Shown: positions 1 through 64,000 of the stretch, piece after piece | Numbering within the stretch: the first letter of the stretch is position 1 | Layout of the letters: each line of letters starts with the position of its first letter | Notes under the pieces: generated by a model | What the model was told of the DNA's origin: nothing | Database searches by the model: none | Seen by the model: the letters and a program-made list of their open reading frames with translations, nothing else | Assembly: GCF_003018255.1 (NCBI RefSeq) | Contig: NZ_CP027440.1 | Source of the DNA: Escherichia coli | Lineage (GTDB): Bacteria > Pseudomonadota > Gammaproteobacteria > Enterobacterales > Enterobacteriaceae | Reading direction: 5' to 3' (one strand) | Length of the DNA: 64,000 nucleotides | Position numbers and translations under genes: made by a program

Positions 1-975
1 TCAATACCGCGAAAATGTTCTGTTCTTTTAATGTGCGCTGCGGATTATCTTCCGCGCCCCCCTGACGTACAAACATGCAACGCAGAGAGAGTTTGGTTGC
101 GGTATCACAGGAGTAACCACGGAACGCCGCCAGATTTTTTTCCTGGGCCAGCTTCGGTGTGGTATTGCGTTCATAGCCGAAAATGCCCATATGATCCCAG
201 CGCGTGGTTTCACCAATAATGAAAACGACATATGTATCATCAACGTTTTGTGGAGCCTGGTACGTAAACTTCTTCGCAGGGTTAAGGAGAGAATTGTTAT
301 CGGAAGATTCATCGACCCGCGCCCAGGCATAAAGACCTAATGCCGAAAGCCAGTTTGATGGCAGATAAGAGTTCGCGACGACGCCGCCATAACTCGGCAA
401 ATCAACACCTGTCGCCCTCTCCACTTTCTTCTGCTGGATATCCAGCAAACGAATCGGTGCCCAAACCATAATACCTGCCAGTACGACGACCGCCAGGCTG
501 CGAATACGCTGCCCTGGGGTTCGCAGTTGTCGGAGCAAGGTGTAACGACAGCGGTTATTCCAGATAAGGATAAGAGGCAACGCGCTAACGGCGATTAACC
601 AGAGAATAAAGTTCAGACCAACAACTTCTTTTGACAGGTCGATATCGGTGGTCATGACGGAAGCGATGATGCCATAACCAATGACCACATTAAGGAAGGT
701 CATGTAATAGCTGGCACCTGCGGAAAAGAGCACCACCAGCGACGCCAGAATACGCCAGCTACGGCGGCCAAACAGCGAAAGAAGACGTAGTAAAAAGAAG
801 GTCACCAGTACGGTGGCGGCCAGTTCAACAACAGCAGAAATGCCTTTCCAGACGGTAAAATCGTGCGCATAGCTGCCGAAGCGGCGGTAAAAAACCGCGC
901 CATTCATAAAAAGGCCAATATAGATTGCAAGCAAAAAGCTCAGCTTCTGCTGTGTAATCGATTTGATGTATCTCA
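1..975 (-). CDS. eptB: Phosphoethanolamine transferase EptB, 5' portion (gene runs off the window start)
   Basis: Reverse-complement translation from ATG at 973-975 gives MRYIKSITQQKLSFLLAIYIGLFMNG..., matching EptB from memory; upstream of yhjX as in K-12. Not in the ORF track because it has no in-window stop. Confidence 0.85.
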
Positions 976-1189
976 TGCAAACAAACCCTGGACAAACAGG
1001 TGATAACACCCTGCTTAGCGGCTTTTCAGGCCCGGCAGGGGAAAAGTGCGGAGGTAGTCAGATAAGTAAAATCTACACGCGCGAATAAGTAGACCACAGC
1101 AAAGGGAAAAAGTGTGGGGAAAGAGTGTGCATGAAGCACAAATTTACAAAAATGCAAGTTTGAAAAGAGACTTTAGCGTTACAAAAAGC

Positions 1190-1218
1190 AGTAAAAAGGG
1201 CCAGTTAACTGGCCCAAA
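1190..1218 (-). terminator. Hairpin GGGCCAGTTAACTGGCCC flanked by A/T runs, downstream of yhjX
   Basis: Perfect inverted repeat with a T-run on the minus strand, between the yhjX stop and eptB start. Confidence 0.5.
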
Positions 1219-1299
1219 TTTTACGCGTCATTGTTTATACATTGCGTTGAAGCGTTTGATTCACACTAAGGCTAAAGCCCAGTAGCTCGCGGCAGATGA

Positions 1300-2508
1300 T
1301 TAAAGGGAGCCATGCGCCTCACGCAACATTTTCTGCTCTGGCTGACGAATCGTCGTAGAGAGCGCCAGTGACAGAATCAGCAGTGCGAAAATCACGTAGA
1401 AGGTCACATAGAAGCCGCCAAACAGTGAGGCGATAATCGACCCACAAATGCTGCCGATACCGAAACCGAGATAAATCACACCGTAGTTTTTCGCCAGGTT
1501 ATTGAGGCCGAAGAACTCACTGACCAGTGACGGGAACACCGTGATAGTGCCGCCAAAGTTAAATGCCACGCAGGCAATCGCTGCAAAGAACGTCACTGCA
1601 TTCAATGGTGCAAACAGCAGGGCCGCCATACCCACCAGCGATATCACCTGACCAATGGTGATAACACGGATACGGGCGATTTTGTCAGACAGAATGCCCA
1701 GCACCAGACGACCAGAAAGGTTGGCGATGGAAATAACCGTCACAGCATTGGCTGCGGAAATTGCATCAAGATGCGCCAGACTTTGAGCGATATCTTTCGC
1801 TACACCAATCACATACAGACCACTCATGCACGCAGTCAGGAACATAACCGCTAACATCCAGTACTGCGGTTTACGCATCGACTCTGCCAGGGTGTAGTCC
1901 TTCTCCACCACACCATTGCTGGTTTTCACTTCCTGTTTTGGTGCGTCTTTCATTAATGTTGCGCCAAAGACAATCATCACCAGCGCAATCGCTCCCCAAA
2001 TCACAAAGGTTTTTTCCAGACCCACCGTTTCCAGCAGCTGCGTGTCGATAAATTTGAAACCCAGGCTACCCAGACCATAAGAACCGATAGCGAACGCGGA
2101 GATCAGACCTTTACGCTCCGGGAACCACTTCACGCAGTTAGAGAGCGTCAGCAGGTAACCCGCGCCATCCGCCAGACCGACCAGCACACCGGCGCTTAAC
2201 CACAGCATCATCAGGTTGTCAGAATGCGCTGTCAGGAAGAAGCCTAATCCCAGCAAAATGCCGGAAGCCATAGTGACGCGTTTAACGCCAAAACGTTCCT
2301 GTAATTTCCCCGCAACAGAAGATGAAATTGCCAGCCCCAGACTTAACAAGCCGAAAGAGAAAGCGACCTGGCTTACCGGCGCATCCAGCTTGGCAGAAAG
2401 CGCGCCGTTAAACAGGCTCCAGGTATAAACCGACCCAAGGGCAAACTGGGTAATGATAGTACCGATGAGTGTCAACCAGCGGGTACGCTGATAATTTGAA
2501 GGTGTCAT
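1300..2508 (-). CDS. yhjX: MFS transporter YhjX (oxalate/formate antiporter family, pyruvate-inducible)
   Basis: 417-aa ORF; 12-TM MFS-like hydrophobic protein; likely start is the internal MTPSNYQRTRW... at 2508 (402 aa). Confidence 0.9.
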   Translation of the reverse strand: MTPSNYQRTRWLTLIGTIITQFALGSVYTWSLFNGALSAKLDAPVSQVAFSFGLLSLGLAISSSVAGKLQERFGVKRVTMASGILLGLGFFLTAHSDNLMMLWLSAGVLVGLADGAGYLLTLSNCVKWFPERKGLISAFAIGSYGLGSLGFKFIDTQLLETVGLEKTFVIWGAIALVMIVFGATLMKDAPKQEVKTSNGVVEKDYTLAESMRKPQYWMLAVMFLTACMSGLYVIGVAKDIAQSLAHLDAISAANAVTVISIANLSGRLVLGILSDKIARIRVITIGQVISLVGMAALLFAPLNAVTFFAAIACVAFNFGGTITVFPSLVSEFFGLNNLAKNYGVIYLGFGIGSICGSIIASLFGGFYVTFYVIFALLILSLALSTTIRQPEQKMLREAHGSL

Positions 2509-2591
2509 GGCAGTATTCCTGCAGTAATAAAAAGGAAAAATCTCTGCTGACAACCATAACGAAGTGCACTTTATGCCTGGGGAAAAACGGC

Positions 2592-2623
2592 ATGAAATGC
2601 CATCAGAACGGAATGAAATGCAT
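2592..2623. promoter_or_regulatory. Direct repeats ATGAAATGC(C/A) upstream of yhjX, candidate YpdB response-regulator site
   Basis: Two copies of ATGAAATGCx about 22 bp apart (reverse complement GGCATTTCAT), with a third degenerate copy; matches the YpdB repeat motif as I remember it. Confidence 0.45.
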
Positions 2624-2736
2624 TAGTTCAGGAATGAATGACTCGACAATTATTCACCAAATTTATTATTTAGTAAGTTAGCACCCACTATCGCCACATT
2701 AGTTGTTATTTATTGGTTTCAATTGTATCTATAACG

Positions 2737-3441
2737 TTAAAATCTGGCGCTAACCCCCATCGTATACAGATAGTCGCTATTGTTAGTGGTATTTTCTGCC
2801 TGAGATAGCGCAGCATAGGCAGCAATATTTTGATTGAGCAACATATCAGCGCCTACGGTGACATCCAGCCAGTTGCCGTTCTGGTTTGTCGCCGTCATCC
2901 GGCTCAGGCCTGATTGCGCCTTCCAGATATTCTCGCCAAATTGCTGGTTATAGCTGATTTGCGCCCAGGGTCGGAGATCGCCAAGCCGGGAGTCAACACG
3001 CCAGCCTAAGGTACTCACGCTGGCATGCCATAACGGATCGGCCAGCGTGGTAGTACTGTCGCCAAACTCGTTATACATCGAGGTGGTTGTGCCATCGTAA
3101 TGTAATGCCGCGACCGGGCCGGTTGTAACCTGCTCATATAAAGGAAAATTCCAGCCCATACTCATACTGCTGGTCACATCCACAGGAGTTTCTTCCGCCA
3201 GATTGACTTCCAGTCCCAGCGCCCTTTGGCTACTTTGAATACGTTGCGACAAAATATCGTTGTAATCAGGTTGATGATCGCTATCCCAGGTGTAACGCTC
3301 TGTGGAATGTCCGGGTTGCGTATCAACGATATATTCTTGTTGCCAGGCGTAAGCTGTGTTGAGAAAAAAGGCACTGATTACCACACTCGCCAGCAGGCTT
3401 AGCTGCCAGCGACCACCGCTTTTTTTTATGATCATTAACAC
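2737..3441 (-). CDS. yhjY: YhjY, autotransporter-beta-domain-like outer membrane protein
   Basis: 234-aa ORF with N-terminal signal-like segment and C-terminal ...GVSARF; conserved position between yhjX and tag. Confidence 0.8.
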   Translation of the reverse strand: MLMIIKKSGGRWQLSLLASVVISAFFLNTAYAWQQEYIVDTQPGHSTERYTWDSDHQPDYNDILSQRIQSSQRALGLEVNLAEETPVDVTSSMSMGWNFPLYEQVTTGPVAALHYDGTTTSMYNEFGDSTTTLADPLWHASVSTLGWRVDSRLGDLRPWAQISYNQQFGENIWKAQSGLSRMTATNQNGNWLDVTVGADMLLNQNIAAYAALSQAENTTNNSDYLYTMGVSARF

Positions 3442-3592
3442 GACTCCAGGGAAGAGCCGAATTCGGCAATATTATTGTCATTGTATGAAGGATATCGGGC
3501 ATAGTAGCCCTGTATTAAATATTGACTTTTTCACCGATGCGTCAAGAAAAGCGGCTGAAATTTTTACGATCGGGTACATAGCGAGGGAAAGT

Positions 3593-4156
3593 ATGGAACG
3601 TTGCGGCTGGGTGAGTCAGGACCCGCTTTATATTGCCTACCATGATAATGAGTGGGGCGTGCCTGAAACTGACAGTAAAAAACTGTTCGAAATGATCTGC
3701 CTTGAAGGGCAGCAGGCTGGATTATCGTGGATCACCGTCCTCAAAAAACGCGAAAACTATCGCGCCAGCTTTCATCAGTTCGATCCGGTGAAGGTGGCTG
3801 CAATGCAGGAAGAGGATGTCGAAAGACTGGTACAGGACGCCGGGATTATCCGCCATCGCGGGAAAATTCAGGCAATTATTGGTAATGCGCGGGCGTACCT
3901 GCAAATGGAACAGAACGGCGAACCGTTTGCCGACTTTGTCTGGTCGTTTGTCAATCATCAACCACAGGTGACACAAGCCACAACGTTGAGCGAAATCCCC
4001 ACATCTACACCCGCCTCCGACGCCCTATCTAAGGCACTAAAAAAACGTGGTTTTAAGTTTGTCGGTACCACAATCTGTTACTCCTTTATGCAGGCATGTG
4101 GGCTGGTGAATGATCATGTGGTTGGCTGCTGTTGCCATCCGGGAAATAAACCATGA
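3593..4156 (+). CDS. tag: DNA-3-methyladenine glycosylase I
   Basis: ORF frame 3356-4156; 187-aa product from ATG 3593 (MERCGWVSQDPLYIAYHDNEWGVP...) matches Tag. Confidence 0.92.
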   Translation: MERCGWVSQDPLYIAYHDNEWGVPETDSKKLFEMICLEGQQAGLSWITVLKKRENYRASFHQFDPVKVAAMQEEDVERLVQDAGIIRHRGKIQAIIGNARAYLQMEQNGEPFADFVWSFVNHQPQVTQATTLSEIPTSTPASDALSKALKKRGFKFVGTTICYSFMQACGLVNDHVVGCCCHPGNKP

Positions 4157-4593
4157 TTCGGGAAGTGCAACATTCAGAACTCCCCGCGATCCTCGAACTG
4201 TGGCTGGAAAGTACAACCTGGGGGCATTCCTTTATAAAATCGAGTTACTGGCGTGACTGCATTCCGCTGGTGCGCGATGCGTATCTTGCCAACGCGCAAA
4301 ACTGGGTCTGGGAAGAAGACGGTAAGCTTCTCGGTTTTGTCAGCATTATGGAAGGCCGATTTCTGGCTGCAATGTTTGTCGCACCGAAGGCCGTCAGACG
4401 CGGTATTGGTAAGGCGCTAATGCAGTATGTGCAGCAGCGCCATCCCCATCTGATGCTGGAGGTTTATCAAAAAAATCAACCGGCGATAGATTTTTACCAG
4501 GCGCAGGGTTTTCACATTGTCGACTGCGCATGGCAGGATGAAACCCAACTACCCACCTGGATTATGAGCTGGCCGGTGGTTCAAACGCTGTAA
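4153..4593 (+). CDS. yiaC: GNAT-family N-acetyltransferase YiaC
   Basis: 146-aa ORF; ATG overlaps tag stop (ATGA); acetyl-CoA-binding-like RRGIGKAL motif. Confidence 0.88.
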
Positions 4594-6895
4594 GTGTCAG
4601 TTCCGGACCGTTGTATTTTTCCAGCCATGCCAGCGCCGTATTACCCGCACAGCCATTCCCCAGCCGCGAGCTGGGGAGATCTTTGGTCAGCACGTTCACT
4701 GCGCCGTTTTTACAAATACCGTCAGCGGTTAAATCCAGATCCGGCCATGCCCCTTCGTGAATGCAAATCACGCCAGGTTTAATTCCCTCGCTAATGACTG
4801 CCCCGGCAAGAATTTGCCCGCGTGCGTTCCACAGCCGAACAGTATCGCCATCTTGTATGCCGCGCGCCTGAGCATCGTCAGGATGAATGGTGACAGGCTC
4901 ACGGTTTGCCACCGCGTACAATTCGCGCAGAGAACTGTAATTCAGCTGGCTGTGCAGACGATGTGCCGGATGAGCAGAAAGTACCTGCAACTGTTCCGGT
5001 TCGGCATTGCCCTGCCATTCGTCCGGCTCCAGCCACATTGGATGCCCAGGGCAATCCGGATAAGCGTAATCGGCAATACGCTGCGAGAAGATTTCAATCT
5101 TGCCGCTGGCGGTTTTTAATGGATGCGCCTGCGGATCGCGGCGAAAATCGGCGAAGCGAATAAACCGCTCGCTGTCCGGGTTTTCCGGCATCTCAATTAA
5201 CTGGTTGGCTTGCCAGAACTCAGCAAATGGCGGCAATTCAACCTGCTGGCTTGCCCCGCGTTGCCGGGCAACGTTATAAAACGTTTCCAGCCATTGCAGC
5301 TCACTTTTTCCTTCCGTAAACCGCGCATAGCCGCCCTTCTCCCAACGTTCACTTAACTCGGCAAAAACATCAAAATCATTACGCGCTTCATAGCGTGGCG
5401 GCACCACTTGCTTCATCGGCACCAGATGCTGATTACTGTAATCGCCGGTCATGGTGAGATCATTACGCTCAAAAGAGGTGGTCGCAGGCAGAACGATATC
5501 CGCGTGTTTCGCCGCCGCCGTCCAGAAGCATTCAGAGATCACCACCAGCTCCGGTTTTTGCCAGGCACGGATCAGGCGATTGGTATCCTGATGATGAGTA
5601 AAGTTGGCACCACCCGCCCACCAGATAAAACGAATATCCGGGAAATGTCGGTCCATACCGTTATGTTGATATGCGCCACCGGGGTTTTCCAGTGCTTCAA
5701 CAATGCGGGCAACAGGGATTTTATCCACCGCATCGGTGCCGCCAGGCAAACTGCCCTGCATGGAAGAGAGCACCGCAGCGCGGCGCGTGGGGTTACCACC
5801 ATTGGCAAAATGGTAAGAAAGACCAAAACCGCCGCCGGGTGTGCCGATTTGCCCCAACATTGCCGCCAGCGTGACGAGCATCCAGTGTTTTTGCTCACCA
5901 AACTGTTGGCGCTGCATTCCCCAGCCTGCCATCAGCATGGTTGTATTTTGGTGGAAAATAGCCGCCAGCTCGCGGATTTTCGCTGCGCCAACACCACAAA
6001 TCTCTGCCGCCCATTCGGCGTTTTTCGCTATACCATCACTCTCGCCCAGCAAATAAGAGGCGAAGACGGCATAACCTGTGGTGCAACGCGCCAGAAACGC
6101 TTCGTCGTGCCAACCATTTTCCACCAGCGTATGGGCGATCCCCAGCATCAACGCAACATCGGTGCCCATGTGTGGTGCCACCCACTCCATTTTATCGCCA
6201 AAGAAATCGATGGTTTCCGATCGCATTGGATCAATGCAGATCAGCTTTTTCCCGCTGTCACGCAGTGCGGAAAAGTAAGAAAGCCCCTGCTCATCGGATG
6301 CATTCCACGCAATTTTCAGCGTATTGAGTGGGTTAGCACTCCACAGCACCATGACATCGCTATGTTCCAGCACCAGCGGCCAACTGGTTTGCTGTTGATA
6401 AACTTCGCTGCCACCCACGACATACGGCATGATCGCCTGTGCCGCGCCGGTCGAATAATCCCCCAGATGCCCAGTATAACCGCCTGCCAGCGCCATATAG
6501 CGTTGTAATAATGTCGAGGCCTTATGCAGCACGCCGTTTGAACGCCAGCCGTAGGAACCAGCAAAAATCGATGCCGGACCATAAGCCTCACGAATGCGTT
6601 TATGTTGATGGTGAATAAGCTCCAGCGCCTCATCCCAACTCACGCGAACAAATTCATCCTGCCCACGAATGCCTTGCGGATTTTCCGGTGACGCAAGAAA
6701 GCCTTTGCGCACCATTGGAAATCGCACCCGCGTATTGCTGTGAACCTGGTCGCGAACCGCGCTCTGCAAGGAGTTTTCCATTCCTGTGGCTAACGCGCCA
6801 CGCGAGCTAAACACGGTTTCGCCGTCGGTTTCAACCAGCATAGGCCCCCAGTGGGCGGCAGTCAGAACGGAATATCGTGAGGATGAGTTGGCCAA
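4562..6895 (-). CDS. bisC: Biotin sulfoxide reductase (molybdopterin oxidoreductase)
   Basis: 777-aa ORF starting [19 protein letters not shown]...; length and sequence match BisC; 3' end overlaps yiaC convergently. Confidence 0.93.
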
Positions 6896-7047
6896 ACCGA
6901 AGACTCCTGAAAGGTTAGATGTATTGAGCAGTTAAATATTACTTACAAATTTCCGAGTATTCCCAGGAATAATCTTCATGTTCACGCGGCATAATCTCCC
7001 GCCACAGAACCCGTGGCAAAGAATAAAAAGGTTATTAAGGATTAACA

Positions 7048-7707
7048 ATGAAGAAACGTGTTTATCTTATTGCCGCCGTAGTGAGTGGCGCTCTGGCGGT
7101 ATCTGGCTGTACAACTAACCCTTACACCGGCGAACGCGAAGCAGGTAAATCTGCTATCGGCGCAGGTCTGGGCTCTCTCGTTGGCGCGGGTATTGGTGCG
7201 CTCTCTTCTTCGAAGAAAGATCGCGGTAAAGGCGCGCTCATTGGCGCAGCAGCAGGCGCAGCTCTGGGCGGCGGCGTGGGTTATTACATGGATGTGCAGG
7301 AAGCGAAGCTGCGTGACAAAATGCGCGGCACTGGTGTTAGCGTAACCCGCAGCGGGGATAACATTATCCTCAATATGCCGAACAATGTGACCTTCGACAG
7401 CAGCAGCGCAACCCTGAAACCGGCGGGCGCTAACACCCTGACCGGCGTGGCAATGGTACTGAAAGAGTATCCGAAAACGGCGGTTAACGTGATTGGTTAT
7501 ACCGACAGCACGGGTGGGCACGACCTGAACATGCGTCTCTCCCAGCAGCGTGCGGATTCCGTTGCCAGCGCGTTGATCACCCAGGGCGTGGACGCCAGCC
7601 GCATCCGTACTCAGGGCCTTGGCCCGGCTAACCCAATCGCCAGCAACAGCACTGCAGAAGGTAAGGCGCAAAACCGCCGTGTAGAAATTACCTTAAGCCC
7701 GCTGTAA
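7048..7707 (+). CDS. yiaD: OmpA-family outer membrane lipoprotein YiaD
   Basis: 219 aa; lipoprotein signal ending AVSGC, Gly-rich linker, C-terminal OmpA-like peptidoglycan-binding region (NRRVEI). Confidence 0.9.
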   Translation: MKKRVYLIAAVVSGALAVSGCTTNPYTGEREAGKSAIGAGLGSLVGAGIGALSSSKKDRGKGALIGAAAGAALGGGVGYYMDVQEAKLRDKMRGTGVSVTRSGDNIILNMPNNVTFDSSSATLKPAGANTLTGVAMVLKEYPKTAVNVIGYTDSTGGHDLNMRLSQQRADSVASALITQGVDASRIRTQGLGPANPIASNSTAEGKAQNRRVEITLSPL

Positions 7708-7715
7708 TCCCTTTC

Positions 7716-7756
7716 ATGCCAGGTGATGCAGAAATCACCTGGCATTCTTCAGTTTT
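7716..7756 (+). terminator. Rho-independent terminator after yiaD
   Basis: Inverted repeat ATGCCAGGTGAT...ATCACCTGGCAT followed by a T-rich tract. Confidence 0.6.
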
Positions 7757-7810
7757 CCTTCATCATATTTCAGGCTAAGGTGATCGCCTTATCAGTGAAT
7801 GGAGAGAAGA

Positions 7811-8785
7811 ATGAAGCCGTCCGTTATCCTCTACAAAGCCTTACCTGATGATTTACTGCAACGCCTGCAAGAGCATTTCACCGTTCACCAGGTGGCAAAC
7901 CTCAGCCCACAAACCATCGAACAAAATGCAGCAATTCTTGCCGAAGCTGAAGGTTTACTGGGTTCAAACGAGAATGTTGATGCCGCATTGCTGGAAAAAA
8001 TGCCGAAACTGCGTGCCACATCAACGATCTCCGTAGGCTATGACAATTTTGATGTCGATGCGCTTACCGCCCGAAAAATTCTGCTGATGCACACGCCAAC
8101 CGTATTAACAGAAACCGTCGCCGATACGCTGATGGCGCTGGTATTGTCTACCGCTCGTCGGGTTGTGGAGGTAGCAGAACGAGTAAAAGCAGGCGAATGG
8201 ACCGCGAGCATAGGCCCGGACTGGTACGGCACTGACGTTCACCATAAAACACTGGGCATTGTCGGGATGGGACGGATCGGCATGGCGCTGGCACAACGTG
8301 CGCACTTTGGCTTCAACATGCCCATCCTCTATAACGCGCGCCGCCACCATAAAGAAGCAGAAGAACGCTTCAACGCCCGCTACTGCGATTTGGATACACT
8401 GTTACAAGAGTCAGATTTCGTTTGCCTGATCCTGCCGTTAACTGATGAAACGCATCATCTGTTTGGCGCAGAACAATTCGCCAAAATGAAATCCTCCGCC
8501 ATTTTCATTAATGCCGGACGTGGCCCGGTGGTTGATGAAAATGCACTGATTGCTGCATTGCAGAAAGGGGAAATTCACGCTGCCGGGCTGGATGTCTTCG
8601 AACAAGAGCCACTGTCAGTAGATTCGCCGTTGCTCTCAATGGCCAACGTCGTCGCAGTACCGCATATTGGATCTGCCACTCATGAGACGCGTTATGGCAT
8701 GGCCGCCTGTGCCGTGGATAACTTGATTGATGCGTTACAAGGAAAGGTTGAGAAGAACTGTGTGAATCCGCACGTCGCGGACTAA
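7811..8785 (+). CDS. ghrB: Glyoxylate/hydroxypyruvate reductase B (2-ketoaldonate reductase)
   Basis: ORF 7799-8785; product from [16 protein letters not shown]... (324 aa) matches GhrB; D-2-hydroxyacid dehydrogenase GxGxxG motif GIVGMGRIG. Confidence 0.9.
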
Positions 8786-8803
8786 GCCGCGACTGCGTGG
8801 AGT

Positions 8804-8830
8804 AAAGCCCGATAATCGCTCGGGCTTTTA
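8804..8830. terminator. Bidirectional hairpin between convergent ghrB and yiaF
   Basis: AAAGCCCG-ATAATCGCT-CGGGCTTT stem-loop with flanking A/T runs. Confidence 0.55.
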
Positions 8831-8834
8831 CTCT

Positions 8835-9545
8835 TTATTGGGTTGCAGTAACTGCTGTAGTCCAGGCCTGATTAAACGCCTGATGTTGTGCCGGTAATGG
8901 CGCAATCAGTTTGTTATATTCACTTGCCTGCTGCGAAGTCGGGAACTGGATGCCATTTGCGACAAAGCTCACCTGAGTACCTTGCTGAGCAATGTAGTCT
9001 CCAACCATCACCAGTTGTTGCGTGAAAGTTTGTGCCGCCGGAATCAACGGTTGCAACGCATCAGCTGGCGTCGTTACCACTTTGGTGAATGCCTGATCGA
9101 AGACCGGTTTCAGGTCATCGCTCTGTTTTAGCGCAGAGTGCGCAGCATCGGCCTGCAACTTCGCATTTTGCAGCTGTTGCGCCAGTACGCCCAGAGAACC
9201 GTTCATTTCACGCAGTGGGCCGCTTTGCGTAACGTAATCCTGCGGTACGCGAATTGCGTTAACGCTGTCTACAACCGGGCGCAGACCGGAATCCATCGCC
9301 TGATTCACCTGCTGAGAATAACCATACAGAATCGCGTAATCAGAGACAAAAGGACCAAACTGTTTTTTCTGATCGGCAGTCAGGGTTGGTAGACGTTCAC
9401 CGCTACGCATCACTGTATTCTGCAGGAAGTCGATAAACGCTTTACGCTGATCGCCTTCTTTATCAAAACACCCACTCAGGCTAACTACCATTAATAACGC
9501 CGCAAGAGGCGCAAACCAGCGAGAGCAGGACTTTCCTGTCGCCAT
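8835..9545 (-). CDS. yiaF: Lipoprotein YiaF (DUF3053)
   Basis: ORF frame to 9665; probable start MATGKSCSRWFAPLAALLMVVSLSGC at 9545 (236 aa) with lipobox. Confidence 0.85.
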   Translation of the reverse strand: MATGKSCSRWFAPLAALLMVVSLSGCFDKEGDQRKAFIDFLQNTVMRSGERLPTLTADQKKQFGPFVSDYAILYGYSQQVNQAMDSGLRPVVDSVNAIRVPQDYVTQSGPLREMNGSLGVLAQQLQNAKLQADAAHSALKQSDDLKPVFDQAFTKVVTTPADALQPLIPAAQTFTQQLVMVGDYIAQQGTQVSFVANGIQFPTSQQASEYNKLIAPLPAQHQAFNQAWTTAVTATQ

Positions 9546-9978
9546 TTTCTTACTCCTTTCACCCAAAAAAAGCGCACAACGACACACGCGTGTCTGACGT
9601 GACAAGGATAGTCCAGGACAGGCTTGCAGGATACCCTTTCTACGTAATCTTCCTGGTAAAATCATGGAGAAAATGAAACAAGGTCAATTTGTTGTTTCAT
9701 TGTTAAAAAATGATAGTGCCGTTGCTTTTTTTGTAGCCTGAGATTTACGCCTTCGCAGAACGTTAGATTTTCGAAATCTTTACAAACCGGGAGTGGTAAG
9801 AGATATATCGGCATTTATCAGATCGTTAGGTGGCTATAAGTCACGCTAAATGACTGGCTGAATCGAATCATAGCCAGAGCATGCCCTGACCACACCCCGC
9901 TATGTCTGTTTTTCCCGACTATTCTTAATGAGCTTCGATGCAATTCACGATCCCGCAGTGTGATTTGAGGAGTTTTCA

Positions 9979-10269
9979 ATGGAATATAAAGATCCAATGC
10001 ATGAGCTGTTGAGCAGCCTGGAACAGATTGTTTTTAAAGATGAAACGCAGAAAATTACCCTGACGCACAGAACAACGTCCTGTACCGAAATTGAGCAGTT
10101 ACGAAAAGGGACAGGGTTAAAAATCGATGATTTCGCCCGGGTTTTGGGCGTATCAGTCGCCATGGTAAAGGAATGGGAATCCAGACGCGTGAAGCCTTCA
10201 AGTGCCGAACTAAAATTGATGCGTTTGATTCAAGCCAACCCGGCATTAAGTAAGCAGTTGATGGAATAG
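9979..10269 (+). CDS. yiaG: XRE-family HTH transcriptional regulator YiaG
   Basis: 96-aa ORF; HTH segment LRKGTGLKIDDFARVLGVSVAMVKEWE. Confidence 0.85.
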   Translation: MEYKDPMHELLSSLEQIVFKDETQKITLTHRTTSCTEIEQLRKGTGLKIDDFARVLGVSVAMVKEWESRRVKPSSAELKLMRLIQANPALSKQLME

Positions 10270-10329
10270 ACTTTTATCCACTTTATTGCTGTTTACGGTC
10301 CTGATGACAGGACCGTTTTCCAACCGATT

Positions 10330-10549
10330 AATCATAAATATGAAAAATAATTGTTGCATCACCCGCCAATGCGTGGCTTAATGCACATCAACGGTTTGAC
10401 GTACAGACCATTAAAGCAGTGTAGTAAGGCAAGTCCCTTCAAGAGTTATCGTTGATACCCCTCGTAGTGCACATTCCTTTAACGCTTCAAAATCTGTAAA
10501 GCACGCCATATCGCCGAAAGGCACACTTAATTATTAAAGGTAATATACT
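10330..10549 (+). promoter_or_regulatory. cspA promoter (AT-rich UP element, -35 TTGCAT) and long 5' UTR with cold-box-like TGACGTACAGA
   Basis: Sequence matches the cspA upstream region as I remember it; about 160-nt leader before the ATG at 10550. Confidence 0.75.
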
Positions 10550-10762
10550 ATGTCCGGTAAAATGACTGGTATCGTAAAATGGTTCAACGCTGACAAAGGC
10601 TTCGGCTTCATCACTCCTGACGATGGCTCTAAAGACGTGTTCGTACACTTCTCTGCTATCCAGAACGATGGTTACAAATCTCTGGACGAAGGTCAGAAAG
10701 TGTCCTTCACCATCGAAAGCGGCGCTAAAGGCCCGGCAGCTGGTAACGTAACCAGCCTGTAA
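10550..10762 (+). CDS. cspA: Major cold shock protein CspA
   Basis: 70 aa, [38 protein letters not shown]..., identical to CspA. Confidence 0.97.
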
Positions 10763-10790
10763 TCTCTGCTTAAAAGCACAGAATCTAAGA

Positions 10791-10819
10791 TCCCTGCCAT
10801 TTGGCGGGGATTTTTTTAT
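10791..10819 (+). terminator. Rho-independent terminator of cspA
   Basis: Stem TCCCTGCCA...TGGCGGGGA followed by TTTTTTTATTT. Confidence 0.8.
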
Positions 10820-10949
10820 TTGTTTTTCAGGAAATAAATAATCGATCGCGTAATAGAATCTAGTGTTATTTTTGTGAAGAATAAATTTGGGTGCAATGAG
10901 AATGCGCAACGCCGTAAGAAAGGCGGGAATAACTTCCCGCCAAAGTCTC

Positions 10950-11102
10950 TTACTCTTTCAAATTGCAGGCTAAAAATGCCGCCAGCTCATAACTTCCCTG
11001 TTTAATATGCAATTCACACAGTGAATCTCTTACCATCCAGGTAAAAAATAAAAGCGTGAAACAAATCACTATTAAAGAAAGCAATCTATATTTCTGCGGC
11101 AT
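10950..11102 (-). CDS. hokA: Hok-family type I toxin HokA; the ORF continues in frame upstream to 11162 (mok-like position)
   Basis: C-terminal 50 aa of the 70-aa ORF, MPQKYRLLSLIVICFTLLFFTWMVRDSLCELHIKQGSYELAAFLACNLKE, is a Hok/Gef-family peptide with a single TM helix. Confidence 0.8.
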   Translation of the reverse strand: MPQKYRLLSLIVICFTLLFFTWMVRDSLCELHIKQGSYELAAFLACNLKE

Positions 11103-11119
11103 TCCCAGCCTCCTGTGTT

Positions 11120-11200
11120 GATTTCCAACGAGTAAGAGGCTAACCTTATGGTGTTCAGGCATAGGGTAGCCTCACTTTGATTTATAGTCAGGTGGGGCTT
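11120..11200 (+). ncRNA. sokA: Expected position of Sok-type antisense RNA (sokA), antisense to the hokA/mok leader
   Basis: Inferred only from hok/sok locus architecture; no promoter or terminator defined by eye; coordinates approximate. Confidence 0.25.
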
Positions 11201-11382
11201 TTCTCTGTCTGCCTTTCGGTGAATACCTGAGACAAACAGTCTCAAGCACCCACAGCTATTCTAGCTTAATAAGTTCGTTTCTTCTCCTTGATATAATCCT
11301 AAAAAAATCTCATAAAATTAATATATGAGACAATCTTTATTCAGCAGAAGATTATTAAAGGTTGCTCTATTATTTAGCGATA

Positions 11383-11410
11383 AAAAAGCCTGCCAGATGG
11401 CAGGCTTTTT
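11383..11410. terminator. Bidirectional terminator downstream of glyS
   Basis: AAAAAAGCCTGCCAGATGGCAGGCTTTTT: perfect hairpin with A-run and T-run on either side. Confidence 0.8.
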
Positions 11411-11423
11411 AATAACGGCGTTA

Positions 11424-13493
11424 TTACTGTAACAGCGAAATATCCGCAACGCGCAGGAATAATTCGCGCAGTTTCTCCAGCATGGTAAGACGGTTGATTC
11501 GCAATTCTTTGTCATCAACCATGACCATCACTTTATCGAAGAAGGCATCAACCGGTTCACGCAATTCAGCCAGTTCGACCAGCGCGTCCTGGTAACGACC
11601 TTCAGCGAAGTACGGCTCCAGCTTGTCGCGCAGCACCACAACTTGCATCGCCAGTTTAATTTCTTCCGGCTCTTTCAGAGTAGAAGCATTCACGCGATCG
11701 CTCAGCACTTCGTCAGACTTCGCCAGAATGTTAGATACACGCTTGTTTGCCGCCGCCAGTGACGCTGCCGCATCCAGAGTACGGAAGTGCGATACCGCCT
11801 TCATACGGGCATCGAAATCTGCCGGACGAGTCGGACGACGCGCCAGTACCGCCTGGATGGTATCAACGGTGTAACCTTCGTCCTGATACCAGGCGCGGAA
11901 GCGACCGAGCATAAAGTCGATAACATCATCAACTACGTTGGTATTAGTCAGCTTATCGCCATACAGACGCACCGCTTCTTCGGTCAGCGTTTGCAGATCA
12001 AGGTTGAGGTTCTTCTCAACGATAATACGCAGCACGCCAAGTGCGGCACGACGCAACGCAAACGGGTCTTTGTCGCCTTTCGGATGCTGGCCGATACCGA
12101 AGATACCCGCCAGAGTATCCATCTTGTCAGCAATCGCCAGCGCACAGGCTACCGGGTTAGACGGCAGGTCATCACCGGCAAAGCGCGGCTGATACTGCTC
12201 GTTCAGCGCCACGGCAACATCTTCCGCTTCGCCATCGTGACGCGCGTAGTGCATCCCCATAACGCCCTGGGTGTCGGTGAACTCGAAGACCATGTTGGTC
12301 ATCAGGTCGCACTTGGACAGCAGGCCCGCACGGGTAGCGTGGTTAACGTCAGCGCCAATCTGTTCAGCAATCCAGCCAGCCAGCGCCTGGATGCGGTCAG
12401 TCTTGTCACGCAGCGTACCCAGCTGTTGCTGGAACAGCACGGTTTGCAGGCGCGGCAGGTTATCTTCCAGACGTTTTTTACGGTCGGTGTTGAAGAAGAA
12501 CTCGGCATCCGCCAGACGTGGACGAACGACTTTCTCGTTACCAGAGATAATTTGCTGCGGATCTTTCGATTCGATGTTGGCAACGAAGATAAAGTTCGGC
12601 AGCAGTTTGCCGTCGTTCGCATACACCGGGAAGTATTTCTGGTCACCTTTCATGGTGTAAACCAGCGCTTCAGACGGCACCGCGAGGAATTTCTCTTCGA
12701 ATTTTGCGGTCAGCACAACCGGCCATTCCACCAGCGAAGCGACTTCTTCCAACAGGCTTTCGCTTAAGTCAGCGTTACCGCCAATCTTACGCGCCGCTTC
12801 TTCGGCATCGGCTTTAATCTTCGCCTTACGTTCTTCGTAATCGGCGATGACTTTCCCGCGCTCACGCAGAATTTCCGGATACTGATCAGCATTGTCGATA
12901 GTGAATTCCGGCTCGCCCATAAAGCGGTGGCCGCGAATCACGCGATCGGACTGAATGCCCAGAATGGTAGCCGGAATAACTTTGTCGCCCAGCAGCAGGG
13001 TCACGGTGTGCACCGGACGCACGAAGTGCACGTCGCTTGCACCCCAACGCATCAGTTTCGGGATCGGCAGTTTCGCCAGCGAAGTCGCAACCATATTCGG
13101 CAGCAGTGCTTCAGTGCTTTCGCCCTTCACGTGGGCGCGATACAGCAGCCATTCGCCTTTATCGGTAGTCAGACGCTCAGCCTGGTCAACGGTAATACCG
13201 CAACCACGCGCCCAGCCTTCTGCCGCTTTGCTCGGTTTGCCTTCAGCGTCGAACGCCTGGGCAATCGCCGGGCCGCGTTTTTCGATTTCACGATCCGGTT
13301 GCGCTTCCGCCAGGTTAGCTACTTTAAGCGCCAGACGACGCGGAGCAGCAAACCATTGAACGGTGCCGTGTGCGAGGCCAGCGTTATCCAGCTCCGCAGT
13401 AAAGTTCGCAGCAAAGGACTCAGCCAGGCTGCGCAGTGCTTTTGGTGGCAGCTCTTCAGTGCCGATTTCCACCAGAAAAGTTTTCTCAGACAT
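11424..13493 (-). CDS. glyS: Glycine--tRNA ligase beta subunit
   Basis: 689-aa [23 protein letters not shown]...; matches GlyS. Confidence 0.97.
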
Positions 13494-13502
13494 AGCCGCC
13501 TC

Positions 13503-14414
13503 TTACTTATCTTTGTTGCACATCGGGAAGCCGAGGGCTTCACGGGAAGCGTAGTATGCTTCTGCCACTGCTTTGGTCAGGGTGCGAATGCGCAGAATAT
13601 AGCGCTGACGCTCGGTGACGGAGATGGCTTTACGCGCATCCAGCAGGTTGAAGCTGTGGGCGGCTTTCAGAATACGCTCGTAGGCTGGCAGCGGCAGCGG
13701 ATTTTCCAGCGCCAGCAGCTGCTGCGCTTCTTTCTCGTACTGCTCAAAGCAGGTGAACAGGAAGTCCACATCCGCGTATTCGAAGTTGTAAGTGGACTGC
13801 TCCACTTCGTTCTGATGGAACACGTCGCCATAGGTGGTTTTACCCAGCGGGCCGTCGCTCCAGACCAGGTCGTAAACGCTGTCTACGCCCTGAATGTACA
13901 TTGCCAGACGTTCCAGACCGTAGGTGATCTCGCCGGTAACCGGTTTACACTCCAGACCACCAACCTGCTGGAAGTAAGTGAACTGCGTCACTTCCATGCC
14001 GTTCAGCCACACTTCCCAGCCCAGCCCCCAGGCACCCAGCGTCGGGTTTTCCCAGTTATCTTCCACGAAACGGATGTCGTGGATGGTCGGGTCCATGCCC
14101 AGCTCTTTCAGAGAACCAAGGTACAGCTCCTGAATATTGTCCGGCGATGGCTTAATGACCACCTGGAACTGATAGTAGTGCTGTAAACGGTTGGGGTTTT
14201 CGCCGTAGCGACCATCGGTCGGGCGACGAGAAGGCTGAACATAAGCAGCCGCCATCGGTTCTGGCCCCAGCGCGCGCAGACAGGTCATTGGGTGAGAGGT
14301 TCCCGCGCCGACTTCCATGTCCAATGGTTGAACAATGGTGCAGCCCTGGCGAGCCCAGTAATCCTGTAAGGTCAGGATCAAGCCCTGGAAGGTCCTGGTA
14401 TCAAACTTTTGCAT
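13503..14414 (-). CDS. glyQ: Glycine--tRNA ligase alpha subunit
   Basis: 303-aa [28 protein letters not shown]...; 9 bp upstream of glyS (operon). Confidence 0.97.
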
Positions 14415-14508
14415 ATTATTTCGTGCTGGATACGTGTGGATTTAAAGGAAGGGATCAGTATACCCGCTGGATGGAAGATATACAGTACGAAACGGGAAAA
14501 AGCAGGGC

Positions 14509-14817
14509 TTAACGCATGGAAAGATGCAAAAAATGGCCATCTGCGTCAAAAGAACAGACAAACTGCTCTTTACGGAAGGTATAACCGCGCATTTCGTAGC
14601 TTCCCTGGAACTGTTCAAATGCGGTGACGTCGATTTTTTGCTCGCCGGTGTTATAACGTTTCGCCGCCTGATCCTTGCATAACGCTTCCATATTCAACGA
14701 ACGCAGAGGATCAACCTTTACCCGTTGTGCTTTCTGCACGGGTGGCGGTGTAGAACAACCCACTAGCGCCATAAGCACCATAAGCGCCATTGCCGGAAAG
14801 AAAGAGTTCATCATCAT
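14509..14817 (-). CDS. ysaB: Lipoprotein YsaB
   Basis: 102-aa ORF with lipobox (LVGC) in a signal peptide; conserved position upstream of glyQ. Confidence 0.8.
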   Translation of the reverse strand: MMMNSFFPAMALMVLMALVGCSTPPPVQKAQRVKVDPLRSLNMEALCKDQAAKRYNTGEQKIDVTAFEQFQGSYEMRGYTFRKEQFVCSFDADGHFLHLSMR

Positions 14818-14990
14818 TAAATTACCGTCTGGTTTGCAGGTGAGTCTTATTATTTATATCGGTATAGTGGCTGATATCTTACGAATTTCCTTAAGCCTCT
14901 ATAAGCTGTAGTGATAAAACTCAGATTATTCCAGTGCGCCAACCGAATGATTTATCGGTCAGACTTTTTTAACCAGATACAGAGACACAG

Positions 14991-15986
14991 ATGCAGCCCA
15001 AAATTTACTGGATTGATAACCTGCGAGGGATAGCGTGTTTAATGGTGGTGATGATTCACACCACTACCTGGTATGTGACCAATGCTCATAGTGTTAGCCC
15101 CGTCACCTGGGATATCGCCAATGTTCTGAATTCTGCCTCTCGTGTCAGCGTGCCGCTATTTTTCATGATTTCCGGCTATCTCTTTTTTGGCGAACGCAGC
15201 GCCCAGCCGCGCCATTTCTTGCGTATCGGCTTATGTCTGCTTTTTTATAGCGCAATCGCACTGCTCTACATTGCGCTGTTTACCTCCATCAATGTGGAGT
15301 TAGCGCTGAAAAACCTGCTGCAAAAGCCAGTGTTTTACCACTTATGGTTTTTCTTCGCGATTGCGGTGATTTATCTGGTTTCACCGCTGATTCAGGTGAA
15401 GAACGTCGGCGGAAAAATGTTGCTGGTGCTAATGGTGGTGATTGGTATTATCGCTAACCCAAACACAGTGCCGCAGAAAATTGACGGTTTTGAATGGCTG
15501 CCAATTAACTTATATATCAATGGCGATACTTTTTACTACATCCTGTATGGCATGTTGGGCCGCGCTATAGGGATGATGGACACACAGCATAAAGCACTGT
15601 CGTGGGTGTGCGCAGCACTGTTTGCGACGGGGGTTTTTATTATCTCTCGCGGGACATTATATGAATTGCAGTGGCGCGGAAATTTTGCCGATACCTGGTA
15701 TCTTTACTGTGGGCCGATGGTTTTTATCTGCGCAATCACGCTATTGACTCTGGTTAAAAACACGCTTGATACGCGTACCGTTCGCGGACTTGGCTTAATC
15801 TCCCGCCATTCGTTGGGCATATACGGGTTCCACGCCTTGATTATCCATGCACTGCGCACCCGGGGGATTGAGCTTAAAAACTGGCCAATACTCGATATTA
15901 TTTGGATCTTTTGCGCGACGTTGGCAGCGAGTTTGTTACTTTCTATGCTGGTACAACGAATCGACAGAAACAGACTAGTGAGTTAA
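14991..15986 (+). CDS. wecH: O-acetyltransferase WecH (acyltransferase 3 family, ECA acetylation)
   Basis: 331-aa polytopic membrane [27 protein letters not shown]... Confidence 0.9.
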
Positions 15987-15989
15987 GTA

Positions 15990-16022
15990 AAAGCCCGGTC
16001 ACATTGGACTGACCGGGCTTAT
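15990..16022. terminator. Bidirectional hairpin between wecH and yiaA
   Basis: AGCCCGGTCA-CATTGGAC-TGACCGGGCT perfect stem-loop. Confidence 0.6.
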
Positions 16023-16027
16023 GTGAA

Positions 16028-16468
16028 TTATTCGCTGTATTCTTCCTGGGTAACCTGTGTTTCTTTTGGTGGGTTTATTCCGGCATCACGAATATTCTTC
16101 TGCACCGCTACTGCACCAAACAAGCTTAAGAAGAAAGCCAGTCCATAAAAACCTTTCTCGCTGAGTAATAACGTTGCATTCCACAGACCTACCATCAGTA
16201 ACGCAACAGAGATAATAAAGACAGTCAGGCAGGTCATATAATAAATGGAGGTGGTCGGTATGCCTTCATACTTGTCCCGAACGGTCTTTTGATAAGACGC
16301 CGCAGAAAACAGTCCTAATACCAGTACGGCAAAATAATATCCTTTTTCATTTAACTGCATCTCTGCATTCCATAGCCCTAACAGATAGGTAACGATACCA
16401 CCAACGAGAGCTATCCATGACACAATACTGAATGCCGGAGAATAGGTTGATATTTTGTTGTCCATCAC
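16028..16468 (-). CDS. yiaA: Inner membrane protein YiaA
   Basis: 146-aa ORF with 4 predicted TM segments; internal duplication shared with YiaB. Confidence 0.85.
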
Positions 16469-16509
16469 AGTATTCCTTCATTCCTGAATGTGTAAGAGCT
16501 TTATGTTGC

Positions 16510-16851
16510 TCATGCCGAGCGAAACAAACGCATTTGACCAAACAAGCAGACAAAAAAGGCGATAGGGTAGATCACCATTTCATAAGCATTGATAGGTGCG
16601 TTTAAAACACCGATAAACAAGAGACCGATAGTGATTAACGCAACTAACTGGCAGATATGGGTAAAAAAATTATCCAGTTGCCCGAGTTTTTCTGCGCGAA
16701 GATATGCATAGTTGCCAAAAGTTGCTGTCATTAATATGCCAAGAAAATAGCCTTTTCCACTTAACAATGGGCATGAGATCCATAGCCCAACCAGATAAAC
16801 CAGCGCCCCGACAACAAATAATAGTTTTGCCACAGTCTTTGAGGTTTTCAT
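16510..16851 (-). CDS. yiaB: Inner membrane protein YiaB
   Basis: ORF frame to 16893; probable start MKTSKTVAKLLFVVGAL at 16851 (113 aa); paralogous to YiaA. Confidence 0.8.
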   Translation of the reverse strand: MKTSKTVAKLLFVVGALVYLVGLWISCPLLSGKGYFLGILMTATFGNYAYLRAEKLGQLDNFFTHICQLVALITIGLLFIGVLNAPINAYEMVIYPIAFFVCLFGQMRLFRSA

Positions 16852-17019
16852 AACGATCTCCATATCTACCAGCGATACATTACGAGTAACCAACGAAAGA
16901 CAAAACTGAAAAATGCCATTAACAAATGATTTTCAGAATAAATTCATACTAAATATTAATTAATTACTGAGATATATAGATGTGAATTATCCCCCACCCG
17001 GTCAGGCAGAGGATAACGT

Positions 17020-18474
17020 TTACGCCATTAATGGCAGAAGTTGCTGATAGAGGCGACGGAACGTTTCTCGTCGTGGCTGATAAGCGGCATAACGCTGCGC
17101 ATCTGGTAGATGCGACTGTTCTAACGGTAACTGCGGCAACAACTCAATGAGCGATTTCTCTGGATTCGCCGCAATCTGCGCCAGCCTTGCTGCGCCCAGT
17201 GCTGGCCCCACATCCCCCCCCGTACGGTAATCGAGCTGCTGACCGCTGATATCCGCCAGCATTTGACGCCAGTACTCACTACGCGCCCCGCCACCAATCA
17301 ACGTAACACTTTGCGGTTTAATGCCGCAGGCATGCACGACATCCATGCCATCTGCCAGCGCATAACCCACGCCTTCCAGCACTGCTCGCGCCAGTTCATT
17401 GGGGCCATGTTGATGAGTCAAACCAAAGAAAACCCCCTTCGCCTGGGGATTATTGTGTGGCGTACGCTCGCCGGAAAGATAAGGCAGAAACCAAACTGGC
17501 TCGGCACTTTCATCAGCCTGTTGAGCTGCAGCGATTAAAGCTGGGACATTGCTCAGGCCGGTTAATTTCGCGGCCCAATCCAGACACGACGCTGCACTCA
17601 GCATTACAGACATTAAATGCCAACGCTGCGGTAGCGCATGGCAAAAGCTGTGTACGGCGCTTTCTGGCTTGCTTAAAAACCCTTCGCTGACAGCAAAATA
17701 GACCCCCGACGTCCCCAGCGATAACATTGCCTGATTAGCATCAACCATTCCTACACCAACCGCACCAGCTGCATTATCACCACCGCCTGCGACAACTGGC
17801 ACCGCCGCCATACTCCACGCTTTCGCAACTTCAGGTAGCAAAGCACCAGTAATTTCGCTGCCTTCGTATAATGCGGGCATCTGGTCACGAGATAAGTGGC
17901 AAGCCTGCAGCATGTCGTCACTCCAGTCACGCTTTGCGACATCCAGCCACATGGTGCCAGCTGCGTCAGACATATCGCTGGCAAACTCCCCCGTCATACG
18001 CAGACGCAAGTAATCTTTCGGTAATAATACTTTGTCGATTTGACGGAATATCTCCGGCTCATGCCGCTGAACCCATAGCAATTTAGGCGCAGTAAATCCG
18101 GGCATCATCAGGTTACCGGTAATCACCCGTGATTGCGGAACTCGCGCTTCCAGCAAAGTGCACTCTTGCGCACAGCGCCCGTCGTTCCACAAAATGGCAG
18201 GGCGTAATACCCGTTGCTGGGCATCCAGTAAGGTTGCACCGTGCATCTGGCCGGCAATACCCAATGCTTTAACGTCCTGCAGAGAATGCTGATCGCCCAG
18301 AGCTTTCATTGCGCGGTCAGTTGCCTGCCACCACTGTTCCGGGTCTTGTTCCGACCAGAGTGGATGCGGGCGCGAAACGGTCAGCTTTTCCGTTTGCGAA
18401 GCAACCACCTCACCCTGCTCGTTGAGCAAAATAACTTTTACGCCCGAGGTGCCAAGATCTATCCCGATATACAT
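17020..18474 (-). CDS. xylB: Xylulokinase
   Basis: 484-aa ORF MYIGIDLGTSGVKVILLNEQGEVV...; FGGY kinase; downstream of xylA. Confidence 0.97.
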   Translation of the reverse strand: MYIGIDLGTSGVKVILLNEQGEVVASQTEKLTVSRPHPLWSEQDPEQWWQATDRAMKALGDQHSLQDVKALGIAGQMHGATLLDAQQRVLRPAILWNDGRCAQECTLLEARVPQSRVITGNLMMPGFTAPKLLWVQRHEPEIFRQIDKVLLPKDYLRLRMTGEFASDMSDAAGTMWLDVAKRDWSDDMLQACHLSRDQMPALYEGSEITGALLPEVAKAWSMAAVPVVAGGGDNAAGAVGVGMVDANQAMLSLGTSGVYFAVSEGFLSKPESAVHSFCHALPQRWHLMSVMLSAASCLDWAAKLTGLSNVPALIAAAQQADESAEPVWFLPYLSGERTPHNNPQAKGVFFGLTHQHGPNELARAVLEGVGYALADGMDVVHACGIKPQSVTLIGGGARSEYWRQMLADISGQQLDYRTGGDVGPALGAARLAQIAANPEKSLIELLPQLPLEQSHLPDAQRYAAYQPRRETFRRLYQQLLPLMA

Positions 18475-18545
18475 ATCGATCGTTCCTTAAAAAAATGCCC
18501 GGTATCGCTACCGATAACCGGGCCAACGGACTGCACAGTTAGCCG

Positions 18546-19868
18546 TTATTTGTCGAACAGATAATGATTTACCAGATTTTCCAGTTGCTCCTGGCGACCA
18601 CTCTGATGCACCGGAGACAAATTGTGTTCCTGAGCATATTTGGCTAAATCTGCCAGTGACATTTGGCCTTTCAGGATTTGCTGGCCTAATTCGCTATTCC
18701 AGCCGGAATAACGCTGCGCGATGCGTTTATCCAGCTCGCCATCTTCAATCATGCGTGCTGCAATTTTCAGCGCCAACGCCATCGTATCCATCGCGCCGAT
18801 ATGACCGTAAAACAGATCATATTTATCAGTACTTTGACGACGTACTTTGGCATCGAAGTTCAGACCGCCAGTGGTGAAACCGCCTGCTTTGAGAATTTCA
18901 TACATCACCAGCGCATTCTCTTCCACACTGTTCGGGAACTGGTCGGTGTCCCAGCCCAGTTGTGCATCGCCACGGTTGGCGTCGACAGAACCGAACAGGC
19001 CAAGCGCAATGGCGGTGGCTATTTCATGATGGAAAGAGTGACCTGCCAGCGTCGCGTGGTTAGCTTCAATATTCAGTTTAATCTCTTTTTCCAGACCAAA
19101 CTGTTTCAGGAAGCCATAGACCGTCGCAGCATCGTAATCATATTGATGTTTGGTCGGTTCTTGCGGTTTCGGTTCGATAAGCAACGTGCCCTGGAAACCG
19201 ATTTTATGTTTATGCTCAACCACCATCTGCATAAAGCGGCCCAGCTGTTCACGCTCCTGGCGCAAGTCGGTATTTAACAGCGTTTCGTAACCTTCACGAC
19301 CACCCCACAGGACATAGTTTTCACCGCCCAATTTATGGGTTGCTTCCATCGCTGTAACAACTTGCGTTGCCGCCCAACTGAAGACTTCAGGATCTGGGTT
19401 CGTCGCCGCACCCGCGCCATAGCGAGGGTTTGTAAAGCAGTTAGCAGTTCCCCACAGCAGCTTCACGCCGCTCTCTTCTTGCTTGCCTGCCAGGACATCA
19501 ACCATTTGCGCAAAATTATTGATGTACTCTTTTAACGACGCGCCCTCAGGGGAAACATCCACATCGTGGAAGCAATAAAATGGCACATGTAACTTGTGGA
19601 AAAACTCAAATGCGACATCTGCTTTACGCTTCGCCAACGCCAGTGCCTCACCAGGCTGCTGCCACGGACGATTAAACGCTCCCACACCAAACATATCCGC
19701 CCCGTTCCAGCAGAAGGTGTGCCAGTAGCAGGCGGCAAAACGCAAGTGCTCTTCCATACGCTTGCCCAACACCAGTTCGTCGGGATTGTAGTGACGGAAT
19801 GCTAACGGGTTTGAGGATTTTGAGCCTTCATAACGAACGCGATCGAGCTGGTCAAAATAGGCTTGCAT
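18546..19868 (-). CDS. xylA: Xylose isomerase
   Basis: ORF frame to 19880; start [28 protein letters not shown] at 19868 (440 aa). Confidence 0.97.
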
Positions 19869-20233
19869 ATTGAACTCCATAATCAGGTAATGCCGCGGGT
19901 GATGGATGATGTCGTAATATTGGGCACTCCCTTTCAGTTGCTCAATTATGTTATTTCACACTGCTATTGAGATAATTCACAAGTGTGCGCTCGCTCGCAA
20001 AATAAAATGGGATGATGAAACTGGGTAATTCCTCGAAGAGAAAAATGCAATAAGTACAATTGCGCAACAAAAGTAAGATCTCGGTCATAAATCAAGAAAT
20101 AAACCAAAAATCGTAATCGAAAGATAAAAATCTGTAATTGTTTTCCCCTGTTTAGTTGCTAAAAATTGGTTACGTTTATCGCGGTGATTGTTACTTATTA
20201 AAGCTGTCCTCTAACTACAGAAGGCCCTACACC
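19869..20233. promoter_or_regulatory. Divergent xylAB / xylFGH promoter region (XylR and CRP controlled)
   Basis: 365-bp AT-rich intergenic region between divergent xylA and xylF; individual sites not resolved by eye. Confidence 0.7.
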
Positions 20234-21226
20234 ATGAAAATAAAGAACATTCTACTCACCCTTTGCACCTCACTTCTGCTTACCAACGTTGCGGCACACG
20301 CCAAAGAAGTCAAAATAGGTATGGCGATTGATGATCTCCGTCTTGAACGCTGGCAAAAAGATCGAGATATTTTTGTGAAAAAAGCAGAATCTCTCGGCGC
20401 GAAAGTATTTGTACAGTCTGCAAATGGCAATGAAGAAACACAAATGTCGCAGATTGAAAACATGATTAACCGGGGTGTCGATGTTCTTGTCATTATTCCT
20501 TATAACGGTCAGGTATTAAGTAACGTTGTAAAAGAAGCCAAACAAGAAGGTATTAAAGTATTAGCTTACGACCGTATGATTAACGATGCGGATATCGATT
20601 TTTATATTTCTTTCGATAACGAAAAAGTCGGTGAACTGCAGGCAAAAGCCCTGGTCGATATTGTTCCGCAAGGTAATTACTTCCTGATGGGCGGCTCGCC
20701 GGTAGATAACAACGCTAAGCTGTTCCGCGCCGGACAAATGAAAGTGTTAAAACCTTACGTTGATTCTGGAAAAATTAAAGTCGTTGGTGACCAATGGGTT
20801 GATGGCTGGTTACCGGAAAACGCATTGAAAATTATGGAAAACGCGCTAACCGCCAATAATAACAAAATTGATGCTGTAGTTGCCTCAAACGATGCCACCG
20901 CAGGTGGGGCAATTCAGGCATTAAGCGCGCAAGGTTTATCAGGGAAAGTAGCAATTTCCGGCCAGGATGCGGATCTCGCAGGTATTAAACGTATTGCTGC
21001 CGGTACGCAAACTATGACGGTGTATAAACCTATTACGTTGTTGGCAAATACTGCCGCAGAAATTGCCGTTGAGTTGGGCAATGGTCAGGAACCAAAAGCA
21101 GATACCACACTGAATAATGGCCTGAAAGATGTTCCCTCCCGCCTGCTGACACCGATCGATGTGAATAAAAACAACATCAAAGACACGGTAGTTAAAGACG
21201 GATTCCACAAAGAGAGCGAGCTGTAA
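20234..21226 (+). CDS. xylF: D-xylose ABC transporter periplasmic binding protein
   Basis: ORF frame from 20156; start MKIKNILLTLCTSLLLTNVAAHA (signal peptide) at 20234, 330 aa. Confidence 0.96.
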   Translation: MKIKNILLTLCTSLLLTNVAAHAKEVKIGMAIDDLRLERWQKDRDIFVKKAESLGAKVFVQSANGNEETQMSQIENMINRGVDVLVIIPYNGQVLSNVVKEAKQEGIKVLAYDRMINDADIDFYISFDNEKVGELQAKALVDIVPQGNYFLMGGSPVDNNAKLFRAGQMKVLKPYVDSGKIKVVGDQWVDGWLPENALKIMENALTANNNKIDAVVASNDATAGGAIQALSAQGLSGKVAISGQDADLAGIKRIAAGTQTMTVYKPITLLANTAAEIAVELGNGQEPKADTTLNNGLKDVPSRLLTPIDVNKNNIKDTVVKDGFHKESEL

Positions 21227-21303
21227 GCGTTACGCCCCGGCGAGGAGCGGGGGCGTGATTTCTCTCCATGCCGTGTGAATTAATTGGCTTAGGTGGAGTC
21301 GTT

Positions 21304-22845
21304 ATGCCTTATCTACTTGAAATGAAGAACATTACCAAAACCTTCGGCAGTGTGAAGGCGATTGATAACGTCAGCTTGCGGTTGAATGCTGGCGAAATCG
21401 TCTCACTCTGTGGGGAAAATGGGTCTGGTAAATCAACGCTGATGAAAGTGCTGTGTGGTATTTATCCCCATGGTTCCTACGAAGGCGAAATTATTTTTGC
21501 GGGAGAAGAGATTCAGGCGAGTCACATCCGCGATACCGAACGCAAAGGTATCGCCATCATTCACCAGGAATTGGCCCTGGTGAAAGAATTGACCGTGCTG
21601 GAAAATATCTTCCTGGGTAACGAAATAACCCATAATGGCATTATGGATTATGATCTGATGACGCTACGCTGTCAGAAGCTGCTCGCACAGGTCAGTTTAT
21701 CCATTTCACCTGATACCCGCGTTGGCGATTTAGGACTTGGGCAACAACAACTGGTTGAAATTGCCAAGGCACTTAATAAACAGGTGCGTTTGTTAATTCT
21801 CGATGAGCCGACAGCCTCATTAACTGAGCAGGAAACGTCGGTTTTACTGGATATTATTCGCGATCTACAACAGCACGGTATCGCCTGTATTTATATTTCG
21901 CACAAACTCAACGAAGTCAAAGCGATTTCCGATACGATTTGCGTTATTCGCGACGGTCAGCACATTGGCACGCGTGATGCTGCTGGAATGAGTGAAGACG
22001 ATATTATCACCATGATGGTCGGACGAGAGTTAACCGCGCTTTACCCTAATGAACCACATACCACCGGAGATGAAATATTACGTATTGAACATCTGACGGC
22101 ATGGCATCCGGTTAATCGTCATATTAAACGAGTTAATGATGTCTCGTTTTCCCTGAAACGTGGCGAAATACTGGGTATCGCCGGACTCGTTGGTGCCGGA
22201 CGTACCGAGACTATTCAGTGCCTGTTTGGTGTGTGGCCCGGACAATGGGAAGGGAAAATTTATATTGATGGCAAACAGGTAGATATTCGTAACTGTCAGC
22301 AAGCCATCGCCCAGGGGATTGCGATGGTACCCGAAGACAGAAAGCGCGACGGCATCGTTCCGGTAATGGCGGTTGGTAAAAATATTACCCTCGCCGCACT
22401 CAAAAAATTTACCGGTGGCATTAGCCAGCTTGATGACGCGGCAGAGCAAAAATGTATTCTGGAATCAATCCAGCAACTCAAAGTTAAAACGTCGTCCCCC
22501 GACCTTGCTATTGGACGTTTGAGCGGCGGCAATCAGCAAAAAGCGATCCTCGCTCGCTGTCTGTTACTTAACCCGCGCATTCTCATTCTTGATGAACCCA
22601 CCAGGGGTATCGATATTGGCGCGAAATACGAGATCTACAAATTAATTAACCAACTCGTCCAGCAGGGTATTGCCGTTATTGTCATCTCTTCCGAATTACC
22701 TGAAGTGCTCGGCCTTAGCGATCGTGTACTGGTGATGCATGAAGGGAAACTAAAAGCCAACCTGATAAATCATAACCTGACTCAGGAGCAGGTGATGGAA
22801 GCCGCATTGAGGAGCGAACATCATGTCGAAAAGCAATCCGTCTGA
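21304..22845 (+). CDS. xylG: D-xylose ABC transporter ATP-binding protein
   Basis: ORF frame from 21268; start [14 protein letters not shown] at 21304; two ABC cassettes (Walker [10 protein letters not shown] and GLVGAGRTE). Confidence 0.96.
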
Positions 22846-24004
22846 AGTGAAATTAGCCGTACCGACATCCGGTGGCTTTTCCGGGCTGAAATCACTGAAT
22901 TTGCAGGTCTTCGTGATGATTGCAGCTATCATCGCAATCATGCTGTTCTTTACCTGGACCACCGATGGTGCCTACTTAAGCGCCCGTAACGTCTCCAACC
23001 TGTTACGCCAAACCGCGATTACCGGCATCCTCGCGGTAGGAATGGTGTTCGTCATAATTTCTGCTGAAATCGACCTTTCCGTCGGCTCAATGATGGGGCT
23101 GTTAGGTGGCGTCGCGGCGATTTGTGACGTCTGGCTAGGCTGGCCTTTGCCACTTACCATCATTGTAACGCTGGTTCTGGGATTGCTTCTCGGTGCCTGG
23201 AACGGATGGTGGGTCGCGTACCGCAAAGTCCCTTCATTTATTGTCACCCTCGCGGGCATGTTGGCATTTCGCGGCATACTCATTGGCATCACCAACGGCA
23301 CGACCGTATCCCCCACCAGCGCCGCGATGTCACAAATTGGGCAAAGCTATCTACCTGCCAGCACTGGCTTCATCATTGGCGCGCTTGGCTTAATGGCTTT
23401 TGTTGGCTGGCAATGGCGCGGAAGAATGCGCCGTCAGGCTTTGGGTTTGCAATCTCCCGCCTCTACCGCAGTAGTTGGTCGCCAGGCTTTAACCGCTATC
23501 ATCGTATTAGGCGCAATCTGGCTGTTGAATGATTACCGTGGCGTTCCCACTCCTGTTCTGCTGCTGACGTTGCTGTTACTCGGCGGAATGTTTATGGCAA
23601 CGCGGACAGCATTTGGACGACGCATTTATGCCATCGGCGGCAATCTGGAAGCGGCACGTCTCTCCGGGATTAACGTTGAACGCACCAAACTTGCCGTGTT
23701 CGCGATTAACGGATTAATGGTAGCCATCGCCGGATTAATCCTCAGTTCTCGACTTGGCGCTGGTTCACCTTCTGCGGGGAATATCGCCGAGCTGGACGCA
23801 ATTGCAGCATGTGTGATTGGCGGCACCAGTCTGGCAGGCGGCGTCGGGAGCGTGGCTGGAGCGGTAATGGGGGCATTCATCATGGCTTCACTGGATAACG
23901 GCATGAGTATGATGGATGTACCGACCTTCTGGCAGTATATCGTTAAAGGTGCGATTCTGTTGCTGGCTGTATGGATGGACTCCGCAACCAAACGCCGTTC
24001 TTGA
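22823..24004 (+). CDS. xylH: D-xylose ABC transporter permease
   Basis: 393-aa polytopic membrane ORF overlapping the xylG 3' end by 23 bp. Confidence 0.95.
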
Positions 24005-24081
24005 TTTTGATAAAAATTTTCTCAAAGCCGGTAACGTATTACCGGTTTTGAGTTTTTGCATGATTCAGCAGGAAAAGAACC

Positions 24082-25260
24082 ATGTTTACTAAACGTCACC
24101 GCATCACATTACTGTTCAATGCCAATAAAGCCTATGACCGGCAGGTAGTAGAAGGCGTAGGGGAATATTTACAGGCGTCACAATCGGAATGGGATATTTT
24201 CATTGAAGAAGATTTCCGCGCCCGCATTGATAAAATCAAGGACTGGTTAGGAGATGGCGTCATTGCCGACTTCGACGACAAACAAATCGAGCAAGCGCTG
24301 GCTGATGTCGACGTCCCCATTGTTGGGGTTGGTGGCTCGTATCACCTTGCCGAAAGTTACCCACCCGTTCATTACATTGCCACCGATAACTATGCGCTGG
24401 TTGAAAGCGCATTTTTGCATTTAAAAGAGAAAGGCGTTAACCGCTTTGCTTTTTATGGTCTTCCGGAATCAAGCGGTAAACGTTGGGCCACTGAACGCGA
24501 ATATGCATTTCGTCAGCTTGTCGCCGAAGAAAAGTATCGCGGAGTGGTTTATCAGGGGTTAGAAACCGCGCCAGAGAACTGGCAACACGCGCAAAATCGG
24601 CTGGCAGACTGGCTACAAACGCTGCCACCGCAAACCGGGATTATTGCCGTTACTGACGCCCGGGCGCGGCATATTCTGCAAGTATGTGAACATCTACATA
24701 TTCCCGTACCGGAAAAATTATGCGTGATTGGCATCGATAACGAAGAACTGACCCGCTATCTGTCGCGTGTCGCCCTTTCTTCGGTCGCTCAGGGCGCGCG
24801 GCAAATGGGCTATCAGGCGGCAAAACTGTTGCATCGATTATTAGATAAAGAAGAAATGCCGCTACAGCGGATTTTGGTCCCGCCAGTTCGCGTCATTGAA
24901 CGGCGCTCAACAGATTACCGCTCGCTGACCGATCCCGCCGTTATTCAGGCCATGCATTACATTCGTAATCACGCCTGTAAAGGGATTAAAGTGGATCAGG
25001 TACTGGATGCGGTCGGGATCTCGCGCTCCAATCTTGAGAAGCGTTTTAAAGAAGAGGTGGGTGAAACCATCCATGCCATGATTCATGCCGAGAAGCTGGA
25101 GAAAGCGCGCAGTCTGCTGATTTCAACCACCTTGTCGATCAATGAGATATCGCAAATGTGCGGTTATCCATCGCTGCAATATTTCTACTCTGTTTTTAAA
25201 AAAGCATATGACACGACGCCAAAAGAGTATCGCGATGTAAATAGCGAGGTCATGTTGTAG
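24082..25260 (+). CDS. xylR: Xylose operon transcriptional activator XylR (AraC family)
   Basis: 392-aa ORF; periplasmic-binding-protein-like N domain plus C-terminal AraC HTH. Confidence 0.96.
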   Translation: MFTKRHRITLLFNANKAYDRQVVEGVGEYLQASQSEWDIFIEEDFRARIDKIKDWLGDGVIADFDDKQIEQALADVDVPIVGVGGSYHLAESYPPVHYIATDNYALVESAFLHLKEKGVNRFAFYGLPESSGKRWATEREYAFRQLVAEEKYRGVVYQGLETAPENWQHAQNRLADWLQTLPPQTGIIAVTDARARHILQVCEHLHIPVPEKLCVIGIDNEELTRYLSRVALSSVAQGARQMGYQAAKLLHRLLDKEEMPLQRILVPPVRVIERRSTDYRSLTDPAVIQAMHYIRNHACKGIKVDQVLDAVGISRSNLEKRFKEEVGETIHAMIHAEKLEKARSLLISTTLSINEISQMCGYPSLQYFYSVFKKAYDTTPKEYRDVNSEVML

Positions 25261-25323
25261 CGATGATGAGAATTGTCGGCGTCGCATCAGGTAACTCAGC
25301 ACAACCACCTGATGCAAGCAAAA

Positions 25324-25353
25324 GCCTTATCCGACTGACAAGTCGGATAAGGC
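25324..25353. terminator. Perfect palindrome GCCTTATCCGACT-GACA-AGTCGGATAAGGC between convergent xylR and bax
   Basis: 13-bp perfect inverted repeat, REP-like, bidirectional terminator candidate. Confidence 0.55.
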
Positions 25354-25367
25354 TCGAGGAAATGCAA

Positions 25368-26192
25368 TTACATATGCGCCGCGATTAACCGTTGGTTATC
25401 CTGGTACATTGCGAACAGGTAGTTGTTATAACTCTTCCCTTTAGTCGAGTAGCCCTTCAGCTTGTGAATCATCGCTGTGGCAGTCACTTCCTGATCCGCT
25501 TTACGCAGCTGTGCACGCGATTTACGGAACGAAGAGTAAGCCGGATGAGTATTCAGGTTAGTGACATAGGCGCTCACCGATTCTTTGACAGAACTAAACT
25601 GTGAGTACCCTTTCACTTTACCCGGCGCATTGGTACAACGTCCTTTCATGCATTTCATGCCGAACAGATTGTTGTTGTTGCGCGCCAGCTTTGACGTTCC
25701 CCAACCGCTTTCTGCTGCAGCCATCGTCGCCACCATACTGGTAGGGATAATGTCTACGCGTTCAAGCAAGGTATTCCACGGGATTTTTCGCGTATTACCA
25801 GACCACTTCACCTTGTAGCGTTTGGCGATGTCTTTCAGACGCGCACGCTCAGCAGGTGACCATTGGCCCTGATACTGTTTTGAAATCAGCCAGTTACGTT
25901 CCGCAGTAATGGCCGCATTTTGGCTGGTAATGTAAGGCATTACAGTCCGGAGAAACGCCTTTTTCCTTGGTGTTCCGGAAGGGTATTTTCGCAAATCAGG
26001 AAGTGAACTACTCTTTGCACTATTGCGAGAATACTCTTGTTTACTGCTTACCTGTTTATTACTAGCTTTAGTTAAGTGGGACTTTTGACTCGCTGTTGTT
26101 GTGTGCGTCTTCGCTAACACCTCACTCGAAAACACCAGAGTGAGTAACATAAGAATCATCGCCCCATATCGTCGTATGGGAGTCAAAATCAT
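25368..26192 (-). CDS. bax: Bax protein (putative glucosaminidase-domain protein)
   Basis: 274-aa ORF with N-terminal signal sequence; conserved location. Confidence 0.88.
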   Translation of the reverse strand: MILTPIRRYGAMILMLLTLVFSSEVLAKTHTTTASQKSHLTKASNKQVSSKQEYSRNSAKSSSLPDLRKYPSGTPRKKAFLRTVMPYITSQNAAITAERNWLISKQYQGQWSPAERARLKDIAKRYKVKWSGNTRKIPWNTLLERVDIIPTSMVATMAAAESGWGTSKLARNNNNLFGMKCMKGRCTNAPGKVKGYSQFSSVKESVSAYVTNLNTHPAYSSFRKSRAQLRKADQEVTATAMIHKLKGYSTKGKSYNNYLFAMYQDNQRLIAAHM

Positions 26193-26420
26193 CAGGTCTC
26201 CTGGTCGGATTTAATCATTCCAACACCTTATATTTTTCACAAATTTGAGAGTTGGATCTCAAATCATATCAAAAATAGCTGTCAAGAGCACCCCAAGGAA
26301 TAGTCCAAATCTGAAACTATGTCACGAGTTAACGATTCAGATTGGCGCTAAATCGCAGAAAATGTGGGGTTTATCGCAAAATTCAGCCGTTTTTTGTGCG
26401 CGATCGCTCACCCTTGCTTC

Positions 26421-26500
26421 TCATCCTGTGGACTTACCGCTCAGGGATGAGTTTTGTCTGGCTTATCGCTGGCAAACTGTCTGAAATCGCAGCAATAAGG
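26421..26500. promoter_or_regulatory. malS promoter region with MalT-box-like GGATGA motifs
   Basis: GGGATGAG at 26444-26451 and inverted copies (TCATCC at 26421-26426, ACTCATCC at 26491-26498) just upstream of the malS ATG. Confidence 0.5.
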
Positions 26501-26511
26501 ACTCATCCGCC

Positions 26512-28539
26512 ATGAAACTCGCCGCCTGTTTTCTGACACTCCTTCCTGGCTTCGCCGTTGCCGCCAGCTGGACTTCTCCGGGGTTTCCCACCTTTAGCGA
26601 ACAGGGGACGGGAACATTTGTCAGCCACGCGCAGTTGCCCAAAGGTACGCGTCCACTAACGCTAAATTTTGACCAACAGTGCTGGCAGCCTGCGGATGCG
26701 ATAAAACTCAATCAGATGCTTTCCCTGCAACCTTGTAGCAACACGCCGCCTCAATGGCGATTGTTCAGGGACGGCGAATATACGCTGCAACTAGACACCC
26801 GCTCCGGTACACCAACATTGATGATTTCCATCCAGAACGCCGTCGAACCGGTAGCAAGCCTGGTCCGTGAATGCCCGAAATGGGATGGATTACCGCTCAC
26901 ACTGGATGTCAGCGCCACTTTTCCGGAGGGAGCCGCCGTCCGGGATTATTACAGCCAGCAAATTGCGATAGTGAAGAACGGTCAAATAACGTTACAACCC
27001 GCTGCCACCAGCAACGGTTTACTCCTGCTGGAACGGGCAGAAACTGACGCCCCTGCCCCTTTCGACTGGCATAACGCCACGGTTTACTTTGTGCTGACAG
27101 ATCGTTTCGAAAACGGCGATCCCAGTAATGACCAGAGTTACGGACGTCATAAAGACGGTATGGCAGAAATTGGCACTTTTCACGGCGGCGATTTACGCGG
27201 CCTGACCAACAAACTGGATTACCTCCAGCAGCTGGGCGTCAATGCTTTATGGATAAGTGCCCCATTTGAGCAAATTCACGGCTGGGTCGGCGGCGGTACA
27301 AAAGGCGATTTCCCGCATTATGCCTACCACGGTTATTACACACAGGACTGGACGAATCTTGATGCCAATATGGGCAGTGAAGCCGATCTACGGACACTGG
27401 TTGATAGCGCGCATCAGCGCGGTATTCGTATTCTCTTTGATGTCGTGATGAACCACACCGGCTATGCCACACTGGCGGATATGCAGGAGTATCAGTTTGG
27501 CGCGTTATATCTTTCTGGTGACGAAGTGAAAAAAACGTTGGGTGAACGCTGGAGCGACTGGAAACCTGCCGCCGGGCAAACCTGGCATAGCTTTAACGAT
27601 TACATTAATTTCAGCGACAAAACAGGCTGGGATAAATGGTGGGGAAAAAACTGGATCAGAACCGATATCGGCGATTACGACAATCCTGGATTTGACGATC
27701 TCACTATGTCGCTGGCCTTTTTGCCGGATATCAAAACCGAATCAACGACCGCTTCTGGTCTGCCGGTGTTCTATAAAAACAAAACGGATACCCACGCTAA
27801 AGTCATCGACGGCTTTACCCCTCGCGATTACTTAACCCACTGGTTAAGTCAGTGGGTTCGCGACTATGGGATTGATGGTTTTCGGGTCGACACCGCCAAA
27901 CATGTTGAGTTGCCCGCCTGGCAGCAACTGAAAACCGAAGCCAGCGCCGCGCTTGTCGAATGGAAAAAAGCGAATCCCGATAAAGCGTTAGATGACAAAC
28001 CGTTCTGGATGACCGGTGAAGCCTGGGGCCACGGCGTGATGCAAAGTGACTACTATCGCCACGGCTTCGATGCGATGATCAATTTCGATTATCAGGAGCA
28101 GGCGGCTAAAGCAGTCGATTGTCTGGCGCAGATGGATACGACCTGGCAGCAAATGGCGGAGAAATTGCAGGATTTCAACGTGTTGAGCTACCTCTCGTCG
28201 CATGATACCCGCCTGTTCCGTGAAGGGGGCGACAAAGCAGCAGAGTTATTATTAGCGCCAGGCGCGGTACAAATCTTTTATGGTGATGAATCCTCGCGTC
28301 CGTTCGGCCCCACCGGTTCGGATCCACTGCAAGGCACGCGTTCGGATATGAACTGGCAGGATGTTAGCGGCAAATCTGCCGCCAGCGTCGCGCACTGGCA
28401 GAAAATCAGCCAGTTCCGCGCCCGCCATCCCGCAATTGGCGCGGGCAAACAAACGACACTTTCGCTGAAGCAGGGCTACGGCTTTGTTCGTGAGCATGGC
28501 GACGATAAAGTGCTGGTCATCTGGGCTGGGCAACAGTAA
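26512..28539 (+). CDS. malS: Periplasmic alpha-amylase
   Basis: 675-aa ORF with signal peptide MKLAACFLTLLPGFAVAAS; GH13 motifs (DVVMNH, GFRVDTAKH). Confidence 0.96.
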   Translation: MKLAACFLTLLPGFAVAASWTSPGFPTFSEQGTGTFVSHAQLPKGTRPLTLNFDQQCWQPADAIKLNQMLSLQPCSNTPPQWRLFRDGEYTLQLDTRSGTPTLMISIQNAVEPVASLVRECPKWDGLPLTLDVSATFPEGAAVRDYYSQQIAIVKNGQITLQPAATSNGLLLLERAETDAPAPFDWHNATVYFVLTDRFENGDPSNDQSYGRHKDGMAEIGTFHGGDLRGLTNKLDYLQQLGVNALWISAPFEQIHGWVGGGTKGDFPHYAYHGYYTQDWTNLDANMGSEADLRTLVDSAHQRGIRILFDVVMNHTGYATLADMQEYQFGALYLSGDEVKKTLGERWSDWKPAAGQTWHSFNDYINFSDKTGWDKWWGKNWIRTDIGDYDNPGFDDLTMSLAFLPDIKTESTTASGLPVFYKNKTDTHAKVIDGFTPRDYLTHWLSQWVRDYGIDGFRVDTAKHVELPAWQQLKTEASAALVEWKKANPDKALDDKPFWMTGEAWGHGVMQSDYYRHGFDAMINFDYQEQAAKAVDCLAQMDTTWQQMAEKLQDFNVLSYLSSHDTRLFREGGDKAAELLLAPGAVQIFYGDESSRPFGPTGSDPLQGTRSDMNWQDVSGKSAASVAHWQKISQFRARHPAIGAGKQTTLSLKQGYGFVREHGDDKVLVIWAGQQ

Positions 28540-28716
28540 CTTTTCCGGCTTCCCGTTCGTCAGTACCTCGGGAAGCCGCCAACCAGGATAAAATGTCAGA
28601 CCTAATCAGCGTTGCAGGATAAAGCACCGCTCCCTCTTCAACAGAGCGATTTGCACCCCAGCAAATGTAGCGTTATTGTTACCTTCCTTGCTACAGAGTT
28701 CGACAGATATCCCGCT

Positions 28717-29970
28717 ATGACATTCTCCCTTTTTGGTGACAAATTTACCCGCCACTCCGGCATTACGCTGCTGATGGAAGATCTGAACGACGGTTTACGC
28801 ACGCCTGGCGCGATTATGCTCGGCGGCGGTAATCCAGCGCAGATCCCGGAAATGCAGGACTACTTCCAGACGCTACTGACCGACATGCTGGAAAGTGGCA
28901 AAGCGACTGATGCACTGTGCAATTACGACGGTCCACAGGGGAAAACGGAGCTACTCACACTGCTTGCCGGAATGCTACGCGAGAAGTTGGGTTGGGATAT
29001 CGAACCACAGAATATTGCACTAACAAACGGCAGCCAGAGCGCGTTTTTCTACTTATTTAATCTGTTCGCCGGACGCCGTGCCGATGGTCGGATCAAAAAA
29101 GTGCTGTTTCCGCTGGCACCGGAATACATTGGCTACGCTGACGCCGGACTGGAAGAAGATCTGTTTGTCTCTGCGCGTCCGAATATTGAGCTGCTGCCGG
29201 AAGGCCAGTTTAAATACCACGTCGATTTTGAGCATCTGCATATTGGCGAAGAAACCGGGATGATTTGCGTCTCCCGGCCGACGAACCCAACAGGCAATGT
29301 GATTACTGACGAAGAGTTGCTGAAGCTTGACGCGCTGGCGAATCAACACGGCATTCCGCTGGTGATTGATAACGCTTATGGCGTCCCGTTCCCGGGTATC
29401 ATCTTCAGCGAAGCGCGCCCGCTGTGGAATCCGAATATCGTACTGTGCATGAGTCTTTCCAAGCTGGGTCTACCAGGCTCCCGCTGCGGCATTATCATCG
29501 CCAATGAAAAAATCATCACCGCCATCACCAATATGAACGGCATTATCAGCCTGGCACCTGGCGGTATTGGTCCGGCGATGATGAGTGAAATGATTAAGCG
29601 TAACGATCTGCTGCGCCTGTCTGAAACAGTCATCAAACCGTTTTACTACCAGCGTGTTCAGGAAACTATCGCTATCATTCGCCGCTATTTACCGGAAGAT
29701 CGCTGCCTGATTCATAAACCGGAAGGAGCCATTTTCCTCTGGCTATGGTTTAAGGATTTGCCCATTACGACCGAGCAGCTCTACCAGCGCCTGAAAGCAC
29801 GGGGCGTGCTGATGGTGCCGGGGCACAACTTCTTCCCAGGGCTGGATAAACCGTGGCCACATACACATCAATGTATGCGCATGAACTACGTGCCGGAGCC
29901 GGAGAAAATTGAGGCGGGTGTGAAGATTCTGGCAGAAGAGATAGAAAGAGCCTGGGCTGAAAGTCACTAA
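28717..29970 (+). CDS. avtA: Valine--pyruvate aminotransferase
   Basis: ORF frame from 28612; start MTFSLFGDKFTRHSGITLLMEDL at 28717 (417 aa). Confidence 0.93.
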   Translation: MTFSLFGDKFTRHSGITLLMEDLNDGLRTPGAIMLGGGNPAQIPEMQDYFQTLLTDMLESGKATDALCNYDGPQGKTELLTLLAGMLREKLGWDIEPQNIALTNGSQSAFFYLFNLFAGRRADGRIKKVLFPLAPEYIGYADAGLEEDLFVSARPNIELLPEGQFKYHVDFEHLHIGEETGMICVSRPTNPTGNVITDEELLKLDALANQHGIPLVIDNAYGVPFPGIIFSEARPLWNPNIVLCMSLSKLGLPGSRCGIIIANEKIITAITNMNGIISLAPGGIGPAMMSEMIKRNDLLRLSETVIKPFYYQRVQETIAIIRRYLPEDRCLIHKPEGAIFLWLWFKDLPITTEQLYQRLKARGVLMVPGHNFFPGLDKPWPHTHQCMRMNYVPEPEKIEAGVKILAEEIERAWAESH

Positions 29971-29975
29971 AAATT

Positions 29976-30075
29976 GCCTGATGCGCTACGCTTATCAGGC
30001 CTACATGATTTCTGCAATATATTGAATTTGGTAGAATTTGTAGGCCGGATAAGGCGTTTTAGCCGCATCCGGCAT
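29976..30075. repeat. REP/BIME palindromic units between avtA and ysaA
   Basis: GCCTGATGCGCTACGCTTATCAGGCCTAC and GTAGGCCGGATAAGGCG...CGCATCCGGCA match REP consensus. Confidence 0.8.
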
Positions 30076-30121
30076 AAACAAAGCGCACTATCCCTGCGTT
30101 GAGAAACGCCGGAAAAACGTT

Positions 30122-30601
30122 TCAAACAGGCTGCTGCCGTAGCCGATGTCGCTGCACTTTCTCGACATCCATGCACTGCAACGCCTTTGTCGGGCAGGCT
30201 TCAACACAGGCCGGTCCCGTCGCCCGATGCCAGCACAGATCGCACTTAATCGCCCTCGCCTTTTTGCGCGAAGAAACGACCTCCATCGCACCAAACGGGC
30301 AAGCCAGCATACAGCTTTTACAGCCAATGCAACGTGATTGTTCAACGAAAATATGCCCATGTTCGCGGCTTATCGCGTCAACAGGGCAGACATTCGCGCA
30401 CGGTGCATCTTCACACTGATGGCAGGCTACAGCCGTGGTCCATGTGTGGTCTTTAATGACACGAATACGGGAAATAAACTCGTCTGGTGACAACGCAGCG
30501 CAATCCTGATTCTCCTGATGCGACACTGCGCAAGCCACTTCACAGGTACGGCAACCGATACATTTCGTCGCATCCGCAATAATAAACCGGTTCATGATCA
30601 C
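30122..30601 (-). CDS. ysaA: 4Fe-4S ferredoxin-type electron transport protein YsaA
   Basis: 159-aa ORF with several CxxCxxCxxxC(P) clusters; true start may be MNRF at 30595. Confidence 0.88.
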   Translation of the reverse strand: MIMNRFIIADATKCIGCRTCEVACAVSHQENQDCAALSPDEFISRIRVIKDHTWTTAVACHQCEDAPCANVCPVDAISREHGHIFVEQSRCIGCKSCMLACPFGAMEVVSSRKKARAIKCDLCWHRATGPACVEACPTKALQCMDVEKVQRHRLRQQPV

Positions 30602-30696
30602 TCCTTTGCACTAAAACAGCAGAGTGCCAGAGAGCGCGTCTCTACTGCTTTGATCCAACGAAGGAAATGTTAAAGTTTTGGCACTTGTCCAAAGCG

Positions 30697-31545
30697 TTAT
30701 GTGATCGCGCCCTGGTCGTCCCTGACAGTAAATCCCAGTTCATTAGAAATAGCCTGCGCGGTTTCACGCAGTGGTTTCAGGAGATTTTTCTCCCCCACCT
30801 GTTTCAGACGTGATGTCGAAAGCGAAATCGACACGGCGTACGGCACCCGCCCATGAATATCAAACACCGGAACAGCAATACAGGAGACGCCGAGTTCGTT
30901 TTCTTCTCTGTCCATCGCCGCTCCGCTTTCACGAATGTGCGCCAGTTCGTCGAACATCGCGGGCAGCTCGGTAATGGTATTGCGGGTTAACGGCTGGATC
31001 TCATGCTGATGGCTTTCCCAGTATGACTTCACGTAGTCCGGGTGGCCAAACGCCATGTAGATCTTGCCCATTGCGGAACAGTAGAGCGGCATATGCTGGC
31101 CAATATAGGCACGGGTTCGCAGCATCCCGGTTGTGGGTTCCAGCTTATAAATCAAAATAGCGTGATCGTCTTCGCGGCTGGAGAAGTTAATAGTTTCACC
31201 AGTGGCGATGTTCAGTGCCTCAAGATGCGGAGCGGCGATATGAATGATATTCAGCGAAGACAGCGCCTTCTGCCCGACGGCAATAAATTTGGTGGTCAGG
31301 CGATAACTCCCTGCGGCGGGCGCGGTGGTCACATAGCCGCAGGATTGTAATCCCTGCAATAAGCGATGGACGGTACTCTTATTTAAACCAGCCAGCTCCG
31401 AAAGATGCGCCAACGGACAACCGTTTGGATAGTTGCTCAAAATCTCAATCAGCATCAACCCGCGAAACAGACTCTGGCTTCCGGCTGGACGCTCTTTTTC
31501 CTGCGCCATCTCGTTCTCTTTTTTTCCCATCACTTCTTTCCCCAT
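30697..31545 (-). CDS. yiaJ: IclR-family transcriptional repressor YiaJ
   Basis: 282-aa ORF; N-terminal HTH; divergent from yiaK. Confidence 0.92.
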   Translation of the reverse strand: MGKEVMGKKENEMAQEKERPAGSQSLFRGLMLIEILSNYPNGCPLAHLSELAGLNKSTVHRLLQGLQSCGYVTTAPAAGSYRLTTKFIAVGQKALSSLNIIHIAAPHLEALNIATGETINFSSREDDHAILIYKLEPTTGMLRTRAYIGQHMPLYCSAMGKIYMAFGHPDYVKSYWESHQHEIQPLTRNTITELPAMFDELAHIRESGAAMDREENELGVSCIAVPVFDIHGRVPYAVSISLSTSRLKQVGEKNLLKPLRETAQAISNELGFTVRDDQGAIT

Positions 31546-31573
31546 TTTGTCGCGTCAAGATGGTAGCGCAAAG

Positions 31574-31589
31574 TGTGTCGTAGTTCACG
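31574..31589. promoter_or_regulatory. CRP-like site TGTGT-N6-TCACG in the yiaJ/yiaK divergent promoter region
   Basis: Close match to TGTGA-N6-TCACA; a direct repeat of AAAAGCGATC also lies further downstream. Confidence 0.5.
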
Positions 31590-31745
31590 ATCTCGACAGA
31601 TAATTTATAACCACTTGATTTTTAAGTTTTTTGAAATTCATCAATCAGATTGCTTTGTTAAAAAGCGATCGATATATTTGAAATCAGATTTCGCATATTG
31701 AAATTTTAAGCCAAAAAAGCGATCAAAAAAACAAGGAAGCCAGGG

Positions 31746-32744
31746 ATGAAAGTGACATTTGAGCAGTTAAAAGCAGCCTTTAATCGAGTCTTAATTTCAC
31801 GCGACGTTGACAGCGAAACGGCTGATGCCTGTGCCGAAATGTTCGCCCGCACCACCGAATCCGGCGTTTATTCTCACGGCGTCAACCGTTTCCCTCGTTT
31901 CATTCAACAACTGGAAAACGGAGATATCATTCCTGATGCCCAACCCAAACGTATAACCAGCCTCGGCGCAATTGAACAGTGGGACGCCCAGCGTTCGATC
32001 GGTAACCTGACAGCGAAAAAGATGATGGATCGCGCCATTGAACTGGCTGCCGATCACGGTATTGGTCTGGTGGCACTACGTAATGCCAACCACTGGATGC
32101 GCGGCGGCAGCTACGGCTGGCAGGCGGCGGAAAAAGGCTATATTGGCATTTGCTGGACCAACTCCATCGCCGTAATGCCGCCGTGGGGCGCAAAAGAGTG
32201 TCGCATCGGCACTAACCCGCTGATCGTCGCCATTCCTTCTACCCCAATCACCATGGTCGATATGTCGATGTCGATGTTCTCTTACGGCATGTTAGAAGTT
32301 AACCGTCTGGCAGGCCGTCAGCTCCCGGTCGATGGTGGCTTTGATGATGAGGGCAATTTGACCAAAGAACCTGGCGTTATCGAGAAGAATCGCCGCATTT
32401 TGCCGATGGGTTACTGGAAAGGTTCGGGCATGTCGATTGTGCTGGATATGATCGCCACTCTCCTTTCTGACGGCGCATCGGTTGCCGAAGTCACCCAGGA
32501 CAACAGCGACGAATACGGCATTTCACAAATTTTTATTGCCATTGAAGTAGATAAGCTTATCGACGGCCCCACCCGCGATGCCAAACTGCAACGCATCATG
32601 GATTACGTTACCACCGCTGAACGCGCTGACGAAAATCAGGCCATTCGCTTACCCGGCCACGAATTTACTACCCTGCTGGCCGAAAACCGCCGTAACGGTA
32701 TTACCGTTGATGACAGCGTGTGGGCAAAAATCCAAGCGTTATAA
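31746..32744 (+). CDS. yiaK: 2,3-diketo-L-gulonate reductase
   Basis: 332-aa [25 protein letters not shown]...; first gene of yiaK-sgbE operon. Confidence 0.93.
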
Positions 32745-32752
32745 GGAGATAA

Positions 32753-33223
<471 letters not shown>

Positions 33224-33340
33224 TCGAATAATCGTCTACGCCAGAACGCCTGGGTAATGTTATTGCTCTAACTATATTAATAATTTAGGTTGCTGCACAT
33301 GCAACTTGAATTATGACAGACATAGCCTCAAGGAATAGCT

Positions 33341-33814
33341 ATGAAAAAAATACTTGAAGCAATACTGGCGATTAATCTCGCCGTACTTTCCTGTATTGTG
33401 TTTATAAACATTATTTTAAGATATGGTTTTCAGACAAGCATTTTATCTGTAGATGAATTGTCACGTTATTTATTTGTCTGGTTAACATTTATTGGCGCGA
33501 TTGTGGCTTTTATGGATAACGCCCACGTTCAGGTCACCTTTCTGGTGGAGAAACTCTCCCCCGCATGGCAGCGACGAGTCGCTCTGGTTACCCATTCCTT
33601 AATCTTATTTATTTGTGGCGCACTGGCCTGGGGCGCAACGCTAAAAACAATTCAGGACTGGAGCGATTATTCACCGATCCTCGGTTTGCCCATCGGCCTG
33701 ATGTATGCCGCTTGTCTGCCCACCAGCCTCGTTATCGCATTCTTTGAACTGCGTCATTTATATCAACTCATCACGCGTAGCAATTCTCTAACGTCGCCAC
33801 CGCAAGGAGCTTAA
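33341..33814 (+). CDS. yiaM: TRAP transporter small permease (2,3-diketo-L-gulonate)
   Basis: 157-aa ORF with 4 TM segments. Confidence 0.9.
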
Positions 33815-33816
33815 TC

Positions 33817-35094
33817 ATGGCTGTGCTGATTTTTCTGGGCTGTCTGTTGGGTGGTATTGCTATCGGTTTGCCTATTGCCTGGGCACTGTTGTTGTGCGGA
33901 GCGGCGTTAATGTTCTGGCTGGACATGTTTGATGTCCAGATCATGGCACAAACGCTGGTGAACGGAGCCGACAGCTTCTCCCTGCTGGCGATTCCGTTCT
34001 TTGTGCTGGCGGGTGAAATCATGAATGCGGGCGGCTTGTCAAAACGCATTGTTGACCTGCCGATGAAACTGGTGGGGCATAAACCTGGCGGGTTGGGCTA
34101 CGTCGGCGTGCTGGCGGCTATGATTATGGCGAGCCTTTCTGGTTCTGCTGTTGCTGATACCGCCGCCGTTGCCGCGCTATTAGTGCCGATGATGCGCAGC
34201 GCTAACTACCCGGTCAACCGGGCTGCGGGGCTGATTGCCTCTGGCGGCATTATCGCGCCAATTATTCCCCCTTCCATTCCGTTTATTATTTTCGGCGTTT
34301 CCAGCGGATTATCCATCAGTAAGCTGTTTATGGCGGGCATTGCCCCTGGCATGATGATGGGCGCAACGCTGATGCTTACCTGGTGGTGGCAGGCCAGTCG
34401 CCTTAATTTACCCCGCCAGCAAAAAGCAACGATGCAGGAAATCTGGCACTCTTTTGTCTCCGGTATCTGGGCGCTGTTTCTTCCAGTCATCATTATTGGC
34501 GGGTTTCGCTCCGGTCTGTTTACCCCTACCGAAGCCGGGGCCGTTGCTGCTTTCTATGCGCTGTTTGTCGCCACAGTTATTTACCGTGAAATGACCTTCG
34601 CCACACTTTGGCATGTGCTCATTGGCGCAGCGAAAACGACCTCAGTGGTGATGTTTCTGGTAGCCTCGGCACAAGTTTCCGCCTGGCTGATCACCATTGC
34701 TGAACTGCCGATGATGGTTTCTGATTTACTGCAACCGCTGGTCGATTCACCGCGTCTGCTGTTTATCGTCATTATGGTGGCTATCCTGATTGTCGGCATG
34801 GTCATGGATTTAACGCCGACGGTATTAATTCTTACCCCGGTATTAATGCCTTTAGTTAAAGAGGCAGGAATCGATCCGATTTATTTCGGTGTCATGTTTA
34901 TCATTAACTGCTCAATCGGCTTAATTACACCGCCTATCGGTAATGTGCTTAACGTTATTTCAGGGGTGGCAAAACTCAAATTCGATGATGCAGTCAGAGG
35001 CGTTTTCCCTTACGTCCTGGTTTTATATTCATTATTAGTCGTATTTGTTTTTATTCCCGATCTCATCATCCTCCCTTTGAAATGGATTAATTAA
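33817..35094 (+). CDS. yiaN: TRAP transporter large permease
   Basis: 425-aa polytopic DctM-like ORF. Confidence 0.92.
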   Translation: MAVLIFLGCLLGGIAIGLPIAWALLLCGAALMFWLDMFDVQIMAQTLVNGADSFSLLAIPFFVLAGEIMNAGGLSKRIVDLPMKLVGHKPGGLGYVGVLAAMIMASLSGSAVADTAAVAALLVPMMRSANYPVNRAAGLIASGGIIAPIIPPSIPFIIFGVSSGLSISKLFMAGIAPGMMMGATLMLTWWWQASRLNLPRQQKATMQEIWHSFVSGIWALFLPVIIIGGFRSGLFTPTEAGAVAAFYALFVATVIYREMTFATLWHVLIGAAKTTSVVMFLVASAQVSAWLITIAELPMMVSDLLQPLVDSPRLLFIVIMVAILIVGMVMDLTPTVLILTPVLMPLVKEAGIDPIYFGVMFIINCSIGLITPPIGNVLNVISGVAKLKFDDAVRGVFPYVLVLYSLLVVFVFIPDLIILPLKWIN

Positions 35095-35106
35095 AAGGAA
35101 AATATT

Positions 35107-36093
35107 ATGAAATTACGCTCTGTAACCTACGCATTATTCATTGCTGGCCTGGCTGCATTTAGTACATCTTCACTGGCGGCGCAATCTTTACGTTTCGGTT
35201 ATGAAACCTCACAAACCGACTCGCAACATATTGCGGCGAAAAAATTCAATGATTTATTGCAGGAGAGAACCAAAGGCGAGCTGAAATTAAAACTGTTCCC
35301 GGACAGTACTCTCGGTAACGCACAGGCGATGATCAGCGGCGTACGTGGCGGCACCATCGATATGGAAATGTCCGGCTCGAATAACTTTGCCGGGTTATCA
35401 CCAGTGATGAACTTGCTTGATGTCCCTTTCCTGTTCCGCGATACCGCTCACGCGCATAAAACGCTCGACGGCAAAGTCGGTGATGATCTGAAAGCCTCAC
35501 TTGAAGGTAAAGGACTAAAAGTACTGGCCTACTGGGAAAACGGCTGGCGCGATGTCACCAACTCGCGCGCACCGGTTAAAACCCCCGCCGACCTGAAAGG
35601 GCTGAAAATTCGCACCAACAATAGCCCGATGAATATCGCCGCATTCAAAGTCTTTGGCGCTAACCCGATCCCGATGCCGTTTGCCGAAGTCTATACCGGG
35701 CTGGAAACGCGCACTATCGACGCTCAGGAACACCCGATCAACGTCGTCTGGTCAGCAAAATTTTTCGAAGTACAGAAGTACCTTTCTCTGACGCACCACG
35801 CCTATTCGCCACTTCTGGTGGTGATCAACAAAGCGAAGTTTGATGGCTTAAGCCCGGAGTTCCAGCAGGCGCTAGTTTCATCTGCACAGGAAGCGGGTAA
35901 CTACCAGCGCAAACTGGTTGCCGAAGATCAGCAAAAAATCATCGACGGCATGAAAGAAGTGGGCGTGGAAGTCATCACCGATCTCGACCGCAAAGCCTTT
36001 AGCGACGCACTGGGTACTCAGGTCCGCGACATGTTTGTTAAAGATGTTCCGCAGGGCGCTGAGCTGCTGAAAGCCGTGGATGAGGTGCAATAA
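35107..36093 (+). CDS. yiaO: TRAP transporter periplasmic solute-binding protein
   Basis: 328-aa ORF with signal peptide; DctP-like. Confidence 0.92.
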   Translation: MKLRSVTYALFIAGLAAFSTSSLAAQSLRFGYETSQTDSQHIAAKKFNDLLQERTKGELKLKLFPDSTLGNAQAMISGVRGGTIDMEMSGSNNFAGLSPVMNLLDVPFLFRDTAHAHKTLDGKVGDDLKASLEGKGLKVLAYWENGWRDVTNSRAPVKTPADLKGLKIRTNNSPMNIAAFKVFGANPIPMPFAEVYTGLETRTIDAQEHPINVVWSAKFFEVQKYLSLTHHAYSPLLVVINKAKFDGLSPEFQQALVSSAQEAGNYQRKLVAEDQQKIIDGMKEVGVEVITDLDRKAFSDALGTQVRDMFVKDVPQGAELLKAVDEVQ

Positions 36094-36096
36094 ACC

Positions 36097-37593
36097 ATGA
36101 CGCAATACTGGCTGGGGTTAGATTGTGGCGGTAGCTGGCTGAAAGCCGGGCTGTATGACCGCGAAGGCCGGGAGGCAGGCGTGCAGCGCCTGCCGCTGTG
36201 CGCATTAAGCCCGCAGCCAGGTTGGGCAGAGCGCGATATGGCAGAACTGTGGCAATGCTGCATGGCTGTCATTCGCGCCCTGCTTACTCATTCTGGTGTT
36301 AGCGGGGAACAAATTGTCGGTATCGGCATCTCCGCACAGGGAAAGGGCTTGTTTTTGCTGGATAAAAACGACAAGCCGCTCGGTAACGCCATTTTGTCCT
36401 CGGATCGCCGGGCGATGGAAATCGTTCGTCGCTGGCAGGAAGATGGCATCCCGGAAAAACTCTACCCGCTGACGCGACAAACCTTGTGGACCGGGCATCC
36501 GGTGTCGCTGTTACGCTGGCTGAAAGAGCACGAACCGGAACGCTACGCGCAAATTGGCTGCGTGATGATGACGCACGACTACCTGCGCTGGTGTTTAACC
36601 GGCGTCAAAGGTTGCGAAGAGAGCAATATTTCTGAGTCCAATCTCTACAACATGAGTCTTGGGGAATATGACCCGTGCCTCACCGACTGGCTGGGGATCG
36701 CTGAAATCAACCACGCCCTGCCACTTGTTGTCGGATCTGCCGAAATCTGCGGGGAGATCACCGCTCAGACAGCCGCACTGACCGGTCTGAAAGCGGGTAC
36801 GCCCGTTGTCGGCGGCCTGTTTGATGTGGTTTCCACCGCACTCTGCGCCGGGATCGAAGACGAATTTACCCTCAATGCGGTGATGGGCACCTGGGCGGTG
36901 ACCAGCGGCATAACCCGTGGTTTACGTGACGGTGAAGCGCATCCGTATGTCTATGGTCGCTACGTTAACGATGGTCAATTTATCGTTCATGAAGCAAGCC
37001 CCACCTCTTCCGGCAATCTCGAATGGTTTACCACACAGTGGGGAGAAATCTCGTTTGATGAGATCAACCAGGCCGTTGCCAGCTTGCCGAAGGCCGGGGG
37101 CGATCTCTTTTTCCTGCCGTTCCTGTACGGCAGCAACGCTGGACTCGAGATGACCAGCGGTTTCTACGGGATGCAGGCCATTCACACCCGCGTACACCTG
37201 TTGCAGGCCATTTATGAAGGCGTGGTGTTCAGCCATATGACCCATCTCAACCGGATGCGCGAACGTTTTACTGATGTGCACACCCTGCGCGTCACTGGCG
37301 GTCCGGCGCACTCCGATGTCTGGATGCAAATGCTGGCGGACGTCAGCGGTCTGCGTATCGAGCTGCCGCAGGTGGAAGAAACCGGCTGCTTTGGTGCGGC
37401 ACTTGCCGCCCGCGTCGGCACCGGAGTTTATCGCGATTTCAGCGAAGCCCAACGTGATTTACAGCACCCGGTACGCACCCTGCTGCCGGATATGACCGCC
37501 CATCAGCTTTACCAACAAAAATACCAACGTTATCAGCATCTCATTGCCGCACTTCAGGGCTTTCACGCCCGCATCAAGGAGCACACATTATGA
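36097..37593 (+). CDS. lyxK: L-xylulose/3-keto-L-gulonate kinase
   Basis: 498-aa FGGY-family kinase ORF. Confidence 0.93.
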   Translation: MTQYWLGLDCGGSWLKAGLYDREGREAGVQRLPLCALSPQPGWAERDMAELWQCCMAVIRALLTHSGVSGEQIVGIGISAQGKGLFLLDKNDKPLGNAILSSDRRAMEIVRRWQEDGIPEKLYPLTRQTLWTGHPVSLLRWLKEHEPERYAQIGCVMMTHDYLRWCLTGVKGCEESNISESNLYNMSLGEYDPCLTDWLGIAEINHALPLVVGSAEICGEITAQTAALTGLKAGTPVVGGLFDVVSTALCAGIEDEFTLNAVMGTWAVTSGITRGLRDGEAHPYVYGRYVNDGQFIVHEASPTSSGNLEWFTTQWGEISFDEINQAVASLPKAGGDLFFLPFLYGSNAGLEMTSGFYGMQAIHTRVHLLQAIYEGVVFSHMTHLNRMRERFTDVHTLRVTGGPAHSDVWMQMLADVSGLRIELPQVEETGCFGAALAARVGTGVYRDFSEAQRDLQHPVRTLLPDMTAHQLYQQKYQRYQHLIAALQGFHARIKEHTL

Positions 37594-38252
37594 GCCGACC
37601 ACTTCTGCAACTGGCCCTCGACCACTCATCACTTGAAGACGCACAGCGCGACGTGACGCTGTTAAAAGACAGCGTCGATATCGTCGAAGCGGGCACCATT
37701 CTCTGTTTAAACGAAGGGCTTGGCGCAGTGAAAGCCTTGCGCGAACAGTGCCCGAACAAAATCATCGTCGCTGACTGGAAGGTCGCCGATGCCGGTGAAA
37801 CGCTCGCGCAACAGGCGTTTGGCGCAGGCGCTAACTGGATGACCATCATCTGCGCCGCACCGCTCGCGACGGTGGAAAAAGGCCACGCGATGGCGCAACG
37901 CTGCGGTGGTGAAATTCAGATCGAGTTGTTCGGTAACTGGACGCTGGACGACGCCCGCGACTGGCATCGTATTGGCGTGCGGCAGGCCATTTATCATCGC
38001 GGTCGCGACGCGCAGGCCAGCGGGCAACAGTGGGGCGAGGCCGATCTGGCACGCATGAAGGCGCTTTCCGATATCGGCCTTGAGCTTTCCATTACCGGCG
38101 GGATTACCCCTGCTGACCTGCCGCTGTTTAAAGATATTCGCGTGAAAGCGTTTATTGCCGGGCGAGCACTGGCAGGCGCAGCAAATCCGGTGCAGGTGGC
38201 TGGCGATTTCCATGCACAAATTGATGCCATCTGGGGAGGTGCGCGCGCGTAA
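37590..38252 (+). CDS. sgbH: 3-keto-L-gulonate-6-phosphate decarboxylase
   Basis: 220-aa [25 protein letters not shown]...; start overlaps lyxK stop. Confidence 0.93.
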
Positions 38253-39105
38253 TCATCCGTTAGGGATTTATGAAAAAGCGCTGGCGAAAGATCTCTCCTG
38301 GCCGGAGCGGCTGGTGCTGGCAAAAAGCTGTGGCTTTGATTTTGTCGAAATGTCGGTGGATGAAACCGACGAACGGCTCTCACGTCTTGACTGGAGCGCC
38401 GCACAACGTGCTTCGCTGGTCACTGCGATGATCGAAACGGGTGTTGGGATCCCGTCGATGTGCCTGTCCGCACATCGTCGCTTTCCTTTTGGTAGCCGTG
38501 ACGAGGCAGTGCGCGAACGGGCGCGGGAAATCATGAGTAAAGCGATTCGCCTGGCGCGCGATCTCGGCATTCGCACCATCCAGCTGGCGGGCTACGACGT
38601 CTATTACGAAGACCACGACGAAGGCACCCGGCAACGTTTTGCTGAAGGGCTGGCGTGGACAGTCGAACAGGCGGCGGCATCACAAGTAATGCTGGCGGTG
38701 GAGATTATGGATACTGCGTTTATGAACTCCATCAGCAAATGGAAAAAGTGGGACGAGATGCTCGCCTCGCCGTGGTTCACCGTCTACCCGGACGTCGGCA
38801 ACCTCAGCGCCTGGGGCAATGATGTTCCCGCCGAACTGAAACTGGGCATTGACCGTATCGCCGCGATCCACCTGAAAGATACTCAACCAGTCACCGAGCA
38901 AAGCCCCGGACAGTTCCGTGATGTGCCGTTTGGCGAAGGCTGCGTCGATTTCGTTGGCATCTTCAAAACGCTGCATGAACTGAACTATCGCGGTTCTTTC
39001 CTGATTGAGATGTGGACCGAAAAAGCCAAAGAGCCGGTGCTGGAGATTATTCAGGCGCGGCGCTGGATTGAAGCGCGTATGCAGGAGGCAGGTTTTATAT
39101 GTTAG
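38239..39105 (+). CDS. sgbU: L-ribulose-5-phosphate 3-epimerase (start codon uncertain)
   Basis: ORF frame opens at 38155 inside sgbH; conserved sequence begins ...[22 protein letters not shown]. Candidate starts are GTG 38239 or ATG 38224. Confidence 0.75.
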
Positions 39106-39794
39106 AGCAACTGAAAGCCGACGTGCTGGCGGCAAATCTGGCACTTCCCGCTCACCATCTGGTGACGTTCACCTGGGGCAATGTCAGCGCGGTAGACGAA
39201 GCGCGGCAATGGATGGTAATCAAACCTTCCGGCGTCGAGTACGACGTGATGACCGCCGACGATATGGTGGTGGTTGAGATAGCCAGCGGTAAGGTGGTGG
39301 AAGGCAGCAAAAAGCCCTCGTCCGACACGCCAACGCATCTGGCGCTTTACCGTCGCTATGCCGAAATCGGTGGCATTGTGCATACCCACTCGCGCCACGC
39401 CACCATCTGGTCGCAGGCCGGGCTGGATCTCCCCGCCTGGGGCACCACGCACGCCGATTATTTCTATGGTGCCATCCCCTGCACGCGACAGATGACCGCA
39501 GAGGAGATTAACGGCGAATATGAATATCAGACCGGCGAAGTGATCATTGAAACTTTCGAAGAACGCGGCAGGAGTCCGGCACAAATCCCGGCGGTGCTGG
39601 TGCATTCTCACGGCCCGTTCGCCTGGGGAAAAAATGCCGCCGATGCGGTGCATAATGCCGTAGTGCTGGAAGAGTGCGCCTATATGGGCCTGTTCTCGCG
39701 CCAGCTTGCGCCGCAGCTCCCTGCGATGCAAAACGAACTGTTAGATAAGCACTACCTGCGTAAGCATGGGGCCAATGCCTATTACGGGCAGTAA
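39099..39794 (+). CDS. sgbE: L-ribulose-5-phosphate 4-epimerase
   Basis: 231-aa [36 protein letters not shown] (AraD-like). Confidence 0.94.
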
Positions 39795-39825
39795 TCCCTC
39801 ACGCCGGGGCTTCATTGCCCCGGCA

Positions 39826-40641
39826 CTACGAATTGATATGTTCCTTGCTGTAACGTCGCTTCCACGCAGCTGGCGTTAAACCGGTGTGTTTGCGAAAAAT
39901 CTGTCGGAAATAGCCAACGTCATTAAACCCGCACAACGCAGCCACTTCAGTGAGCGATCGCGCTTCGCTAATTAACAGCTTTTCGGCTTCGCGCACTCGC
40001 TGGCGATGAATTGCTTCTGTTAACGTCAGATGAAACACCCGCCGGTAGACGCGCCCAAGATAATCGGCATTGCAGTACAGCTCGCGGGCTAAAAGCGCCG
40101 TAGAAAGCGGGCGATGATATTGCGTGCGAATCAGTTTCTGCGCTTTCCAGGCAAGCGTGGTACCTGCGGCATCGGCCTGTTCATCAAGACGCGCGTCACG
40201 GGTGAGCTGCTGCAAAATCAGCAGCACAATAAACTCCAGCGCCGGAGTGCGTTGATGCTTTTCCTGTTCGCTTAAGAACTGGCGAAACAGGGCCACCAGC
40301 GCCTGCGGATCGGCAACCTTCGTTTGTTGCGGCACGCTAAGATGAGTGAGCCAGCGCGGGTCGCTATCCGGCGCTTTAACCTCAAAATGCAGCCAGTAAA
40401 ATTTGAGATCGGCGGGAAAATCCTCTACCCCAACATGCTGTCGGTTCGGCCAGAGTAATAAACTCTCTCCCGCATCGACCAGAAATATCCGCTCTTCTTC
40501 CTGAATCGTTAATCGACCTTTTTCGACAAAGATAATTTCCCATGACTCCAGCCGCCTTGCCGGGTGCCTCCCTACGCCACGGGAAATAAATAATCCACCA
40601 TTTTGCACTTTAATCGGTAACGTCATGGATAATTCGAGCAT
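39826..40641 (-). CDS. AraC/XylS-family transcriptional regulator (accessory; absent from K-12 at this position)
   Basis: 271-aa ORF; cupin-like N domain and C-terminal AraC HTH (...EVAALCGFNDVGYFRQIFRKHTGLTPAAWKRR); alternative start MTLPIK at 40626. Confidence 0.8.
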   Translation of the reverse strand: MLELSMTLPIKVQNGGLFISRGVGRHPARRLESWEIIFVEKGRLTIQEEERIFLVDAGESLLLWPNRQHVGVEDFPADLKFYWLHFEVKAPDSDPRWLTHLSVPQQTKVADPQALVALFRQFLSEQEKHQRTPALEFIVLLILQQLTRDARLDEQADAAGTTLAWKAQKLIRTQYHRPLSTALLARELYCNADYLGRVYRRVFHLTLTEAIHRQRVREAEKLLISEARSLTEVAALCGFNDVGYFRQIFRKHTGLTPAAWKRRYSKEHINS

Positions 40642-40866
40642 TGATATGTAATTTCCCGCTTATTCATTAATGATTAAACACATTACCTTTTGATTATTAA
40701 TCAAAAACATTAATTTCACCTGATCCATTTCACACTTTTAAATTCAGGTCGGAATCGTCACCTTTTTTTACTCTTTTCTCGCCTTGTTGATATTCCCGTT
40801 CACGGCAGAATTAATCAGGTCATTGCAATAAAACTAAAAATTGCTCCCTATTCACGAGGAATATCT
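40642..40866. promoter_or_regulatory. Divergent promoter region of the accessory cassette, containing palindrome TTGATTA-T-TAATCAA
   Basis: AT-rich 225-bp intergenic region; 15-bp inverted repeat at about 40700-40714. Confidence 0.4.
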
Positions 40867-42267
40867 ATGACCTCTACACCGATTACTGCCGCTGATATCG
40901 CTAAAGGTAAAATTGACGATGCGTTATCTGTACGGGAAAAAATAGGCTACGGCCTGGGTGACGCAGGCGGCACCGTAATAACTTGCCTGATCATGAACTT
41001 TCTCACCTTTTTCTACACCGACGTTTTTGGCTTAACTCCGGCGCTGGTCGGCACGCTGTTTATTGCACTGCGCGTGTTTGATGCCATCTCCGACCCGGTG
41101 ATGGGCGTCATTGCCGACCGGACGCAAAGTCGCTGGGGGCGCTTTCGTCCGTGGCAGTTATGGATTGCCATTCCCATCGGCATTATCGGCATCCTGACGT
41201 TCACCGTGCCAGATGCCAGCATGGGAGTAAAAATCGCCTGGGCGTTCGGTACTTACCTGCTCCTTTCAGTCGGTTATACCGCCATCAACGTACCGTACTG
41301 CGCGCTGATCAACACCATGACCACCCGCCACAATGAAGTGATCTCCTGCCAGTCCTGGCGATTCGTTCTCTGCGGCGTAGCGGGATTTCTGGTTTCGGTT
41401 GGCCTGCCGTGGATGGTGGATCTCTTCGGTCAGGGTAATGCCGCGCGCGGCTATCAACTGGGCGTCGGCGTGCTGTGCGCCATTGCCGTGGTGATGTTCC
41501 TGTGCTGTTTCTTCTGGGTTCGTGAACGGGTGCCACTCTCCACAATGGGGAAATTTACCCTGCGCGAACATCTTGCCGGGCTGCGGAACAACGACCAACT
41601 GCTGCTGATGCTGGTCATGTCTTTCCTGCTGATTAACGTCTTTAATATTCGCGGCGGTGGGTATATGTACTTCATTACCTACGTCTTACAAGGCAGTACG
41701 GGCTACACGTCGCTGTTCTTCACCATGGTCACCTTCGCCTCCATTATCGGCTCGGTGATTGTCAGCCCGTTAACGCGGCGTTTCGATACCGTCAAAATTT
41801 ACTACTACACCAACCTGCTCCTCGCTGCGCTGGCGGTGTTGATGTGGTTCCTGCCTTCTGGCCCGGCTTATCAAACGCTGTGGCTGGCGGTGATCCTCGG
41901 TAATGGCGTGATTCTTGGCTTCACATTGCCACTGCACTTCTCATTGATGGCCTTTGCCGATGACTACGGCGAGTGGAAAACCCGCGTACGTTCTTCCGGC
42001 ATGAACTTCGCCTTCAATCTGTTTTTCATCAAGCTGGCATGGGCCTCCAGCGCCGGGATCATCAGCCTGCTGTTTATTTTTGTCGCCTACCAGCCAGGCG
42101 TGGAAAACCAGACCACCAGTTCGCTTGGCGGGATCACGGCGATGGAAACATTACTGCCTGCGCTATTCCACCTGCTGCTGGCAGGGGCGATCCGCTTTTG
42201 CAAACTCAATAACCCTATGATGTCACGCATTGCTAGCGACCTGCGTCAGCGTCATGTACAGCCTTAA
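40867..42267 (+). CDS. GPH-family glycoside/pentoside/hexuronide:cation symporter (MelB/YicJ-like)
   Basis: 466-aa 12-TM ORF with GPH signatures ([23 protein letters not shown]). Confidence 0.85.
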
Positions 42268-42277
42268 GGAGCACAAG

Positions 42278-44257
42278 ATGAACATTTCGGAAGTCGATCT
42301 GCATAAACTGACGGTCAGCGATCCGTTCCTCGGTCAGTACCAACAACTGGTCCGCGATGTGGTGATTCCTTATCAGTGGGACGCCTTGAACGATCGTATC
42401 CCAGAAGCGGAACCCAGCCATGCGATTGAAAACTTTCGCATTGCCGCAGGACTGCAAGACGGTGAATTTTACGGGATGGTGTTTCAGGACAGCGACGTCG
42501 CCAAATGGCTGGAAGCGGTAGCCTGGTCGCTGTGCCAGAAGCCGGATGCCGAACTGGAAAAAACCGCTGACGAGGTGATTGAACTGATCGCCTCCGCCCA
42601 GTGCGAAGATGGCTATCTCAATGCTTACTTTACGGTAAAAGCGCCCGAAGAACGCTGGAGCAATCTGGCGGAGTGTCATGAACTTTACTGCGCCGGTCAT
42701 CTGATTGAAGCCGGAGTCGCCTTCTTCCAGGCCACGGGAAAACGGCGCTTGCTGGAAGTGGTTTGCCGTCTGGCCGATCATATCGACAGCGTATTTGGTC
42801 CAGGTGAAAGTAAGTTACACGGTTATCCTGGTCACCCGGAAATTGAACTGGCACTAATGCGCCTGTATGAAGTGACCGAAGAGCCGCGCTACCTGGCGCT
42901 GACGAACTATTTTGTCGAACAGCGTGGTGCGCAACCGCACTATTACGACCAGGAATATGAAAAGCGCGGGCAGACCTCGCACTGGCACACCTACGGCCCG
43001 GCGTGGATGGTGAAAGATAAAGCCTACAGCCAAGCGCATTTGCCCATCGCACAGCAACAAACCGCCATCGGACATACAGTACGCTTTGTATATCTGATGA
43101 CTGGCGTCGCACATCTCGCGCGTTTAAGTCACGATGAAAGCAAGCGTCAGGATTGCCTGCGGCTGTGGAACAATATGGCCCAGCGTCAGTTATATATTAC
43201 CGGCGGCATTGGCTCACAAAGCAGCGGCGAAGCGTTCAGCAGCGATTACGATCTGCCGAATGACACGGTTTACGCCGAAAGTTGTGCTTCCATCGGCCTG
43301 ATGATGTTCGCCCGGCGAATGCTGGAAATGGAAGGCGACAGTCAATATGCCGATGTGATGGAGCGCGCACTGTACAACACTGTGCTCGGCGGCATGGCGC
43401 TGGATGGCAAACATTTCTTCTACGTTAATCCGCTGGAAGTGCATCCAAAAACGTTAAAATTCAACCATATCTACGATCACGTTAAGCCGATCCGCCAGCG
43501 TTGGTTTGGTTGCGCTTGTTGTCCGCCAAATATCGCCCGCGTGCTAACCTCGATTGGTCATTATCTCTACACGCCGCGTGAAGATGCGTTGTATATCAAC
43601 ATCTACGCAGGAAACAGCATGGAAGTGCCGGTAGAAAATGGCACGCTGCGTCTGCGGGTTAGCGGAAACTATCCGTGGCAGGAACAGGTGACAATTGCGG
43701 TTGAATCGCCCCAGCCGGTGCGTCATACGCTGGCTTTACGTCTGCCGGACTGGTGCACACAGCCGCAGATCATATTGAATGGGGAAGAGGTCGAGCAGGA
43801 TATTCGTAAAGGGTATTTGCACATTACCCGCGAATGGCAGGAGGGCGACACGCTGAATCTGACTTTGCCAATGCCGGTACGTCGCGTTTACGGTAACCCT
43901 CTGGTGCGTCACGTCGCCGGAAAAGTGGCGATTCAGCGCGGCCCGCTGGTGTATTGCCTGGAACAGGCCGACAACGGCGAGTCACTGCATAATCTGTGGC
44001 TGCCCGCCGATGCGCCATTTACGACATTTGAAGGTAAGGGATTGTTCCGCCATAAGATCTTAATCCAGGCACCGGGTTATCGGTATGAACAGAGCAATCC
44101 AGAGCAGCAACCGCTGTGGCATTACGACAGCGCGCCAGCCAAACGCCAGCCGCAAACCCTGACCTTTATCCCGTGGTTTAGCTGGGCCAACCGGGGTGAA
44201 GGCGAAATGCGGATCTGGGTGAATGAGGAAAAGCATTGCCATCCGGAGGTTGGATAA
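42278..44257 (+). CDS. Glycoside hydrolase family 127-like protein (DUF1680; putative beta-L-arabinofuranosidase)
   Basis: ORF frame from 42230; likely start MNISEVDLHK at 42278 after RBS AAGGA; contains WFGCACCPPN cysteine motif typical of HypBA1-like GH127. Confidence 0.75.
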   Translation: MNISEVDLHKLTVSDPFLGQYQQLVRDVVIPYQWDALNDRIPEAEPSHAIENFRIAAGLQDGEFYGMVFQDSDVAKWLEAVAWSLCQKPDAELEKTADEVIELIASAQCEDGYLNAYFTVKAPEERWSNLAECHELYCAGHLIEAGVAFFQATGKRRLLEVVCRLADHIDSVFGPGESKLHGYPGHPEIELALMRLYEVTEEPRYLALTNYFVEQRGAQPHYYDQEYEKRGQTSHWHTYGPAWMVKDKAYSQAHLPIAQQQTAIGHTVRFVYLMTGVAHLARLSHDESKRQDCLRLWNNMAQRQLYITGGIGSQSSGEAFSSDYDLPNDTVYAESCASIGLMMFARRMLEMEGDSQYADVMERALYNTVLGGMALDGKHFFYVNPLEVHPKTLKFNHIYDHVKPIRQRWFGCACCPPNIARVLTSIGHYLYTPREDALYINIYAGNSMEVPVENGTLRLRVSGNYPWQEQVTIAVESPQPVRHTLALRLPDWCTQPQIILNGEEVEQDIRKGYLHITREWQEGDTLNLTLPMPVRRVYGNPLVRHVAGKVAIQRGPLVYCLEQADNGESLHNLWLPADAPFTTFEGKGLFRHKILIQAPGYRYEQSNPEQQPLWHYDSAPAKRQPQTLTFIPWFSWANRGEGEMRIWVNEEKHCHPEVG

Positions 44258-44326
44258 GGCGCTCGCGCCGCATCCAACGTAGGGAGCACATTGCCTGATG
44301 CGACGCTTAACGTGTCTTATCAGGCC
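44243..44326. repeat. REP-like palindromic units at the right edge of the accessory cassette
   Basis: GGATAAGGCG...CGCATCC and GCCTGATGCGACGCTTAACGTGTCTTATCAGGCC. Confidence 0.65.
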
Positions 44327-44377
44327 CACGAGTCGGTGCGAGAGCGTAGGCCAGCCGCACCGACATCCACCGGTAAA

Positions 44378-45118
44378 TTAAAAACGCCAGCTCACGCCGG
44401 TGACAAAGGTAAAACTCTCATTACGATCAATCATCGGGCTGTCGGTAATCTCTTCCGGCAGCTCGCTGTATCCGGCGCTCGCCATCAATACGACGTGCTC
44501 TCCTATCGGGTATTTTGCCGTCAGGCTGACATAAGGCACCCAGGCATCCTGCGCGGAATAACTTGCCAGACCGCTACGACGGGACTCACTCTCTGAAATG
44601 CCATAGTAATAGTCACTGAAATTCTCGTCATAATAGAGAACGCCCAGCGCAGGTGTCAGCGACAGGCGACCTATCTGCATTTTGTGGAATACCGATAGCT
44701 CCCCCACCCAGCCGTTGCTGTTATCCAGAACGTCCGCAGCCGCAGAGGCTTTCACGGTTCCCCAACGCTCGTGGTGATACCAGGCAACCCCCGCCATAGC
44801 CGTACTATCACGCTTATCAAGCTGTTGCATGGCATAATCGTCATTATCGGTAGGGTCAAATTCCAGCGGCATCCAGGATGCGGTCAGGCTAAGTTCATTT
44901 TTTTCACTTTGCGACAGAATAAAACCTAACGTGGTCTGACGAACATAAAAAGTATCACCTTCATAACTAATCAGCGGAATTGCCTTTGTATTTTCATTAT
45001 AACCGCGATAAGGCGATTCATTATAAGCCGCACCAGCACCAATGGATAATTCAGAAGCAGTTGCGCTTGCCATAAAAGGCAACGCAAATAACGCCACAAT
45101 ATTGCGGTTAATTAACAT
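44378..45118 (-). CDS. yiaT: MipA/OmpV-family outer membrane protein YiaT
   Basis: 246-aa ORF with signal peptide, ending in aromatic F. Confidence 0.88.
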   Translation of the reverse strand: MLINRNIVALFALPFMASATASELSIGAGAAYNESPYRGYNENTKAIPLISYEGDTFYVRQTTLGFILSQSEKNELSLTASWMPLEFDPTDNDDYAMQQLDKRDSTAMAGVAWYHHERWGTVKASAAADVLDNSNGWVGELSVFHKMQIGRLSLTPALGVLYYDENFSDYYYGISESESRRSGLASYSAQDAWVPYVSLTAKYPIGEHVVLMASAGYSELPEEITDSPMIDRNESFTFVTGVSWRF

Positions 45119-45241
45119 GTCCGGTATTCCATTTTAAAATAAGATAAAAAAGAGTCGGCATAGTAATGCTTACAATTTCTCCGGTGCAAGATTCATATTT
45201 ATATAGTAATATATAAAATTATATATAATTGGGCTGTTGCG

Positions 45242-46216
45242 ATGACAAAATTACAACTTAAGTACCGGGAGTTAAAAATTATCTCGGTAATCGCTGCCAG
45301 TGAAAATATCAGCCATGCCGCGACTGTACTTGGCATCGCACAGGCCAACGTCAGCAAATATCTTGCTGATTTTGAATCAAAAGTGGGTTTAAAAGTCTTT
45401 GACCGAACCACCCGACAGCTGATGCTCACACCTTTTGGCACCGTGCTGTTACCGTATATCAACGACATGCTGGACAGAAACGAGCAGCTTAATAATTTTA
45501 TTGCAGATTATAAGCATGAGAAACGTGGTCGGGTCACTATCTATGCACCAACCGGCATAATTACCTATTTATCCAAACATGTAATCGATAAAATTAAAGA
45601 TATCGGTGATATCACCTTATCGCTAAAAACCTGCAATCTTGAGCGTAATGCCTTTTATGAAGGCGTCGAATTTCCCGATGATTGTGATGTTTTAATCAGC
45701 TACGCCCAACCAAAAGATGAATCGCTGGTTGCCAGTTTTATTACCCAATATGCCGTAACCGCTTATGCCAGCCAGCGCTATCTTGAGAAACATCCCATTA
45801 GCCGTCCTGACGAACTCGAACATCACTCCTGTATTTTGATCGACTCGATGATGATCGACGACGCGAATATCTGGCGCTTCAACGTCGCCGGGAGTAAAGA
45901 GGTGCGGGATTATCGCGTGAAGGGAAATTACGTTTGCGACAACACGCAATCTGCGCTGGAGCTGGCACGAAATCACCTGGGGATTGTGTTTGCGCCAGAC
46001 AAAAGTGTGCAGAGCGACCTGCAAGACGGCACGCTGGTGCCCTGCTTTCAGCACCCGTATGAATGGTGGCTGGATCTGGTGGCTATCTTCCGTAAACGGG
46101 AATACCAGCCCTGGCGGGTCCAGTATGTGCTGGATGAAATGCTGCGTGAAATTCGCCACCAGCTTGCTCAGTCGCAGCAACTGCGGCCTGAACAAGCGGC
46201 GGAAAGCGAAGATTAA
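45242..46216 (+). CDS. yiaU: LysR-family transcriptional regulator YiaU
   Basis: 324-aa ORF with N-terminal LysR HTH; divergent from yiaT. Confidence 0.88.
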
Positions 46217-47349
46217 TGATCGAGATAAAGGTAATGCACCCAGCTGGTCATGCGTAACAGTACTTTGCGCATCACCGAGACATGGCTGAAATGATCAGAA
46301 TAGACCGCCACCTGGGCGTAAATACCGTCTGGTAATGCGCTCAAATCAGTATGCTCATCCAGTTCAATGGTCGCGATAACGCCATCTGAACCCGGCGCTG
46401 TGTTTAACGTCTGTAAGGTGCCGGTCGACTGATAAGCTCCACCGGGAACAGCTGGACTAATGGCTGCCAGCTTACCGCTGAACACTTTGCCTGGCAGAGC
46501 GTTAAATACCACTTCCGCATCATCGCCGGGAGCCAGGCGCAGCAAGGAGTTCTGACGGAACTGCGCCACGATTTGTCGTTTCTGATCGGGTATAAACACC
46601 ATCACCGGACGTAGCGGCAGCGACGCGGCATAGGTACCCGGACGAATCAGCACCTGGGTCACATAACCATCGCTCGGCGCACGCACTATCGTCTGCTCAA
46701 GGTTATATTTTGCTTCCGCGAGCTGCGCTTTCAGGCTGGCGATTTGAGAATGTTCACCCAACACCAGGCTATCCAGCTGGCTCTGGATCTGTTTTTGTTC
46801 CGCCGCCGCTGATTTTACGGAGGCTTCCTGCGCCAGATAATTTTGCCGCGCCACATCGATATCGCGTTCTGAAAACGGGTTTACTTTCGCCTGGCTGCCA
46901 CGTGCGTAACGCTGATACTCTTTAGCGAACTTATCCCGCGTGGCCTTTGCCTGCTGAGTATTCGCCGCCATCTCATCTAACTCTGCGCCCAACGCCCGCT
47001 GTTTATGTTCTGCGGTAACGATATCCGCCATCAGCCGATCCACCCGAGCCTGATAACGCGTCGGGTCCAGTCGAAATAGCACCTCACCTTTTTTAATCAG
47101 CGTATTTTTCTTGTCCGTCACTTCGATCACCACGCCTGTCACCTGTGGGACAACAGGAATAGAAATAACCGCTTTTTGCGCTTTAAAGGTATACGGATGG
47201 TTATAGTTCATTAACAGAATTAGACCGCTGACAATAAATATGCCTCCCAGGGCCGCTGTGGGAATGGTCCATTTATTTACAGGAATTTTGAAGATCTTAA
47301 ACATTGCCCATGCGAAAGCCACATAGGTTAAAATAATCAGTAAATCCAT
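46213..47349 (-). CDS. yiaV: HlyD-family membrane fusion protein YiaV
   Basis: 378-aa ORF; N-terminal TM anchor then coiled-coil; paralogue of YibH in this window. Confidence 0.9.
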
Positions 47350-47354
47350 AAGTA

Positions 47355-47678
47355 TTACTCGGCAGAAGAGGATTTGATGTCAGCGAGCTGTTTCTCCAGC
47401 CCGGCAATACGCTGTTGTAGTTGCACAACGGAGGAGTCATGGTTTTGCATTCCCCATCCACGCTCCGGGCGGTAAAGCGTGGCCCAAATCCACAAAAATG
47501 GCCAGATAACATGTAACGTAAAAAGACTCACCCAACCAGCAACATGAATGGCGTCGGCATGAGGATGATTACGTTTTTTGGCAATCAGGTAGGGAACATC
47601 ATGTAAAATAATAATCCCATAGAATATCACCAGAAATACAAAAATAAGCACTCCCAATGCAAAATAATCCAGGAACAT
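47355..47678 (-). CDS. yiaW: Inner membrane protein YiaW (DUF3302)
   Basis: ORF frame to 47708; probable start [15 protein letters not shown] (107 aa); 5 bp upstream of yiaV. Confidence 0.82.
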
Positions 47679-47791
47679 ATTTCCCTCAGAGAATATAGAA
47701 AAGAACAATTAACGCATATTATGAAATACCATAATGCGGTGCAATTTCCTTATTTATATAACGACATATTGTTTTTTATATACTTTCTGAA

Positions 47792-48004
47792 GTGTGCAGC
47801 CTGGCTTTTCAACAGTGCGAGGCTTATCATATTGAAATAATGGAACTATTGGCCAAACTAATGAATAACTCCAGTAAAACATCCACAGTACAGATTAAGC
47901 GTATTAAACCTTCAATTATCTACCGTTTATTGCTGATTGGCCTCGGAACGCCAATGGTGATTTATGGCCTGGTTCGCCCGCTCACCATCGAAACGCGAGA
48001 TTAA
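47792..48004 (+). CDS. Hypothetical small protein with C-terminal hydrophobic segment
   Basis: 70-aa ORF (internal Met starts possible) in an otherwise non-coding gap; predicted TM helix IIYRLLLIGLGTPMVIYGLV; no family recognised. Confidence 0.25.
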   Translation: MCSLAFQQCEAYHIEIMELLAKLMNNSSKTSTVQIKRIKPSIIYRLLLIGLGTPMVIYGLVRPLTIETRD

Positions 48005-48109
48005 ACTCCTGGCAAAACACGCCCCAGAAACGCACTTCTGTTGACGTAGTCTGGGTTATTGCGCACGTAGGTTTAAAACGTAAATTGTAACAACGTGCGC
48101 TTTGTTTAT

Positions 48110-48190
48110 GCCGGATGCGGCGTGTACGCCTTATCCGGCCTACGGTCAGGTCCCCGTAGGCATGATAAGACGCGTAAGCGTCGCATCAGG
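48110..48190. repeat. REP palindromic units between yiaW and aldB
   Basis: GCCGGATGCGGCGTGTACGCCTTATCCGGCCTAC and GTAGGCATGATAAGACGCGTAAGCGTCGCATCAGGC. Confidence 0.8.
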
Positions 48191-48222
48191 CAATGAATAC
48201 CCAATGCGACCAGCTTCTTATA

Positions 48223-49761
48223 TCAGAACAGCCCCAACGGTTTATCCGAGTAGCTCACCAGCAGGCACTTGGTTTGCTGGTAATGCTCAAGCATCATCTT
48301 GTGGGTTTCGCGTCCGATGCCCGACTGTTTGTAGCCACCAAACGCCGCATGTGCCGGGTAAGCGTGATAACAATTGGTCCACACGCGCCCTGCCTGTATG
48401 CCGCGCCCCATCTTATAGGCAAGATTACCGTTGCGGCTCCAGACGCCCGCGCCCAGGCCATATTGCGTATCGTTCGCCAGCTCCAGCGCTTCTTCCATCG
48501 TTTTGAAGGTGGTCACCGCCAGCACCGGGCCAAAAATCTCCTCCTGGAACACGCGCATATTGTTCTGACCAAACAAAATCGTCGGTTCGAGGTAGTAGCC
48601 GTCTTTCAGTTCACCTTCCAGCAGCTTGCGCCGCCCGCCAGTGAGCACGTCTGCGCCCTCTTTTTTACCGATATCAATGTAGTTGAGGATGGTTTCCAGT
48701 TGCCCGTGAGAAACCTGCGCCCCCATTTGCGTCACGCTGTCGAGCGGGTTACCGCTGCGAATGCTTTCGACACGGCGGATGGCGCGTTCCATAAAGCGTT
48801 CGTAGATAGACTCCTGCACTAAAGCACGGCTTGGACAGGTGCAAACTTCGCCCTGGTTAAAGGCAAACAGTGCAAAGCCTTCCAGCGCTTTATCGAAAAA
48901 GGCATCTTCTTCATCCATTACGTCAGCAAAGAAGATATTTGGCGATTTGCCACCCAGCTCCAGCGTCACCGGAATAATGTTTTGCGTGGCGTATTGCATA
49001 ATTTGTTGGCCCACTTCCGTTGAGCCGGTAAACGCCACTTTGGCGATGCGTTTCGAGGTCGCCAGATATTCGCCAATTTCCCCACCTGCGCCGTTGACCA
49101 CGTTCACCACGCCCGGCGGCAGTAAATCACCGACGATTTCCATTAGCAGCAGTACAGAAAGCGGGGTAAGACGTGCGGGTTTCAGCACCACACAGTTGCC
49201 CGCCGCCAGCGCGGGAGCCATTTTCCAGCTCGCCATCAGCAGCGGGAAGTTCCACGGAATAATCTGCCCCACCACGCCTAACGGCTCATGGAAATGATAG
49301 GCCACGGTTTCGCTATCAACTTCACTGATCCCACCTTCCTGCGCCCGAATACACGAGGCAAAATAGCGAAAATGATCAATCGCCAGCGGCACATCAGCAG
49401 CACTGGTTTCGCGAATGGGTTTGCCGTTATCCCAGGTTTCAGCGGTCGCTAACAGTTCAAGGTTTTGTTCCATTCGATCGGCAATCTTAAACAGAATCGC
49501 CGCACGATCCTGCACCGAGGTGTGCGCCCATTTATCTTTCACTTTGTGCGCAGCATCCAGCGCCAGATCGATGTCTCGTTTGCCCGAAGACGCCACTTCG
49601 CACAGCAGCTGCCCGGTCACCGGCGTCAGGTTCTGGTAATACTCGCCATCGGCAGGCGCTACCCATTCGCCACCGATAAAGTTGTCGTAGCGGGCTTTTA
49701 ATTTGAGGGGGAAACCATACTCGCCGGGCTTAATCTGTGCTGAAGGGGGATTATTGGTCAT
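48223..49761 (-). CDS. aldB: Aldehyde dehydrogenase B
   Basis: ORF frame to 49851; start [33 protein letters not shown] at 49761 (512 aa). Confidence 0.95.
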
Positions 49762-49868
49762 GATCGTCTCCTTGCGGTGTGAGGTATAACAAGGGTAGAC
49801 GTGACTGGCGAAATCTTCGCCAGTCGGTAACAGCTTTACGACGGCTATCACGAATTTACGGGCAAAAG

Positions 49869-51164
49869 CTACAGCGGGTAGTGTGCGACGTACACGGCTT
49901 GCTGGTTATTAATTCTTTTCTCTTGCGCGAATCCTTCTTTAACAATTGTCCGTAAATCAGCTCGAGCCGTATTATCAGAGACGCCCAAGCTCGCGCTAAT
50001 TTCAGCAACTGTGTACTCTTTCCCCGGATTGGCGAGCATCACATTCAGGAGCGTTACCTGGCGCGGATTCAGGCGTTTAAGCACACCAGAGCTAAACAGC
50101 ACACTATCGAGTTTTGCGCTTCGTTGTGTAATTTCATCGATATGCTGCTGCCAGTTTTGCAGAGCACGTTTAATGACACCCGCCTGATATTCAAGGAAAT
50201 AAGTCAGATCCATACCATCTGATTCAGTGTACTGGTAGCTGGCGGCATATTTGACCGGTGCAGCATGAAGCAAACGGCTGATGGAAATATATTTAAAGAC
50301 ATCGTAGCCCGATTTCAGCATATACCAGTAAAACAGCGCCCGACTGGTGCGCCCGTTGCCATCGCGAAACGGATGTTCATGGGCCAGCATAAAATGCAGA
50401 ATGCAGGCACGGACCAACGGATGAATATACCCTTCATGGCTGTTTAACCACTGGCAAACTTTTTCCAGCCGTTCCGGTAACAATGCCGCAGCGGGCGGTT
50501 GATGCACTATATTGCCATCATAGTCGGCGATCACAACATCATCTGTTTCACGAAATTCTCCCGGACGATATTTCGCGTCATTGATTCCACCCATACCAAT
50601 GGCATGTAACTGGCGAATAAGCGCAGGTGTCAGCGGTTCTGCGAGTAAGTGCGGAATTTCCGCCATCAGCCGGGCATTTCCCGCAATCATATGCTCGTCT
50701 TCAGTGCGTGGCGACCGCCCTGTTTCCAGCATTTTTCTCGCCACCAGCGTTGTAGTATTCGCACCTTCCAGTTGGGAACTGGTGATCGGCTCTTCCAGGC
50801 GTAACTGACTTAACTCGGCGCCCGCCCCGCGTAACCGTTCAGTCTGATCTTTCAGCGCCAGTGCAGTGGCATGTTTATCAACAAGCTCGCACGCTTCTGC
50901 AATCACCGGCGTAATGTTGAATCCGGCCTGTTCACCCGCTTCATTGCAATAATTAATTCGTTGGATCGCCGCGTTGCGCGCCAGACGGGTAAGCGTCCAC
51001 GCCACATCGACGTTTTCTCCTTTTTTGATGCGGTACTGCAGCTCATCAAAAGGCAGATAACGTCCTTTTTCATCGGTAACCCGGTTAAAGCGCAGGTGGG
51101 CCAGGAGTTCCTCACCCGATAAGTGTGATAAAGGAATAAGTCCGGGAGGTGATTTGATAGCCAT
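49869..51164 (-). CDS. Fic-domain protein (putative AMP-transferase) with N-terminal inhibitory-helix-like motif and probable C-terminal winged-helix domain; accessory
   Basis: 431-aa ORF containing canonical Fic motif [12 protein letters not shown] and upstream SSQLEG matching [ST]xxxE[GN]; not between aldB and yiaY in K-12 as far as I recall. Confidence 0.8.
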
Positions 51165-51167
51165 GTG

Positions 51168-51250
51168 CTTATCTCAAAAAAGCGCAATATTGAGATAGTG
51201 TATAGCAGGAAAGAGAAACTATCTCAAAAATCGCAAATTTTGAGATAGTT
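51168..51250. promoter_or_regulatory. Two palindromic sites upstream of the Fic gene, candidate autoregulatory operator
   Basis: Perfect 13-bp arms AACTATCTCAAAA / TTTTGAGATAGTT with 8-bp spacer (51217-51250) and an imperfect copy TATCTCAAAA...TATTGAGATA (51170-51197). Confidence 0.5.
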
Positions 51251-51280
51251 TAAAAAATGGCTGACAATTAGACAGCCATT
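51251..51280 (-). terminator. Rho-independent terminator of yiaY
   Basis: Hairpin ATGGCTG-ACAATTAGA-CAGCCAT, preceded on the plus strand by AAAAAA (T-run on the minus strand). Confidence 0.6.
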
Positions 51281-51293
51281 GTGGGAATGATGA

Positions 51294-52445
51294 TTACATC
51301 GCTGCGCGATAAATCGCCATAATTTCTTCGTGAGTTGCCTGAATCGGGTTAGTAAACCCACACGCATCTTTCAGGGCATTGGTTGCCAGCACTGGAATAT
51401 CTTCTTCTTTCACGTTCAGGTCACGCAGGCCTGCCGGGATATTCACTTTCTTCGCCAGTTCACGGATGGCATTGATGCACGCTTCTGCGCCTTCCGCGTC
51501 ATTTTTGCCTGTCACGTTAACGCCCATGGCAGCAGCACAGTCACGCAGACGCGCAGCAGCGACTTTGCTGTTGAACACCTGAACGTGTGGCAGCAGAACG
51601 GCATTACATACACCATGTGGCAGGTTGTAGAAACCGCCCAGTTGGTGCGCCATCGCATGAACATAACCAAGAGATGCGTTGTTGAATGCCATGCCAGCGA
51701 GGAACTGGGCATAAGCCATTGCTTCACGCGCTTTAGCATTGCTGCCATCTTCAACGGCTAACGGCAGGTTTTCGGCAATCATGGTCACGGCTTTCAGTGC
51801 GCAAGCGTCAGTGATCGGCGTGGCGGCAATAGAAACATACGCTTCGATAGCGTGCGTTAAGGCATCCATACCCGTTGCGGCGGTCAGTGACTTCGGCATA
51901 CCGACCATCAGAGATGAGTCATTGACAGAAAGCAACGGAGTTACATGTTTATCAACAATCGCCATTTTGATATGACGCGCTTCGTCAGTGATGATGCAGA
52001 AACGGGTCATTTCAGAGGCCGTACCCGCCGTGGTATTGATGGCGATCATCGGCAGCTGCGGTTTTGCAGAGCGGTCAACGCCTTCGTAATCGCGAATATC
52101 GCCGCCATTGGCTGCCACCAGCGCAATACCTTTTGCGCAGTCGTGCGGAGAACCACCGCCTAAGGAGATCACGCTATCGCAATTATTTTCTTTAAGTAAT
52201 TTTAAACCTTCGGCGACGTTTTCCGTGGTGGGGTTAGGTTGGGTGCCATCATAAATAACGCTAAAAATATTGCGTTCTTCCAGTGCTTTTTGCACATCAC
52301 CCGCCATACCCAATTTCGTTAACATGTTGTCGGTGACAATTAAGGTACGGGTAAATCCATAATCTGCCATCATATTCATTGCATCATTCAATGAATCAGC
52401 ACCAATAACATTCACGGAAGGAATAAAAAAGGTTGAAGCTGCCAT
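51294..52445 (-). CDS. yiaY: Iron-containing alcohol dehydrogenase YiaY
   Basis: 383-aa [29 protein letters not shown]...; group III Fe-ADH. Confidence 0.93.
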
Positions 52446-52635
52446 AACACACTCCTGAAAGTGTAAAAAAGGGCGGGCAGCTTACTGAGGATTTTCATTT
52501 GAAAATATGATCAACATTACCGTTTATTAAAATATTTTTAATAAAAAGCACGTTACATTCATTAAATAACGTGCCTTCTTAACATTAATAAGAAATTTTG
52601 TATTAATTCATATTTATTATGAATTAATCATTTCC

Positions 52636-54480
52636 TTATTTTTCCGGAAATAATAATGCGTCGCGCAATAAATGATCATTTCCACGACGACGCGTAAAGC
52701 CAATGCGGTCAAAATATTCCAGGATTTGAATTGCCAGCTTTCGGCCTACGCCTAAGCGATCGCGGAAATCCGCCGCGCAGGTTGAACCACATTCCTGATC
52801 GAGATCGCGGATCATATTGGCAAATTCGACAATCCGATCGTTACGGTAATAACGATCTTTGACGATCGCAGTAATTATCCCCTGTTGCGCCGCCTGGCGT
52901 AGCGTCAGGCGCATTGCCTGCTCGTCGGTTCCCGTTTCTTTTGCCAGGTCTCGCACCCACCACGGTTCGTCACCAAACAGTGGCTCTGCTTTTTGCCAGA
53001 TGGCCTGCTGCTCTTCGCTGAAGCCCGCTTTGTGATCCGGCAGATGCAGCCAGCCGTGATGACTGAGGATGTCGCCGCTTTCGCGCATCTTTTCAATCAG
53101 CAACAGTACCAGCGCTTCATCTTCCATTGGCAACGCCATACGTCGCAGACGTTCTCGCCCAGGACCAGGTTCATCGCGATGTTGCTCATGATAAGTCGCT
53201 AATGTGTCGAGAATTTTCCGCTGCCAGCGAGCGGCAACCGGCGCATTCAACAAGCTATAACCAGCCTGAATATAGCCAGGCTGTTGCAGCAGTTCGCGCA
53301 TCCCTTCGCCGTTGAGCTGCCGTGCCCAGGCGAAATCCGCAAGGTTAACCGCTCCGCGTTCCAGATGAACAGATAACGCATCGGCATCGCTCTGCGCCCG
53401 TGCAAGAGACGCCAGCCATTGCAGATATTCCGGCTTACGCTTACCGCGACGCGGCGGGTTAAGCATCACCACACGCGCCCCCGCCAGCGTGTTGCGGGCC
53501 GAGATATCGCGCAACACTAAGCGATCGTTATCCGCCAGCCACAGCGGCGTGTCGAACACCAGCTCGGCAAGGTTATCTTCCAGCAGCGAAACGCGTCCCG
53601 TGACGTGGCTGGCGGCGTGGTGAATATGCAGCGGCTGCCACTGGGTCAGCGGTGTATGGGTTTGAAGCTCGACAATCACCCGTGTGAACGGCTCCGGCGG
53701 CGCATCGGCAAGCAGCCAGTCGCCACGGTTAATCTGCTCTTTTTCCGCATCACCCGCGATGTTAAGCGCGATACGCTGCCCGGCATGGGCAGTTTCTGTT
53801 GGCTGATTTTGCGCATGCAGCGCACGCACGCGCATCGGTTTATTTACACCAGTCAGCCAGAGTGAATCGCCTACCTTCACTTCCCCGCTTAACGCCGTAC
53901 CGGTGACGACCAGCCCGGCACCTTTTACGGTAAATGCACGGTCGATCGCGAGGCGGAAACTATGTTGGCTGGCGTGTTCGCGTTCTGGTAACTGAAGCAG
54001 ATGCTCGCGCAGGGCATCAATTCCCCGACCTTCGGTTGCTGCGGTGATAAACAGTTTTGCCTCAGCAAAACCGTATTCCCGCAGCACCTCCTTTACCTGG
54101 CGTTCAACCTCATCAACACGCGCTTCGTCCACGCGATCGGCTTTGGTCAGCGCCACTGTCAGCATCGGGTTACCAGTCAGCTGCAAAATCGCCAGATGCT
54201 CACGGGTCTGTGCCATCACACCGTCATCGCACGCCACCACCAACAGCGCGTGATCGATACCACCGACGCCCGCCAGCATGTTGGAAAGAAACTTTTCATG
54301 ACCGGGAACGTCGATAAAACCAGGCACGCGGCCATCCGGCTGCGGCCAGTAGGCATAGCCGAGATCGATAGTCATGCCGCGCTTTTTTTCTTCCGGCAGA
54401 CGATCGGCATTTACGCCAGTAATCGCCTGCAATAAGGTTGTTTTGCCGTGGTCAACGTGTCCGGCAGTCGCAATAATCAT
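52636..54480 (-). CDS. selB: Selenocysteine-specific translation elongation factor
   Basis: 614-aa [25 protein letters not shown]... (GTPase G1 motif). Confidence 0.96.
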
Positions 54481-55868
54481 TTCAACAACATCTCCAAAAA
54501 CCGTTGCTCATCTTCAAGGCAGCGTAAATCCAGCCACAATCGTCCGTCATAAATACGACCAATCACCGGCACTGGCAATTCACGCCAGCGGGCGGCTAAT
54601 GACTCAAGGTGGCTACCGCGTCCATCATGGGGTGTAAACGTTAATGCCGCGCTCGGCAGGCGATCAACCGGCAGTGAACCACTGCCAATCTGCGAAAGAC
54701 ATGGCATAACCTGGACTGCAAACTCCGCGCCGTAATGTGCGGCAAGGGGAGCCTGTAAACGTTGTGCCTGGATTTGAATGACCTCTGCGCTGCGGGTAAG
54801 CAGGCGCAGGGTCGGTAATTTTTCACTCAGAGCTTCAGGGTGTAAATAAAGACGCAACGTGGCTTCCAGCGCCGCGAGGGTCATTTTATCCGCGCGTAAT
54901 GCACGCTTCAGCGGGTGGCTTTGCAGGCGGGCGATCATCTCTTTTTTACCAACAATAATTCCTGCCTGCGGCCCGCCTAACAACTTGTCACCGGAGAAAC
55001 TCACCAGACTGACGCCCGCCGCAATCAACTCCTGCGGCATTGGCTCTTTCGGCAAACCGTACTGGCTAAGATCAACCAGCGAGCCACTGCCTAAATCAGT
55101 CACTACGGGAACATCCAGCTCTTTGCCGAGCGCCACCAGTTCCGCTTCATCTATCGCTTTGGTGAATCCCTGAATGCTGTAGTTACTGGTATGTACTTTC
55201 ATCAACAGCGCGGTATTTTCATTCACCGCCTGACGATAATCATTAGCGTGCGTGCGGTTGGTGGTCCCCACTTCGTGTAGGGTGCAGCCTGCCTGACGCA
55301 TGACATCAGGAATACGAAACGCGCCGCCAATCTCCACCAGTTCGCCGCGAGATACCACCACCTCTTTCCCGCTGGCAGTGGCCGCCAACATCAATAACAC
55401 CGCCGCCGCATTGTTATTAACGATACAGGCATCTTCCGCTCCCGTAATGCGGCACAGCAGCTGCGCCAGCGCCCGATCGCGATGTCCGCGTCCGGCGTCG
55501 TCCAGATCGTACTCGAGGGTCACTGGCGAACGCATAGCCTGCGCAACGGCTTCCACCGCGGCTTCTGCCTGTAAAGCTCGCCCAAGATTGGTATGCAGCA
55601 CGGTTCCCGTCAGGTTGATCACCGGACGCAGCGCGCTCTGCGCCTCTTTCGTCAACCGGGCATCGACTTCTTGCGCCCAGTTTTCACACCATGCGGGCAG
55701 CGTCTGGCTATCACGAATCACTTCTCGCGCTTCGTCAAGCATCTGACGCAGCAATTCCACCACGCGGGTGTGACCATAAGTATCACGCAAAGAAAGGAAG
55801 GAGCTATCGCGCAATAAGCGATCAATAGCCGGAAGTTGACTATAGAGGGAACGCGTTTCGGTTGTCAT
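54477..55868 (-). CDS. selA: L-seryl-tRNA(Sec) selenium transferase
   Basis: 463-aa ORF; stop overlaps selB start (ATGA). Confidence 0.96.
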
Positions 55869-55965
55869 AGGAAACCTGGCTGATCAAGGCCCTCTCACAC
55901 GGAGAAGGGCGTTTAACATAACCACGGATTGTAACGTGAGATGGGTCAGGAGGACATATCGCGCA

Positions 55966-56574
55966 TCAAGCCTTTGGCGGTTCGGTGCGAGCAAAACTTT
56001 CGCGGCTAAACAGGTTTTCGACCAGTTTGACTAAGTGTGGGCGGTCGACACACCAGCCTGGCGCAACGCGGCGGAAATTGAGATATCCGACGGCACAGGC
56101 AATGGCGATAGTCGCCAGATTGACCGTATCGGTTTTGAGCGTGCCATCGACCAGATATCCTTCCAGCACATCCAGACTGCGGTTGATTTTCTCGCGCTGG
56201 CGTAACAATTCATCTTCAGACTGCTGCGCCGCTGGACGCGCCTGTTCACGCACCGATACCAGCCCGGCATCCATAATGCCATCCGCCAGTGCCTCAATTT
56301 TGCGCACCCGCAACGACTCCAGCGGATCGCGCGGCAACATCGCCGGAGCGACATTCATTAATTCAATATATTCAGCGATGATCGGCGAATCAAACCAGCA
56401 TTCGCCCTCTTCGGTCACCAGCACCGGCACTTTCCCTAACGGGTTAAATTGCGCCACGCCGTTATCCGCGTTATAGGGCAGTTCATTAATAAATTCGAAA
56501 GTTATGCCCTTTTCTAACAACAGAATAGAAAGTTTGCGTACAAACGGGCTGGTGTAGCTACCGACGAGTTTCAT
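55966..56574 (-). CDS. yibF: Glutathione S-transferase-like protein YibF
   Basis: 202-aa [31 protein letters not shown] (GST N-terminal thioredoxin fold). Confidence 0.92.
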
Positions 56575-56802
56575 GCCGAGTCCTTTGTGCGAGGAAAAAT
56601 ATCAGTATGGCCTGGTGATAGGAAAAAGGGCAGAAAATGTTGATGGTTTGTTACTTCCCAATAAATCACATATTTATCATGGTGATATAAATATTTTCCT
56701 AATTGTTCTTATCTGACAGATATCTCACTTAAGGCTTTCTTATAAATCTGTAGGGTTTCGCCTGTCAGCAGACAAATAACCCGATAAAACAAGGATGAGC
56801 AG

Positions 56803-64000: not shown

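What the first reader, a model, noticed from the sequence alone, without database searches (positions are those of the whole stretch)
2580..2640. Triple direct repeat ATGAAATGC upstream of yhjX
Three evenly spaced copies of ATGAAATGC(C/A)/ATGAATGAC sit in the yhjX promoter. This matches the YpdA/YpdB two-component target motif as I remember it, and the third copy may be an additional half-site.
Basis: partly seen in the sequence, partly recalled or inferred. Interest (0 to 1): 0.25.

Follow-up and report, generated by a model that had tools for sequence, protein, structure and literature searches.

The report
YpdB operator of yhjX, three repeats
The repeats are the already-characterised docking sites where the pyruvate-responsive regulator YpdB switches on the E. 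coli transporter gene yhjX, and the weaker third copy is as strictly conserved across enterobacteria as the known sites, although the papers I could read do not describe it as a site.

Summary
Three copies lie exactly 21 bp apart on the + strand: ATGAAATGC at 2592-2600 and 2613-2621, and ATGAATGAC at 2634-2642. They sit upstream of yhjX, which is on the minus strand with its ATG at 2508. This is the top-scoring 21/21-periodic triple in the 64 kb window, and it beats all 100 simulated sequences.

Copies 1 and 2 are the published YpdB (PyrR) sites B and A of the yhjX promoter: GGCATTTCAT, an 11-bp spacer, then GGCATTTCAT. In this strain site A begins with T instead of G. About 30% of complete E. 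coli genomes carry this allele, and other genera tolerate T at that position.

The third copy is new in the sense that matters. In 80 species from more than 20 genera it sits in the same 21-bp register. Its conservation is 1.64 bits per position, against 1.69 for site B, 0.26 for the upstream flank and 0.44 for the adjacent spacer. It also lies inside the published 58-bp fragment, which its authors say covers all nucleotides protected from DNase I.

Published SPR data show it does not bind YpdB on its own. It differs systematically from A and B at motif position 4 (C, never A).

My best reading is a known LytTR operator with a conserved, auxiliary, low-affinity third half-site. Overall interest is low. 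The third site is a modest, testable addition.

The parts
1300..2508 (-). yhjX coding sequence (MFS transporter, the regulated gene). ATG at 2508..2506, stop at 1302..1300.
   Evidence: ORF list. RefSeq annotation of a 100%-identical genome. 98-99% identity to E. coli YhjX proteins.
2589..2601 (-). This is the promoter-proximal, published low-affinity YpdB site. The 10-mer GGCATTTCAT is 2601..2592.
   Evidence: Identical to K-12. Published as site B. Mean 1.69 bits per position over 81 distinct promoters.
2610..2622 (-). This is the published high-affinity YpdB site that must be occupied first. Position 1 is T here and G in K-12.
   Evidence: Mean 1.86 bits per position. Position 1 is G in 53 and T in 28 of 81 promoters.
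2631..2643 (-). It is a degenerate third repeat 21 bp upstream of A. Consensus NG[T/C]C[A/G]TTCAT[T]CC.
   Evidence: Mean 1.64 bits per position, with 8 invariant positions in 81 distinct promoters. Lies within the published DNase I-protected fragment.
2588..2645 (-). Window equivalent of the 58-bp native part of the published SPR fragment, which the authors say covers all nucleotides protected by YpdB in DNase I footprints. It starts 2 nt upstream of C3 and ends 1 nt after B.
   Evidence: Table 1 and Methods of PMC4847170, mapped onto the window through the K-12 alignment.
2553..2558 (-). Inferred -10 hexamer TATGGT (TAnnnT), 30 nt downstream of the B 13-mer. This would place the B, A and C3 centres near -49, -70 and -91.
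   Evidence: Conserved T, A and final T in the MAFFT profile. A TAnnnT hexamer lies 29-30 nt after B in at least 62 of 82 promoters. No consensus sigma-70 promoter was found by the scan. The transcription start is not mapped here, so this part is inference.

Best explanation
[quoted passage not shown] The published pathway for E. coli K-12 runs as follows. Extracellular pyruvate activates the histidine kinase YpdA. Phosphorylated YpdB binds as monomers, first to the distal high-affinity site A (here TGCATTTCAT). It then binds cooperatively and transiently to the proximal site B (GGCATTTCAT). This recruits RNA polymerase to a promoter with no good -35 element, giving a pulse of yhjX transcription.

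Shown here: the real conserved unit is 13 bp (KGCANTTCAT[T/G]CC), and there are three such units on the same DNA face at a 21-bp period, which is two helical turns. The third, distal unit (C3) is under purifying selection about as strong as that on site B.

Inferred: C3 is an auxiliary, low-affinity YpdB contact that is filled only once A, and probably B, are occupied. That would extend the protected region to 58 bp. It may also help explain why A behaves as the high-affinity, first-occupied site even though the A and B 10-mers are identical in K-12. The G-to-T change at position 1 of site A in this strain is a common natural allele at a degenerate motif position and is not expected to disable the site.
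For: Copies 1 and 2 are identical to the published sites A and B. The triple is the best 21/21-periodic repeat in the window and exceeds all 100 simulations. In all 80 species-level yhjX loci plus K-12 and the window, three blocks occur at an exact 21-bp period. Weighted information content is C3 1.64, A 1.86 and B 1.69 bits per position, against 0.44 and 0.65 in the spacers and 0.26 in the upstream flank. An independent MAFFT alignment gives the same profile. The published DNase I-protected fragment starts 2 nt upstream of C3 and ends 1 nt after B. In Atlantibacter, C3 is GGCGTTTCATTCC, which carries the three-T run of the A/B motif but still has G rather than A at position 4. Two distant YhjX-like loci also carry three TGCAT-type repeats at a 20-21 bp period, and one of them lies directly downstream of a LytS kinase and a LytTR regulator. 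The sister promoter btsT keeps a distal third copy across a recombination breakpoint. LytTR operators with three direct repeats are documented for RcoM1 and CoxC. The window's allele is exact in 1625 of 5421 complete E. coli genomes.
Against: Published SPR on a fragment containing all three repeats showed binding completely abolished when only site A was mutated, with C3 and B intact. It showed a single interaction event when only B was mutated, with C3 and A intact. C3 is therefore neither an independent site nor a substitute for B in vitro at up to 50 nM. C3 differs systematically from A and B at position 4: C in 78 of 81 promoters and never A, against A in 161 of 162 A/B sites. That could mean a different ligand. 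The primary paper (Fried et al. 2013) could not be read, so I do not know whether it already tested this flank. The 2016 paper says only that flanking nucleotides influence expression in vivo. The transcription start and -10 element are inferred, not mapped.
Confidence: 0.85

Rival explanations
1. C3 is functional but is not a YpdB site. On this reading it is a conserved site for another protein, or a DNA-shape or bending element that positions the A/B complex, and its likeness to the motif is partial convergence.
For: No YpdB-D53E binding to a fragment with C3 and B intact, and a single binding event with C3 and A intact. Position 4 is never A in C3 but almost always A in A and B, and position 3 is mostly T rather than C. 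So C3 is conserved as something different from A and B.
Against: The exact 21-bp phase with A and B holds in all 82 promoters. The shared invariant core is G2 and TTCAT.CC. The published YpdB-protected fragment ends 2 nt beyond C3. Third repeats of the same kind occur in distant YhjX-like loci and in the btsT promoter. No other regulator's consensus was recognised by eye (CRP, Cra and IHF were considered, from my own knowledge; no motif scan was run).
Confidence: 0.25
2. The third copy is a chance resemblance or a decaying relic with no function, and only the two published sites matter.
For: As a single sequence it matches site A at only 9 of 13 positions. The accessible literature describes two sites. 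SPR detects two interaction classes.
Against: Eight of 13 positions are invariant across 81 distinct promoters from more than 20 genera. Over the same sequences the adjacent spacer and upstream flank have decayed to 0.44 and 0.26 bits. Neutral sequence would not survive that divergence.
Confidence: 0.03
3. The G-to-T change at position 1 of site A in this strain weakens the high-affinity site, so the strain has an altered, weaker or slower, pyruvate response of yhjX.
For: The change falls inside the published 10-bp motif of the site that must be bound first.
Against: Position 1 is the least conserved motif position: G in 53 and T in 28 promoters at site A, and T is the commoner base at site B. 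The allele is exact in 1625 of 5421 complete E. coli genomes, including ST131 strains. I did not check whether the yhjX reporter used for UTI89 carries this allele.
Confidence: 0.1

Closest known systems
YpdB (PyrR) sites A and B in the yhjX promoter of E. coli K-12 (Fried et al. 2013; Behr et al. 2016, PMC4847170)
   Same: Same locus, strand, spacing and sequence. Site B is identical and site A matches at 9 of 10 positions. The whole 58-bp published fragment differs from the window at two bases.
   Different: This strain has T at position 1 of site A and A at position 1 of C3. The published model has two sites, whereas the conservation analysis here shows three phased 13-bp units.
Canonical LytTR operators (AgrA P2/P3, ComE, PlnC/PlnD, FsrA, VirR): a pair of 9-11 bp repeats separated by 11-13 bp
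   Same: Direct repeats with a period of about 21 bp, upstream of a weak -35 element, bound by monomeric LytTR domains on one DNA face (general description).
   Different: The motif sequence is specific to YpdB. Here a third, degenerate unit is conserved, whereas the canonical description is a pair.
Three-repeat LytTR operators of RcoM1 (Paraburkholderia xenovorans) and CoxC (Afipia carboxidovorans) (PMC11347149)
   Same: Three evenly spaced direct repeats at two-helical-turn intervals.
   Different: A different motif (TTCNNGCA). In CoxC all three repeats are needed for binding, the operator overlaps the -35 element and the protein represses. Here the third repeat is degenerate, distal and, by published SPR, not sufficient for binding. 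These regulators are not two-component response regulators.
BtsR (YehT) operator of the btsT (yjiY) promoter, the paralogous pyruvate system of E. coli
   Same: The control oligonucleotide published for BtsR (YehT) has a native part of the same 58-bp length. It holds [G/A]CCGCTCA, then ACCGCTTA 20 bp on, then ACCACTCA 21 bp on. The distal copy is kept across E. coli lineages despite a variable spacer and a replaced upstream flank.
   Different: A different motif and regulator. The distal spacing is 20 bp rather than 21. Which two copies are the published pair was not checked, because Kraxenberger et al. 2012 is not held.

Membership tests
YpdB/PyrR operator of PyhjX | Direct repeat of GGCATTTCAT separated by an 11-bp spacer | tested here: met
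   B is GGCATTTCAT (2601..2592), followed by the 11-nt spacer tccgttctgat, and A is TGCATTTCAT (2622..2613). The motif definition is from PMC4847170.
YpdB/PyrR operator of PyhjX | Located upstream of yhjX on its coding strand | tested here: met
   The repeats lie 81-135 nt upstream of the yhjX ATG at 2508, on the minus strand, in the yhjY-yhjX intergenic region.
YpdB/PyrR operator of PyhjX | Conserved in orthologous yhjX promoters | tested here: met
   All 80 species-level loci carry A and B at a 21-bp period. Information content is 1.86 and 1.69 bits per position.
YpdB/PyrR operator of PyhjX | Bound by phosphorylated YpdB and required for pyruvate induction | not testable with these tools
   Published for the K-12 sequence. 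Not tested for this strain's allele.
YpdB/PyrR operator of PyhjX | Cognate ypdA-ypdB genes present in the same genome | not tested
   I did not look for ypdA-ypdB in the window or in a matching genome.
Canonical LytTR operator | Two 9-11 bp repeats with an 11-13 bp spacer, placed upstream of the core promoter | tested here: met
   10-bp repeats with an 11-bp spacer. A conserved TAnnnT lies 29-30 nt downstream of B. The promoter position is inferred.
Three-repeat LytTR operator (RcoM1/CoxC type) | Three direct repeats evenly spaced at about two helical turns | tested here: met
   13-mers start at 2643, 2622 and 2601 on the minus strand, with spacing 21 and 21. The arrangement is conserved in 82 of 82 promoters.
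Three-repeat LytTR operator (RcoM1/CoxC type) | All three repeats contacted by the regulator and needed for function | tested here: inconclusive
   For: the fragment the authors say covers all DNase I-protected nucleotides spans all three repeats. Against: SPR shows no binding with C3 and B alone, and one event with C3 and A. No mutation of C3 is reported in the accessible papers.

The most novel reading that the evidence does not exclude
On this reading the yhjX operator is a conserved three-site LytTR operator rather than a two-site one. A deliberately sub-optimal distal half-site, with C instead of A at motif position 4, is filled last by a third YpdB protomer. It shapes the A-first binding order, the 58-bp footprint and the pulse-like output. 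The sister BtsR-btsT operator and distant LytS/LytTR-MFS modules share the same three-unit plan, so this would be a family trait of pyruvate-sensing LytTR regulators.
Probability: 0.5. Interest if true: 0.35.

Novelty: already known. Interest (0 to 1): 0.22.

Why it matters
The core feature is a textbook-level known operator, so finding it adds nothing new about E. coli regulation. The value lies in the third repeat. It is conserved as tightly as a proven binding site in more than 20 genera and sits inside the published footprint, yet it is absent from the current two-site 'AB-BA' model of YpdB action. If it is a third YpdB contact, it would refine the best kinetic model available for any LytTR response regulator. 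It could also help explain why two identical 10-mers have affinities more than 10-fold apart. Finally, it would give a better template for predicting LytTR operators, as 13-bp units in triplets, and for engineering pyruvate biosensors based on PyhjX.

Tried and rejected
- **Primary papers not held.** Fried et al. 2013 and Kraxenberger et al. 2012 could not be read. I therefore could not see the original footprints or flank mutagenesis.
- **Literature searches.** Searches for the motif string, for 'third repeat' with LytTR, and for PyrSR/PyrR found no description of a third YpdB site.
- **Protein search for distant orthologues.** The search for homologous proteins with YhjX listed almost only Escherichia/Shigella proteins of 89-99% identity, plus a few Citrobacter and Intestinirhabdus entries. 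It was useless for finding distant orthologues.
- **Distant YhjX-like loci.** The representative search gave six loci. Two (L082, L083) show triple TGCAT-type repeats. Four (L084-L087) have no LytS/LytTR neighbour and no convincing periodic repeat, and I set them aside as probably not YpdB-regulated.
- **Promoter scan.** The sigma-70 consensus scan found no promoter in 2480-2760. The -10 element was therefore inferred from conservation alone.
- **Inverted repeat I1.** The arms 2515-2528 and 2622-2635 were rejected as an RNA structure, because one arm lies upstream of the inferred transcription start.
- **Covariation.** I looked for covariation between C3 and A/B across species. The core positions are invariant, so there is no signal either way.

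Full report
**Where we are.** The window is an E. coli chromosome segment. Positions 2400-2850 match 5422 of 5426 complete E. coli genomes, and a 100%-identical genome annotates yhjX and yhjY on either side. yhjX lies on the minus strand: the ORF is 1300..2553 with its true ATG at 2508. Its product is 98-99% identical to E. coli YhjX. The 228-bp yhjY-yhjX intergenic region (2509-2736) holds the finding, so the repeats must be read on the minus strand.

**Checking the observation.** On the + strand, ATGAAATGC occurs exactly at 2592-2600 and 2613-2621, and ATGAATGAC at 2634-2642. The spacing is 21 and 21 bp.

The repeated unit is longer than 9 nt. The repeat finder gives a 15-nt pair at 93% identity. 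On the yhjX strand the units read:
- C3: AGTCATTCATTCC
- A: TGCATTTCATTCC
- B: GGCATTTCATGCC

Aligned without gaps, the third copy shares G2 and TTCATTCC with site A. I scored all 13-mer triples at 21/21 spacing over the whole window. This locus ranks first at 29 of 39. In 100 Markov simulations of the window the maximum was 27.

**What copies 1 and 2 are.** Behr et al. 2016 (PMC4847170) state that YpdB binds a direct repeat of GGCATTTCAT in PyhjX, named sites A and B. Their Table 1 gives the K-12 fragment CGCGTCATTCATTCCTGAACTAA-GGCATTTCAT-TCCGTTCTGAT-GGCATTTCAT-GCCG and the A and B mutants.

Aligning the window with K-12 shows the operator to be identical except for two bases. These are G to T at position 1 of site A and C to A at position 1 of C3.

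The published mechanism runs as follows. Pyruvate activates YpdA and then YpdB. The phosphomimetic YpdB-D53E binds site A first, with a KD of about 1.2 nM and slow kinetics. It then binds site B, with a KD of about 21 nM and fast on and off rates. RNA polymerase is recruited and the promoter clears quickly, which the authors call the 'AB-BA' model.

**The strain's allele.** An 81-bp query across the operator is matched exactly in 1625 of 5421 complete E. coli genomes, including ST131 strains. Most of the remainder differ at two positions, as K-12 does. Both differences fall on position 1 of a 13-mer. That is the least conserved motif position across species: site A has G in 53 and T in 28 promoters, and site B has T in 44 and G in 30. 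I therefore do not expect the T allele to be disabling.

**The third copy.** I fetched yhjX loci from 80 species-level genomes. The genera include:
- Escherichia, Citrobacter, Enterobacter, Buttiauxella and Kluyvera
- Lelliottia, Kosakonia, Klebsiella oxytoca, Cedecea and Atlantibacter
- Yokenella, Pluralibacter, Phytobacter and others

YhjX identity to the query ranges from 84% to 99%.

Every one of these loci has three blocks at an exact 21-bp period upstream of yhjX. The Henikoff-weighted information content per position is:
- C3: 1.64 bits
- A: 1.86 bits
- B: 1.69 bits
- the two spacers: 0.44 and 0.65 bits
- the 40 nt upstream of C3: 0.26 bits

A MAFFT alignment made without reference to the motif gives the same profile.

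The consensus sequences are:
- C3: NG[T/C]C[A/G]TTCAT[T]CC
- A: KGCA[T]TTCATTCC
- B: NGCANYTCATGCC

Positions 2, 6-10 and 12 are invariant in C3.

Two differences between the blocks are systematic:
- **Position 4.** It is A in 161 of 162 A/B sites, but C in 78 of 81 C3 sites and never A.
- **Position 11.** It is T in A (80 of 81) and in C3 (72 of 81), but G in B (81 of 81).

C3 is thus maintained by selection as a related but distinct unit. In Atlantibacter, C3 reads GGCGTTTCATTCC, which carries the three-T run of the A/B motif but has G at position 4.

**Does YpdB touch C3?** Two published facts bear on this, and they pull in opposite directions.

[quoted passage not shown] Its native part is 58 bp. 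It begins 2 nt upstream of the C3 13-mer and ends 1 nt after the B 13-mer, which corresponds to window 2588-2645. The A and B 13-mers together span only 34 bp, so about 22 further bp upstream, which include all of C3, lie inside the fragment the authors describe as protected.

Against contact: on that same fragment, binding was completely abolished when only A was mutated, with C3 and B intact. A single interaction event remained when only B was mutated, with C3 and A intact.

C3 is therefore not an independent site, and it does not replace B. The reading that fits both facts is a weak, dependent contact that fills only in the full complex, or a flank that helps define A as the high-affinity site. 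The authors themselves attribute the A/B difference to flanking nucleotides and note that flanks influence expression in vivo. I could not read Fried et al. 2013 to see which flanks they tested.

**Wider support for a three-unit plan.** Three further lines of evidence point the same way.
- **A distant module.** The locus L083 encodes a LytS kinase, a LytTR regulator and an MFS transporter 46% identical to YhjX. Before a TATAAT box it carries TGCATTTTAGTTC, then TGCATTTAAAGTTC 21 bp on, then TGTATCTCATTC 21 bp on. A locus with a 65%-identical transporter (L082) carries three TGCA-type units at 20 and 21 bp.
- **The sister promoter btsT in E. coli.** It holds [G/A]CCGCTCA, then ACCGCTTA 20 bp on, then ACCACTCA 21 bp on. 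The distal copy survives in lineages where the spacer differs and the upstream flank has been replaced, right up to the repeat.
- **Documented precedent.** LytTR operators made of three evenly spaced direct repeats are described for RcoM1 and CoxC.

**Promoter geometry (inferred).** No consensus sigma-70 promoter is found, as expected for an activator-dependent promoter. A conserved TAnnnT hexamer lies 29-30 nt after the B 13-mer in at least 62 of 82 promoters. In the window it is TATGGT at 2558..2553. That would put the centres of B, A and C3 near -49, -70 and -91, all on one DNA face.

**Verdict.**
- Copies 1 and 2 are a known operator, so overall novelty and interest are low.
- The third copy is not chance. 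It is as conserved as site B and in exact phase.
- My best explanation is an auxiliary low-affinity YpdB half-site that is missing from the published two-site model. I put this at about 0.5-0.6.
- The main rival, at about 0.25, is that it serves another factor or a structural role.
- A single C3 transversion mutant tested by SPR, footprinting and reporter assay would decide between them.

Noticed in passing
window 2566-2577 (minus strand), between site B and the inferred -10: There is a fourth motif-like element, GGCATAAAGTGC. In 30 of 82 yhjX promoters (9 exact), a match with at most 2 mismatches to GGCATGAAATGC sits 10-11 nt after site B. That sequence is the reverse complement of the site-B core GCATTTCATGCC. 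Exact copies occur in Kosakonia, Phytobacter, Yokenella and Pseudescherichia, and the element looks absent from the Enterobacter/Lelliottia group. It lies outside the published protected fragment.
   Followed up: partly
window 2589-2601 (site B) versus 2610-2622 (site A): The site B 13-mer GGCATTTCATGCC is itself a 5+3+5 palindrome (GGCAT/ATGCC). Position 11 is G in 81 of 81 B sites but T in 80 of 81 A sites. This invariant flank difference may underlie the published difference in affinity, which is more than 10-fold between otherwise identical 10-mers.
   Followed up: partly
window 2622 and 2643; E. coli population: The 81-bp operator exists as two main alleles in complete E. coli genomes. 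The window's allele (T at A position 1, A at C3 position 1) is exact in 1625 of 5421 genomes, including ST131. Most other genomes differ at two positions, as K-12 does. Both differences between the window and K-12 fall on the degenerate position 1 of a 13-mer.
   Followed up: partly
L088-L092 (btsT promoters of five E. coli genomes), alignment A2 columns 37-85: The BtsR operator region holds three motif copies: [G/A]CCGCTCA, then ACCGCTTA 20 bp on, then ACCACTCA 21 bp on. In two genomes the DNA upstream is replaced, and a 4-hydroxyphenylacetate monooxygenase reductase gene is annotated at the upstream end of the locus. The sequence diverges right up to the distal copy, which in those genomes becomes a perfect ACCGCTCA. 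The spacer next to it is polymorphic.
   Followed up: partly
L083 2829-2882 and L082 2428-2481: Two distant YhjX-like transporter loci from metagenome assemblies carry three TGCAT-type repeats at a 20-21 bp period upstream of the transporter. L083 has the LytS kinase and LytTR regulator immediately upstream. The organisms were not identified.
   Followed up: partly
window 25650-25661 (minus strand) and 46134-46142 (+): There are isolated exact copies of GGCATGAAATGC and ATGAAATGC elsewhere in the window, with no partner 21 bp away. They are probably chance: 4 matches were observed against 1.45 expected, and 6 of 100 shuffles reached 4.
   Followed up: no
window 2515-2528 and 2622-2635: A 14-nt inverted repeat, 86% complementary, links the yhjX ribosome-binding region with the spacer between A and C3. 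One arm lies upstream of the inferred transcription start, so it cannot form in the mRNA. I judged it to be chance.
   Followed up: partly

Follow-up and report, generated by a model that had tools for sequence, protein, structure and literature searches.

The convergent yiaC-bisC coding overlap of Escherichia coli, its conservation across Enterobacteriaceae and a candidate RNA hairpin within bisC

The convergent genes yiaC and bisC of Escherichia coli overlap at their 3' ends, and we propose that this overlap is very probably a genuine and long-conserved dual-coding junction, frozen by interlocked stop codons and by the abutting cores of the two proteins, with yiaC transcription being ended by Rho. 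In the window, the whole 64,000-nucleotide stretch of E. coli DNA analysed here (contig NZ_CP027440.1), yiaC occupies positions 4153-4593 on the + strand, as the second gene after tag, and encodes a GNAT lysine acetyltransferase of 146 aa. On the - strand, bisC occupies positions 4562-6895 and encodes, from a TTG start, a biotin sulfoxide reductase of the DMSO-reductase family, 777 aa in length. Both CDSs are given by the ORF list and by annotation (RefSeq and K-12 for yiaC), and they share the 32 bp of positions 4562-4593, which are coding on both strands. The earlier note had claimed these gene identities, these stop positions and this 32-bp overlap, and all are correct according to the ORF list, the sequence, RefSeq and the MG1655 genome.

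Annotation and conservation of the shared 3' ends

Pfam matches identify YiaC as Acetyltransf_1 (5e-16) and BisC as Molybdopterin plus Molydop_binding, and the K-12 annotation names YiaC a peptidyl-lysine N-acetyltransferase. The sequence NZ_AP045067.1 is 100% identical to the window over positions 3300-7100, and the PGAP coordinates given there match the yiaC/bisC overlap; the same 32 bp are shared in K-12 MG1655, where yiaC spans 3713652-3714092 and bisC 3714061-3716394. The locus was found in 5420 of the 5426 complete E. coli genomes. The pair therefore belongs to the convergent overlaps, being composed of two real genes on opposite strands that share 3' nucleotides and whose ends are confirmed by orthologues. 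This is a common feature class: RefSeq and MG1655 already carry the overlap in their annotation, and a published excludon catalogue includes the pair. A stop-free run of 32 nt on the opposite strand is unsurprising by chance, and it is the conservation of the arrangement that exceeds chance.

The surroundings of the two genes are as follows. The tag CDS (3593-4156, + strand, annotation mapped to the window) lies upstream of yiaC and overlaps it by 4 bp at 4153-4156, the ATG of yiaC sharing bases with the TGA of tag (ATGA). This is a classic same-strand layout, which suggests that tag and yiaC may be co-transcribed and translationally coupled. The rare TTG start of bisC (6893-6915, - strand) is supported by a strong AGGAG Shine-Dalgarno motif 8 nt upstream. 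The only E. coli genome in which the match is broken at the junction is that of BE104 (NZ_CP040643.1; 3695-3940), which carries an engineered-looking bisC deletion that leaves ~40 nt of the bisC 3' end and an intact yiaC stop; the 5' remnant of bisC in this strain is a partial pseudogene according to PGAP.

Conservation beyond E. coli was evaluated by a scan of one genome per species, with the last 300 BisC residues as query, which yielded 80 loci. Five of them correspond to a paralogue without yiaC and two have assembly defects at the junction, leaving 73 species which, with the window, make up the 74 analysed. The genes are convergent and overlapping in 74 of 76 orthologous junctions, the shared length being 38 bp in 37, 32 bp in 32 and 23 bp in five. 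These junctions span 20 named genera, namely Escherichia, Citrobacter, Salmonella, Enterobacter, Kosakonia, Trabulsiella, Superficieibacter, Lelliottia, Phytobacter, Leclercia, Kluyvera, Atlantibacter, Pseudocitrobacter, Silvania, Klebsiella, Raoultella, Siccibacter, Dryocola, Cedecea and Shimwellia. The two exceptions, a frameshift in a G-run in C. amalonaticus and an N in the junction of T. odontotermitis strain 01, look like assembly errors and not biology, to judge from their sequences. The alignment of the junction is gap-free, with consensus tails ending in LTAFDPPA[S/N][S/A/P] for BisC and in PTWIMxWQADQTP(SA) for YiaC, each directly followed by the stop. It confirmed both gene ends, neither the true end of yiaC nor that of bisC lying upstream of the overlap.

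Interlocked stop codons and the ends of the two proteins

On the YiaC side, the overlap comprises 2 nt of the Ile137 codon, the codons from Met138 to Leu146 and the yiaC stop; on the BisC side, it comprises 2 nt of the Leu767 codon, the codons Thr768-Ser777 and the bisC stop. Both stops were read from the sequence. That of yiaC (TAA, 4591-4593, + strand) is the reverse complement of bisC Leu-Thr codons (CTT-ACN), and that of bisC (4562-4564, - strand), which is TAA here and TAA in 51 and TGA in 23 of the 74 species, is the reverse complement of the yiaC Ile137-Met138 codons (ATT/ATC-ATG). In the 38-bp form, bisC has CTG or CTA in place of CTT, a synonymous change that abolishes the yiaC stop, and YiaC is extended by two codons (6 nt) to the next CTTAC. 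In the 23-bp form, an earlier yiaC TAA arises from a BisC Asp-to-Asn change (GAT to AAT) in Kluyvera, and from FTP in Shimwellia. The bisC stop sits in the codons of the last beta-strand of YiaC and the yiaC stop just before the family-conserved TAFDPP motif of BisC, and in the arrangement that we propose moving either stop would damage the partner gene.

The two reading frames overlap in a phase that places codon position 1 opposite position 1 and position 2 opposite position 3; every synonymous site of bisC is therefore a second position of yiaC, and vice versa. For 4/6-fold bisC codons at conserved residues, the third-position entropy is 0.62 inside the overlap versus 1.34 elsewhere (Mann-Whitney p=0.0015), and for 2-fold codons 0.18 versus 0.80 (p=0.014), a comparison that involves just 7-8 informative codons and phylogenetically related species. 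The third positions of yiaC inside the overlap are invariant. The BisC Ala775 codon is GCC throughout the species, since its third base lies opposite the middle base of a YiaC Trp codon. The bisC synonymous sites that do vary swap residues of the YiaC tail (A/V/E/G, T/M/R), from which it follows that this tail tolerates substitution. The invariant Trp140 codon of YiaC (4570-4572) and the conserved Ala775 codon of BisC (4571-4573) share two nucleotides, so that the two functional cores lie directly against each other in the DNA. With the bisC stop where it is, even a YiaC that ended directly after Trp140 would share 14 bp with bisC.

The BisC end is consistent with that of its structural relatives: its C-terminus aligns to residue 778 of 780 of the Rhodobacter DMSO reductase (1eu1), and the TorA/TorZ structures end at a similar point. 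The second BisC-like paralogue, found at the five loci mentioned above in Citrobacter and Trabulsiella, lies in another neighbourhood, without yiaC, and is 64% identical over the C-terminal 300 aa; it ends in LTAFDEPAIVTL before its stop, keeping LTAFDEP. Since the same C-terminus is present without yiaC, the BisC-type end is independent of the overlap. A C-terminal extension of BisC was rejected as an explanation, the family members and the yiaC-less paralogue ending at the same place. From the aligned sequences, the contribution of BisC to the overlap is the conserved TAFDPPA motif and two variable residues. In a phmmer search with the C-terminal 150 aa of BisC, WD-40/designed beta-propeller chains were also listed (residues ~668-697, window ~4805-4894, - strand), with good whole-sequence E-values and zero passing stretches; they are probably a spurious effect of short motifs or composition.

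For YiaC, an AlphaFold (AF2) model built from 48 orthologues has a mean pLDDT of 95. Its predicted final beta-strand covers residues 133-140 (LPTWIMSW; codons 4549-4572, + strand), the last 11 nt of which lie in the overlap, and P134, T135, W136, M138 and W140 are invariant in the orthologue alignment. The six residues that follow (PVVQTL; codons 4573-4590, + strand) are modelled as coil, with a block mean pLDDT of 64; the opposite strand encodes there the conserved BisC motif TAFEPP, which most species have as TAFDPP, and most of this tail is missing from the YiaC of Kluyvera and Shimwellia. The paralogue YjaB (PDB 2kcw) exceeds YiaC by one residue in total length, and its alignment with YiaC extends to residue 134 of the latter, just before the final strand. 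According to the model, the contribution of YiaC to the overlap is the last 3-4 residues of a conserved strand and a floppy tail. We propose that this tail would be an appendage whose sequence is largely set by the conserved BisC end read backwards. The junction is an old dual-coding arrangement of two unrelated genes, and it can be surmised that it is kept passively by protein constraints and not by selection on the overlap. The lower synonymous variation within the overlap would also be expected if the YiaC tail or an RNA duplex were under selection, so that passive maintenance is only a probable reading.

Transcript ends and the hairpin embedded in bisC

The junction had been described in the earlier note as terminator-less. 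This stands for intrinsic terminators in or beside the overlap, but not for the region further downstream of yiaC, where a conserved hairpin lies 63-85 nt and a published Rho region ~250 nt past the stop. The two genes leave no DNA between them in which a terminator could lie. The terminator scan returned no intrinsic terminator-like site on either strand within 4500-4650, and no bidirectional intrinsic terminator was detected on either strand between or at the two stops. The overlap itself is not unusually structured, MFE folding around the junction giving non-significant z-scores on the two strands (-0.37 and +0.44). A scan of positions 3300-7300 against Rfam at E<=1 gave zero matches, the promoter scan returned no candidate near the junction for an internal antisense promoter, and the SMRT-Cappable-seq supplements contain no entry for yiaC or bisC.

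On the 3' side of the bisC stop, no terminator-like hairpin recurs across the 74 species, with nothing conserved in 71 of the 74. Atlantibacter (three loci) is alone in having a strong bisC-sense terminator-like hairpin, located +53..+85 nt after the bisC stop and embedded in the yiaC CDS, with 12-13 bp, including 8-9 GC pairs, followed by GUUUUUCUG. This genus does not have the yiaC-sense hairpin in bisC, and the arrangement may be reversed in it.

On the + strand, a Rho termination region antisense to bisC has been published with a peak at K-12 3714344 (Adams et al. 2021, PMC7815308, supplementary file 2). By coordinate offset, this peak corresponds to position 4845 of the window, 252 nt past the yiaC stop. 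The upstream/downstream reads are 90/23 in untreated cells and 60/112 with bicyclomycin (Rho score 7.3, p=5.5e-14), for a region that was mapped coarsely, in 800-nt windows, and from low read counts (PMC7815308). The same study lists neither a Term-seq 3' end nor a Rho region on the - strand for tag, yiaC, bisC and yhjY. The GC skew of the + strand is -0.07 to -0.25 over 4550-4850 (C > G), the bias that Rho loading would lead one to expect, and ~0 after 4850; the untranslated, C-over-G (rut-like) upstream RNA of Rho-dependent termination was thus found for tag-yiaC. We propose that transcription leaving yiaC would run antisense into bisC, pass the hairpin 63-85 nt on and be stopped by Rho ~250 nt on. 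In the other direction, bisC-sense transcription, which has no recognisable terminator, would run antisense into yiaC, a read-through that we infer solely from the missing terminator motif. The two mRNAs are complementary over at least 32 nt, and probably over 100-300 nt.

The hairpin is the one mildly new detail of the junction. It is GC-rich and can be formed by yiaC-sense RNA at 4656-4678 (+ strand; UUCCCCAGC-CGCGA-GCUGGGGAG; 9 bp, of which six are GC pairs), within the bisC codons L-P-S-S-R-L-G-N, and it is followed on its 3' side by a weak U-rich tract (4679-4688, + strand; AUCUUUGGUC) drawn from the bisC T-K-D codons. Since it lies inside the bisC CDS, 95-117 nt upstream of the bisC stop, it cannot terminate bisC. 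It is possible, although we regard it as doubtful, that this hairpin is a functional 3'-end element of the tag-yiaC mRNA, a terminator embedded in bisC codons. It could act as a weak intrinsic terminator, as a stem-loop shielding the RNA once Rho has ended transcription and exonucleases have trimmed the transcript, or as a collision pause site. With regard to the second option, a stable upstream stem-loop could reportedly mark the trimmed end after Rho-dependent termination, as is said of work by Dar and Sorek from 2018.

Several observations argue for such a role. The hairpin is the sole terminator-like site near the junction and, when pairs are counted on an explicitly named structure, at least eight of its nine pairs are kept in 55 of the 74 species. 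Pair 17-35, both bases of which are synonymous sites of bisC, occurs as CG in 42 species, as GC in nine and as UA in three. Compensatory switches of this pair have taken place in four or more lineages (C. sedlakii, Kosakonia, Trabulsiella and Superficieibacter), and species neighbouring them carry G·G or C·C as intermediates. Rare codons occur exactly where the stem needs them, with Pro CCC in 55/55 (same-gene background 10%), Arg CGG in 22/26 (13%), Lys AAG in 28/28 (29%) and Leu CTC in 37/48 (8%), and the Lys codon of the U-tract is AAA in all 53 species that have Lys there. Over the last ~120 codons of bisC, where the mean synonymous variability is 0.70, there are two dips only, one at the overlap (0.35) and one that coincides with the hairpin and its U-tract (0.41). 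Furthermore, a U·G pair and the U-rich tail exist in the yiaC-sense RNA only. Against this role, the palindrome also forms in bisC mRNA, which leaves the selected strand uncertain, and the U-tract is poor; no Term-seq 3' end is reported at K-12 37141xx, the Rho-dependent read-through lying further downstream (PMC7815308). The stem is lost in seven genera where the overlap persists (Klebsiella, Raoultella, Atlantibacter, Cedecea, Shimwellia, Siccibacter and Dryocola). Statistically, the covariation is modest: at 0.078, the score of the hairpin exceeds the shuffled 0.033, with 0 of 500 shuffles reaching it, but a slid control (+2) scores 0.070, near the observed value. RNAalifold gave no consensus over the 74 hairpin segments because about a quarter of the species have no stem. 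We advance only tentatively, and as the less probable case, that the hairpin would be a selected element which sets or protects the 3' end of the tag-yiaC mRNA, or a pause site for head-on collision. If this were true, bisC codon choice would be shaped by the transcript of its neighbour across many enterobacterial genera, and the hairpin would delimit the antisense reach of yiaC-bisC, which would then behave as a true excludon.

A further reading, which we consider unlikely, is that the overlap itself is a selected regulatory device, a convergent excludon in which the expression of one gene lowers that of the other, either by head-on collision of RNA polymerases or by RNase III cleavage of the mRNA duplex. 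It is in line with the listing of yiaC-bisC among the 165 convergent excludons of E. coli MG1655, defined by overlapping RNA-seq coverage in >=50% of 58 MG1655 samples (Sanmartin et al. 2025, PMC12288877, Table 1), with the conservation of the arrangement in the 20 named genera, and with + strand transcription reaching hundreds of nt antisense into bisC (PMC7815308). The earlier statement that the two transcripts are antisense at their ends agrees with this listing and follows logically in any case, for overlapping coding sequences make transcript overlap obligatory if both genes are expressed. By the same token, genes whose coding sequences overlap will be scored as an excludon automatically whenever they are co-expressed, and read counts at the locus are low (PMC7815308). 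Protein constraints suffice to explain why the overlap is conserved, the stops being interlocked and both genes constrained; the stop-codon interlock fully accounts for it. To our knowledge, there is no functional link between the lysine acetyltransferase and the sulfoxide reductase, and no anticorrelation or dsRNA data for the pair were found in the literature. That the antisense relationship regulates either gene, as the earlier note had envisaged, is rather improbable. Finally, an annotation artefact, with one gene ending upstream or yiaC not being real, is scarcely credible and is refuted by the orthologue alignment: nothing was found in its support, apart from convergent overlaps in general being sometimes mis-annotated, whereas the reading frame fixes the stop codons, the frames and the ends of both genes are retained in 74 species, YiaC is confidently modelled as a GNAT fold that reaches into the overlap with its last strand and is a named lysine acetyltransferase in K-12, and the BisC end agrees with solved family members.

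Implications and comparison with known systems

Beyond housekeeping, the importance of the yiaC-bisC overlap is little. Nevertheless, a junction frozen by its two coding sequences, as favoured here, has practical consequences. Any deletion or recoding of yiaC or bisC must spare the partner gene, and it is consistent with this that the BE104 deletion keeps the bisC 3' end and leaves yiaC intact. Effects on the 3' end of the partner are a possible confounder of yiaC or bisC mutant phenotypes, including those of YiaC acetylation studies. The junction is a clean, small example of interlocked stops freezing a convergent overlap, and would also exemplify how the RNA structure of a neighbour may constrain the synonymous sites of a CDS.

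With respect to transcript ends, yiaC resembles the genes with Rho-dependent termination in their 3' UTR (PMC7815308), as it likewise shows bicyclomycin-sensitive read-through after an untranslated stretch with C > G. It differs from them in that its untranslated 3' region is the antisense of the CDS of another gene, and in that no discrete 3' end is listed for it. The pair can also be compared with overlapping bidirectional terminators, for which collision-driven termination at convergent genes has been described, with ynaJ-uspE as an example (Ju et al. 2019; Wang et al., preprint 10.1101/2022.10.23.513370). As in those systems, yiaC and bisC are convergent, without canonical terminators, and have a stem-loop in a region that would be transcribed from both sides. 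However, the hairpin lies here within the bisC CDS, with a U-rich tail on the + strand only, and the + strand termination is Rho-dependent (PMC7815308), whereas bidirectional terminators are described as Rho-independent. The likeness to excludons is direct, since yiaC-bisC is itself on the list, but mutually exclusive expression is only a candidate property here; moreover, convergent excludons usually have overlapping UTRs and a mean intergenic distance of 95 nt (PMC12288877), whereas in yiaC-bisC it is the CDSs that overlap. The pair also resembles the convergent overlapping gene pairs of prokaryotes in general, 75 of which were counted among 663 overlapping adjacent pairs in E. coli (Huvet & Stumpf 2014). 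As in these pairs, yiaC and bisC are protein genes on opposite strands that share a few tens of bases at their 3' ends. Nothing essential differs between them, and yiaC-bisC stands out only by its retention in 20 named genera and by the readable interlock of its codons.

What the first reader, a model, noticed from the sequence alone, without database searches (positions are those of the whole stretch)
10950..11423. hokA locus is not interrupted by an insertion sequence
In K-12 MG1655 (from memory) an IS150 lies beside hokA and disrupts the hok/sok-type locus. Here the hokA-glyS gap is about 320 bp with no transposase ORF, and the toxin ORF plus its upstream in-frame extension are intact, so this type I toxin-antitoxin locus may be functional.
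Basis: partly seen in the sequence, partly recalled or inferred. Interest (0 to 1): 0.35.

Follow-up and report, generated by a model that had tools for sequence, protein, structure and literature searches.

The report
Ordinary uninterrupted hokA/sokA toxin-antitoxin locus
This stretch is the normal, insertion-free form of the E. coli chromosomal hokA/sokA toxin-antitoxin locus; about half of sequenced E. coli carry it uninterrupted and it was already described in 1999, so it is real but ordinary.

Summary
Between cspA (10550-10762, +) and glyS (11424-13493, -) lies a complete hokA locus with no insertion sequence; the hokA start codon is 321 bp from the glyS stop. K-12 MG1655 has a 1443-bp IS150 after the equivalent of window 11134 and also lacks 38 bp that hold the Sok -10 box, the Sok 5' end and the mokA start. 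Every element known from R1 hok/sok is present here. These are the 50-aa HokA with both cysteines, the in-frame 70-codon mokA, the hok -10 box, tac, ucb, mok SD, dcb, a Sok promoter and terminator hairpin, the 3' protective stem-loop and fbi. Folding predicts tac/fbi end-pairing in the long RNA and a tac/ucb stem once the 3' end is removed.

None of this is new. 2830 of 5426 complete E. coli genomes are uninterrupted. The 90-nt core is identical in about a third of them. The first 140 nt of the mRNA (the leader up to the hok SD) are identical to E. coli C, the allele studied by Pedersen and Gerdes (1999). That allele reportedly gave no post-segregational killing and no rifampicin activation. 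"May be functional" therefore holds only at the sequence and RNA-design level.

Side observation: IS150-family elements have inserted repeatedly at one site inside Sok, which is empty here.

The parts
10950..11102 (-). hokA toxin ORF, 50 aa: MPQKYRLLSLIVICFTLLFFTWMVRDSLCELHIKQGSYELAAFLACNLKE
   Evidence: ORF list. Pfam HOK_GEF 81.9 bits and NCBIfam HokA equivalog 131.5 bits. RefSeq annotates the identical DNA as hokA, WP_001135743.1. 40% identical to R1 Hok.
10950..11162 (-). mokA: 70-codon ORF in frame with hokA, starting at the ATG at 11162-11160
   Evidence: ORF list. The K-12 mokA pseudogene shares the hokA stop and is cut by IS150. The start codon aligns with the R1 mok start.
11109..11114 (-). 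hok Shine-Dalgarno AGGAGG; E. coli C and most other alleles have AGGGGG
   Evidence: Sequence; alignments.
11100..11251 (-). hokA mRNA leader, from the inferred +1 (G at 11251) to the hok AUG
   Evidence: Rfam RF01794, 124 bits, full-length match to model positions 1-157.
11258..11263 (-). hokA promoter -10 box TAGAAT, 6 nt before the inferred +1; no good -35
   Evidence: It lies at the same distance from the inferred +1 as the R1 -10 box TATGAT does (sequence; -10 boxes read by eye from alignment A1). TATGAT was validated by loss-of-function mutations (PMC9841398). The generic scan did not call it.
11241..11251 (-). tac element, 5' GGGUGCUUGAG
   Evidence: Conserved in hokA, hokB, hokC and R1. 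It pairs with fbi in the long RNA and with ucb in the truncated RNA.
11194..11200 (-). ucb / anti-SD, AAGCCCC (mRNA nt 52-58)
   Evidence: GCCC (nt 53-56) pairs with GGCU at nt 81-84, occluding the last two bases (GG) of the mok SD, in the 368-nt fold. It pairs with tac in the 334-nt fold and in the Rfam consensus structure.
11170..11173 (-). mok Shine-Dalgarno GAGG
   Evidence: Aligned with the R1 mok SD GAGG (PMC9841398).
11136..11141 (-). dcb, AGCCUC, part of the invariant box AGCCUCUUAC
   Evidence: Invariant in four hok paralogues. It pairs with GAGGC in the Rfam consensus.
11118..11146 (+). Sok promoter: -35 TTGATT (11118-11123), 17-bp spacer, -10 TAACCT (11141-11146)
   Evidence: Column-for-column alignment with R1 (TTGCGC-17-TATCCT) and sokB (TTGCCG-17-TAAGAT). 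Invariant in 8 E. coli alleles. Below the threshold of the generic scan.
11153..11208 (+). Predicted SokA antisense RNA, about 56 nt, covering the mok SD and AUG. It ends in a hairpin followed by UUUUCUCU.
   Evidence: 5' end inferred by homology to the annotated sokC and sokB 5' ends. 3' end equals the end of the K-12 sokA fragment. Hairpin fold -27.6 kcal/mol, z -4.7. Expression was not tested.
10922..10941 (-). 3' stem-loop GGCGGGAAGUUAUUCCCGCC, the expected stop point of 3' processing
   Evidence: Terminator-like scan hit. Stable in all folds. Homologous hairpin present in R1 and hokB. In R1 this stem-loop protects the truncated mRNA (PMC9841398).
10889..10900 (-). fbi element, CUCAUUGCACCC, complementary to tac
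   Evidence: Pairs with nt 1-6 and 8-11 in the minimum-energy and centroid folds of the 368-nt RNA. Aligned with the hokB and R1 fbi, with compensating changes (GGGUGC/GCACCC versus GGCGC/GCGCC).
11175..11177 (.). Unoccupied IS150 hot-spot target (CTT) inside Sok
   Evidence: About 1000 E. coli genomes carry IS150 here with a CTT duplication. The homologous site is occupied in an IncI2 plasmid hok locus and was hit in hokC during experimental evolution (PMC5419217).
11135..11173 (.). Segment that K-12 lacks. The K-12 IS150 follows the equivalent of 11134, and 38 bp are deleted, removing the Sok -10, the Sok 5' end, the mok AUG and the mok SD.
   Evidence: Alignment and junction sequences.

Best explanation
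This is the ancestral, uninterrupted allele of the chromosomal hokA-mokA/sokA type I toxin-antitoxin locus of E. coli, a member of the hok/sok family, in its commonest canonical form.

Shown from sequence and computation: all coding and RNA elements are present and are arranged as in R1 hok/sok.

Inferred by homology to R1:
1. A weak promoter (-10 TAGAAT) makes a stable hokA mRNA from 11251 leftwards.
2. In the full-length RNA the 5' tac pairs with the 3' fbi, and the mok SD is partly occluded by pairing with the ucb, so nothing is translated.
3. Slow 3' trimming back to the hairpin at 10922-10941 removes fbi.
4. The 5' end then refolds into the tac/ucb stem and exposes the mok translation start.
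5. A short, abundant antisense RNA, SokA (about 11153-11208, + strand), pairs over the mok SD and AUG and causes duplex cleavage. This blocks mokA translation and the coupled hokA translation.
6. If SokA were lost, the 50-aa membrane toxin HokA would be made.

By precedent from the E. coli C allele, which matches the window over the first 140 nt of the mRNA, the locus probably makes both RNAs but does not kill when transcription stops. It is best seen as an intact but physiologically quiet locus, not a proven active killer.
For: No IS is present and the window is collinear with K-12 minus IS150. Pfam, NCBIfam and Rfam matches are far above their cut-offs. The tac, -10, AGCCCC, AGCCUCUUAC, 3' hairpin and fbi boxes are conserved against R1, hokB and hokC. 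The Sok promoter aligns with those of R1 and sokB. The 368-nt RNA folds with tac/fbi end-pairing (-137.9 kcal/mol, z -7.7). The 334-nt RNA folds with the tac/ucb stem. SokA has a hairpin followed by a U-run. mRNA nt 1-140 (window 11112-11251) are identical to E. coli C. The RF01794 score equals that of the best alleles: 124.0 against 124.9 for E. coli C and 70.1 for K-12. 2830 of 5426 genomes are uninterrupted, and the 90-nt core is identical in about 19 of 60 evenly spaced rows. The HokA coding sequence is toxic when overexpressed and has both cysteines without needing RNA editing (bioRxiv 10.1101/2025.08.07.668861). sokA of E. coli C is described as regulating hokA 'in the usual manner' (PMC3562002).
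Against: No expression data exist for this strain. The generic sigma-70 scan called neither the hok nor the Sok promoter, so both rest on homology. No clear intrinsic terminator follows fbi; the next strong hairpin is the reverse side of the cspA terminator about 90 nt further on, so the full-length 3' end is unknown. The tac/fbi helix has a 1x2 internal loop. The E. coli C allele is reported to give no post-segregational killing and no rifampicin activation (bioRxiv 10.1101/2025.08.07.668861). Polymorphism in the ORF runs at 6 synonymous to 5 non-synonymous changes in 14 alleles, which is only weak evidence of constraint.
Confidence: 0.85

Rival explanations
1. The locus is a live, triggerable killer or defence module. 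When SokA synthesis stops, for example through phage-induced transcription shut-off or stress, the stored truncated hokA mRNA is translated and kills or arrests the cell. That would make this lineage functionally different from K-12.
For: All R1-type elements are intact. The hok SD is the consensus AGGAGG here, against AGGGGG in E. coli C. The HokA coding sequence is toxic on overexpression, and a single chromosomal copy of R1 hok is lethal without Sok (bioRxiv 10.1101/2025.08.07.668861; PMC9841398).
Against: The E. coli C allele shares mRNA nt 1-140 with the window, yet did not mediate post-segregational killing and was not activated by rifampicin (bioRxiv 10.1101/2025.08.07.668861, citing Pedersen and Gerdes 1999). 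About half of E. coli have lost the locus to IS150 without obvious consequence.
Confidence: 0.15
2. The locus is a silent relic. It is intact by sequence only because too little time has passed, it is not expressed at a meaningful level, and it is drifting toward the decayed forms seen in other lineages.
For: Other 'uninterrupted' alleles are visibly decayed. KE21 has -10 TAGAAT changed to TGGAAT, a 1-nt deletion before the hok AUG and an fbi mismatch. BS-04 has lost the mok SD. O145 has a 4-nt insertion in the leader. No good -35 exists for the hok promoter. The synonymous to non-synonymous ratio is weak.
Against: The 90-nt core is identical in roughly 1700 genomes of many lineages. The first 140 nt of the mRNA are identical between this lineage and E. 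coli C although the flanks differ at 19 sites. The E. coli C locus is reported to make mRNA and SokA (PMC3562002).
Confidence: 0.15
3. The ORF and its surroundings are a chance resemblance and not a hok/sok locus.
For: None found.
Against: The protein and RNA family scores are far above their thresholds. The locus is annotated as hokA in 5425 genomes at the same cspA-glyS position.
Confidence: 0.01

Closest known systems
hokA/sokA of E. coli C (Pedersen and Gerdes 1999, Mol Microbiol 32:1090; as described in bioRxiv 10.1101/2025.08.07.668861 and PMC3562002)
   Same: Same cspA-glyS position and no IS. mRNA nt 1-140 (window 11112-11251) are identical; they include tac, ucb, mok SD and AUG, dcb, the Sok promoter and the Sok RNA. 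The 3' hairpin and fbi are also the same.
   Different: There are 19 differences in 661 nt. Three lie just upstream of +1. One makes the hok SD AGGAGG here against AGGGGG. HokA has V24 here against I24. Four are synonymous changes and four lie in the 3' UTR, and the rest lie toward glyS.
hokA locus of E. coli K-12 MG1655 (b4455, with mokA b4647 and sokA b4614 as pseudogenes)
   Same: Same locus and flanks. HokA is 47 of 50 residues identical.
   Different: K-12 has IS150 after the equivalent of 11134 plus a 38-bp deletion that removes the Sok -10, the Sok 5' end, the mok AUG and the mok SD. K-12 HokA has I24, E36 and K47, whereas G36 is the family-conserved residue kept here.
hok/sok (parB) of plasmid R1
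   Same: Same element order and spacing: -10, tac, ucb, mok SD, Sok target, dcb with Sok promoter, hok ORF, 3' hairpin, fbi. The same predicted alternative folds appear (PMC9841398).
   Different: The locus here is chromosomal. The toxins are only 40% identical. mokA is in frame with hokA, whereas R1 mok is out of frame (R1 frame read by eye from the sequence, plus background knowledge). No terminator hairpin follows fbi directly. No post-segregational killing is reported for the near-identical chromosomal allele.

Membership tests
[quoted passage not shown] | Small hydrophobic Hok/Gef toxin ORF | tested here: met
   Pfam PF01848 81.9 bits (cut-off 22). NCBIfam NF007290 HokA equivalog 131.5 bits (cut-off 89).
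[quoted passage not shown] | Overlapping mok reading frame with its own SD upstream of hok | tested here: met
   A 70-codon ORF runs from the ATG at 11162, with GAGG at 11170-11173, both aligned with R1 mok. Translational coupling itself cannot be tested here.
[quoted passage not shown] | cis-antisense Sok gene, with promoter and terminator, overlapping the mok translation start | tested here: met
   TTGATT-17-TAACCT aligns with the R1 and sokB promoters. A hairpin plus UUUUCUCU follows. This is met at sequence level only: the generic scan did not reach its threshold and transcription was not tested.
[quoted passage not shown] | Conserved leader sequence and structure (Rfam RF01794) | tested here: met
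   124 bits against a gathering score of 59, full-length match.
[quoted passage not shown] | Long-range tac/fbi pairing that closes the full-length mRNA | tested here: met
   In the minimum-energy and centroid folds of the 368-nt RNA, nt 1-6 and 8-11 pair with CUCAUUGCACCC; z -7.7. Compensating differences from R1 are seen. This is a prediction only.
[quoted passage not shown] | Refolding to a tac/ucb stem after 3' truncation, with a protective 3' stem-loop | tested here: met
   The 334-nt fold shows GGG.GCUU paired with AAGCCCC. The hairpin at 10922-10941 is retained.
[quoted passage not shown] | Killing when Sok decays (post-segregational killing or rifampicin activation) | not testable with these tools
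   The literature reports a negative result for the E. coli C allele (bioRxiv 10.1101/2025.08.07.668861). That allele is identical to the window over mRNA nt 1-140.

The most novel reading that the evidence does not exclude
This particular allele combines the canonical leader with a consensus AGGAGG hok SD. It could be a live toxin locus whose killing can be triggered, for example as abortive infection on phage-induced transcription shut-off. If so, the repeated IS150 insertions at one site inside Sok in other lineages would reflect selection to silence an active, costly module, not mere target preference of the IS.
Probability: 0.12. Interest if true: 0.35.

Novelty: already known. Interest (0 to 1): 0.1.

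Why it matters
It matters little as a discovery. IS-free hokA loci were described in 1999, RefSeq annotates them routinely, and they are the majority state in E. coli. The practical points are two. First, K-12 is the atypical strain at this locus. Second, 'no IS' does not by itself mean 'intact', because several uninterrupted alleles in other lineages carry promoter, SD or fbi lesions. The window's allele is a good canonical template for anyone wishing to test what chromosomal hok loci do, which remains unsettled.

Tried and rejected
The generic promoter scan found neither the hok nor the Sok promoter. I therefore relied on homology to R1, sokB and sokC and on the R1 -10 box validated in PMC9841398.

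The Pedersen and Gerdes 1999 paper is not held, so its content is cited second-hand.

I first took ATCC 8739 ('EcolC') to be E. coli C. It is a different strain, with a K-12-type junction, a 41-bp IS150 remnant and another IS3-family element. The true E. coli C record was then located by walking along the chromosome.

The weak Rfam matches at 11350-11416 (STnc370 and several leader families, all below gathering) are the bidirectional glyS terminator hairpin and were dismissed.

The 35-aa and 66-aa ORFs in the hokA-glyS gap have no support.

The synonymous versus non-synonymous count on 14 alleles is too small to settle whether the ORF is under selection.

I did not run the large protein or genome-collection searches, because the question was already answered by the E. 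coli genome set.

Full report
**What is there**

The window is E. coli. The 661 bp between cspA and glyS are 100% identical to strain 104, APEC O2-211, APEC O78:H4 isolates and others, and match 5425 of 5426 complete E. coli genomes.

The layout is as follows.
- cspA lies at 10550-10762 (+), with its thermoregulator RNA (Rfam 497.8 bits).
- hokA lies at 10950-11102 (-).
- An in-frame 70-codon mokA starts at 11162.
- The hok leader lies at 11100-11251 (-) (Rfam RF01794, 124 bits against a gathering score of 59, full-length).
- glyS lies at 11424-13493 (-).

The hokA ATG is 321 bp from the glyS stop, and the gap holds no transposase-like ORF. HokA matches Pfam HOK_GEF (81.9 bits) and the NCBIfam HokA equivalog (131.5 bits).

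**Comparison with K-12**

The MG1655 record shows IS150 (1443 bp, insJ/insK) 32 bp upstream of the hokA ATG, with mokA and sokA annotated as pseudogenes.

With the IS removed, K-12 aligns with the window except for a 38-bp gap (window about 11136-11173) beside the IS. The K-12 junctions show no target duplication. Those 38 bp hold the Sok -10 box, the first 20 nt or so of Sok, the mok AUG and the mok SD.

K-12 HokA differs at I24, E36 and K47. The window has V24, G36 and N47. G36 aligns with the glycine of R1 Hok, and position 24 is variable in the family. Pfam scores are 81.9 (window), 83.2 (E. coli C type), 76.2 (K-12) and 76.5 (R1). Both cysteines, C29 and C46, are encoded. I see no inactivating substitution.

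**Regulatory anatomy**

An alignment with an R1-type hok/sok locus and with K-12 hokB and hokC shows these conserved elements:
- the -10 box (TAGAAT, 11263-11258), placed 6 nt before the inferred +1, as R1's TATGAT is. TATGAT was validated by loss-of-function mutations (PMC9841398);
- the 5' tac GGGUGCUUGAG;
- the AAGCCCC box (ucb);
- the invariant AGCCUCUUAC box (dcb);
- the post-stop hairpin GGCGGGAAGUUAUUCCCGCC (also found by the terminator scan);
- the fbi CUCAUUGCACCC (10889-10900).

Tac and fbi co-vary between loci: GGGUGC/GCACCC here and in hokB, against GGCGC/GCGCC in R1.

On the + strand, TTGATT-17 bp-TAACCT (11118-11146) aligns column for column with the R1 Sok promoter (TTGCGC-17-TATCCT) and with sokB (TTGCCG-17-TAAGAT). 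The annotated 5' ends of sokB and sokC place the SokA start at about 11153. SokA would end in a hairpin followed by UUUUCUCU near 11208 (-27.6 kcal/mol, z -4.7). That is also where the K-12 sokA fragment ends. SokA therefore covers the mok SD and AUG.

**Folding**

The RNA from 11251 through fbi (368 nt) has a minimum free energy of -137.9 kcal/mol (z -7.7). Nt 1-6 and 8-11 pair with fbi, and the ucb pairs with GGCU at nt 81-84, occluding the last two bases of the mok SD. Cut back to the 3' hairpin (334 nt), the 5' end instead forms the tac/ucb stem of the Rfam consensus, and the mok start region is open in the centroid. This matches the R1 scheme summarised in PMC9841398. These are predictions, not measurements.

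No clear terminator follows fbi. The next strong hairpin is the back of the cspA terminator, so the full-length 3' end is unresolved.

**How common and how known**

- 2830 of 5426 complete genomes have the region in one uninterrupted piece.
- 1662 carry the K-12-type IS150 junction.
- About 1000 carry a second type: IS150 in the opposite orientation with a CTT duplication at 11175-11177.
- The 90-nt core (11126-11215) is identical to the window in 19 of 60 evenly spaced rows, or roughly 1700 genomes.

E. coli C is the strain whose IS-free hokA was studied by Pedersen and Gerdes. It has the same arrangement, and mRNA nt 1-140 (window 11112-11251) are identical to the window. The two differ at 19 of 661 positions, and the first difference inside the transcript is in the hok SD (AGGAGG here, AGGGGG there).

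The literature says the following.
- The K-12 hok loci are inactivated by IS elements, point mutation or rearrangement, and other strains such as NRG857c have IS-free hokA (PMC7232551).
- hokA/sokA of E. coli C behaves 'in the usual manner' at the RNA level (PMC3562002).
- That locus could not mediate post-segregational killing and was not activated by rifampicin, although the HokA coding sequence is toxic when overexpressed (bioRxiv 10.1101/2025.08.07.668861).

**Verdict**

The finding is already known and ordinary.

**A caveat**

'Uninterrupted' does not equal 'intact'. Among eight IS-free alleles:
- KE21 has a -10 A-to-G change, the same position that abolishes R1 hok function. It also has a 1-nt deletion before the hok AUG and an fbi mismatch.
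- BS-04 has lost the mok SD.
- O145 RM13516 has a 4-nt insertion reading TGTACTG, the terminal bases of IS150.
- O157- and CFT073-type alleles carry six substitutions clustered at the mok start.

RF01794 scores fall accordingly: 124-127 for canonical alleles (KE21 scores 127.2, because its lesions are barely penalised by or lie outside the leader model), 119.6 for O157, 99.4 for O145, 86.7 for BS-04 and 70.1 for K-12. The window's allele is among the best-preserved.

**Side finding**

IS150-family elements sit at the same site in several hok loci:
- hokA class 2: CCTC-A-[CTT];
- an IncI2 plasmid hok: CCTC-GTG-[GGT], with a 100% identical IS150 in the same relative orientation;
- hokC in REL606-derived evolution lines, at position 16,972: CCTC-G-[GGT].

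The K-12-type right junction lies 2 nt away in the opposite orientation (PMC5419217). hok/sok loci have already been reported as insertion hot spots for mobile elements (bioRxiv 10.1101/527788). An insertion here cuts both the hok leader and Sok at once, which is a plausible reason why such insertions are tolerated; this last point is my inference.

Noticed in passing
window 11175-11177 (empty site); L003 3916-5358; L011 2550-3992; L019 about 373: IS150 occupies the same homologous site about 22-25 nt into Sok in roughly 1000 E. coli hokA loci (CTT duplication). It occupies a site 2 nt further on in an IncI2 plasmid hok locus (GGT duplication), and the matching site was hit in hokC of REL606-derived evolution lines. 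The K-12-type insertion (1662 genomes) lies 2 nt away in the opposite orientation, with a 38-bp adjacent deletion and no duplication. hok/sok insertion hot spots are already reported (bioRxiv 10.1101/527788; PMC5419217).
   Followed up: partly
window 11155-11172 and alignment A2 (L012-L018): Some IS-free hokA alleles of other lineages are degraded. O157/CFT073-type alleles have six clustered substitutions at the mok SD and AUG. O145 RM13516 has an extra TGTACTG-like insert, which equals the IS150 terminus and may be a footprint. BS-04 has deletions that remove the mok SD. KE21 has a -10 A-to-G change, a 1-nt deletion before the hok AUG and an fbi mismatch.
   Followed up: partly
L009 22500-24055 (E. 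coli ATCC 8739): ATCC 8739 has the K-12-type left junction, but only 41 bp of IS150 remain, followed by a different IS3-family element. This is a nested or replacement event at the same spot.
   Followed up: partly
L010 2440-4060 (K. quasipneumoniae plasmid NZ_AP022015.1): ISKpn8, 94.7% identical to IS150, is flanked on one side by a hokA-like Sok-promoter segment and on the other by an R1-like Sok hairpin, with no matching duplication. This suggests recombination between IS copies sitting in two different hok loci.
   Followed up: no
window 10902-10973 (+): This is the equivalent of the K-12 small protein YsaE (b4793), antisense to the hokA 3' end. It is intact here, but 5 of its 23 residues differ from K-12. 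hokB has an analogous antisense small ORF, yncP, in K-12.
   Followed up: no
window 10821-10876; L004 1059-1506 (E. coli strain 7/2): In strain 7/2 about 448 bp carrying an ORF annotated 'yidD' replace 56 bp between the cspA terminator and the hokA fbi.
   Followed up: no
window 11350-11416 and 11377-11464: The glyS terminator hairpin (AAAAAAGCCTGCCAGATGGCAGGCTTTTT) reads as a terminator on both strands and gives sub-threshold Rfam STnc370 matches (46.3 and 32.3 bits against a gathering score of 54). Read-through from glyQS into the hokA promoter region is conceivable.
   Followed up: no
window 44248-44326 (+) and 29997-30039 (-): Rfam gathering-level matches to naRNA4 (CssrE; 67.8 bits) and ES036 (CssrF; 38.9 bits) occur elsewhere in the window.
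   Followed up: no

Follow-up and report, generated by a model that had tools for sequence, protein, structure and literature searches.

A putative start-codon-loss allele of sgbU in the yiaK-S operon of Escherichia coli

The conserved start position of sgbU, at 38245 in the 64,000-nt stretch of E. coli DNA analyzed here (the window), reads GCG instead of GTG. The start of sgbU is ambiguous because this GTG-to-GCG change destroyed the conserved start codon, a cause that the initial annotation had missed. That annotation had described an ambiguous sgbU start inside the 3' end of sgbH and had read it as a sign of translational coupling; the ambiguity is real and the coupled junction is well supported, but what was taken as normal gene architecture is really a derived allele. 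Judged by comparison with orthologous loci, the window carries a predicted start-codon-loss allele of sgbU, in which the ancestral start has been mutated to a non-start codon, and comparative start-site evidence resolves the ambiguity cleanly. The explanation that we consider probable as a whole is that the window represents a sublineage bearing this allele, in which residual SgbU would start at an ill-positioned codon further upstream, most likely GTG at 38239.

Operon context and the canonical start of sgbU

The genes concerned form the distal end of the yiaK-S operon of E. coli, and the context yiaKLMNO-lyxK-sgbH-sgbU-sgbE is present according to the open reading frames (ORFs) and to the RefSeq annotation of near-identical genomes. 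All features discussed below are on the plus strand. The lyxK gene (36097-37593, from the ORF list) is joined to sgbH through a 4-nt ATGA overlap. sgbH (37590..38252, from the ORF list and the RefSeq annotation of near-identical genomes) encodes a 220-aa paralogue of 3-keto-L-gulonate-6-phosphate decarboxylase and is intact, ending at TAA 38250-38252. The sgbU coding region as bounded in other E. coli spans 38245..39105 (286 codons, on the basis of TIGR00542, the UlaE structure 3cqh and a near-identical genome) and is otherwise intact. It is followed by sgbE (39099..39794, from the ORF list), encoding L-ribulose-5-phosphate 4-epimerase, whose ATG is preceded by AGGAGG and lies in a 7-nt overlap with the sgbU stop. 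The lyxK-sgbH and sgbU-sgbE junctions are thus in the same style as sgbH-sgbU, and the remaining operon ORFs and the repressor gene yiaJ are all intact. Poor translation of sgbU could potentially have a polar effect on sgbE. The PGAP/RefSeq labels in this region follow the paralogues, with sgbH named 'ulaD' (37590-38252) and sgbE named 'araD' (39099-39794), and such names could misdirect automated pathway calls for the yiaK-S operon. Antisense ORFs are also listed across the junction; GC-rich coding sequence ordinarily produces such ORFs as a mechanical by-product.

SgbU scores 519.6 bits against NCBIfam TIGR00542 (cutoff 272.15), covering profile positions 1-279 of 279, and matches the UlaE structure 3cqh with E = 4e-108. 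These matches assign the predicted product of the sgbU frame to the L-ribulose-5-phosphate 3-epimerase family (SgbU/UlaE). From this assignment and the K-12 literature, its predicted activity is the conversion of L-xylulose-5-P to L-ribulose-5-P (PMC6237786). The conserved protein begins where the initial annotation had placed it, as the R of RNHPL is both position 1 of TIGR00542 and the start of the alignment with UlaE (3cqh). The family has a start codon at the conserved M-R-x-H-P-L, and in the window GCG occupies this place at 38245. By sequence, the coding region therefore appears to belong to the family while its expression signal appears defective. At the junction, RNA folding showed nothing unusual (z-score 0.48), and no Rfam family matched at E <= 1.

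The position of the canonical start at 38245..38247 can be derived independently of annotation. In six E. coli genomes, two of them almost identical to the window over 57 kb, the RefSeq start of sgbU is the homologue of 38245 and is GTG in all six. The ancestral context in these genomes is GGGGAGGTGCGC-GTG-CGTAA, with the GTG located 5 nt after GGAGG and an 8-nt overlap (GTGCGTAA) up to the end of the sgbH stop. All other Escherichia examined also have GTG at this position. We then compared 80 orthologous loci from ~30 genera, inspecting the DNA directly and using homology to set the sgbH frame. At the codon aligned to 38245, 71/80 have ATG and 5/80 have GTG; in the other four loci (three Pantoea, one Hafnia) an ATG lies 1-4 codons upstream of the equivalent position. 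Starts aligned to 38239, 38224 and 38212 are sporadic across taxa and are by-products of sgbH codons. The distance from the sgbH stop to the sgbU start is -8 (21 loci), -4 (6), -1 (15), +1 (13), +2 (24) or +4 nt (1). At the 38 loci where the sgbH stop precedes the sgbU ATG (+1 to +4 nt), the upstream sgbU frame is closed, so that no other start is possible there.

The Shine-Dalgarno (SD) sequence gives the same position. A predicted SD, GGGGAGGTG at 38233..38241, is embedded in the sgbH codons for W-G-G, forms a duplex of -11.8 to -12.6 kcal/mol with the 16S 3' end, and is spaced for 38245 and not for the fallback codons. Within it, GGGGAGGUG is the sole strong SD (about -12 kcal/mol). A TGGGG(A)G motif recurs at this site in almost all of the 80 orthologous junctions, as a GGGGAG-type SD in the last sgbH codons. 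Cross-species DNA, the alignment starts of TIGR00542 and UlaE, and the SD spacing together make 38245 firmly established, at the level of sequence comparison, as the predicted canonical start. Tight coupling of the sgbH-sgbU junction is likewise a well-supported prediction from the distances in the 80 species and the SD at the sgbH end.

The sgbU frame extends upstream of this position. It had been described as open for about 100 nt within sgbH, and we measured 107 nt, from 38146 (past TGA 38143-38145) to the sgbH stop TAA. GTG 38239 and ATG 38224 do lie in this frame and overlap sgbH, as proposed, but they are not its only starts: the open stretch holds five in-frame start codons, namely TTG 38155, ATG 38212, TTG 38221, ATG 38224 and GTG 38239. 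For ~35 codons, ~1.6 ATG/GTG/TTG would be expected against the five seen, and several of these are dictated by sgbH codons; an open upstream stretch with a few start-like codons is not beyond chance. In the orthologue alignment, neither GTG 38239 nor ATG 38224 is the conserved start, each being missing from several other Escherichia alleles, and coupling to either would require an overlap of 14 or 29 nt, found in 0/80 species. A start downstream of the sgbH stop, which would have spoken against the initial annotation, was also looked for and none was usable. The next in-frame ATG/GTG/TTG past the stop is GTG 38314, which we rejected since it would delete the conserved N-terminal strand (PLGIYEKAL...).

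The T>C change at 38246

The loss of the start codon traces to a derived T>C SNP at 38246, for which the ancestral and derived states were set from 10 other Escherichia sequences. The change is silent in sgbH (CGT>CGC, Arg219) and turns sgbU codon 1 from GTG into GCG. It is the sole difference from strains JNE23-011 and JNE112863 over 36097-39794 (3.7 kb, lyxK to sgbE); just 12 SNPs, this one included, occur over the first 56.8 kb of the window.

The GCG allele is real. A 293-aa protein (from ATG 38224) has exact matches in 49 contigs with NCBI accessions and a 297-aa protein (from ATG 38212) in 19 contigs, and both carry the diagnostic Ala encoded by GCG. The allele is identical at the DNA level in independent assemblies, about 48 from NCBI and about 20 from Logan. 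We fetched five contigs from different samples (NCBI and Logan); GCG was present in 5/5, and three of them match the window without a difference over 6.9 kb, including its other private SNP at 35960. The allele is also rare, derived and confined to a single clone. A 90-nt query had no exact match among 5,426 complete RefSeq E. coli genomes, of which 4,833 contain the locus, and the best hit had one mismatch. A search of four other allele backgrounds of E. coli for the same T>C, covering GTG>GCG only and needing an exact protein match, found no case.

Other differences separate the window from JNE23-011, the nearest complete genome. They lie at 4228, 28229 and 35960, also at 31922 and 43033, and at six intergenic sites, and comprise yiaC P26S, malS D573G and yiaO A285V together with two synonymous SNPs and the six intergenic ones; the other GCG-allele assemblies that cover the yiaO site have the yiaO change too. 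Two of the GCG contigs (GCA_005046355.1 and SRR7947255) switch, upstream of window position 38069, to the reverse complement of window 37684-37748. The switch point is an 8-bp palindrome, CGATATCG, present in sgbH at both 37676-37683 and 38069-38076, and lies 22-65 nt from the contig end. Either an artefact (a foldback or an assembly tip) or a 385-bp inversion within sgbH would account for the switch.

Residual initiation on the GCG allele

Since 38245 is no longer a start codon, SgbU would have to come from a poorly placed upstream codon. The T>C at 38246, silent in sgbH, converted the conserved GTG start to GCG with the rest of the operon left intact. In the explanation that we favor, the intact SD would still set ribosomes over 38245, now devoid of a start codon. 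GTG 38239 would be used either through reinitiation by ribosomes ending sgbH at TAA 38250-38252 or by weak de novo initiation. This would yield an SgbU extended by two residues at its N-terminus (MRA-RNHPL...), probably made far below the ancestral level.

Three upstream codons were compared as residual starts. The GTG at 38239..38241, two codons upstream of the lost start, would give a 288-aa product (MRARNHPL...) and overlaps sgbH by 14 nt; it also overlaps the SD, its first base being a base of the GGAGG core (spacer 0), and it is missing from Escherichia alleles L003, L004 and L014-L017. An exact-protein look-up found the 288-aa protein absent from databases. The ATG at 38224..38226, picked by the NCBI annotation pipeline (PGAP) for a 293-aa protein, has a 29-nt overlap with sgbH and no SD (+0.3 kcal/mol), and is absent from K-12-type and SCAID-type alleles. 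The ATG at 38212..38214, picked by the Logan gene caller for a 297-aa protein, has a 41-nt overlap and a weak AGGTGG SD 11-12 nt upstream. In a simplified thermodynamic model, which is crude, ignores coupling and has no GCG parameter, so that its GCG value is meaningless, de novo initiation relative to the ancestral site was ~1% for GTG 38239, 0.01% for ATG 38224 and 0.04% for ATG 38212.

Proximity to the sgbH stop gives the same ranking of GTG over the ATGs, as GTG 38239 is the nearest start (14-nt overlap, vs 29 and 41 nt). Reinitiation after termination in E. coli is local, falls steeply with distance and is usually SD-dependent (PMC10666635, PMC6728339), and earlier phage work indicates that the start nearest the stop is used (cited in PMC10666635). 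The -14 distance in the window is just outside the range (about -8 to +10 nt) taken by Huber et al. as predictive of coupling. Published initiation profiling is also informative on the homologous K-12 codon. In cell-free INRI-seq, K-12 sgbU has a peak assigned to 'GTG -6 in_frame', the homologue of 38239, at 35.7 CPM in 2 of 5 replicates, measured in vitro on a synthetic transcriptome fragment with a 30-nt leader and without sgbH translation (PMC9825163). A second peak, in Supplementary Table S3, is an out-of-frame CTG at -14 (37 CPM, 3 replicates) (PMC9825163); the window counterparts of the two peaks span 38231-38241. The -6 peak shows that this codon can capture initiating ribosomes in vitro. 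In vivo Ribo-RET gave no sgbU signal (PMC9825163), as expected for a repressed operon. The TRAINSPOTTER N-terminomics supplement has no sgbU or sgbH entry, and a literature search on sgbU returned nothing on its start codon.

The model, the stop proximity and the K-12 INRI-seq peak point to GTG 38239 as the most probable residual start, with the database choices ATG 38224 and ATG 38212 being less likely, and SgbU output from the GCG allele is probably much reduced. Most likely the allele is a hypomorph, either neutral or mildly deleterious, of a gene in an accessory L-xylulose/L-ascorbate branch that is kept repressed. As the operon is YiaJ-repressed and encodes an accessory L-ascorbate/L-xylulose pathway (PMC6237786), a hypomorphic sgbU would rarely be exposed to selection, which fits the persistence of the allele in dozens of isolates. 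Several observations weigh against this explanation. The K-12 -6 GTG peak could mean that the codon is a reasonably efficient start despite its overlap with the SD, and the allele may then have almost no effect on expression; ATGs further upstream were preferred by PGAP and by another gene caller; and persistence in dozens of isolates means that the allele is not strongly counter-selected.

The best-surviving alternative is a functionally neutral shift of the start, in which GTG 38239 is efficient, through reinitiation or de novo, and yields a near-normal 288-aa SgbU, so that loss of 38245 has little effect. It agrees with the assignment of the INRI-seq peak to the homologous codon, with the use of the start nearest the stop in the phage work and with retention of the allele in some 48 assemblies or more. 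In the crystallised UlaE chain, residue 15 aligns with the equivalent of SgbU Arg2, which suggests that extra N-terminal residues are tolerated. We nevertheless regard this shift as unlikely. The first base of GTG 38239 is shared with the GGAGG core, leaving no spacer, its modelled rate is about one hundredth of the ancestral one, and no species among the 80 has a 14-nt overlap. In addition, the absence of the -6 GTG from several Escherichia alleles means that it is not the selected start, and SD-dependent reinitiation would put the P site at 38245, not at 38239. We give similarly low credence to the bolder proposal that SgbU is still functional via reinitiation at GTG 38239, with its base shared with the SD core and its 14-nt sgbH overlap, or alternatively that the change is an adaptive down-tuning of sgbU that leaves sgbH untouched. 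If such reinitiation were true, it would be a natural demonstration of termination-reinitiation rescuing a gene that has lost its canonical start, in a geometry that de novo initiation should not tolerate.

That the database annotation is right, with SgbU beginning at ATG 38224 (293 aa) or ATG 38212 (297 aa) deep within sgbH, is improbable. NCBI and the Logan gene caller made these calls for the exact allele, ATG is the strongest start codon, and ATG 38224 is directly preceded by an A-rich tract (ACAAATTG) in a region that sgbH-translating ribosomes would keep unfolded. Against this stand the missing SD of ATG 38224 and the weak, distant one of ATG 38212, modelled rates of 0.01-0.04% of the ancestral site, and positions 26 and 38 nt upstream of the sgbH stop, beyond the local reinitiation range. 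Both ATGs are moreover by-products of the sgbH codons H-A and I-D-A and are sporadic in other taxa.

Unconventional decoding is a far more remote reading, in which SD-positioned ribosomes initiate on GCG itself or a +1 frameshift near the SD fuses SgbH to SgbU. The strong SD remains in place at an ideal distance from 38245, and non-cognate codons do initiate detectably; non-canonical codons reach 0.01-3% of AUG, but non-near-cognates are at the low end, about 0.01-0.2% (bioRxiv 10.1101/063800). The +1 frameshift was considered for the internal SD, since sgbU is in the +1 frame of sgbH and this SD is just upstream of the sgbH stop. The arrangement is loosely reminiscent of prfB. As read from the sequence, CGC-GCG-TAA offers no slippery codon for re-pairing of the P-site tRNA, and we rejected a programmed SgbH-SgbU frameshift for this reason; the junction also has neither a structured element nor an Rfam match. 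Finally, a sequencing or assembly error, with C at 38246 not real and a normal GTG start present, is effectively refuted by the identical allele in independent NCBI and Logan assemblies of different samples and by the linked 35960 SNP in three of them, even though the change lengthens an alternating GC run from GCGCGTGCG to GCGCGCGCG and the allele occurs in no complete RefSeq genome.

Known systems, significance and the wider window

The closest known counterpart is the K-12 sgbH-sgbU junction (yiaK-S, b3581/b3582, RefSeq), which has the same genes, order and frames, the GGGGAGG SD in the last sgbH codons, the TAA stop and the -6 GTG. It differs in having the GTG start with an 8-nt overlap, whereas the window has GCG in its place and an ATG at -21 that K-12 lacks. 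In terms of coupling at short overlaps (the -8, -4 and -1 nt classes; Huber et al. 2019, 2023, PMC6728339, PMC10666635), the ancestral junction is a classic -8 overlap whose SD is intragenic. The window is without the start of that overlap, and its fallback, with a 14-nt overlap and a start embedded in the SD, has a geometry outside those studies. The allele also resembles natural start-codon-loss alleles or incipient pseudogenes of E. coli accessory catabolic genes, likewise with one transition in an otherwise intact gene of a repressed, non-essential operon in one clone. Unlike these, the sgbU mutation is silent in the gene that overlaps sgbU from upstream, and some expression may be rescued by an in-frame GTG located two codons before the lost start. 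UlaE (PDB 3cqh), the paralogue from the ula operon, shares the enzyme family and fold and aligns from the SgbU Arg2 equivalent to the C-terminus; it belongs to another operon, outside the window, and serves here only to fix the start of the conserved protein.

The sgbU allele is thus an ordinary natural variant in a non-essential sugar operon and involves no new mechanism. Its components are already known, as the ancestral -8 junction is annotated in K-12 and the GCG SNP is in public databases under extended N-termini. Little is at stake physiologically, since yiaK-S is an accessory pathway under YiaJ repression (PMC6237786). The chief value is for annotation: the same DNA has three possible N-termini, of which those of the 293- and 297-aa proteins are in databases and that of the 288-aa protein is mechanistically likeliest, none of the three is the conserved one, and no record flags the mutated canonical start. 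The allele is also a small natural experiment, in which a mutation silent in one gene removes an overlapping downstream start while the SD and the coupling geometry remain intact, and it is a possible natural test of how far back terminating ribosomes reinitiate.

The surrounding sequence is variable in several places. The sgbH-sgbU allele (38000-38500) is a minority type: over 501 nt, only 76/4,833 complete E. coli genomes reach 99% identity or more, and most lie at 90-95%. Such divergence is unusually high for a core-like locus of E. coli and suggests long-standing allelic classes or recombination at the operon. Downstream of sgbE, 39826-44257 contains an intact AraC-family regulator, an MFS transporter and a GH127 glycoside hydrolase; in a K-12-type strain (L002, 3327-3501) only a truncated AraC pseudogene remnant is annotated there, and this contrast makes the small accessory cluster lineage-variable. 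From about 56800 to 64000 the window departs abruptly from JNE23-011: mismatches become dense, and the register is then lost. The JNE23-011 counterpart consists of an RHS repeat gene, which the annotation treats as a frameshifted pseudogene, and of immunity-like genes after it, and the region looks like a variable RHS toxin/immunity cassette.

Follow-up and report, generated by a model that had tools for sequence, protein, structure and literature searches.

Does the three-gene unit that separates sgbE from yiaT in some Escherichia coli chromosomes represent a gain by those strains or a loss by others such as K-12, and what could its products do? The unit was examined in a 64,000-nucleotide stretch of E. 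coli DNA (GCF_003018255.1, NZ_CP027440.1), referred to here as the window, with positions counted from its first letter.

Gene content and layout of the locus

Three intact open reading frames lie between sgbE (araD) and yiaT in the window, encoding an AraC-family regulator, a GPH-family cation symporter, and a GH127 glycosidase. This content, with the regulator divergent from the other two genes, had been proposed in the initial annotation and was borne out: the ORFs were found at the coordinates below, the family assignments held in profile matches, and RefSeq annotates an AraC family regulator, an MFS transporter, and a GH127 protein between araD/sgbE and yiaT in an E. coli genome of 100% identity. 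The features of the locus were as follows.

39803–39824: G+C-rich hairpin GCCGGGGC-TTCATT-GCCCCGGC, read directly from the sequence
39826–40641, minus strand: AraC-family regulator gene, 271 aa
40642–40866: divergent control region between the regulator and transporter genes, 225 bp, AT-rich
40867–42267, plus strand: GPH-family (glycoside-pentoside-hexuronide) cation symporter gene, 466 aa
42278–44257, plus strand: GH127 glycoside hydrolase gene, 659 aa, start ATG at 42278
44248–44326: pair of inverted REP units, BIME-like, from Rfam RF02564 and inverted repeats/palindromes

The transporter and GH127 genes are separated by 10 bp. GH127 translation is probably coupled to the transporter gene, since a Shine-Dalgarno sequence (AAGGAG, 42266–42271) overlaps the transporter stop codon. 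A length of 675 aa had been claimed for the GH127 protein, which reflects a mechanical ORF from TTG at 42230 that overlaps the transporter gene at its 3′ end; the start used in RefSeq and in the orthologues is ATG 42278, and the length was corrected to 659 aa. The G+C content of the trio was 53–56%, like that of its flanks.

The hairpin separates the stop codon of sgbE (39792–39794) from that of the convergent regulator gene (39826–39828), is kept with the same sequence in the K-12 scar described below, and is likely a bidirectional terminator. At the other end, REP units had been reported to flank the right junction, and two were indeed found, matching the REP-derived family naRNA4 (RF02564) with 67.8 bits, above its gathering score of 59.5. 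The first unit contains the GH127 stop codon (TAA, 44255–44257), such that the pair overlaps the 3′ end of that gene. An Rfam scan of positions 39000–45500 returned this REP-derived family alone and no other match. Judged from its sequence, the trio is an ordinary, well-annotated sugar-use locus of predicted function rather than an inserted island.

The K-12 scar and the ancestry of the trio

The initial annotation had K-12 sgbE followed directly by yiaT. This stood insofar as the interval in K-12 (NC_000913.3) contains no intact gene, but the pseudogenes ysaC (b4648) and ysaD (b4649), both fragments of the trio, are annotated there. The former corresponds to the last 102–104 bp of the regulator gene and the latter to 190 bp from the interior of the GH127 gene, both at the same chromosomal site. 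Two deletions were mapped in K-12 by BLAST and junction alignment against the window.

39930–43950: K-12 deletion 1, 4021 bp, starting within the regulator gene and ending within the GH127 gene; the junction is blunt and lacks microhomology
44141–44351: K-12 deletion 2, ~211 bp, bounded by a 7-bp direct repeat, GCCAGCC

Deletion 2 takes out the last ~39 GH127 codons and both REP units. The regulator 3′ fragment and the internal GH127 fragment in K-12 are thus explicable by deletion alone. The 190-bp ysaD piece showed 19–21 differences from intact alleles (~11%; 88.9% identity) between flanks that were 96–99% identical, and these differences were marginally non-uniform by codon position (6:3:12). 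Introgression was rejected as the source of this excess, and neutral drift is the reading we adopt, because the raw divergence of ~0.11 equals dS among intact E. coli alleles (0.07–0.15).

In a set of 5426 complete E. coli genomes, 2313 (43%) carried the trio, always chromosomal and single-copy, with all three ORFs intact at 95–99% identity. K-12 and 45% of the genomes (2461) share one identical two-deletion scar, and in 481 sgbE was joined to aldB. Carriers include O157:H7, the B-lineage strain B-StaR, and an O25b:H4-ST131 strain; the trio is absent from K-12 and Nissle 1917. O157:H7 retains the trio without the entire yiaK-sgbE operon, which indicates that the trio is independent of sgbE. 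The same arrangement, with the regulator on the minus strand and the GPH and GH127 genes on the plus strand, was present in 69 of 80 related loci, all in Enterobacterales, and the complete sgbE-trio-yiaT order occurred in 10 trio loci of other genera (Citrobacter, Enterobacter, Lelliottia, and Huaxiibacter). In genera where the trio does not adjoin sgbE/yiaT, the neighbors were a diguanylate cyclase, an AI-2E transporter, a ROK kinase, aldB, yiaY, sstT, and avtA, and no further carbohydrate-active enzymes stood beside the trio among the neighbors sampled. Across the trio, dN/dS was 0.00–0.13 (regulator 0.00–0.13, transporter 0.03–0.10, GH127 0.02–0.08), with dN and dS comparable to those of sgbE, which shows purifying selection on all three genes.

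A horizontally acquired island inserted between sgbE and yiaT, with K-12 as the original empty site, would account for the lack of intact trio genes in K-12 and in 57% of complete E. coli genomes; the REP units at the right junction and a 72%-identical GH127 in Bradyrhizobium, which suggests a gene able to cross phyla, could be read the same way. Yet the "empty" K-12 site holds the remnants ysaC and ysaD, the same flanks recur in the four other genera named above, the divergence of the trio tracks that of sgbE, and its G+C content equals that of the flanks. No integrase, IS, tRNA features, other mobility genes, or flanking direct repeats were found around the trio. On the strength of the remnants, the cross-genus synteny, the flank-like composition, the sgbE-like dS, and the lack of mobility genes, we rejected an island as very improbable.

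It is about as hard to credit that the trio is decaying in E. coli, heading for loss and without present function. Several independent losses at the locus (the K-12 scar and the sgbE-aldB junction) would suit such a course, as would the generic label "helix-turn-helix domain-containing protein" that is all the regulator receives in some records. The only other Escherichia among the best 80 matches were E. whittamii and one Escherichia sp., so that E. whittamii was the sole other named species of the genus there, though high rank would be expected of such relatives. Decay is, however, at odds with the 2313 genomes in which every ORF is intact, with a dN/dS of 0.00–0.10 within E. coli while dS reaches 0.07–0.15, and with a control region conserved across genera.

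The trio is therefore an ancestral, vertically inherited enterobacterial operon of which K-12 is a deletion derivative, because K-12 retains remnants of it and other genera keep it in the same order between the same flanks. Checks on this ancestry agreed: ysaC and ysaD do align to the ends of the trio, nor does the trio sit inside a mobile element in the majority of genera. The initial annotation, which described an accessory cassette sitting where K-12 has nothing, had the direction wrong, given the K-12 remnants of the first and last genes and the cross-genus synteny. The term "accessory" survives in the pangenome sense alone, the trio being variable in E. coli (43% of complete genomes), and not in the sense of an insertion.

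Predicted proteins, control region, and function

The regulator combines an AraC-like cupin ligand-binding domain (AraC_binding, 2.5e-9, residues 26–132) with a C-terminal double helix-turn-helix (HTH_18, 4e-19, residues 184–263), the architecture of the AraC/XylS family. Its best NCBIfam model was AraC, at 61.5 bits against an equivalog cut-off of 208, and identity with AraC itself was rejected on that score; the match to the MelR model was weak (38.7 bits). The naming of this protein varies, some genome records giving merely its helix-turn-helix domain.

Phylogenetic footprinting of the control region across 27 loci from >15 genera gave the following conserved blocks.

40691–40703: palindrome TGATTATTAATCA, conserved across genera
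40719–40734: CCTGA-N6-TCACA, candidate CRP-like site or regulator half-site, conserved across genera
40747–40772: GGTCGGAATCGTCACC-TTTTTTTACT, candidate activator site, from cross-genus conservation and repeats
40784–40789: TTGTTG, candidate −35, conserved across genera
40806–40811: CAGAAT, candidate −10, conserved across genera

The transcription-start, promoter, CRP-site, and activator-site assignments are putative and follow from this footprint. By-eye consensus comparison of the palindrome with CRP, Fur, ArgR, and LacI-family sites gave no convincing match. A consensus scan detected no near-consensus sigma-70 promoter in the control region, which fits activator dependence of the transporter-GH127 promoter.

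The transporter scored 332.4 bits against the GPH model TIGR00792 (cut-off 231.35, residues 25–462). Orthology to YagG, YicJ, MelB, or GusB was rejected because its scores fell below the curated equivalog/subfamily cut-offs (YagG 354 vs. 610, YicJ 323 vs. 836, MelB 207 vs. 456, and GusB 191 vs. 528), and by these scores it is a distinct GPH subfamily (TC 2.A.2). MelB structures matched it at E 5e-37, consistent with a MelB-like fold; the MelB cation-site residues Asp55 and Asp59 are conserved as D72 and D76, and Asn58 is replaced by Ser75.

The GH127 protein contains all three domains that define the CAZy family, namely the (alpha/alpha)6 catalytic domain (PF07944, 3.8e-111, residues 12–427) and the middle and C-terminal beta-sandwich domains (PF20736, 1.3e-23, residues 438–532; PF20737, 3.6e-25, residues 534–649). 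Its residues E318, E334, C336, C414, and C415 align to E322, E338, C340, C417, and C418 of HypBA1, as confirmed in the translated window protein; the Zn ligands of HypBA1 are Glu338, Cys340, Cys417, and Cys418. A lack of catalytic residues had been set beforehand as the finding that would overturn the functional prediction, and all were present on the alignment to HypBA1. The catalytic pair is kept as C414 (nucleophile Cys417) and E318 (acid/base Glu322), and the Zn site of three Cys and one Glu is conserved as E334, C336, C414, and C415, in line with the catalytic roles and Cys3-Glu composition described for HypBA1 (PMC8106489).

The closest solved relative was a Geobacillus beta-L-arabinofuranosidase, PDB 4QJY (54% identity over 630 aligned residues, 784 bits, E 1e-234), followed by HypBA1 (509 bits, E 2e-151). 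Enzymes of other specificity scored far lower, at 388 and 317 bits, and the sole NCBIfam match was to the aceric acid hydrolase model, where the 451 bits fell far short of the cut-off, 950. By homology to 4QJY the protein is a predicted beta-L-arabinofuranosidase. It is presumably cytoplasmic, since no N-terminal hydrophobic signal sequence was found in it.

Taken together, the locus is probably an enterobacterial operon that is self-contained, inherited vertically, and devoted to small beta-L-arabinofuranosides, in which activator-controlled import and cytoplasmic hydrolysis would feed L-arabinose catabolism. With its cupin domain the AraC-family protein would sense either the glycoside or L-arabinose, and it would then activate a weak promoter located between the divergent genes; the GPH symporter would bring the glycoside in with a cation, and the cytoplasmic GH127 cysteine glycosidase would free L-arabinose for the araBAD pathway. 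From sequence comparison we infer what the substrate and the inducer are, that the regulator works as an activator, where the promoter and the CRP site lie, and that hydrolysis is cytoplasmic. The uptake and hydrolysis of a beta-L-arabinofuranoside-type glycoside, as initially predicted, are supported as far as sequence goes by the nearest solved relatives and the catalytic residues. As substrates, beta-L-arabinobiose or compounds like it, freed by other organisms from plant hydroxyproline-rich glycoproteins or arabinans, are the most likely. Such a source must be assumed because no E. coli enzyme is known to generate a beta-L-arabinofuranoside substrate extracellularly. The searchable literature held no biochemical, genetic, or expression data on enterobacterial members, and on E. 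coli or enterobacterial GH127 biochemistry, ysaC/ysaD, and Ara127N it held comparative-genomic mentions only.

The architecture and mechanism could be the same and the substrate something other than a beta-L-arabinofuranosyl disaccharide, such as another GH127-type furanoside, a hydroxyproline-linked arabinoside, or a plant secondary-metabolite arabinofuranoside. GH127 is polyspecific, with 3,6-anhydro-D-galactosidases as a further specificity, and the aceric acid hydrolase model matches in part. GPH carriers typically accept glycosides with varied aglycones, and 54% identity to the nearest characterized enzyme leaves room for a change in the +1 subsite. In some Bradyrhizobium species, the 72%-identical GH127 gene adjoins an S9 prolyl-oligopeptidase-family gene, a weak hint of glycopeptides as substrate. 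We consider a different substrate unlikely, however, as each of the two nearest solved relatives is a beta-L-arabinofuranosidase that scores well above the enzymes of other specificity, and the catalytic and Zn sites are fully conserved.

Significance and comparison with known systems

The trio is a predicted carbohydrate route in medically and laboratory important E. coli lineages, and its loss from K-12 means that K-12-derived physiology misses it. The shared deletion allele (45%) and the intact allele (43%) form a clean natural polymorphism suited to fitness and cross-feeding experiments. Conceptually nothing here is new: the enzyme family, the transporter family, and the regulatory layout are known, and the K-12 scar was already annotated. 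A more speculative reading, which we offer tentatively and consider rather unlikely, is that ~43% of E. coli have a private L-arabinose route, importing beta-L-arabinofuranosides freed by other gut or plant-associated microbes from dietary extensins or arabinans, and that the roughly even split across the species between the intact trio and a single old deletion allele reflects niche-dependent selection. If true, such selection on the trio would be relevant to pathogen fitness. Two hints favor this reading: the fitness of EHEC has been linked to L-arabinose metabolism (PMC11127945), and among IBD isolates invasiveness co-segregated with a GH127 gene (PMC11879602). A private route, if true, would also contradict the statement in an O157:H7 L-arabinose paper that E. 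coli is unable to access L-arabinofuranosyl residues directly (PMC8489885), O157:H7 being a carrier of the intact trio.

Compared with ysaC and ysaD of K-12, which are non-functional fragments of the regulator and GH127 genes, the trio is intact. It resembles E. coli units of the yicJI/uidAB type in its predicted sequence of import and then hydrolysis, and its transporter scores 323–354 bits against the YicJ and YagG models; it differs in that the transporter is no orthologue, lying below the cut-offs, and in its glycosidase family and regulator type. With HypBA1/HypBA2 of Bifidobacterium longum it would share an intracellular GH127 acting on an imported beta-L-arabinofuranosyl disaccharide, and Cys417, Glu322, and the Cys3-Glu Zn site are conserved. 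B. longum imports beta-Ara2 by an ABC transporter after release of the substrate by an extracellular GH121 (PMC8106489), whereas the enterobacterial genes encode a GPH symporter and an AraC-type regulator but nothing that would release the substrate, a gap that implies scavenging or cross-feeding. The HypBA1 match is also weaker than that to the Geobacillus stearothermophilus GH127 (PDB 4QJY/4QK0), which is alike over its full length and comes from a Gram-positive thermophile. The Geobacillus gene is part of a large arabinan-utilization cluster, whereas the E. coli gene sits in a minimal three-gene unit.

In layout the trio is like melR-melAB of E. coli, in which an AraC-family regulator is divergent from an operon of a GPH symporter and a cytoplasmic glycosidase, and its transporter is homologous to MelB. 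The order of the trio is transporter then hydrolase, whereas in mel the hydrolase comes first; its hydrolase is a GH127 cysteine glycosidase rather than a GH4 alpha-galactosidase, and its candidate operator sites are unrelated to the mel sites.

The sgbE-yiaT interval and its gene products

Three open reading frames between sgbE and yiaT, reported in the initial annotation, were seen in the window and are annotated alike in the complete genome of E. coli strain JNE23-011. This genome is 100% identical to the window across 39000-45200 and labels the trio as an AraC family transcriptional regulator, an MFS transporter, and a glycoside hydrolase family 127 protein.

Features of the interval
39099-39794: sgbE (araD-like), left flank of the trio
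39826-40641, minus strand: regulator ORF, 271 aa
40867-42267, plus strand: transporter ORF, 466 aa
End at 44257, plus strand: long hydrolase ORF
44248-44326: two REP palindromes in inverted orientation
44332-44364: separate hairpin, following yiaT
44378-45118, minus strand: yiaT, right flank of the trio

The hydrolase had been given as 675 aa, a mechanical ORF from TTG 42230, which lies within the 3' end of the transporter gene. In RefSeq the start codon is ATG 42278, and orthologues of other genera begin to align at residues 1-3 of the resulting protein; both support a length of 659 aa. A Shine-Dalgarno sequence (AAGGAG, 42266-42271) shares bases with the stop codon of the transporter gene (TAA, 42265-42267) and precedes the GH127 ATG by six bases, which suggests that the two genes form an operon with translational coupling. 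Further along the window, a 47-aa hypothetical ORF is annotated between yiaW and aldB (47861-48004), and a Fic-family gene lies past aldB (49869 onward).

The hydrolase contained the GH127 catalytic, middle, and C-terminal domains (PF07944, 3.8e-111; PF20736; PF20737). Its best solved-structure match was 4QJY, a Geobacillus GH127 beta-L-arabinofuranosidase (E 1.2e-234, 784 bits, 54% identity over 630 aligned positions), and HypBA1 of Bifidobacterium longum was also among the best structure matches (E 2.4e-151). Differently named structures of GH127 or related enzymes scored far lower (6EX6, a 'six-hairpin glycosidase', 388 bits; 5MQO, 317 bits). In HypBA1, Cys417 is the nucleophile, Glu322 the acid/base, and a Cys3-Glu site binds zinc (PMC8106489). 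Loss of the catalytic residues had been named as grounds for rejecting the assignment; by alignment, the counterparts of the nucleophile, the acid/base, and the zinc ligands were all kept in the E. coli enzyme (C414, E318, E334, C336, and C415). Homology thus supports the predicted uptake and hydrolysis of a beta-L-arabinofuranoside-type glycoside. The N-terminus (MNISEVDLHKLTVSDPF...) lacked a hydrophobic signal-like stretch, so the hydrolase is predicted to be cytoplasmic, as is HypBA1.

The REP units proposed at the right junction were found as two palindromes, with a match to Rfam naRNA4 (REP-derived) above the gathering score. The first REP takes in the GH127 stop codon (TAA, 44255-44257) together with the two sense codons before it (44248-44257). 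Allelic GH127 proteins differ at their C-termini (lengths of 659, 656, and 654 aa for the compared loci L002, L003, and L004, respectively), and REP and junction turnover has therefore reshaped the C-terminal tail past the conserved ...WVNE.

The transporter scored above the GPH family cut-off (TIGR00792, 332 vs. 231 bits) and under the cut-offs of the YagG, YicJ, MelB, and GusB models, which points to a GPH carrier of a separate subfamily. Its alignment to MelB structures spanned the full length, and the aspartates of the cation site were kept. The regulator combined an AraC-like cupin ligand-binding domain with a double helix-turn-helix; its score fell far under the AraC equivalog cut-off, and its identification as AraC itself was rejected.

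Divergent control region

The 225-bp region between the divergent genes was footprinted across 27 loci from many genera. It was mostly free to vary, apart from conserved blocks.

Elements of the control region
40688-40706: perfect 9+9 palindrome, TTTTGATTA-T-TAATCAAAA
40691-40703: palindrome core TGATTATTAATCA, conserved in most genera
40719-40734: conserved block GA-TC...TCACA, with 8/10 CRP core positions in the window
40747-40772: long conserved block GGTCGGAATCGTCACC-TTTTTTTACT
40782-40789: conserved CCTTGTTG, followed 16 bp later by CAGAAT (40806-40811)

Compared by eye, the palindrome showed no convincing match to CRP, Fur, ArgR, or LacI-type consensus sequences, and it may serve the regulator gene as operator or promoter. 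The block at 40719-40734 could be a CRP site or, alternatively, a regulator half-site. Judged from conservation, CCTTGTTG and CAGAAT are candidates for a weak −35 and −10, the long block is a candidate AraC-type activator site abutting the −35, and the CRP-like element would lie near −91.5 under this assignment. The transcription start is predicted near 40818. No near-consensus sigma-70 promoter was found in the control region, which is consistent with such a layout of an activator abutting a weak promoter.

The K-12 scar and the distribution of the trio

The trio had been framed as an accessory cassette at a site where K-12 has sgbE directly followed by yiaT. The K-12 junction has no intact gene but is not clean, and two annotated gene fragments lie in it. 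RefSeq PGAP lists these partial genes as an N-terminally truncated AraC family regulator and a fragment of a hypothetical protein; in NC_000913.3 they are named ysaC (b4648) and ysaD (b4649), the remnants of the regulator and GH127 genes. The K-12 alignment keeps window 39000-39929, including 104 bp from the 3' end of the regulator gene, runs straight into 43951-44140 (a 190-bp internal GH127 piece), and resumes at 44351. These three separated segments indicate two deletions, one of 4021 bp with a blunt junction and one of ~211 bp between two GCCAGCC copies, the latter removing both REPs along with the 3' end of the hydrolase gene. An insertion cannot leave pieces of the outermost two cassette genes behind, which rules out the accessory-insertion reading; the trio is instead an ancestral operon of the Enterobacterales that K-12 and about half of E. 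coli have lost by deletion. At 11%, the divergence of the ysaD remnant equals the synonymous divergence among intact alleles of E. coli (dS 0.07-0.15), which is what neutral drift would produce in a piece left by an old deletion.

A scan with one genome per species gave 263 relatives, the best 80 of which were analysed (72-97% protein identity). Of these 80 loci, 69 had the same trio in the same orientation; all 69 belong to the Enterobacterales, with genera including Escherichia, Citrobacter, Klebsiella, Raoultella, Enterobacter, Lelliottia, Leclercia, Kluyvera, Kosakonia, Phytobacter, Pantoea, Buttiauxella, Yokenella, Trabulsiella, Mangrovibacter, and Rouxiella, as well as Salmonella diarizonae. 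Among the best 80 of 263, sgbE stood on the left in 25 loci and yiaT on the right in 20, and both flanked the trio in 10 (Citrobacter, Enterobacter, Lelliottia, and Huaxiibacter). Differing neighbours often came from the same chromosomal district (avtA, aldB, yiaY), and no other carbohydrate-active enzymes were found among the sampled neighbours. All three genes showed dN/dS (Nei-Gojobori) of 0.00-0.13, whether compared inside E. coli or across genera. The trio has diverged about as much as sgbE; in the comparison with Citrobacter youngae, dN was 0.074 for GH127 and 0.062 for the GPH transporter, against 0.059 for SgbE. The G+C content of 53-56% matched the flanks, and no integrase, IS element, or tRNA gene adjoined the cassette in the record annotation.

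Several Bradyrhizobium species (loci L076-L080 and L083) encode a GH127 protein with 72% identity to that of E. coli, without GPH and AraC partners, a candidate inter-phylum transfer. In L078 (4701-8953) this gene lies directly downstream of a gene for a 698-aa S9 (oligopeptidase B-like) peptidase, a hint of glycopeptide (Hyp-Ara) substrates. An enterobacterial trio also occurred in 'Chryseobacterium sp. 18061' (L029), at 93-95% identity over ~14 kb to 'Citrobacter sp. 18056' (L027) from the same project; that assembly is probably mislabelled or contaminated.

Across 5426 complete E. coli genomes, the cassette interior was present in 2313 (43%; 95-99% identity, always chromosomal) and was single in nearly every positive genome (median 1, maximum 2 matching places). 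The K-12-type scar occurred in 2461 (45%; 98-100% identity), including strain 042 and O111:H8, and in 481 (9%; for example, Nissle 1917) sgbE was joined directly to aldB, without cassette and yiaTUVW. Whole yiaK-sgbE, the 2,3-diketo-L-gulonate/L-xylulose operon, was missing from 427 cassette-positive genomes, O157:H7 and O145:H28 included. In these, the regulator gene is bordered by what is left of yiaJ (141 bp in the O145:H28-like L003 and in O157:H7, L088, ~1734-1876 in the latter). In 490 positive genomes yiaTUVW had given way to hicAB together with a type I restriction gene; in L004 (9315-11481) this toxin-antitoxin pair and the restriction endonuclease gene lie immediately downstream of the GH127 gene. 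Module loss is thus concentrated in the sgbE-yiaT region. The trio acts as a module in its own right, since O157:H7 has the trio without sgbE and K-12 has sgbE without the trio. Escherichia whittamii (L006, 3657-4552) carries the trio and lacks sgbE, with sgbU followed directly by the terminator hairpin and the regulator gene, which is another independent module loss at this locus.

Proposed function and comparison with known systems

In the proposed pathway, the regulator would sense the glycoside or L-arabinose and switch on the transporter-hydrolase operon, the GPH symporter would bring in a small beta-L-arabinofuranoside, and the cytoplasmic GH127 enzyme would free L-arabinose for the araBAD pathway. 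No extracellular E. coli enzyme is known to release such glycosides, so the substrate would be supplied by plant turnover or other microbes. In bifidobacteria, an extracellular GH121 enzyme liberates beta-Ara2 (Araf-beta1,2-Ara) (PMC8106489).

No enzymology or genetics of any enterobacterial member was found in the literature. In a comparison of IBD isolates, a GH127 gene was one of those that co-segregated with invasiveness, and beta-Ara2 hydrolysis was ascribed to it via HypBA1 (PMC11879602). A study of L-arabinose in O157:H7 stated that E. coli is unable to access L-Araf directly (PMC8489885), which leaves the GH127 operon out of account despite the intact trio of O157:H7 (L088). The trio is an uncharacterised example of known families; public records are already correct at the family level and the K-12 scar is already catalogued. 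Its interest lies mainly in an easy experiment on a route overlooked by K-12-centred physiology. In architecture the trio matches melR-melAB, the arrangement of CRP-like element, activator site, and promoter suggested by conservation resembles that of araBAD, and by homology the chemistry of the hydrolase matches that of HypBA1.

What the first reader, a model, noticed from the sequence alone, without database searches (positions are those of the whole stretch)
47709..48222. Unannotated 70-aa ORF and REP cluster between yiaW and aldB
The gap holds a 213-bp ORF with a single predicted TM helix, followed by two REP palindromes. It may encode a small membrane protein or be a spurious ORF in the promoter region.
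Basis: seen in the sequence. Interest (0 to 1): 0.3.

Follow-up and report, generated by a model that had tools for sequence, protein, structure and literature searches.

The report
Truncated relic of a membrane-protein gene
The small open reading frame between yiaW and aldB is what remains of a conserved 104-residue membrane-protein gene after an in-frame 171-base deletion. It sits beside a stump of a deleted hicAB toxin-antitoxin pair and two REP repeats, so it is decaying gene debris, not a new small-protein gene.

Summary
The 213-nt GTG ORF (47792-48004, +) and two REP palindromes (48110-48143 +, 48156-48191 -) lie in the E. coli yiaW-aldB gap (47679-48222).

The ORF is neither a chance ORF nor a new small-protein gene. 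Its coding core is the 47-codon ATG ORF 47861-48004, which NCBI's PGAP pipeline already annotates as "hypothetical protein" in many E. coli genomes. That core is an in-frame deletion allele of a 104-aa, two-transmembrane-helix protein gene: 171 nt (57 codons) are missing between short direct repeats, GCCTGGTT(T/C)GC.

The intact gene survives in 28 of 5426 complete E. coli genomes, in E. whittamii and in Escherichia sp. E1V33. Citrobacter amalonaticus and C. farmeri carry it at the same yiaW|gene|aldB position, and Franconibacter-like DNA carries it next to aldB. The family has 286 cluster representatives and no Pfam or NCBIfam model.

The intact gene is under purifying selection (dN/dS about 0.1). 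The truncated alleles have 15 nonsynonymous and 7 synonymous changes, indistinguishable from neutral.

The minus strand at 48001-48072 is a 23-codon stump of the hicB antitoxin gene. The REP pair occupies the site of the hicAB deletion.

A 2016 tetracycline ribosome-profiling study lists this ATG in K-12 as a weak initiation site. Low interest.

The parts
47355..47678 (-). yiaW (DUF3302 protein, 107 aa). This is the left flank. The annotated start is ATG 47678.
   Evidence: RefSeq annotation of a 100%-identical sequence. ORF list.
47740..47783 (.). A 44-nt element upstream of yiaW. It is the only part of the gap conserved in Citrobacter and Pseudocitrobacter. It is probably the core or regulatory site of the yiaWV promoter.
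   Evidence: blastn of the gap against yiaW loci of other genera gives 78-89% identity over about 44 nt in 16 species. It is also present in C. amalonaticus between yiaW and the 104-aa gene.
47775..47803 (-). Position of the sigma-70 promoter of yiaWV reported by genomic SELEX (CAGACA-17-TATAAA in K-12). The window has CAGGCT as the -35 hexamer.
   Evidence: PMC3946193 lists this promoter and an H-NS site in the yiaW/aldB spacer. I mapped the hexamers onto the K-12/window alignment.
47792..47860 (+). It is most likely not coding.
   Evidence: It is the most polymorphic part of the gap (21 of 77 sites segregate). K-12 differs here by 5 amino acids. Other alleles are frameshifted or indel-bearing here. 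The Citrobacter and Franconibacter orthologues start at the MNN/MNK methionine.
47861..48004 (+). A 47-codon ORF, MNNSSKTSTVQIKRIKPSIIYRLLLIGLGTPMVIYGLVRPLTIETRD. It is the in-frame deletion remnant of a 104-aa two-transmembrane-helix protein gene and keeps residues 1-38 and 96-104.
   Evidence: Alignments with the full-length genes. PGAP annotation. Listed as a candidate initiation site by tetracycline ribosome profiling (TetRP) in K-12. N:S = 15:7.
47967..47977 (+). The deletion junction, GCCTGGTTCGC. It is the single surviving copy of a direct repeat that flanks the missing 171 nt in the full-length genes.
   Evidence: E. whittamii and E1V33 have GCCTGGTTTGC ... GCCTGGTTCGC, 171 nt apart. 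The full-length gene is 315 nt and the window ORF 144 nt.
48001..48072 (-). Remnant of the hicB antitoxin gene: the last 23 codons plus the stop (TYVRNNPDYVNRSAFLGRVLPGV*), with an internal 12-nt deletion. Its stop overlaps the stop of the + strand ORF.
   Evidence: Alignment and translation against the intact hicB of strain CB6886. tblastn finds HicB residues 108/110-134/135 in L006 and L008. The same left breakpoint is present in the intermediate strain L091.
48110..48143 (+). REP element.
   Evidence: 1 mismatch to the REP consensus; 0 matches in shuffles. Inverted repeats. Sub-threshold naRNA4 hit.
48156..48191 (-). REP element in the opposite orientation. Together with the first REP it forms a pair of the kind called a BIME (bacterial interspersed mosaic element), just downstream of the aldB stop codon.
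   Evidence: 1 mismatch to the REP consensus; 0 matches in shuffles..
48223..49761 (-). aldB (aldehyde dehydrogenase B). This is the right flank.
   Evidence: RefSeq annotation of an identical sequence. ORF list.

Best explanation
The yiaW-aldB gap holds the debris of two genes.

The older arrangement was yiaW(-) | a 104-aa two-transmembrane-helix inner-membrane protein gene (+) | aldB(-). Citrobacter amalonaticus and C. farmeri still have it. In the Escherichia lineage a hicA-hicB toxin-antitoxin pair came to lie between that gene and aldB, giving yiaW | gene | hicB hicA | aldB. Some E. coli strains and Escherichia sp. E1V33 still have this form.

In the lineage leading to the window strain and K-12, three changes followed:
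- hicAB was deleted. The last 23 codons of hicB remain, and a REP pair sits at the scar.
- 171 nt (57 codons) of the membrane-protein gene were lost by recombination or slippage between two copies of GCCTGGTT(T/C)GC. The loss is in frame and leaves residues 1-38 fused to residues 96-104.
- 12 more nucleotides were lost from the hicB stump.

The resulting 47-codon ORF keeps the original start codon and one hydrophobic helix. Ribosomes still initiate there weakly. It has lost the loop and the second helix of the hairpin fold, and it now evolves without detectable constraint on the protein. It is best described as a young pseudogene (gene remnant) that stays open because it is short and recent.

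The deletion structure, the synteny and the contrast in selection are shown by the data. The order of events is inferred from intermediate strains. Loss of function is inferred, not shown.
For: Deletion structure:
- E. whittamii (L008) and Escherichia sp. E1V33 (L007) align with the window over 47679-47977, then carry an extra 171 nt, then resume at 47967. The overlap is the 11-nt repeat.
- Translation gives an uninterrupted 104-aa protein (127 aa from an upstream start codon).

Intact alleles in E. coli:
- Protein cluster P0049 is the full-length form. Its loci L088-L090 read yiaW | 127-aa ORF | hicB | hicA | aldB.
- L091 has the full ORF but hicAB already deleted, with the same breakpoint as the window.

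Population counts in 5426 complete E. coli genomes:
- 28 carry the 171-nt segment.
- About 3805 carry the ORF region.
- 506 carry intact hicBA.

Orthologues:
- C. amalonaticus/farmeri P0210 (104 aa; its 50%-identity cluster representative is 58% identical to the E. coli protein) lies in the same yiaW | gene | aldB position.
- The Franconibacter-like P0051 (103 aa, 50% identity) lies convergent with aldB.

Family and fold:
- A profile search found 286 cluster representatives at E<=1e-3 and 76 at E<=1e-10, mostly 95-130 aa.
- AlphaFold2 with an 84-sequence alignment gave pLDDT 88.5 and pTM 0.69, with helices at 17-44 and 59-95.

Selection:
- The full-length gene has dN/dS of 0.09-0.13 between E. 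coli, E. whittamii and E1V33. yiaW has 0.11.
- In 14 E. coli genomes the truncated ORF has 15 nonsynonymous and 7 synonymous changes. This does not differ from the neutral expectation (binomial p=0.29).
- It does differ from yiaW in the same genomes (3:19, Fisher p=5e-4) and from the full-length gene (8:21, p=0.005). The changes include G27V and G29R in the helix.
- Frameshifted and truncated protein variants also exist.

hicB stump.
REPs.
Against: The 47-codon frame is open in all 14 E. coli alleles examined. The segment QIKRIKPSIIYRLLLIGL is nearly invariant among protein clusters.

The K-12 ATG passed both thresholds of a tetracycline ribosome-profiling screen (TetRP 11.75; PMC4909307 Table S5). 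The remnant is therefore still transcribed and bound by ribosomes.

A pN/pS of 0.67 and an N:S of 15:7 lie numerically below the neutral expectation. With so few sites, weak constraint cannot be excluded.

Two junction variants (Arg-CGC and Cys-TGC) could mean that the truncation arose twice. That would hint that truncation is favoured and is not merely tolerated.

The alleles in the first set of eight were chosen for their divergence in the ORF, which may inflate diversity, though not obviously the N:S ratio.
Confidence: 0.8

Rival explanations
1. The 47-aa product is a functional single-pass small membrane protein. In this reading the truncation created, or preserved, a useful micro-protein that selection keeps in most E. 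coli.
For: The ORF is open in all 14 alleles sequenced and present in about 70% of complete genomes. It has a hydrophobic helix. K-12 shows a translation-initiation signal at its ATG. The N:S ratio is numerically below neutral. Two junction types may indicate recurrent truncation.
Against: The N:S ratio of 15:7 is statistically neutral. It is significantly worse than that of the parent gene and of yiaW. Radical changes fall in the helix (G27V, G29R, T30I/S/P/A), and rare alleles are frameshifted.

The ribosome-binding site is weak: no Shine-Dalgarno sequence precedes the ATG, and the paper's RBS score is -2.29. CmRP, the chloramphenicol ribosome-profiling value reported beside TetRP, is 0 at this site.

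The ORF is not among the sORFs listed in one later Ribo-seq study. The curated K-12 record has no gene here.

A 144-nt ORF that has diverged only a few per cent is expected to stay open by chance.
Confidence: 0.13
2. The ORF is a chance ORF in the AT-rich yiaW promoter region and has no coding ancestry.
For: The 5' third (47792-47860) overlaps the yiaWV promoter mapped by SELEX. It is hypervariable. Many other short ORFs occur in the same gap.
Against: The core is collinear, codon for codon, with a 104-aa gene that is under purifying selection in three Escherichia species. That gene has orthologues at 50-58% identity in Citrobacter and Franconibacter at the same locus.
Confidence: 0.02
3. What matters is the act of transcribing or translating the remnant, not its product. 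Antisense transcription or ribosome loading across 47861-48004 would modulate the divergent yiaWV promoter or the 3' end of the convergent aldB mRNA.
For: The ORF is antisense to both neighbours, and its 5' region abuts the yiaWV promoter. A ribosome-initiation signal was recorded with no elongation signal. The authors of that study raise such roles in general terms.
Against: Nothing here tests it. About 30% of E. coli lack the segment altogether. Citrobacter of the freundii group keep yiaW next to aldB without it. The simple scan found no + strand promoter.
Confidence: 0.05

Closest known systems
Unnamed family of roughly 100-125-aa two-transmembrane-helix bacterial membrane proteins (for example Citrobacter amalonaticus/farmeri WP_200016490.1 "hypothetical / inner membrane protein", Franconibacter WP_024553640.1, E. 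coli 127-aa "DXT09_02410")
   Same: The window ORF is collinear with residues 1-38 and 96-104 of these proteins. It sits at the same chromosomal position (yiaW | gene | aldB) as the Citrobacter and full-length Escherichia genes.
   Different: It lacks 57 internal codons, which encode the end of helix 1, the periplasmic or loop hairpin and all of helix 2. With them go the nearly invariant G46, G59 and G88-L-W positions. Its alleles are not under the purifying selection seen in the full-length genes. The family has no Pfam or NCBIfam model and no known function.
HicAB type II toxin-antitoxin module (HicB antitoxin, PF15919; HicA toxin, PF07927)
   Same: The minus strand at 48001-48072 encodes the last 23 residues of the HicB found at this locus in 506 E. 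coli genomes. The downstream sequence is also shared.
   Different: Only the C-terminal stump remains, and it carries an internal 12-nt deletion. hicA, the hicB 5' part and the promoter are gone. It is not a functional module.
REP elements paired as BIMEs (bacterial interspersed mosaic elements) of E. coli
   Same: Two roughly 35-nt imperfect palindromes lie in opposite orientation, 12 nt apart, immediately downstream of a gene's stop codon. Each is one mismatch from the REP consensus. Copies occur elsewhere in the window and several times per genome.
   Different: Nothing unusual. The only special point is that the pair lies exactly where hicAB was lost. The REP consensus I used was recalled from memory, not taken from a curated library.
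Intergenic sORF candidates from tetracycline-inhibited ribosome profiling (Nakahigashi et al. 2016, PMC4909307)
   Same: The K-12 allele of this exact 47-aa ORF is entry 120 of their Table S5 (start 3752634 in U00096.2).
   Different: The table types it only as "sORF". It does not name its origin or relatives. The authors note that some candidates are pseudogene fragments and that many may be non-functional.

Membership tests
Roughly 104-aa two-TM membrane protein family (unnamed; no Pfam model) | Sequence homology to family members over the N-terminal strand and helix 1 | tested here: met
   Residues 1-38 are 84-98% identical to the full-length Escherichia proteins and align with Citrobacter and Franconibacter members.
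Roughly 104-aa two-TM membrane protein family (unnamed; no Pfam model) | Complete helical-hairpin architecture: helix 17-44, loop hairpin, helix 59-95, and the conserved G46, G59 and G88-L-W positions | tested here: not met
   The window ORF lacks residues 39-95 (171 nt).
Roughly 104-aa two-TM membrane protein family (unnamed; no Pfam model) | Purifying selection on the protein | tested here: not met
   The truncated alleles have N:S 15:7, neutral by a binomial test (p=0.29). The full-length genes have 8:21 and dN/dS about 0.1.
DUF3566 (a label that UniRef gives one Franconibacter member) | A match to the Pfam model | tested here: not met
   No DUF3566 hit for the E. coli, Citrobacter or Franconibacter proteins, even at E<=10.
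REP elements / BIME pairs | A roughly 35-nt imperfect palindrome matching the REP consensus, repeated in the genome | tested here: met
   1 mismatch each, 0 expected by chance. Another copy lies at 30040-30073. The query matches a median of 3 places per genome.
REP elements / BIME pairs | Extragenic location at a gene's 3' end, with two REPs in inverted orientation | tested here: met
   48110-48143 (+) and 48156-48191 (-), ending 32 nt from the aldB stop.
naRNA4 / CssrE (Rfam RF02564) | Score at or above the family's gathering threshold | tested here: not met
   The best score is 38.6 bits against a threshold of 59.5. The hits reflect REP similarity only.
HicB antitoxin (PF15919) | A complete antitoxin gene paired with hicA | tested here: not met
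   Only the last 23 codons are present, and hicA is absent.
Validated E. coli small proteins (50 aa or fewer) | Direct detection of the protein by tag or mass spectrometry | not testable with these tools
   Only a TetRP initiation signal is on record (TetRP 11.75, CmRP 0). The ORF is not listed in the sORF table of a later Ribo-seq study. Other Ribo-seq supplements were unavailable or cut.

The most novel reading that the evidence does not exclude
The truncation was selected for, not merely tolerated. In this reading the in-frame deletion arose at least twice, which would explain the Arg and Cys junction types. It then swept through most E. coli because the 47-aa single-helix product, which ribosomes still initiate on, gained a new role. 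One possibility is as a small modulator of a membrane complex such as the neighbouring YiaWV system.
Probability: 0.08. Interest if true: 0.55.

Novelty: new member of a known kind. Interest (0 to 1): 0.22.

Why it matters
This is mainly an annotation result. A "hypothetical protein" that PGAP calls in thousands of E. coli genomes, and that a ribosome-profiling screen flagged as a candidate small protein in K-12, now has an explanation. It is the in-frame-deleted remnant of a conserved but uncharacterised 104-aa membrane-protein gene, and a hicB stump lies next to it.

It is also a cautionary example for small-protein discovery. An open frame, a transmembrane helix, within-species conservation and a ribosome-initiation signal can all belong to a decaying gene.

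As a by-product, the work points to a widespread family of two-transmembrane-helix proteins with no Pfam model. It also shows that the yiaW-aldB junction is a hotspot of gene gain and loss in Escherichia.

Tried and rejected
- Rfam scan of 46000-50500: only sub-threshold, REP-derived naRNA4 hits and no RNA gene.
- Pfam and NCBIfam scans of the 70-aa ORF, the 127/104-aa protein and 84 family members: no family. The scattered weak hits to transporters are noise from membrane composition.
- Gene neighbourhoods of four distant family members: no shared partner genes, so context gave no functional clue.
- Simple promoter and terminator scan of the gap: no + strand promoter for the ORF and no convincing terminator.
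- Ribo-seq literature:
  - The Stringer et al. supplement is cut and covers only the start of the genome.
  - The Weaver et al. preprint has no supplementary file held as text. The published versions of both papers are not held.
  - The sORF table of the mSystems 2023 study does not list this ORF.
- The yiaW papers concern IS1 insertions in the yiaW coding region and are irrelevant here.
- Comparing identity-band distributions of the ORF, yiaW and an aldB piece of equal length did not discriminate between selection regimes. Codon-level counts were used instead.
- The idea that the ORF might be a type I toxin or part of the hicAB module was dropped. Orthologues exist at the same locus without hicAB.

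Full report
**Where the window comes from.** The window is E. coli. Positions 47650-48260 are 100% identical to many RefSeq chromosomes and 96% identical to K-12 MG1655 with no indels, so the K-12 coordinate is the window coordinate plus 3,706,750.

In those records the neighbours are yiaV, yiaW (47355-47678, -), aldB (48223-49761, -), and then a Fic-family gene and yiaY. Both flanking genes are on the minus strand. The 544-bp gap (47679-48222) is therefore the aldB 3' region followed by the yiaWV promoter region, and the reported ORF runs antisense to both genes.

**Checking the observation.** The ORF at 47792-48004 (GTG start, 213 nt, 70 aa) is present. It contains in-frame ATGs at 47838 and 47861 and one hydrophobic stretch.

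Two REP elements follow it, at 48110-48143 (+) and 48156-48191 (-). Each is one mismatch from a REP consensus that I wrote from memory, and none is expected by chance. They form an inverted pair. They explain the sub-threshold Rfam hits to the REP-derived family naRNA4.

The curated MG1655 record has no gene in the gap. PGAP, however, annotates a "hypothetical protein" there in many genomes, most often the 47-codon version 47861-48004 (WP_001066082.1).

**A hicB stump on the other strand.** In some E. coli strains a hicB-hicA toxin-antitoxin pair replaces the segment to the left of aldB. Window positions 47971-48072 align with the 3' end of that hicB and the sequence just downstream of it.

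The minus strand at 48001-48072 translates to TYVRNNPDYVNRSAFLGRVLPGV*. This is the HicB C-terminus with 12 nt missing. Homology to the hicB locus begins inside the + strand ORF, at its last 11 codons. That was the first sign that the ORF spans an old rearrangement.

**The ORF is a deletion allele of a longer gene.** I fetched yiaW loci from one genome per species and compared their yiaW-upstream regions with the gap.

- E. whittamii and Escherichia sp. E1V33 match the window from 47679 to 47977. They then carry 171 extra nucleotides and resume at 47967.
- The 11-nt overlap is a direct repeat: GCCTGGTTTGC on one side of the extra segment and GCCTGGTTCGC on the other.
- In those species the frame runs uninterrupted through the extra segment. 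It gives a 104-aa protein from the MNN methionine, or 127 aa from an upstream start codon.
- The window ORF equals residues 1-38 fused in frame to residues 96-104.
- Escherichia sp. MOD1-EC7003 has instead lost the 5' half of the gene. Strain CB6886 keeps only its last 33 nt or so.

**Intact alleles and intermediates within E. coli.** A protein search with the long form found full-length E. coli proteins (P0049) and a 50%-identical 103-aa homologue.

- The E. coli loci L088-L090 read yiaW(-) | 127-aa ORF(+) | hicB(-) hicA(-) | aldB(-).
- L091 has the full ORF but has already lost hicAB. Its left breakpoint is the same as the window's, and a REP pair sits at the site.
- This orders the events: hicAB deletion first, then the 171-nt and 12-nt deletions.

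Among 5426 complete E. coli genomes, 28 keep the 171-nt segment. About 3805 carry the ORF region, and 506 carry intact hicBA. The rest go from a GH127 (glycoside hydrolase family 127) gene, with or without hicBA, straight to aldB. Those inspected, including an ST131 strain, lack yiaTUVW.

**The parent gene is old and real.**

- Citrobacter amalonaticus and C. farmeri have a 104-aa orthologue at the same position between yiaW and aldB, with no hicAB. Its 50%-identity cluster representative is 58% identical to the E. coli protein.
- A Franconibacter-like contig has a 103-aa homologue convergent with aldB.
- These orthologues start at the methionine that corresponds to ATG 47861.
- A profile search of 1.84 billion cluster representatives found 286 relatives at E<=1e-3 and 76 at E<=1e-10, mostly 95-130 aa.
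- No Pfam or NCBIfam model matches any of 84 members.
- With that alignment AlphaFold2 gives a confident model (pLDDT 88.5, pTM 0.69). It has a short N-terminal strand, helix 17-44, a small loop hairpin, helix 59-95 and a C-terminal strand.
- The gene neighbourhoods of distant members share nothing. The family's function is therefore unknown.

**Selection.** Between E. coli, E. whittamii and E1V33 the full-length gene has dN/dS of 0.09-0.13, like yiaW at 0.11.

| Sequence | Genomes compared | Nonsynonymous : synonymous |
|---|---|---|
| Truncated 47-codon ORF | 14 E. coli (9 haplotypes) | 15 : 7 |
| yiaW | the same 14 E. coli | 3 : 19 |
| Full-length gene, all 104 codons | E. coli, E. whittamii, E1V33 | 8 : 21 |
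| Full-length gene, the 47 retained codons only | E. coli, E. whittamii, E1V33 | 5 : 13 |

The truncated ORF does not differ from the neutral expectation of about 3:1 (binomial p=0.29). It differs from yiaW (Fisher p=5e-4), from the full-length gene (p=0.005) and from the retained codons of the full-length gene (p=0.025).

The changes include G27V, G29R and T30I/S in the helix. Protein clusters add further replacements and a few frameshifted or truncated forms. The frame is open in all 14 alleles. For a 144-nt sequence only a few per cent diverged, that is expected without selection.

**The 5' extension.** The 23 codons between GTG 47792 and ATG 47861 are the most polymorphic stretch of the gap. 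They differ by five residues between the window and K-12.

They also overlap the sigma-70 promoter of yiaWV (CAGACA-17-TATAAA) and the H-NS site reported by genomic SELEX (PMC3946193). I mapped that promoter to 47775-47803 on the minus strand.

Only 47740-47783 is conserved in Citrobacter and Pseudocitrobacter. The extension is not part of the ancestral gene.

**Expression.** Table S5 of Nakahigashi et al. 2016 (PMC4909307) lists, as entry 120, an intergenic sORF starting at 3752634 (U00096.2, + strand) with the sequence MNNSSKTSTVQIKRIKPSIIYRLLLIGLGSPMVIYGLVRPLTIETRD. This is exactly the K-12 allele.

Its values are TetRP 11.75, CmRP 0 and a weak RBS score of -2.29. Ribosomes therefore still load at the ancestral start codon. 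The authors themselves note that some such sites are pseudogene fragments and that many may lack function.

The ORF is absent from the sORF table of a later Ribo-seq study.

**Conclusion.** The gap holds four things: the yiaWV promoter region, an in-frame-deleted remnant of a conserved two-transmembrane-helix protein gene, a stump of hicB, and a REP pair downstream of aldB.

The remnant origin is shown directly by the alignments. Loss of function is an inference from the missing half of the fold and from relaxed constraint.

A residual or new function for the 47-aa product cannot be excluded. I give that about 0.1-0.15. The two junction variants, Arg-CGC and Cys-TGC, remain unexplained. They could reflect two independent deletions or a later point mutation.

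Noticed in passing
window 48001-48072 (-): An unannotated remnant of a hicB antitoxin gene (last 23 codons plus the stop, with a 12-nt internal deletion). It is also present in K-12. Intact hicBA occupies this site in 506 of 5426 complete E. coli genomes.
   Followed up: yes
window 47740-47783: A 44-nt element upstream of yiaW, conserved at 78-89% in Citrobacter and Pseudocitrobacter while the rest of the gap is not. It contains ATAT-N6-ATAT and overlaps or abuts the yiaWV promoter mapped by SELEX. It could be a regulator-binding site, for example for the LysR-type regulator YiaU, but that is untested.
   Followed up: partly
window 47975-47977 (codon 39 of the 47-aa ORF): The deletion junction codon is CGC (Arg) in the window, K-12 and some other strains. 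It is TGC (Cys) in O157:H7, O145, O111:H8 and others. This fits either two crossover points within the 11-nt repeat (independent deletions) or a later T/C change.
   Followed up: partly
window 49869-51164 (-): A 431-aa Fic-family gene lies between aldB and yiaY. It is present in the window, in ST131 and in O157:H7 but absent from K-12 and several other strains. This is another variable insertion at the locus.
   Followed up: no
window 39826-44257: An AraC-regulator / MFS-transporter / GH127 glycoside-hydrolase cassette lies between sgbE and yiaT. It is absent from K-12. In ST131-like strains it abuts aldB directly, and yiaTUVW is missing.
   Followed up: partly
window 47679-47708 (-): The longest yiaW ORF starts at TTG 47708 (117 aa), but every RefSeq record uses ATG 47678 (107 aa).
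   Followed up: no
L100 5388-6751 (Citrobacter amalonaticus): In one C. amalonaticus genome an IS (transposase with an rve domain) is inserted between the 104-aa gene and aldB. That is the same spot where hicAB sits in Escherichia, which suggests an insertion hotspot downstream of aldB.
   Followed up: no
L108 (E. coli UTME-2), aldB: aldB is annotated as frameshifted (a pseudogene) in this strain.
   Followed up: no
window 30040-30073 (-): Another REP element, 3 mismatches from the consensus, elsewhere in the window.
   Followed up: no
protein family of P0053-P0196: The full-length 104-aa protein belongs to a widespread family: 286 cluster representatives, a confident AlphaFold2 two-helix hairpin model, no Pfam or NCBIfam model and no conserved gene neighbourhood. 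It is a candidate for a new family definition.
   Followed up: partly
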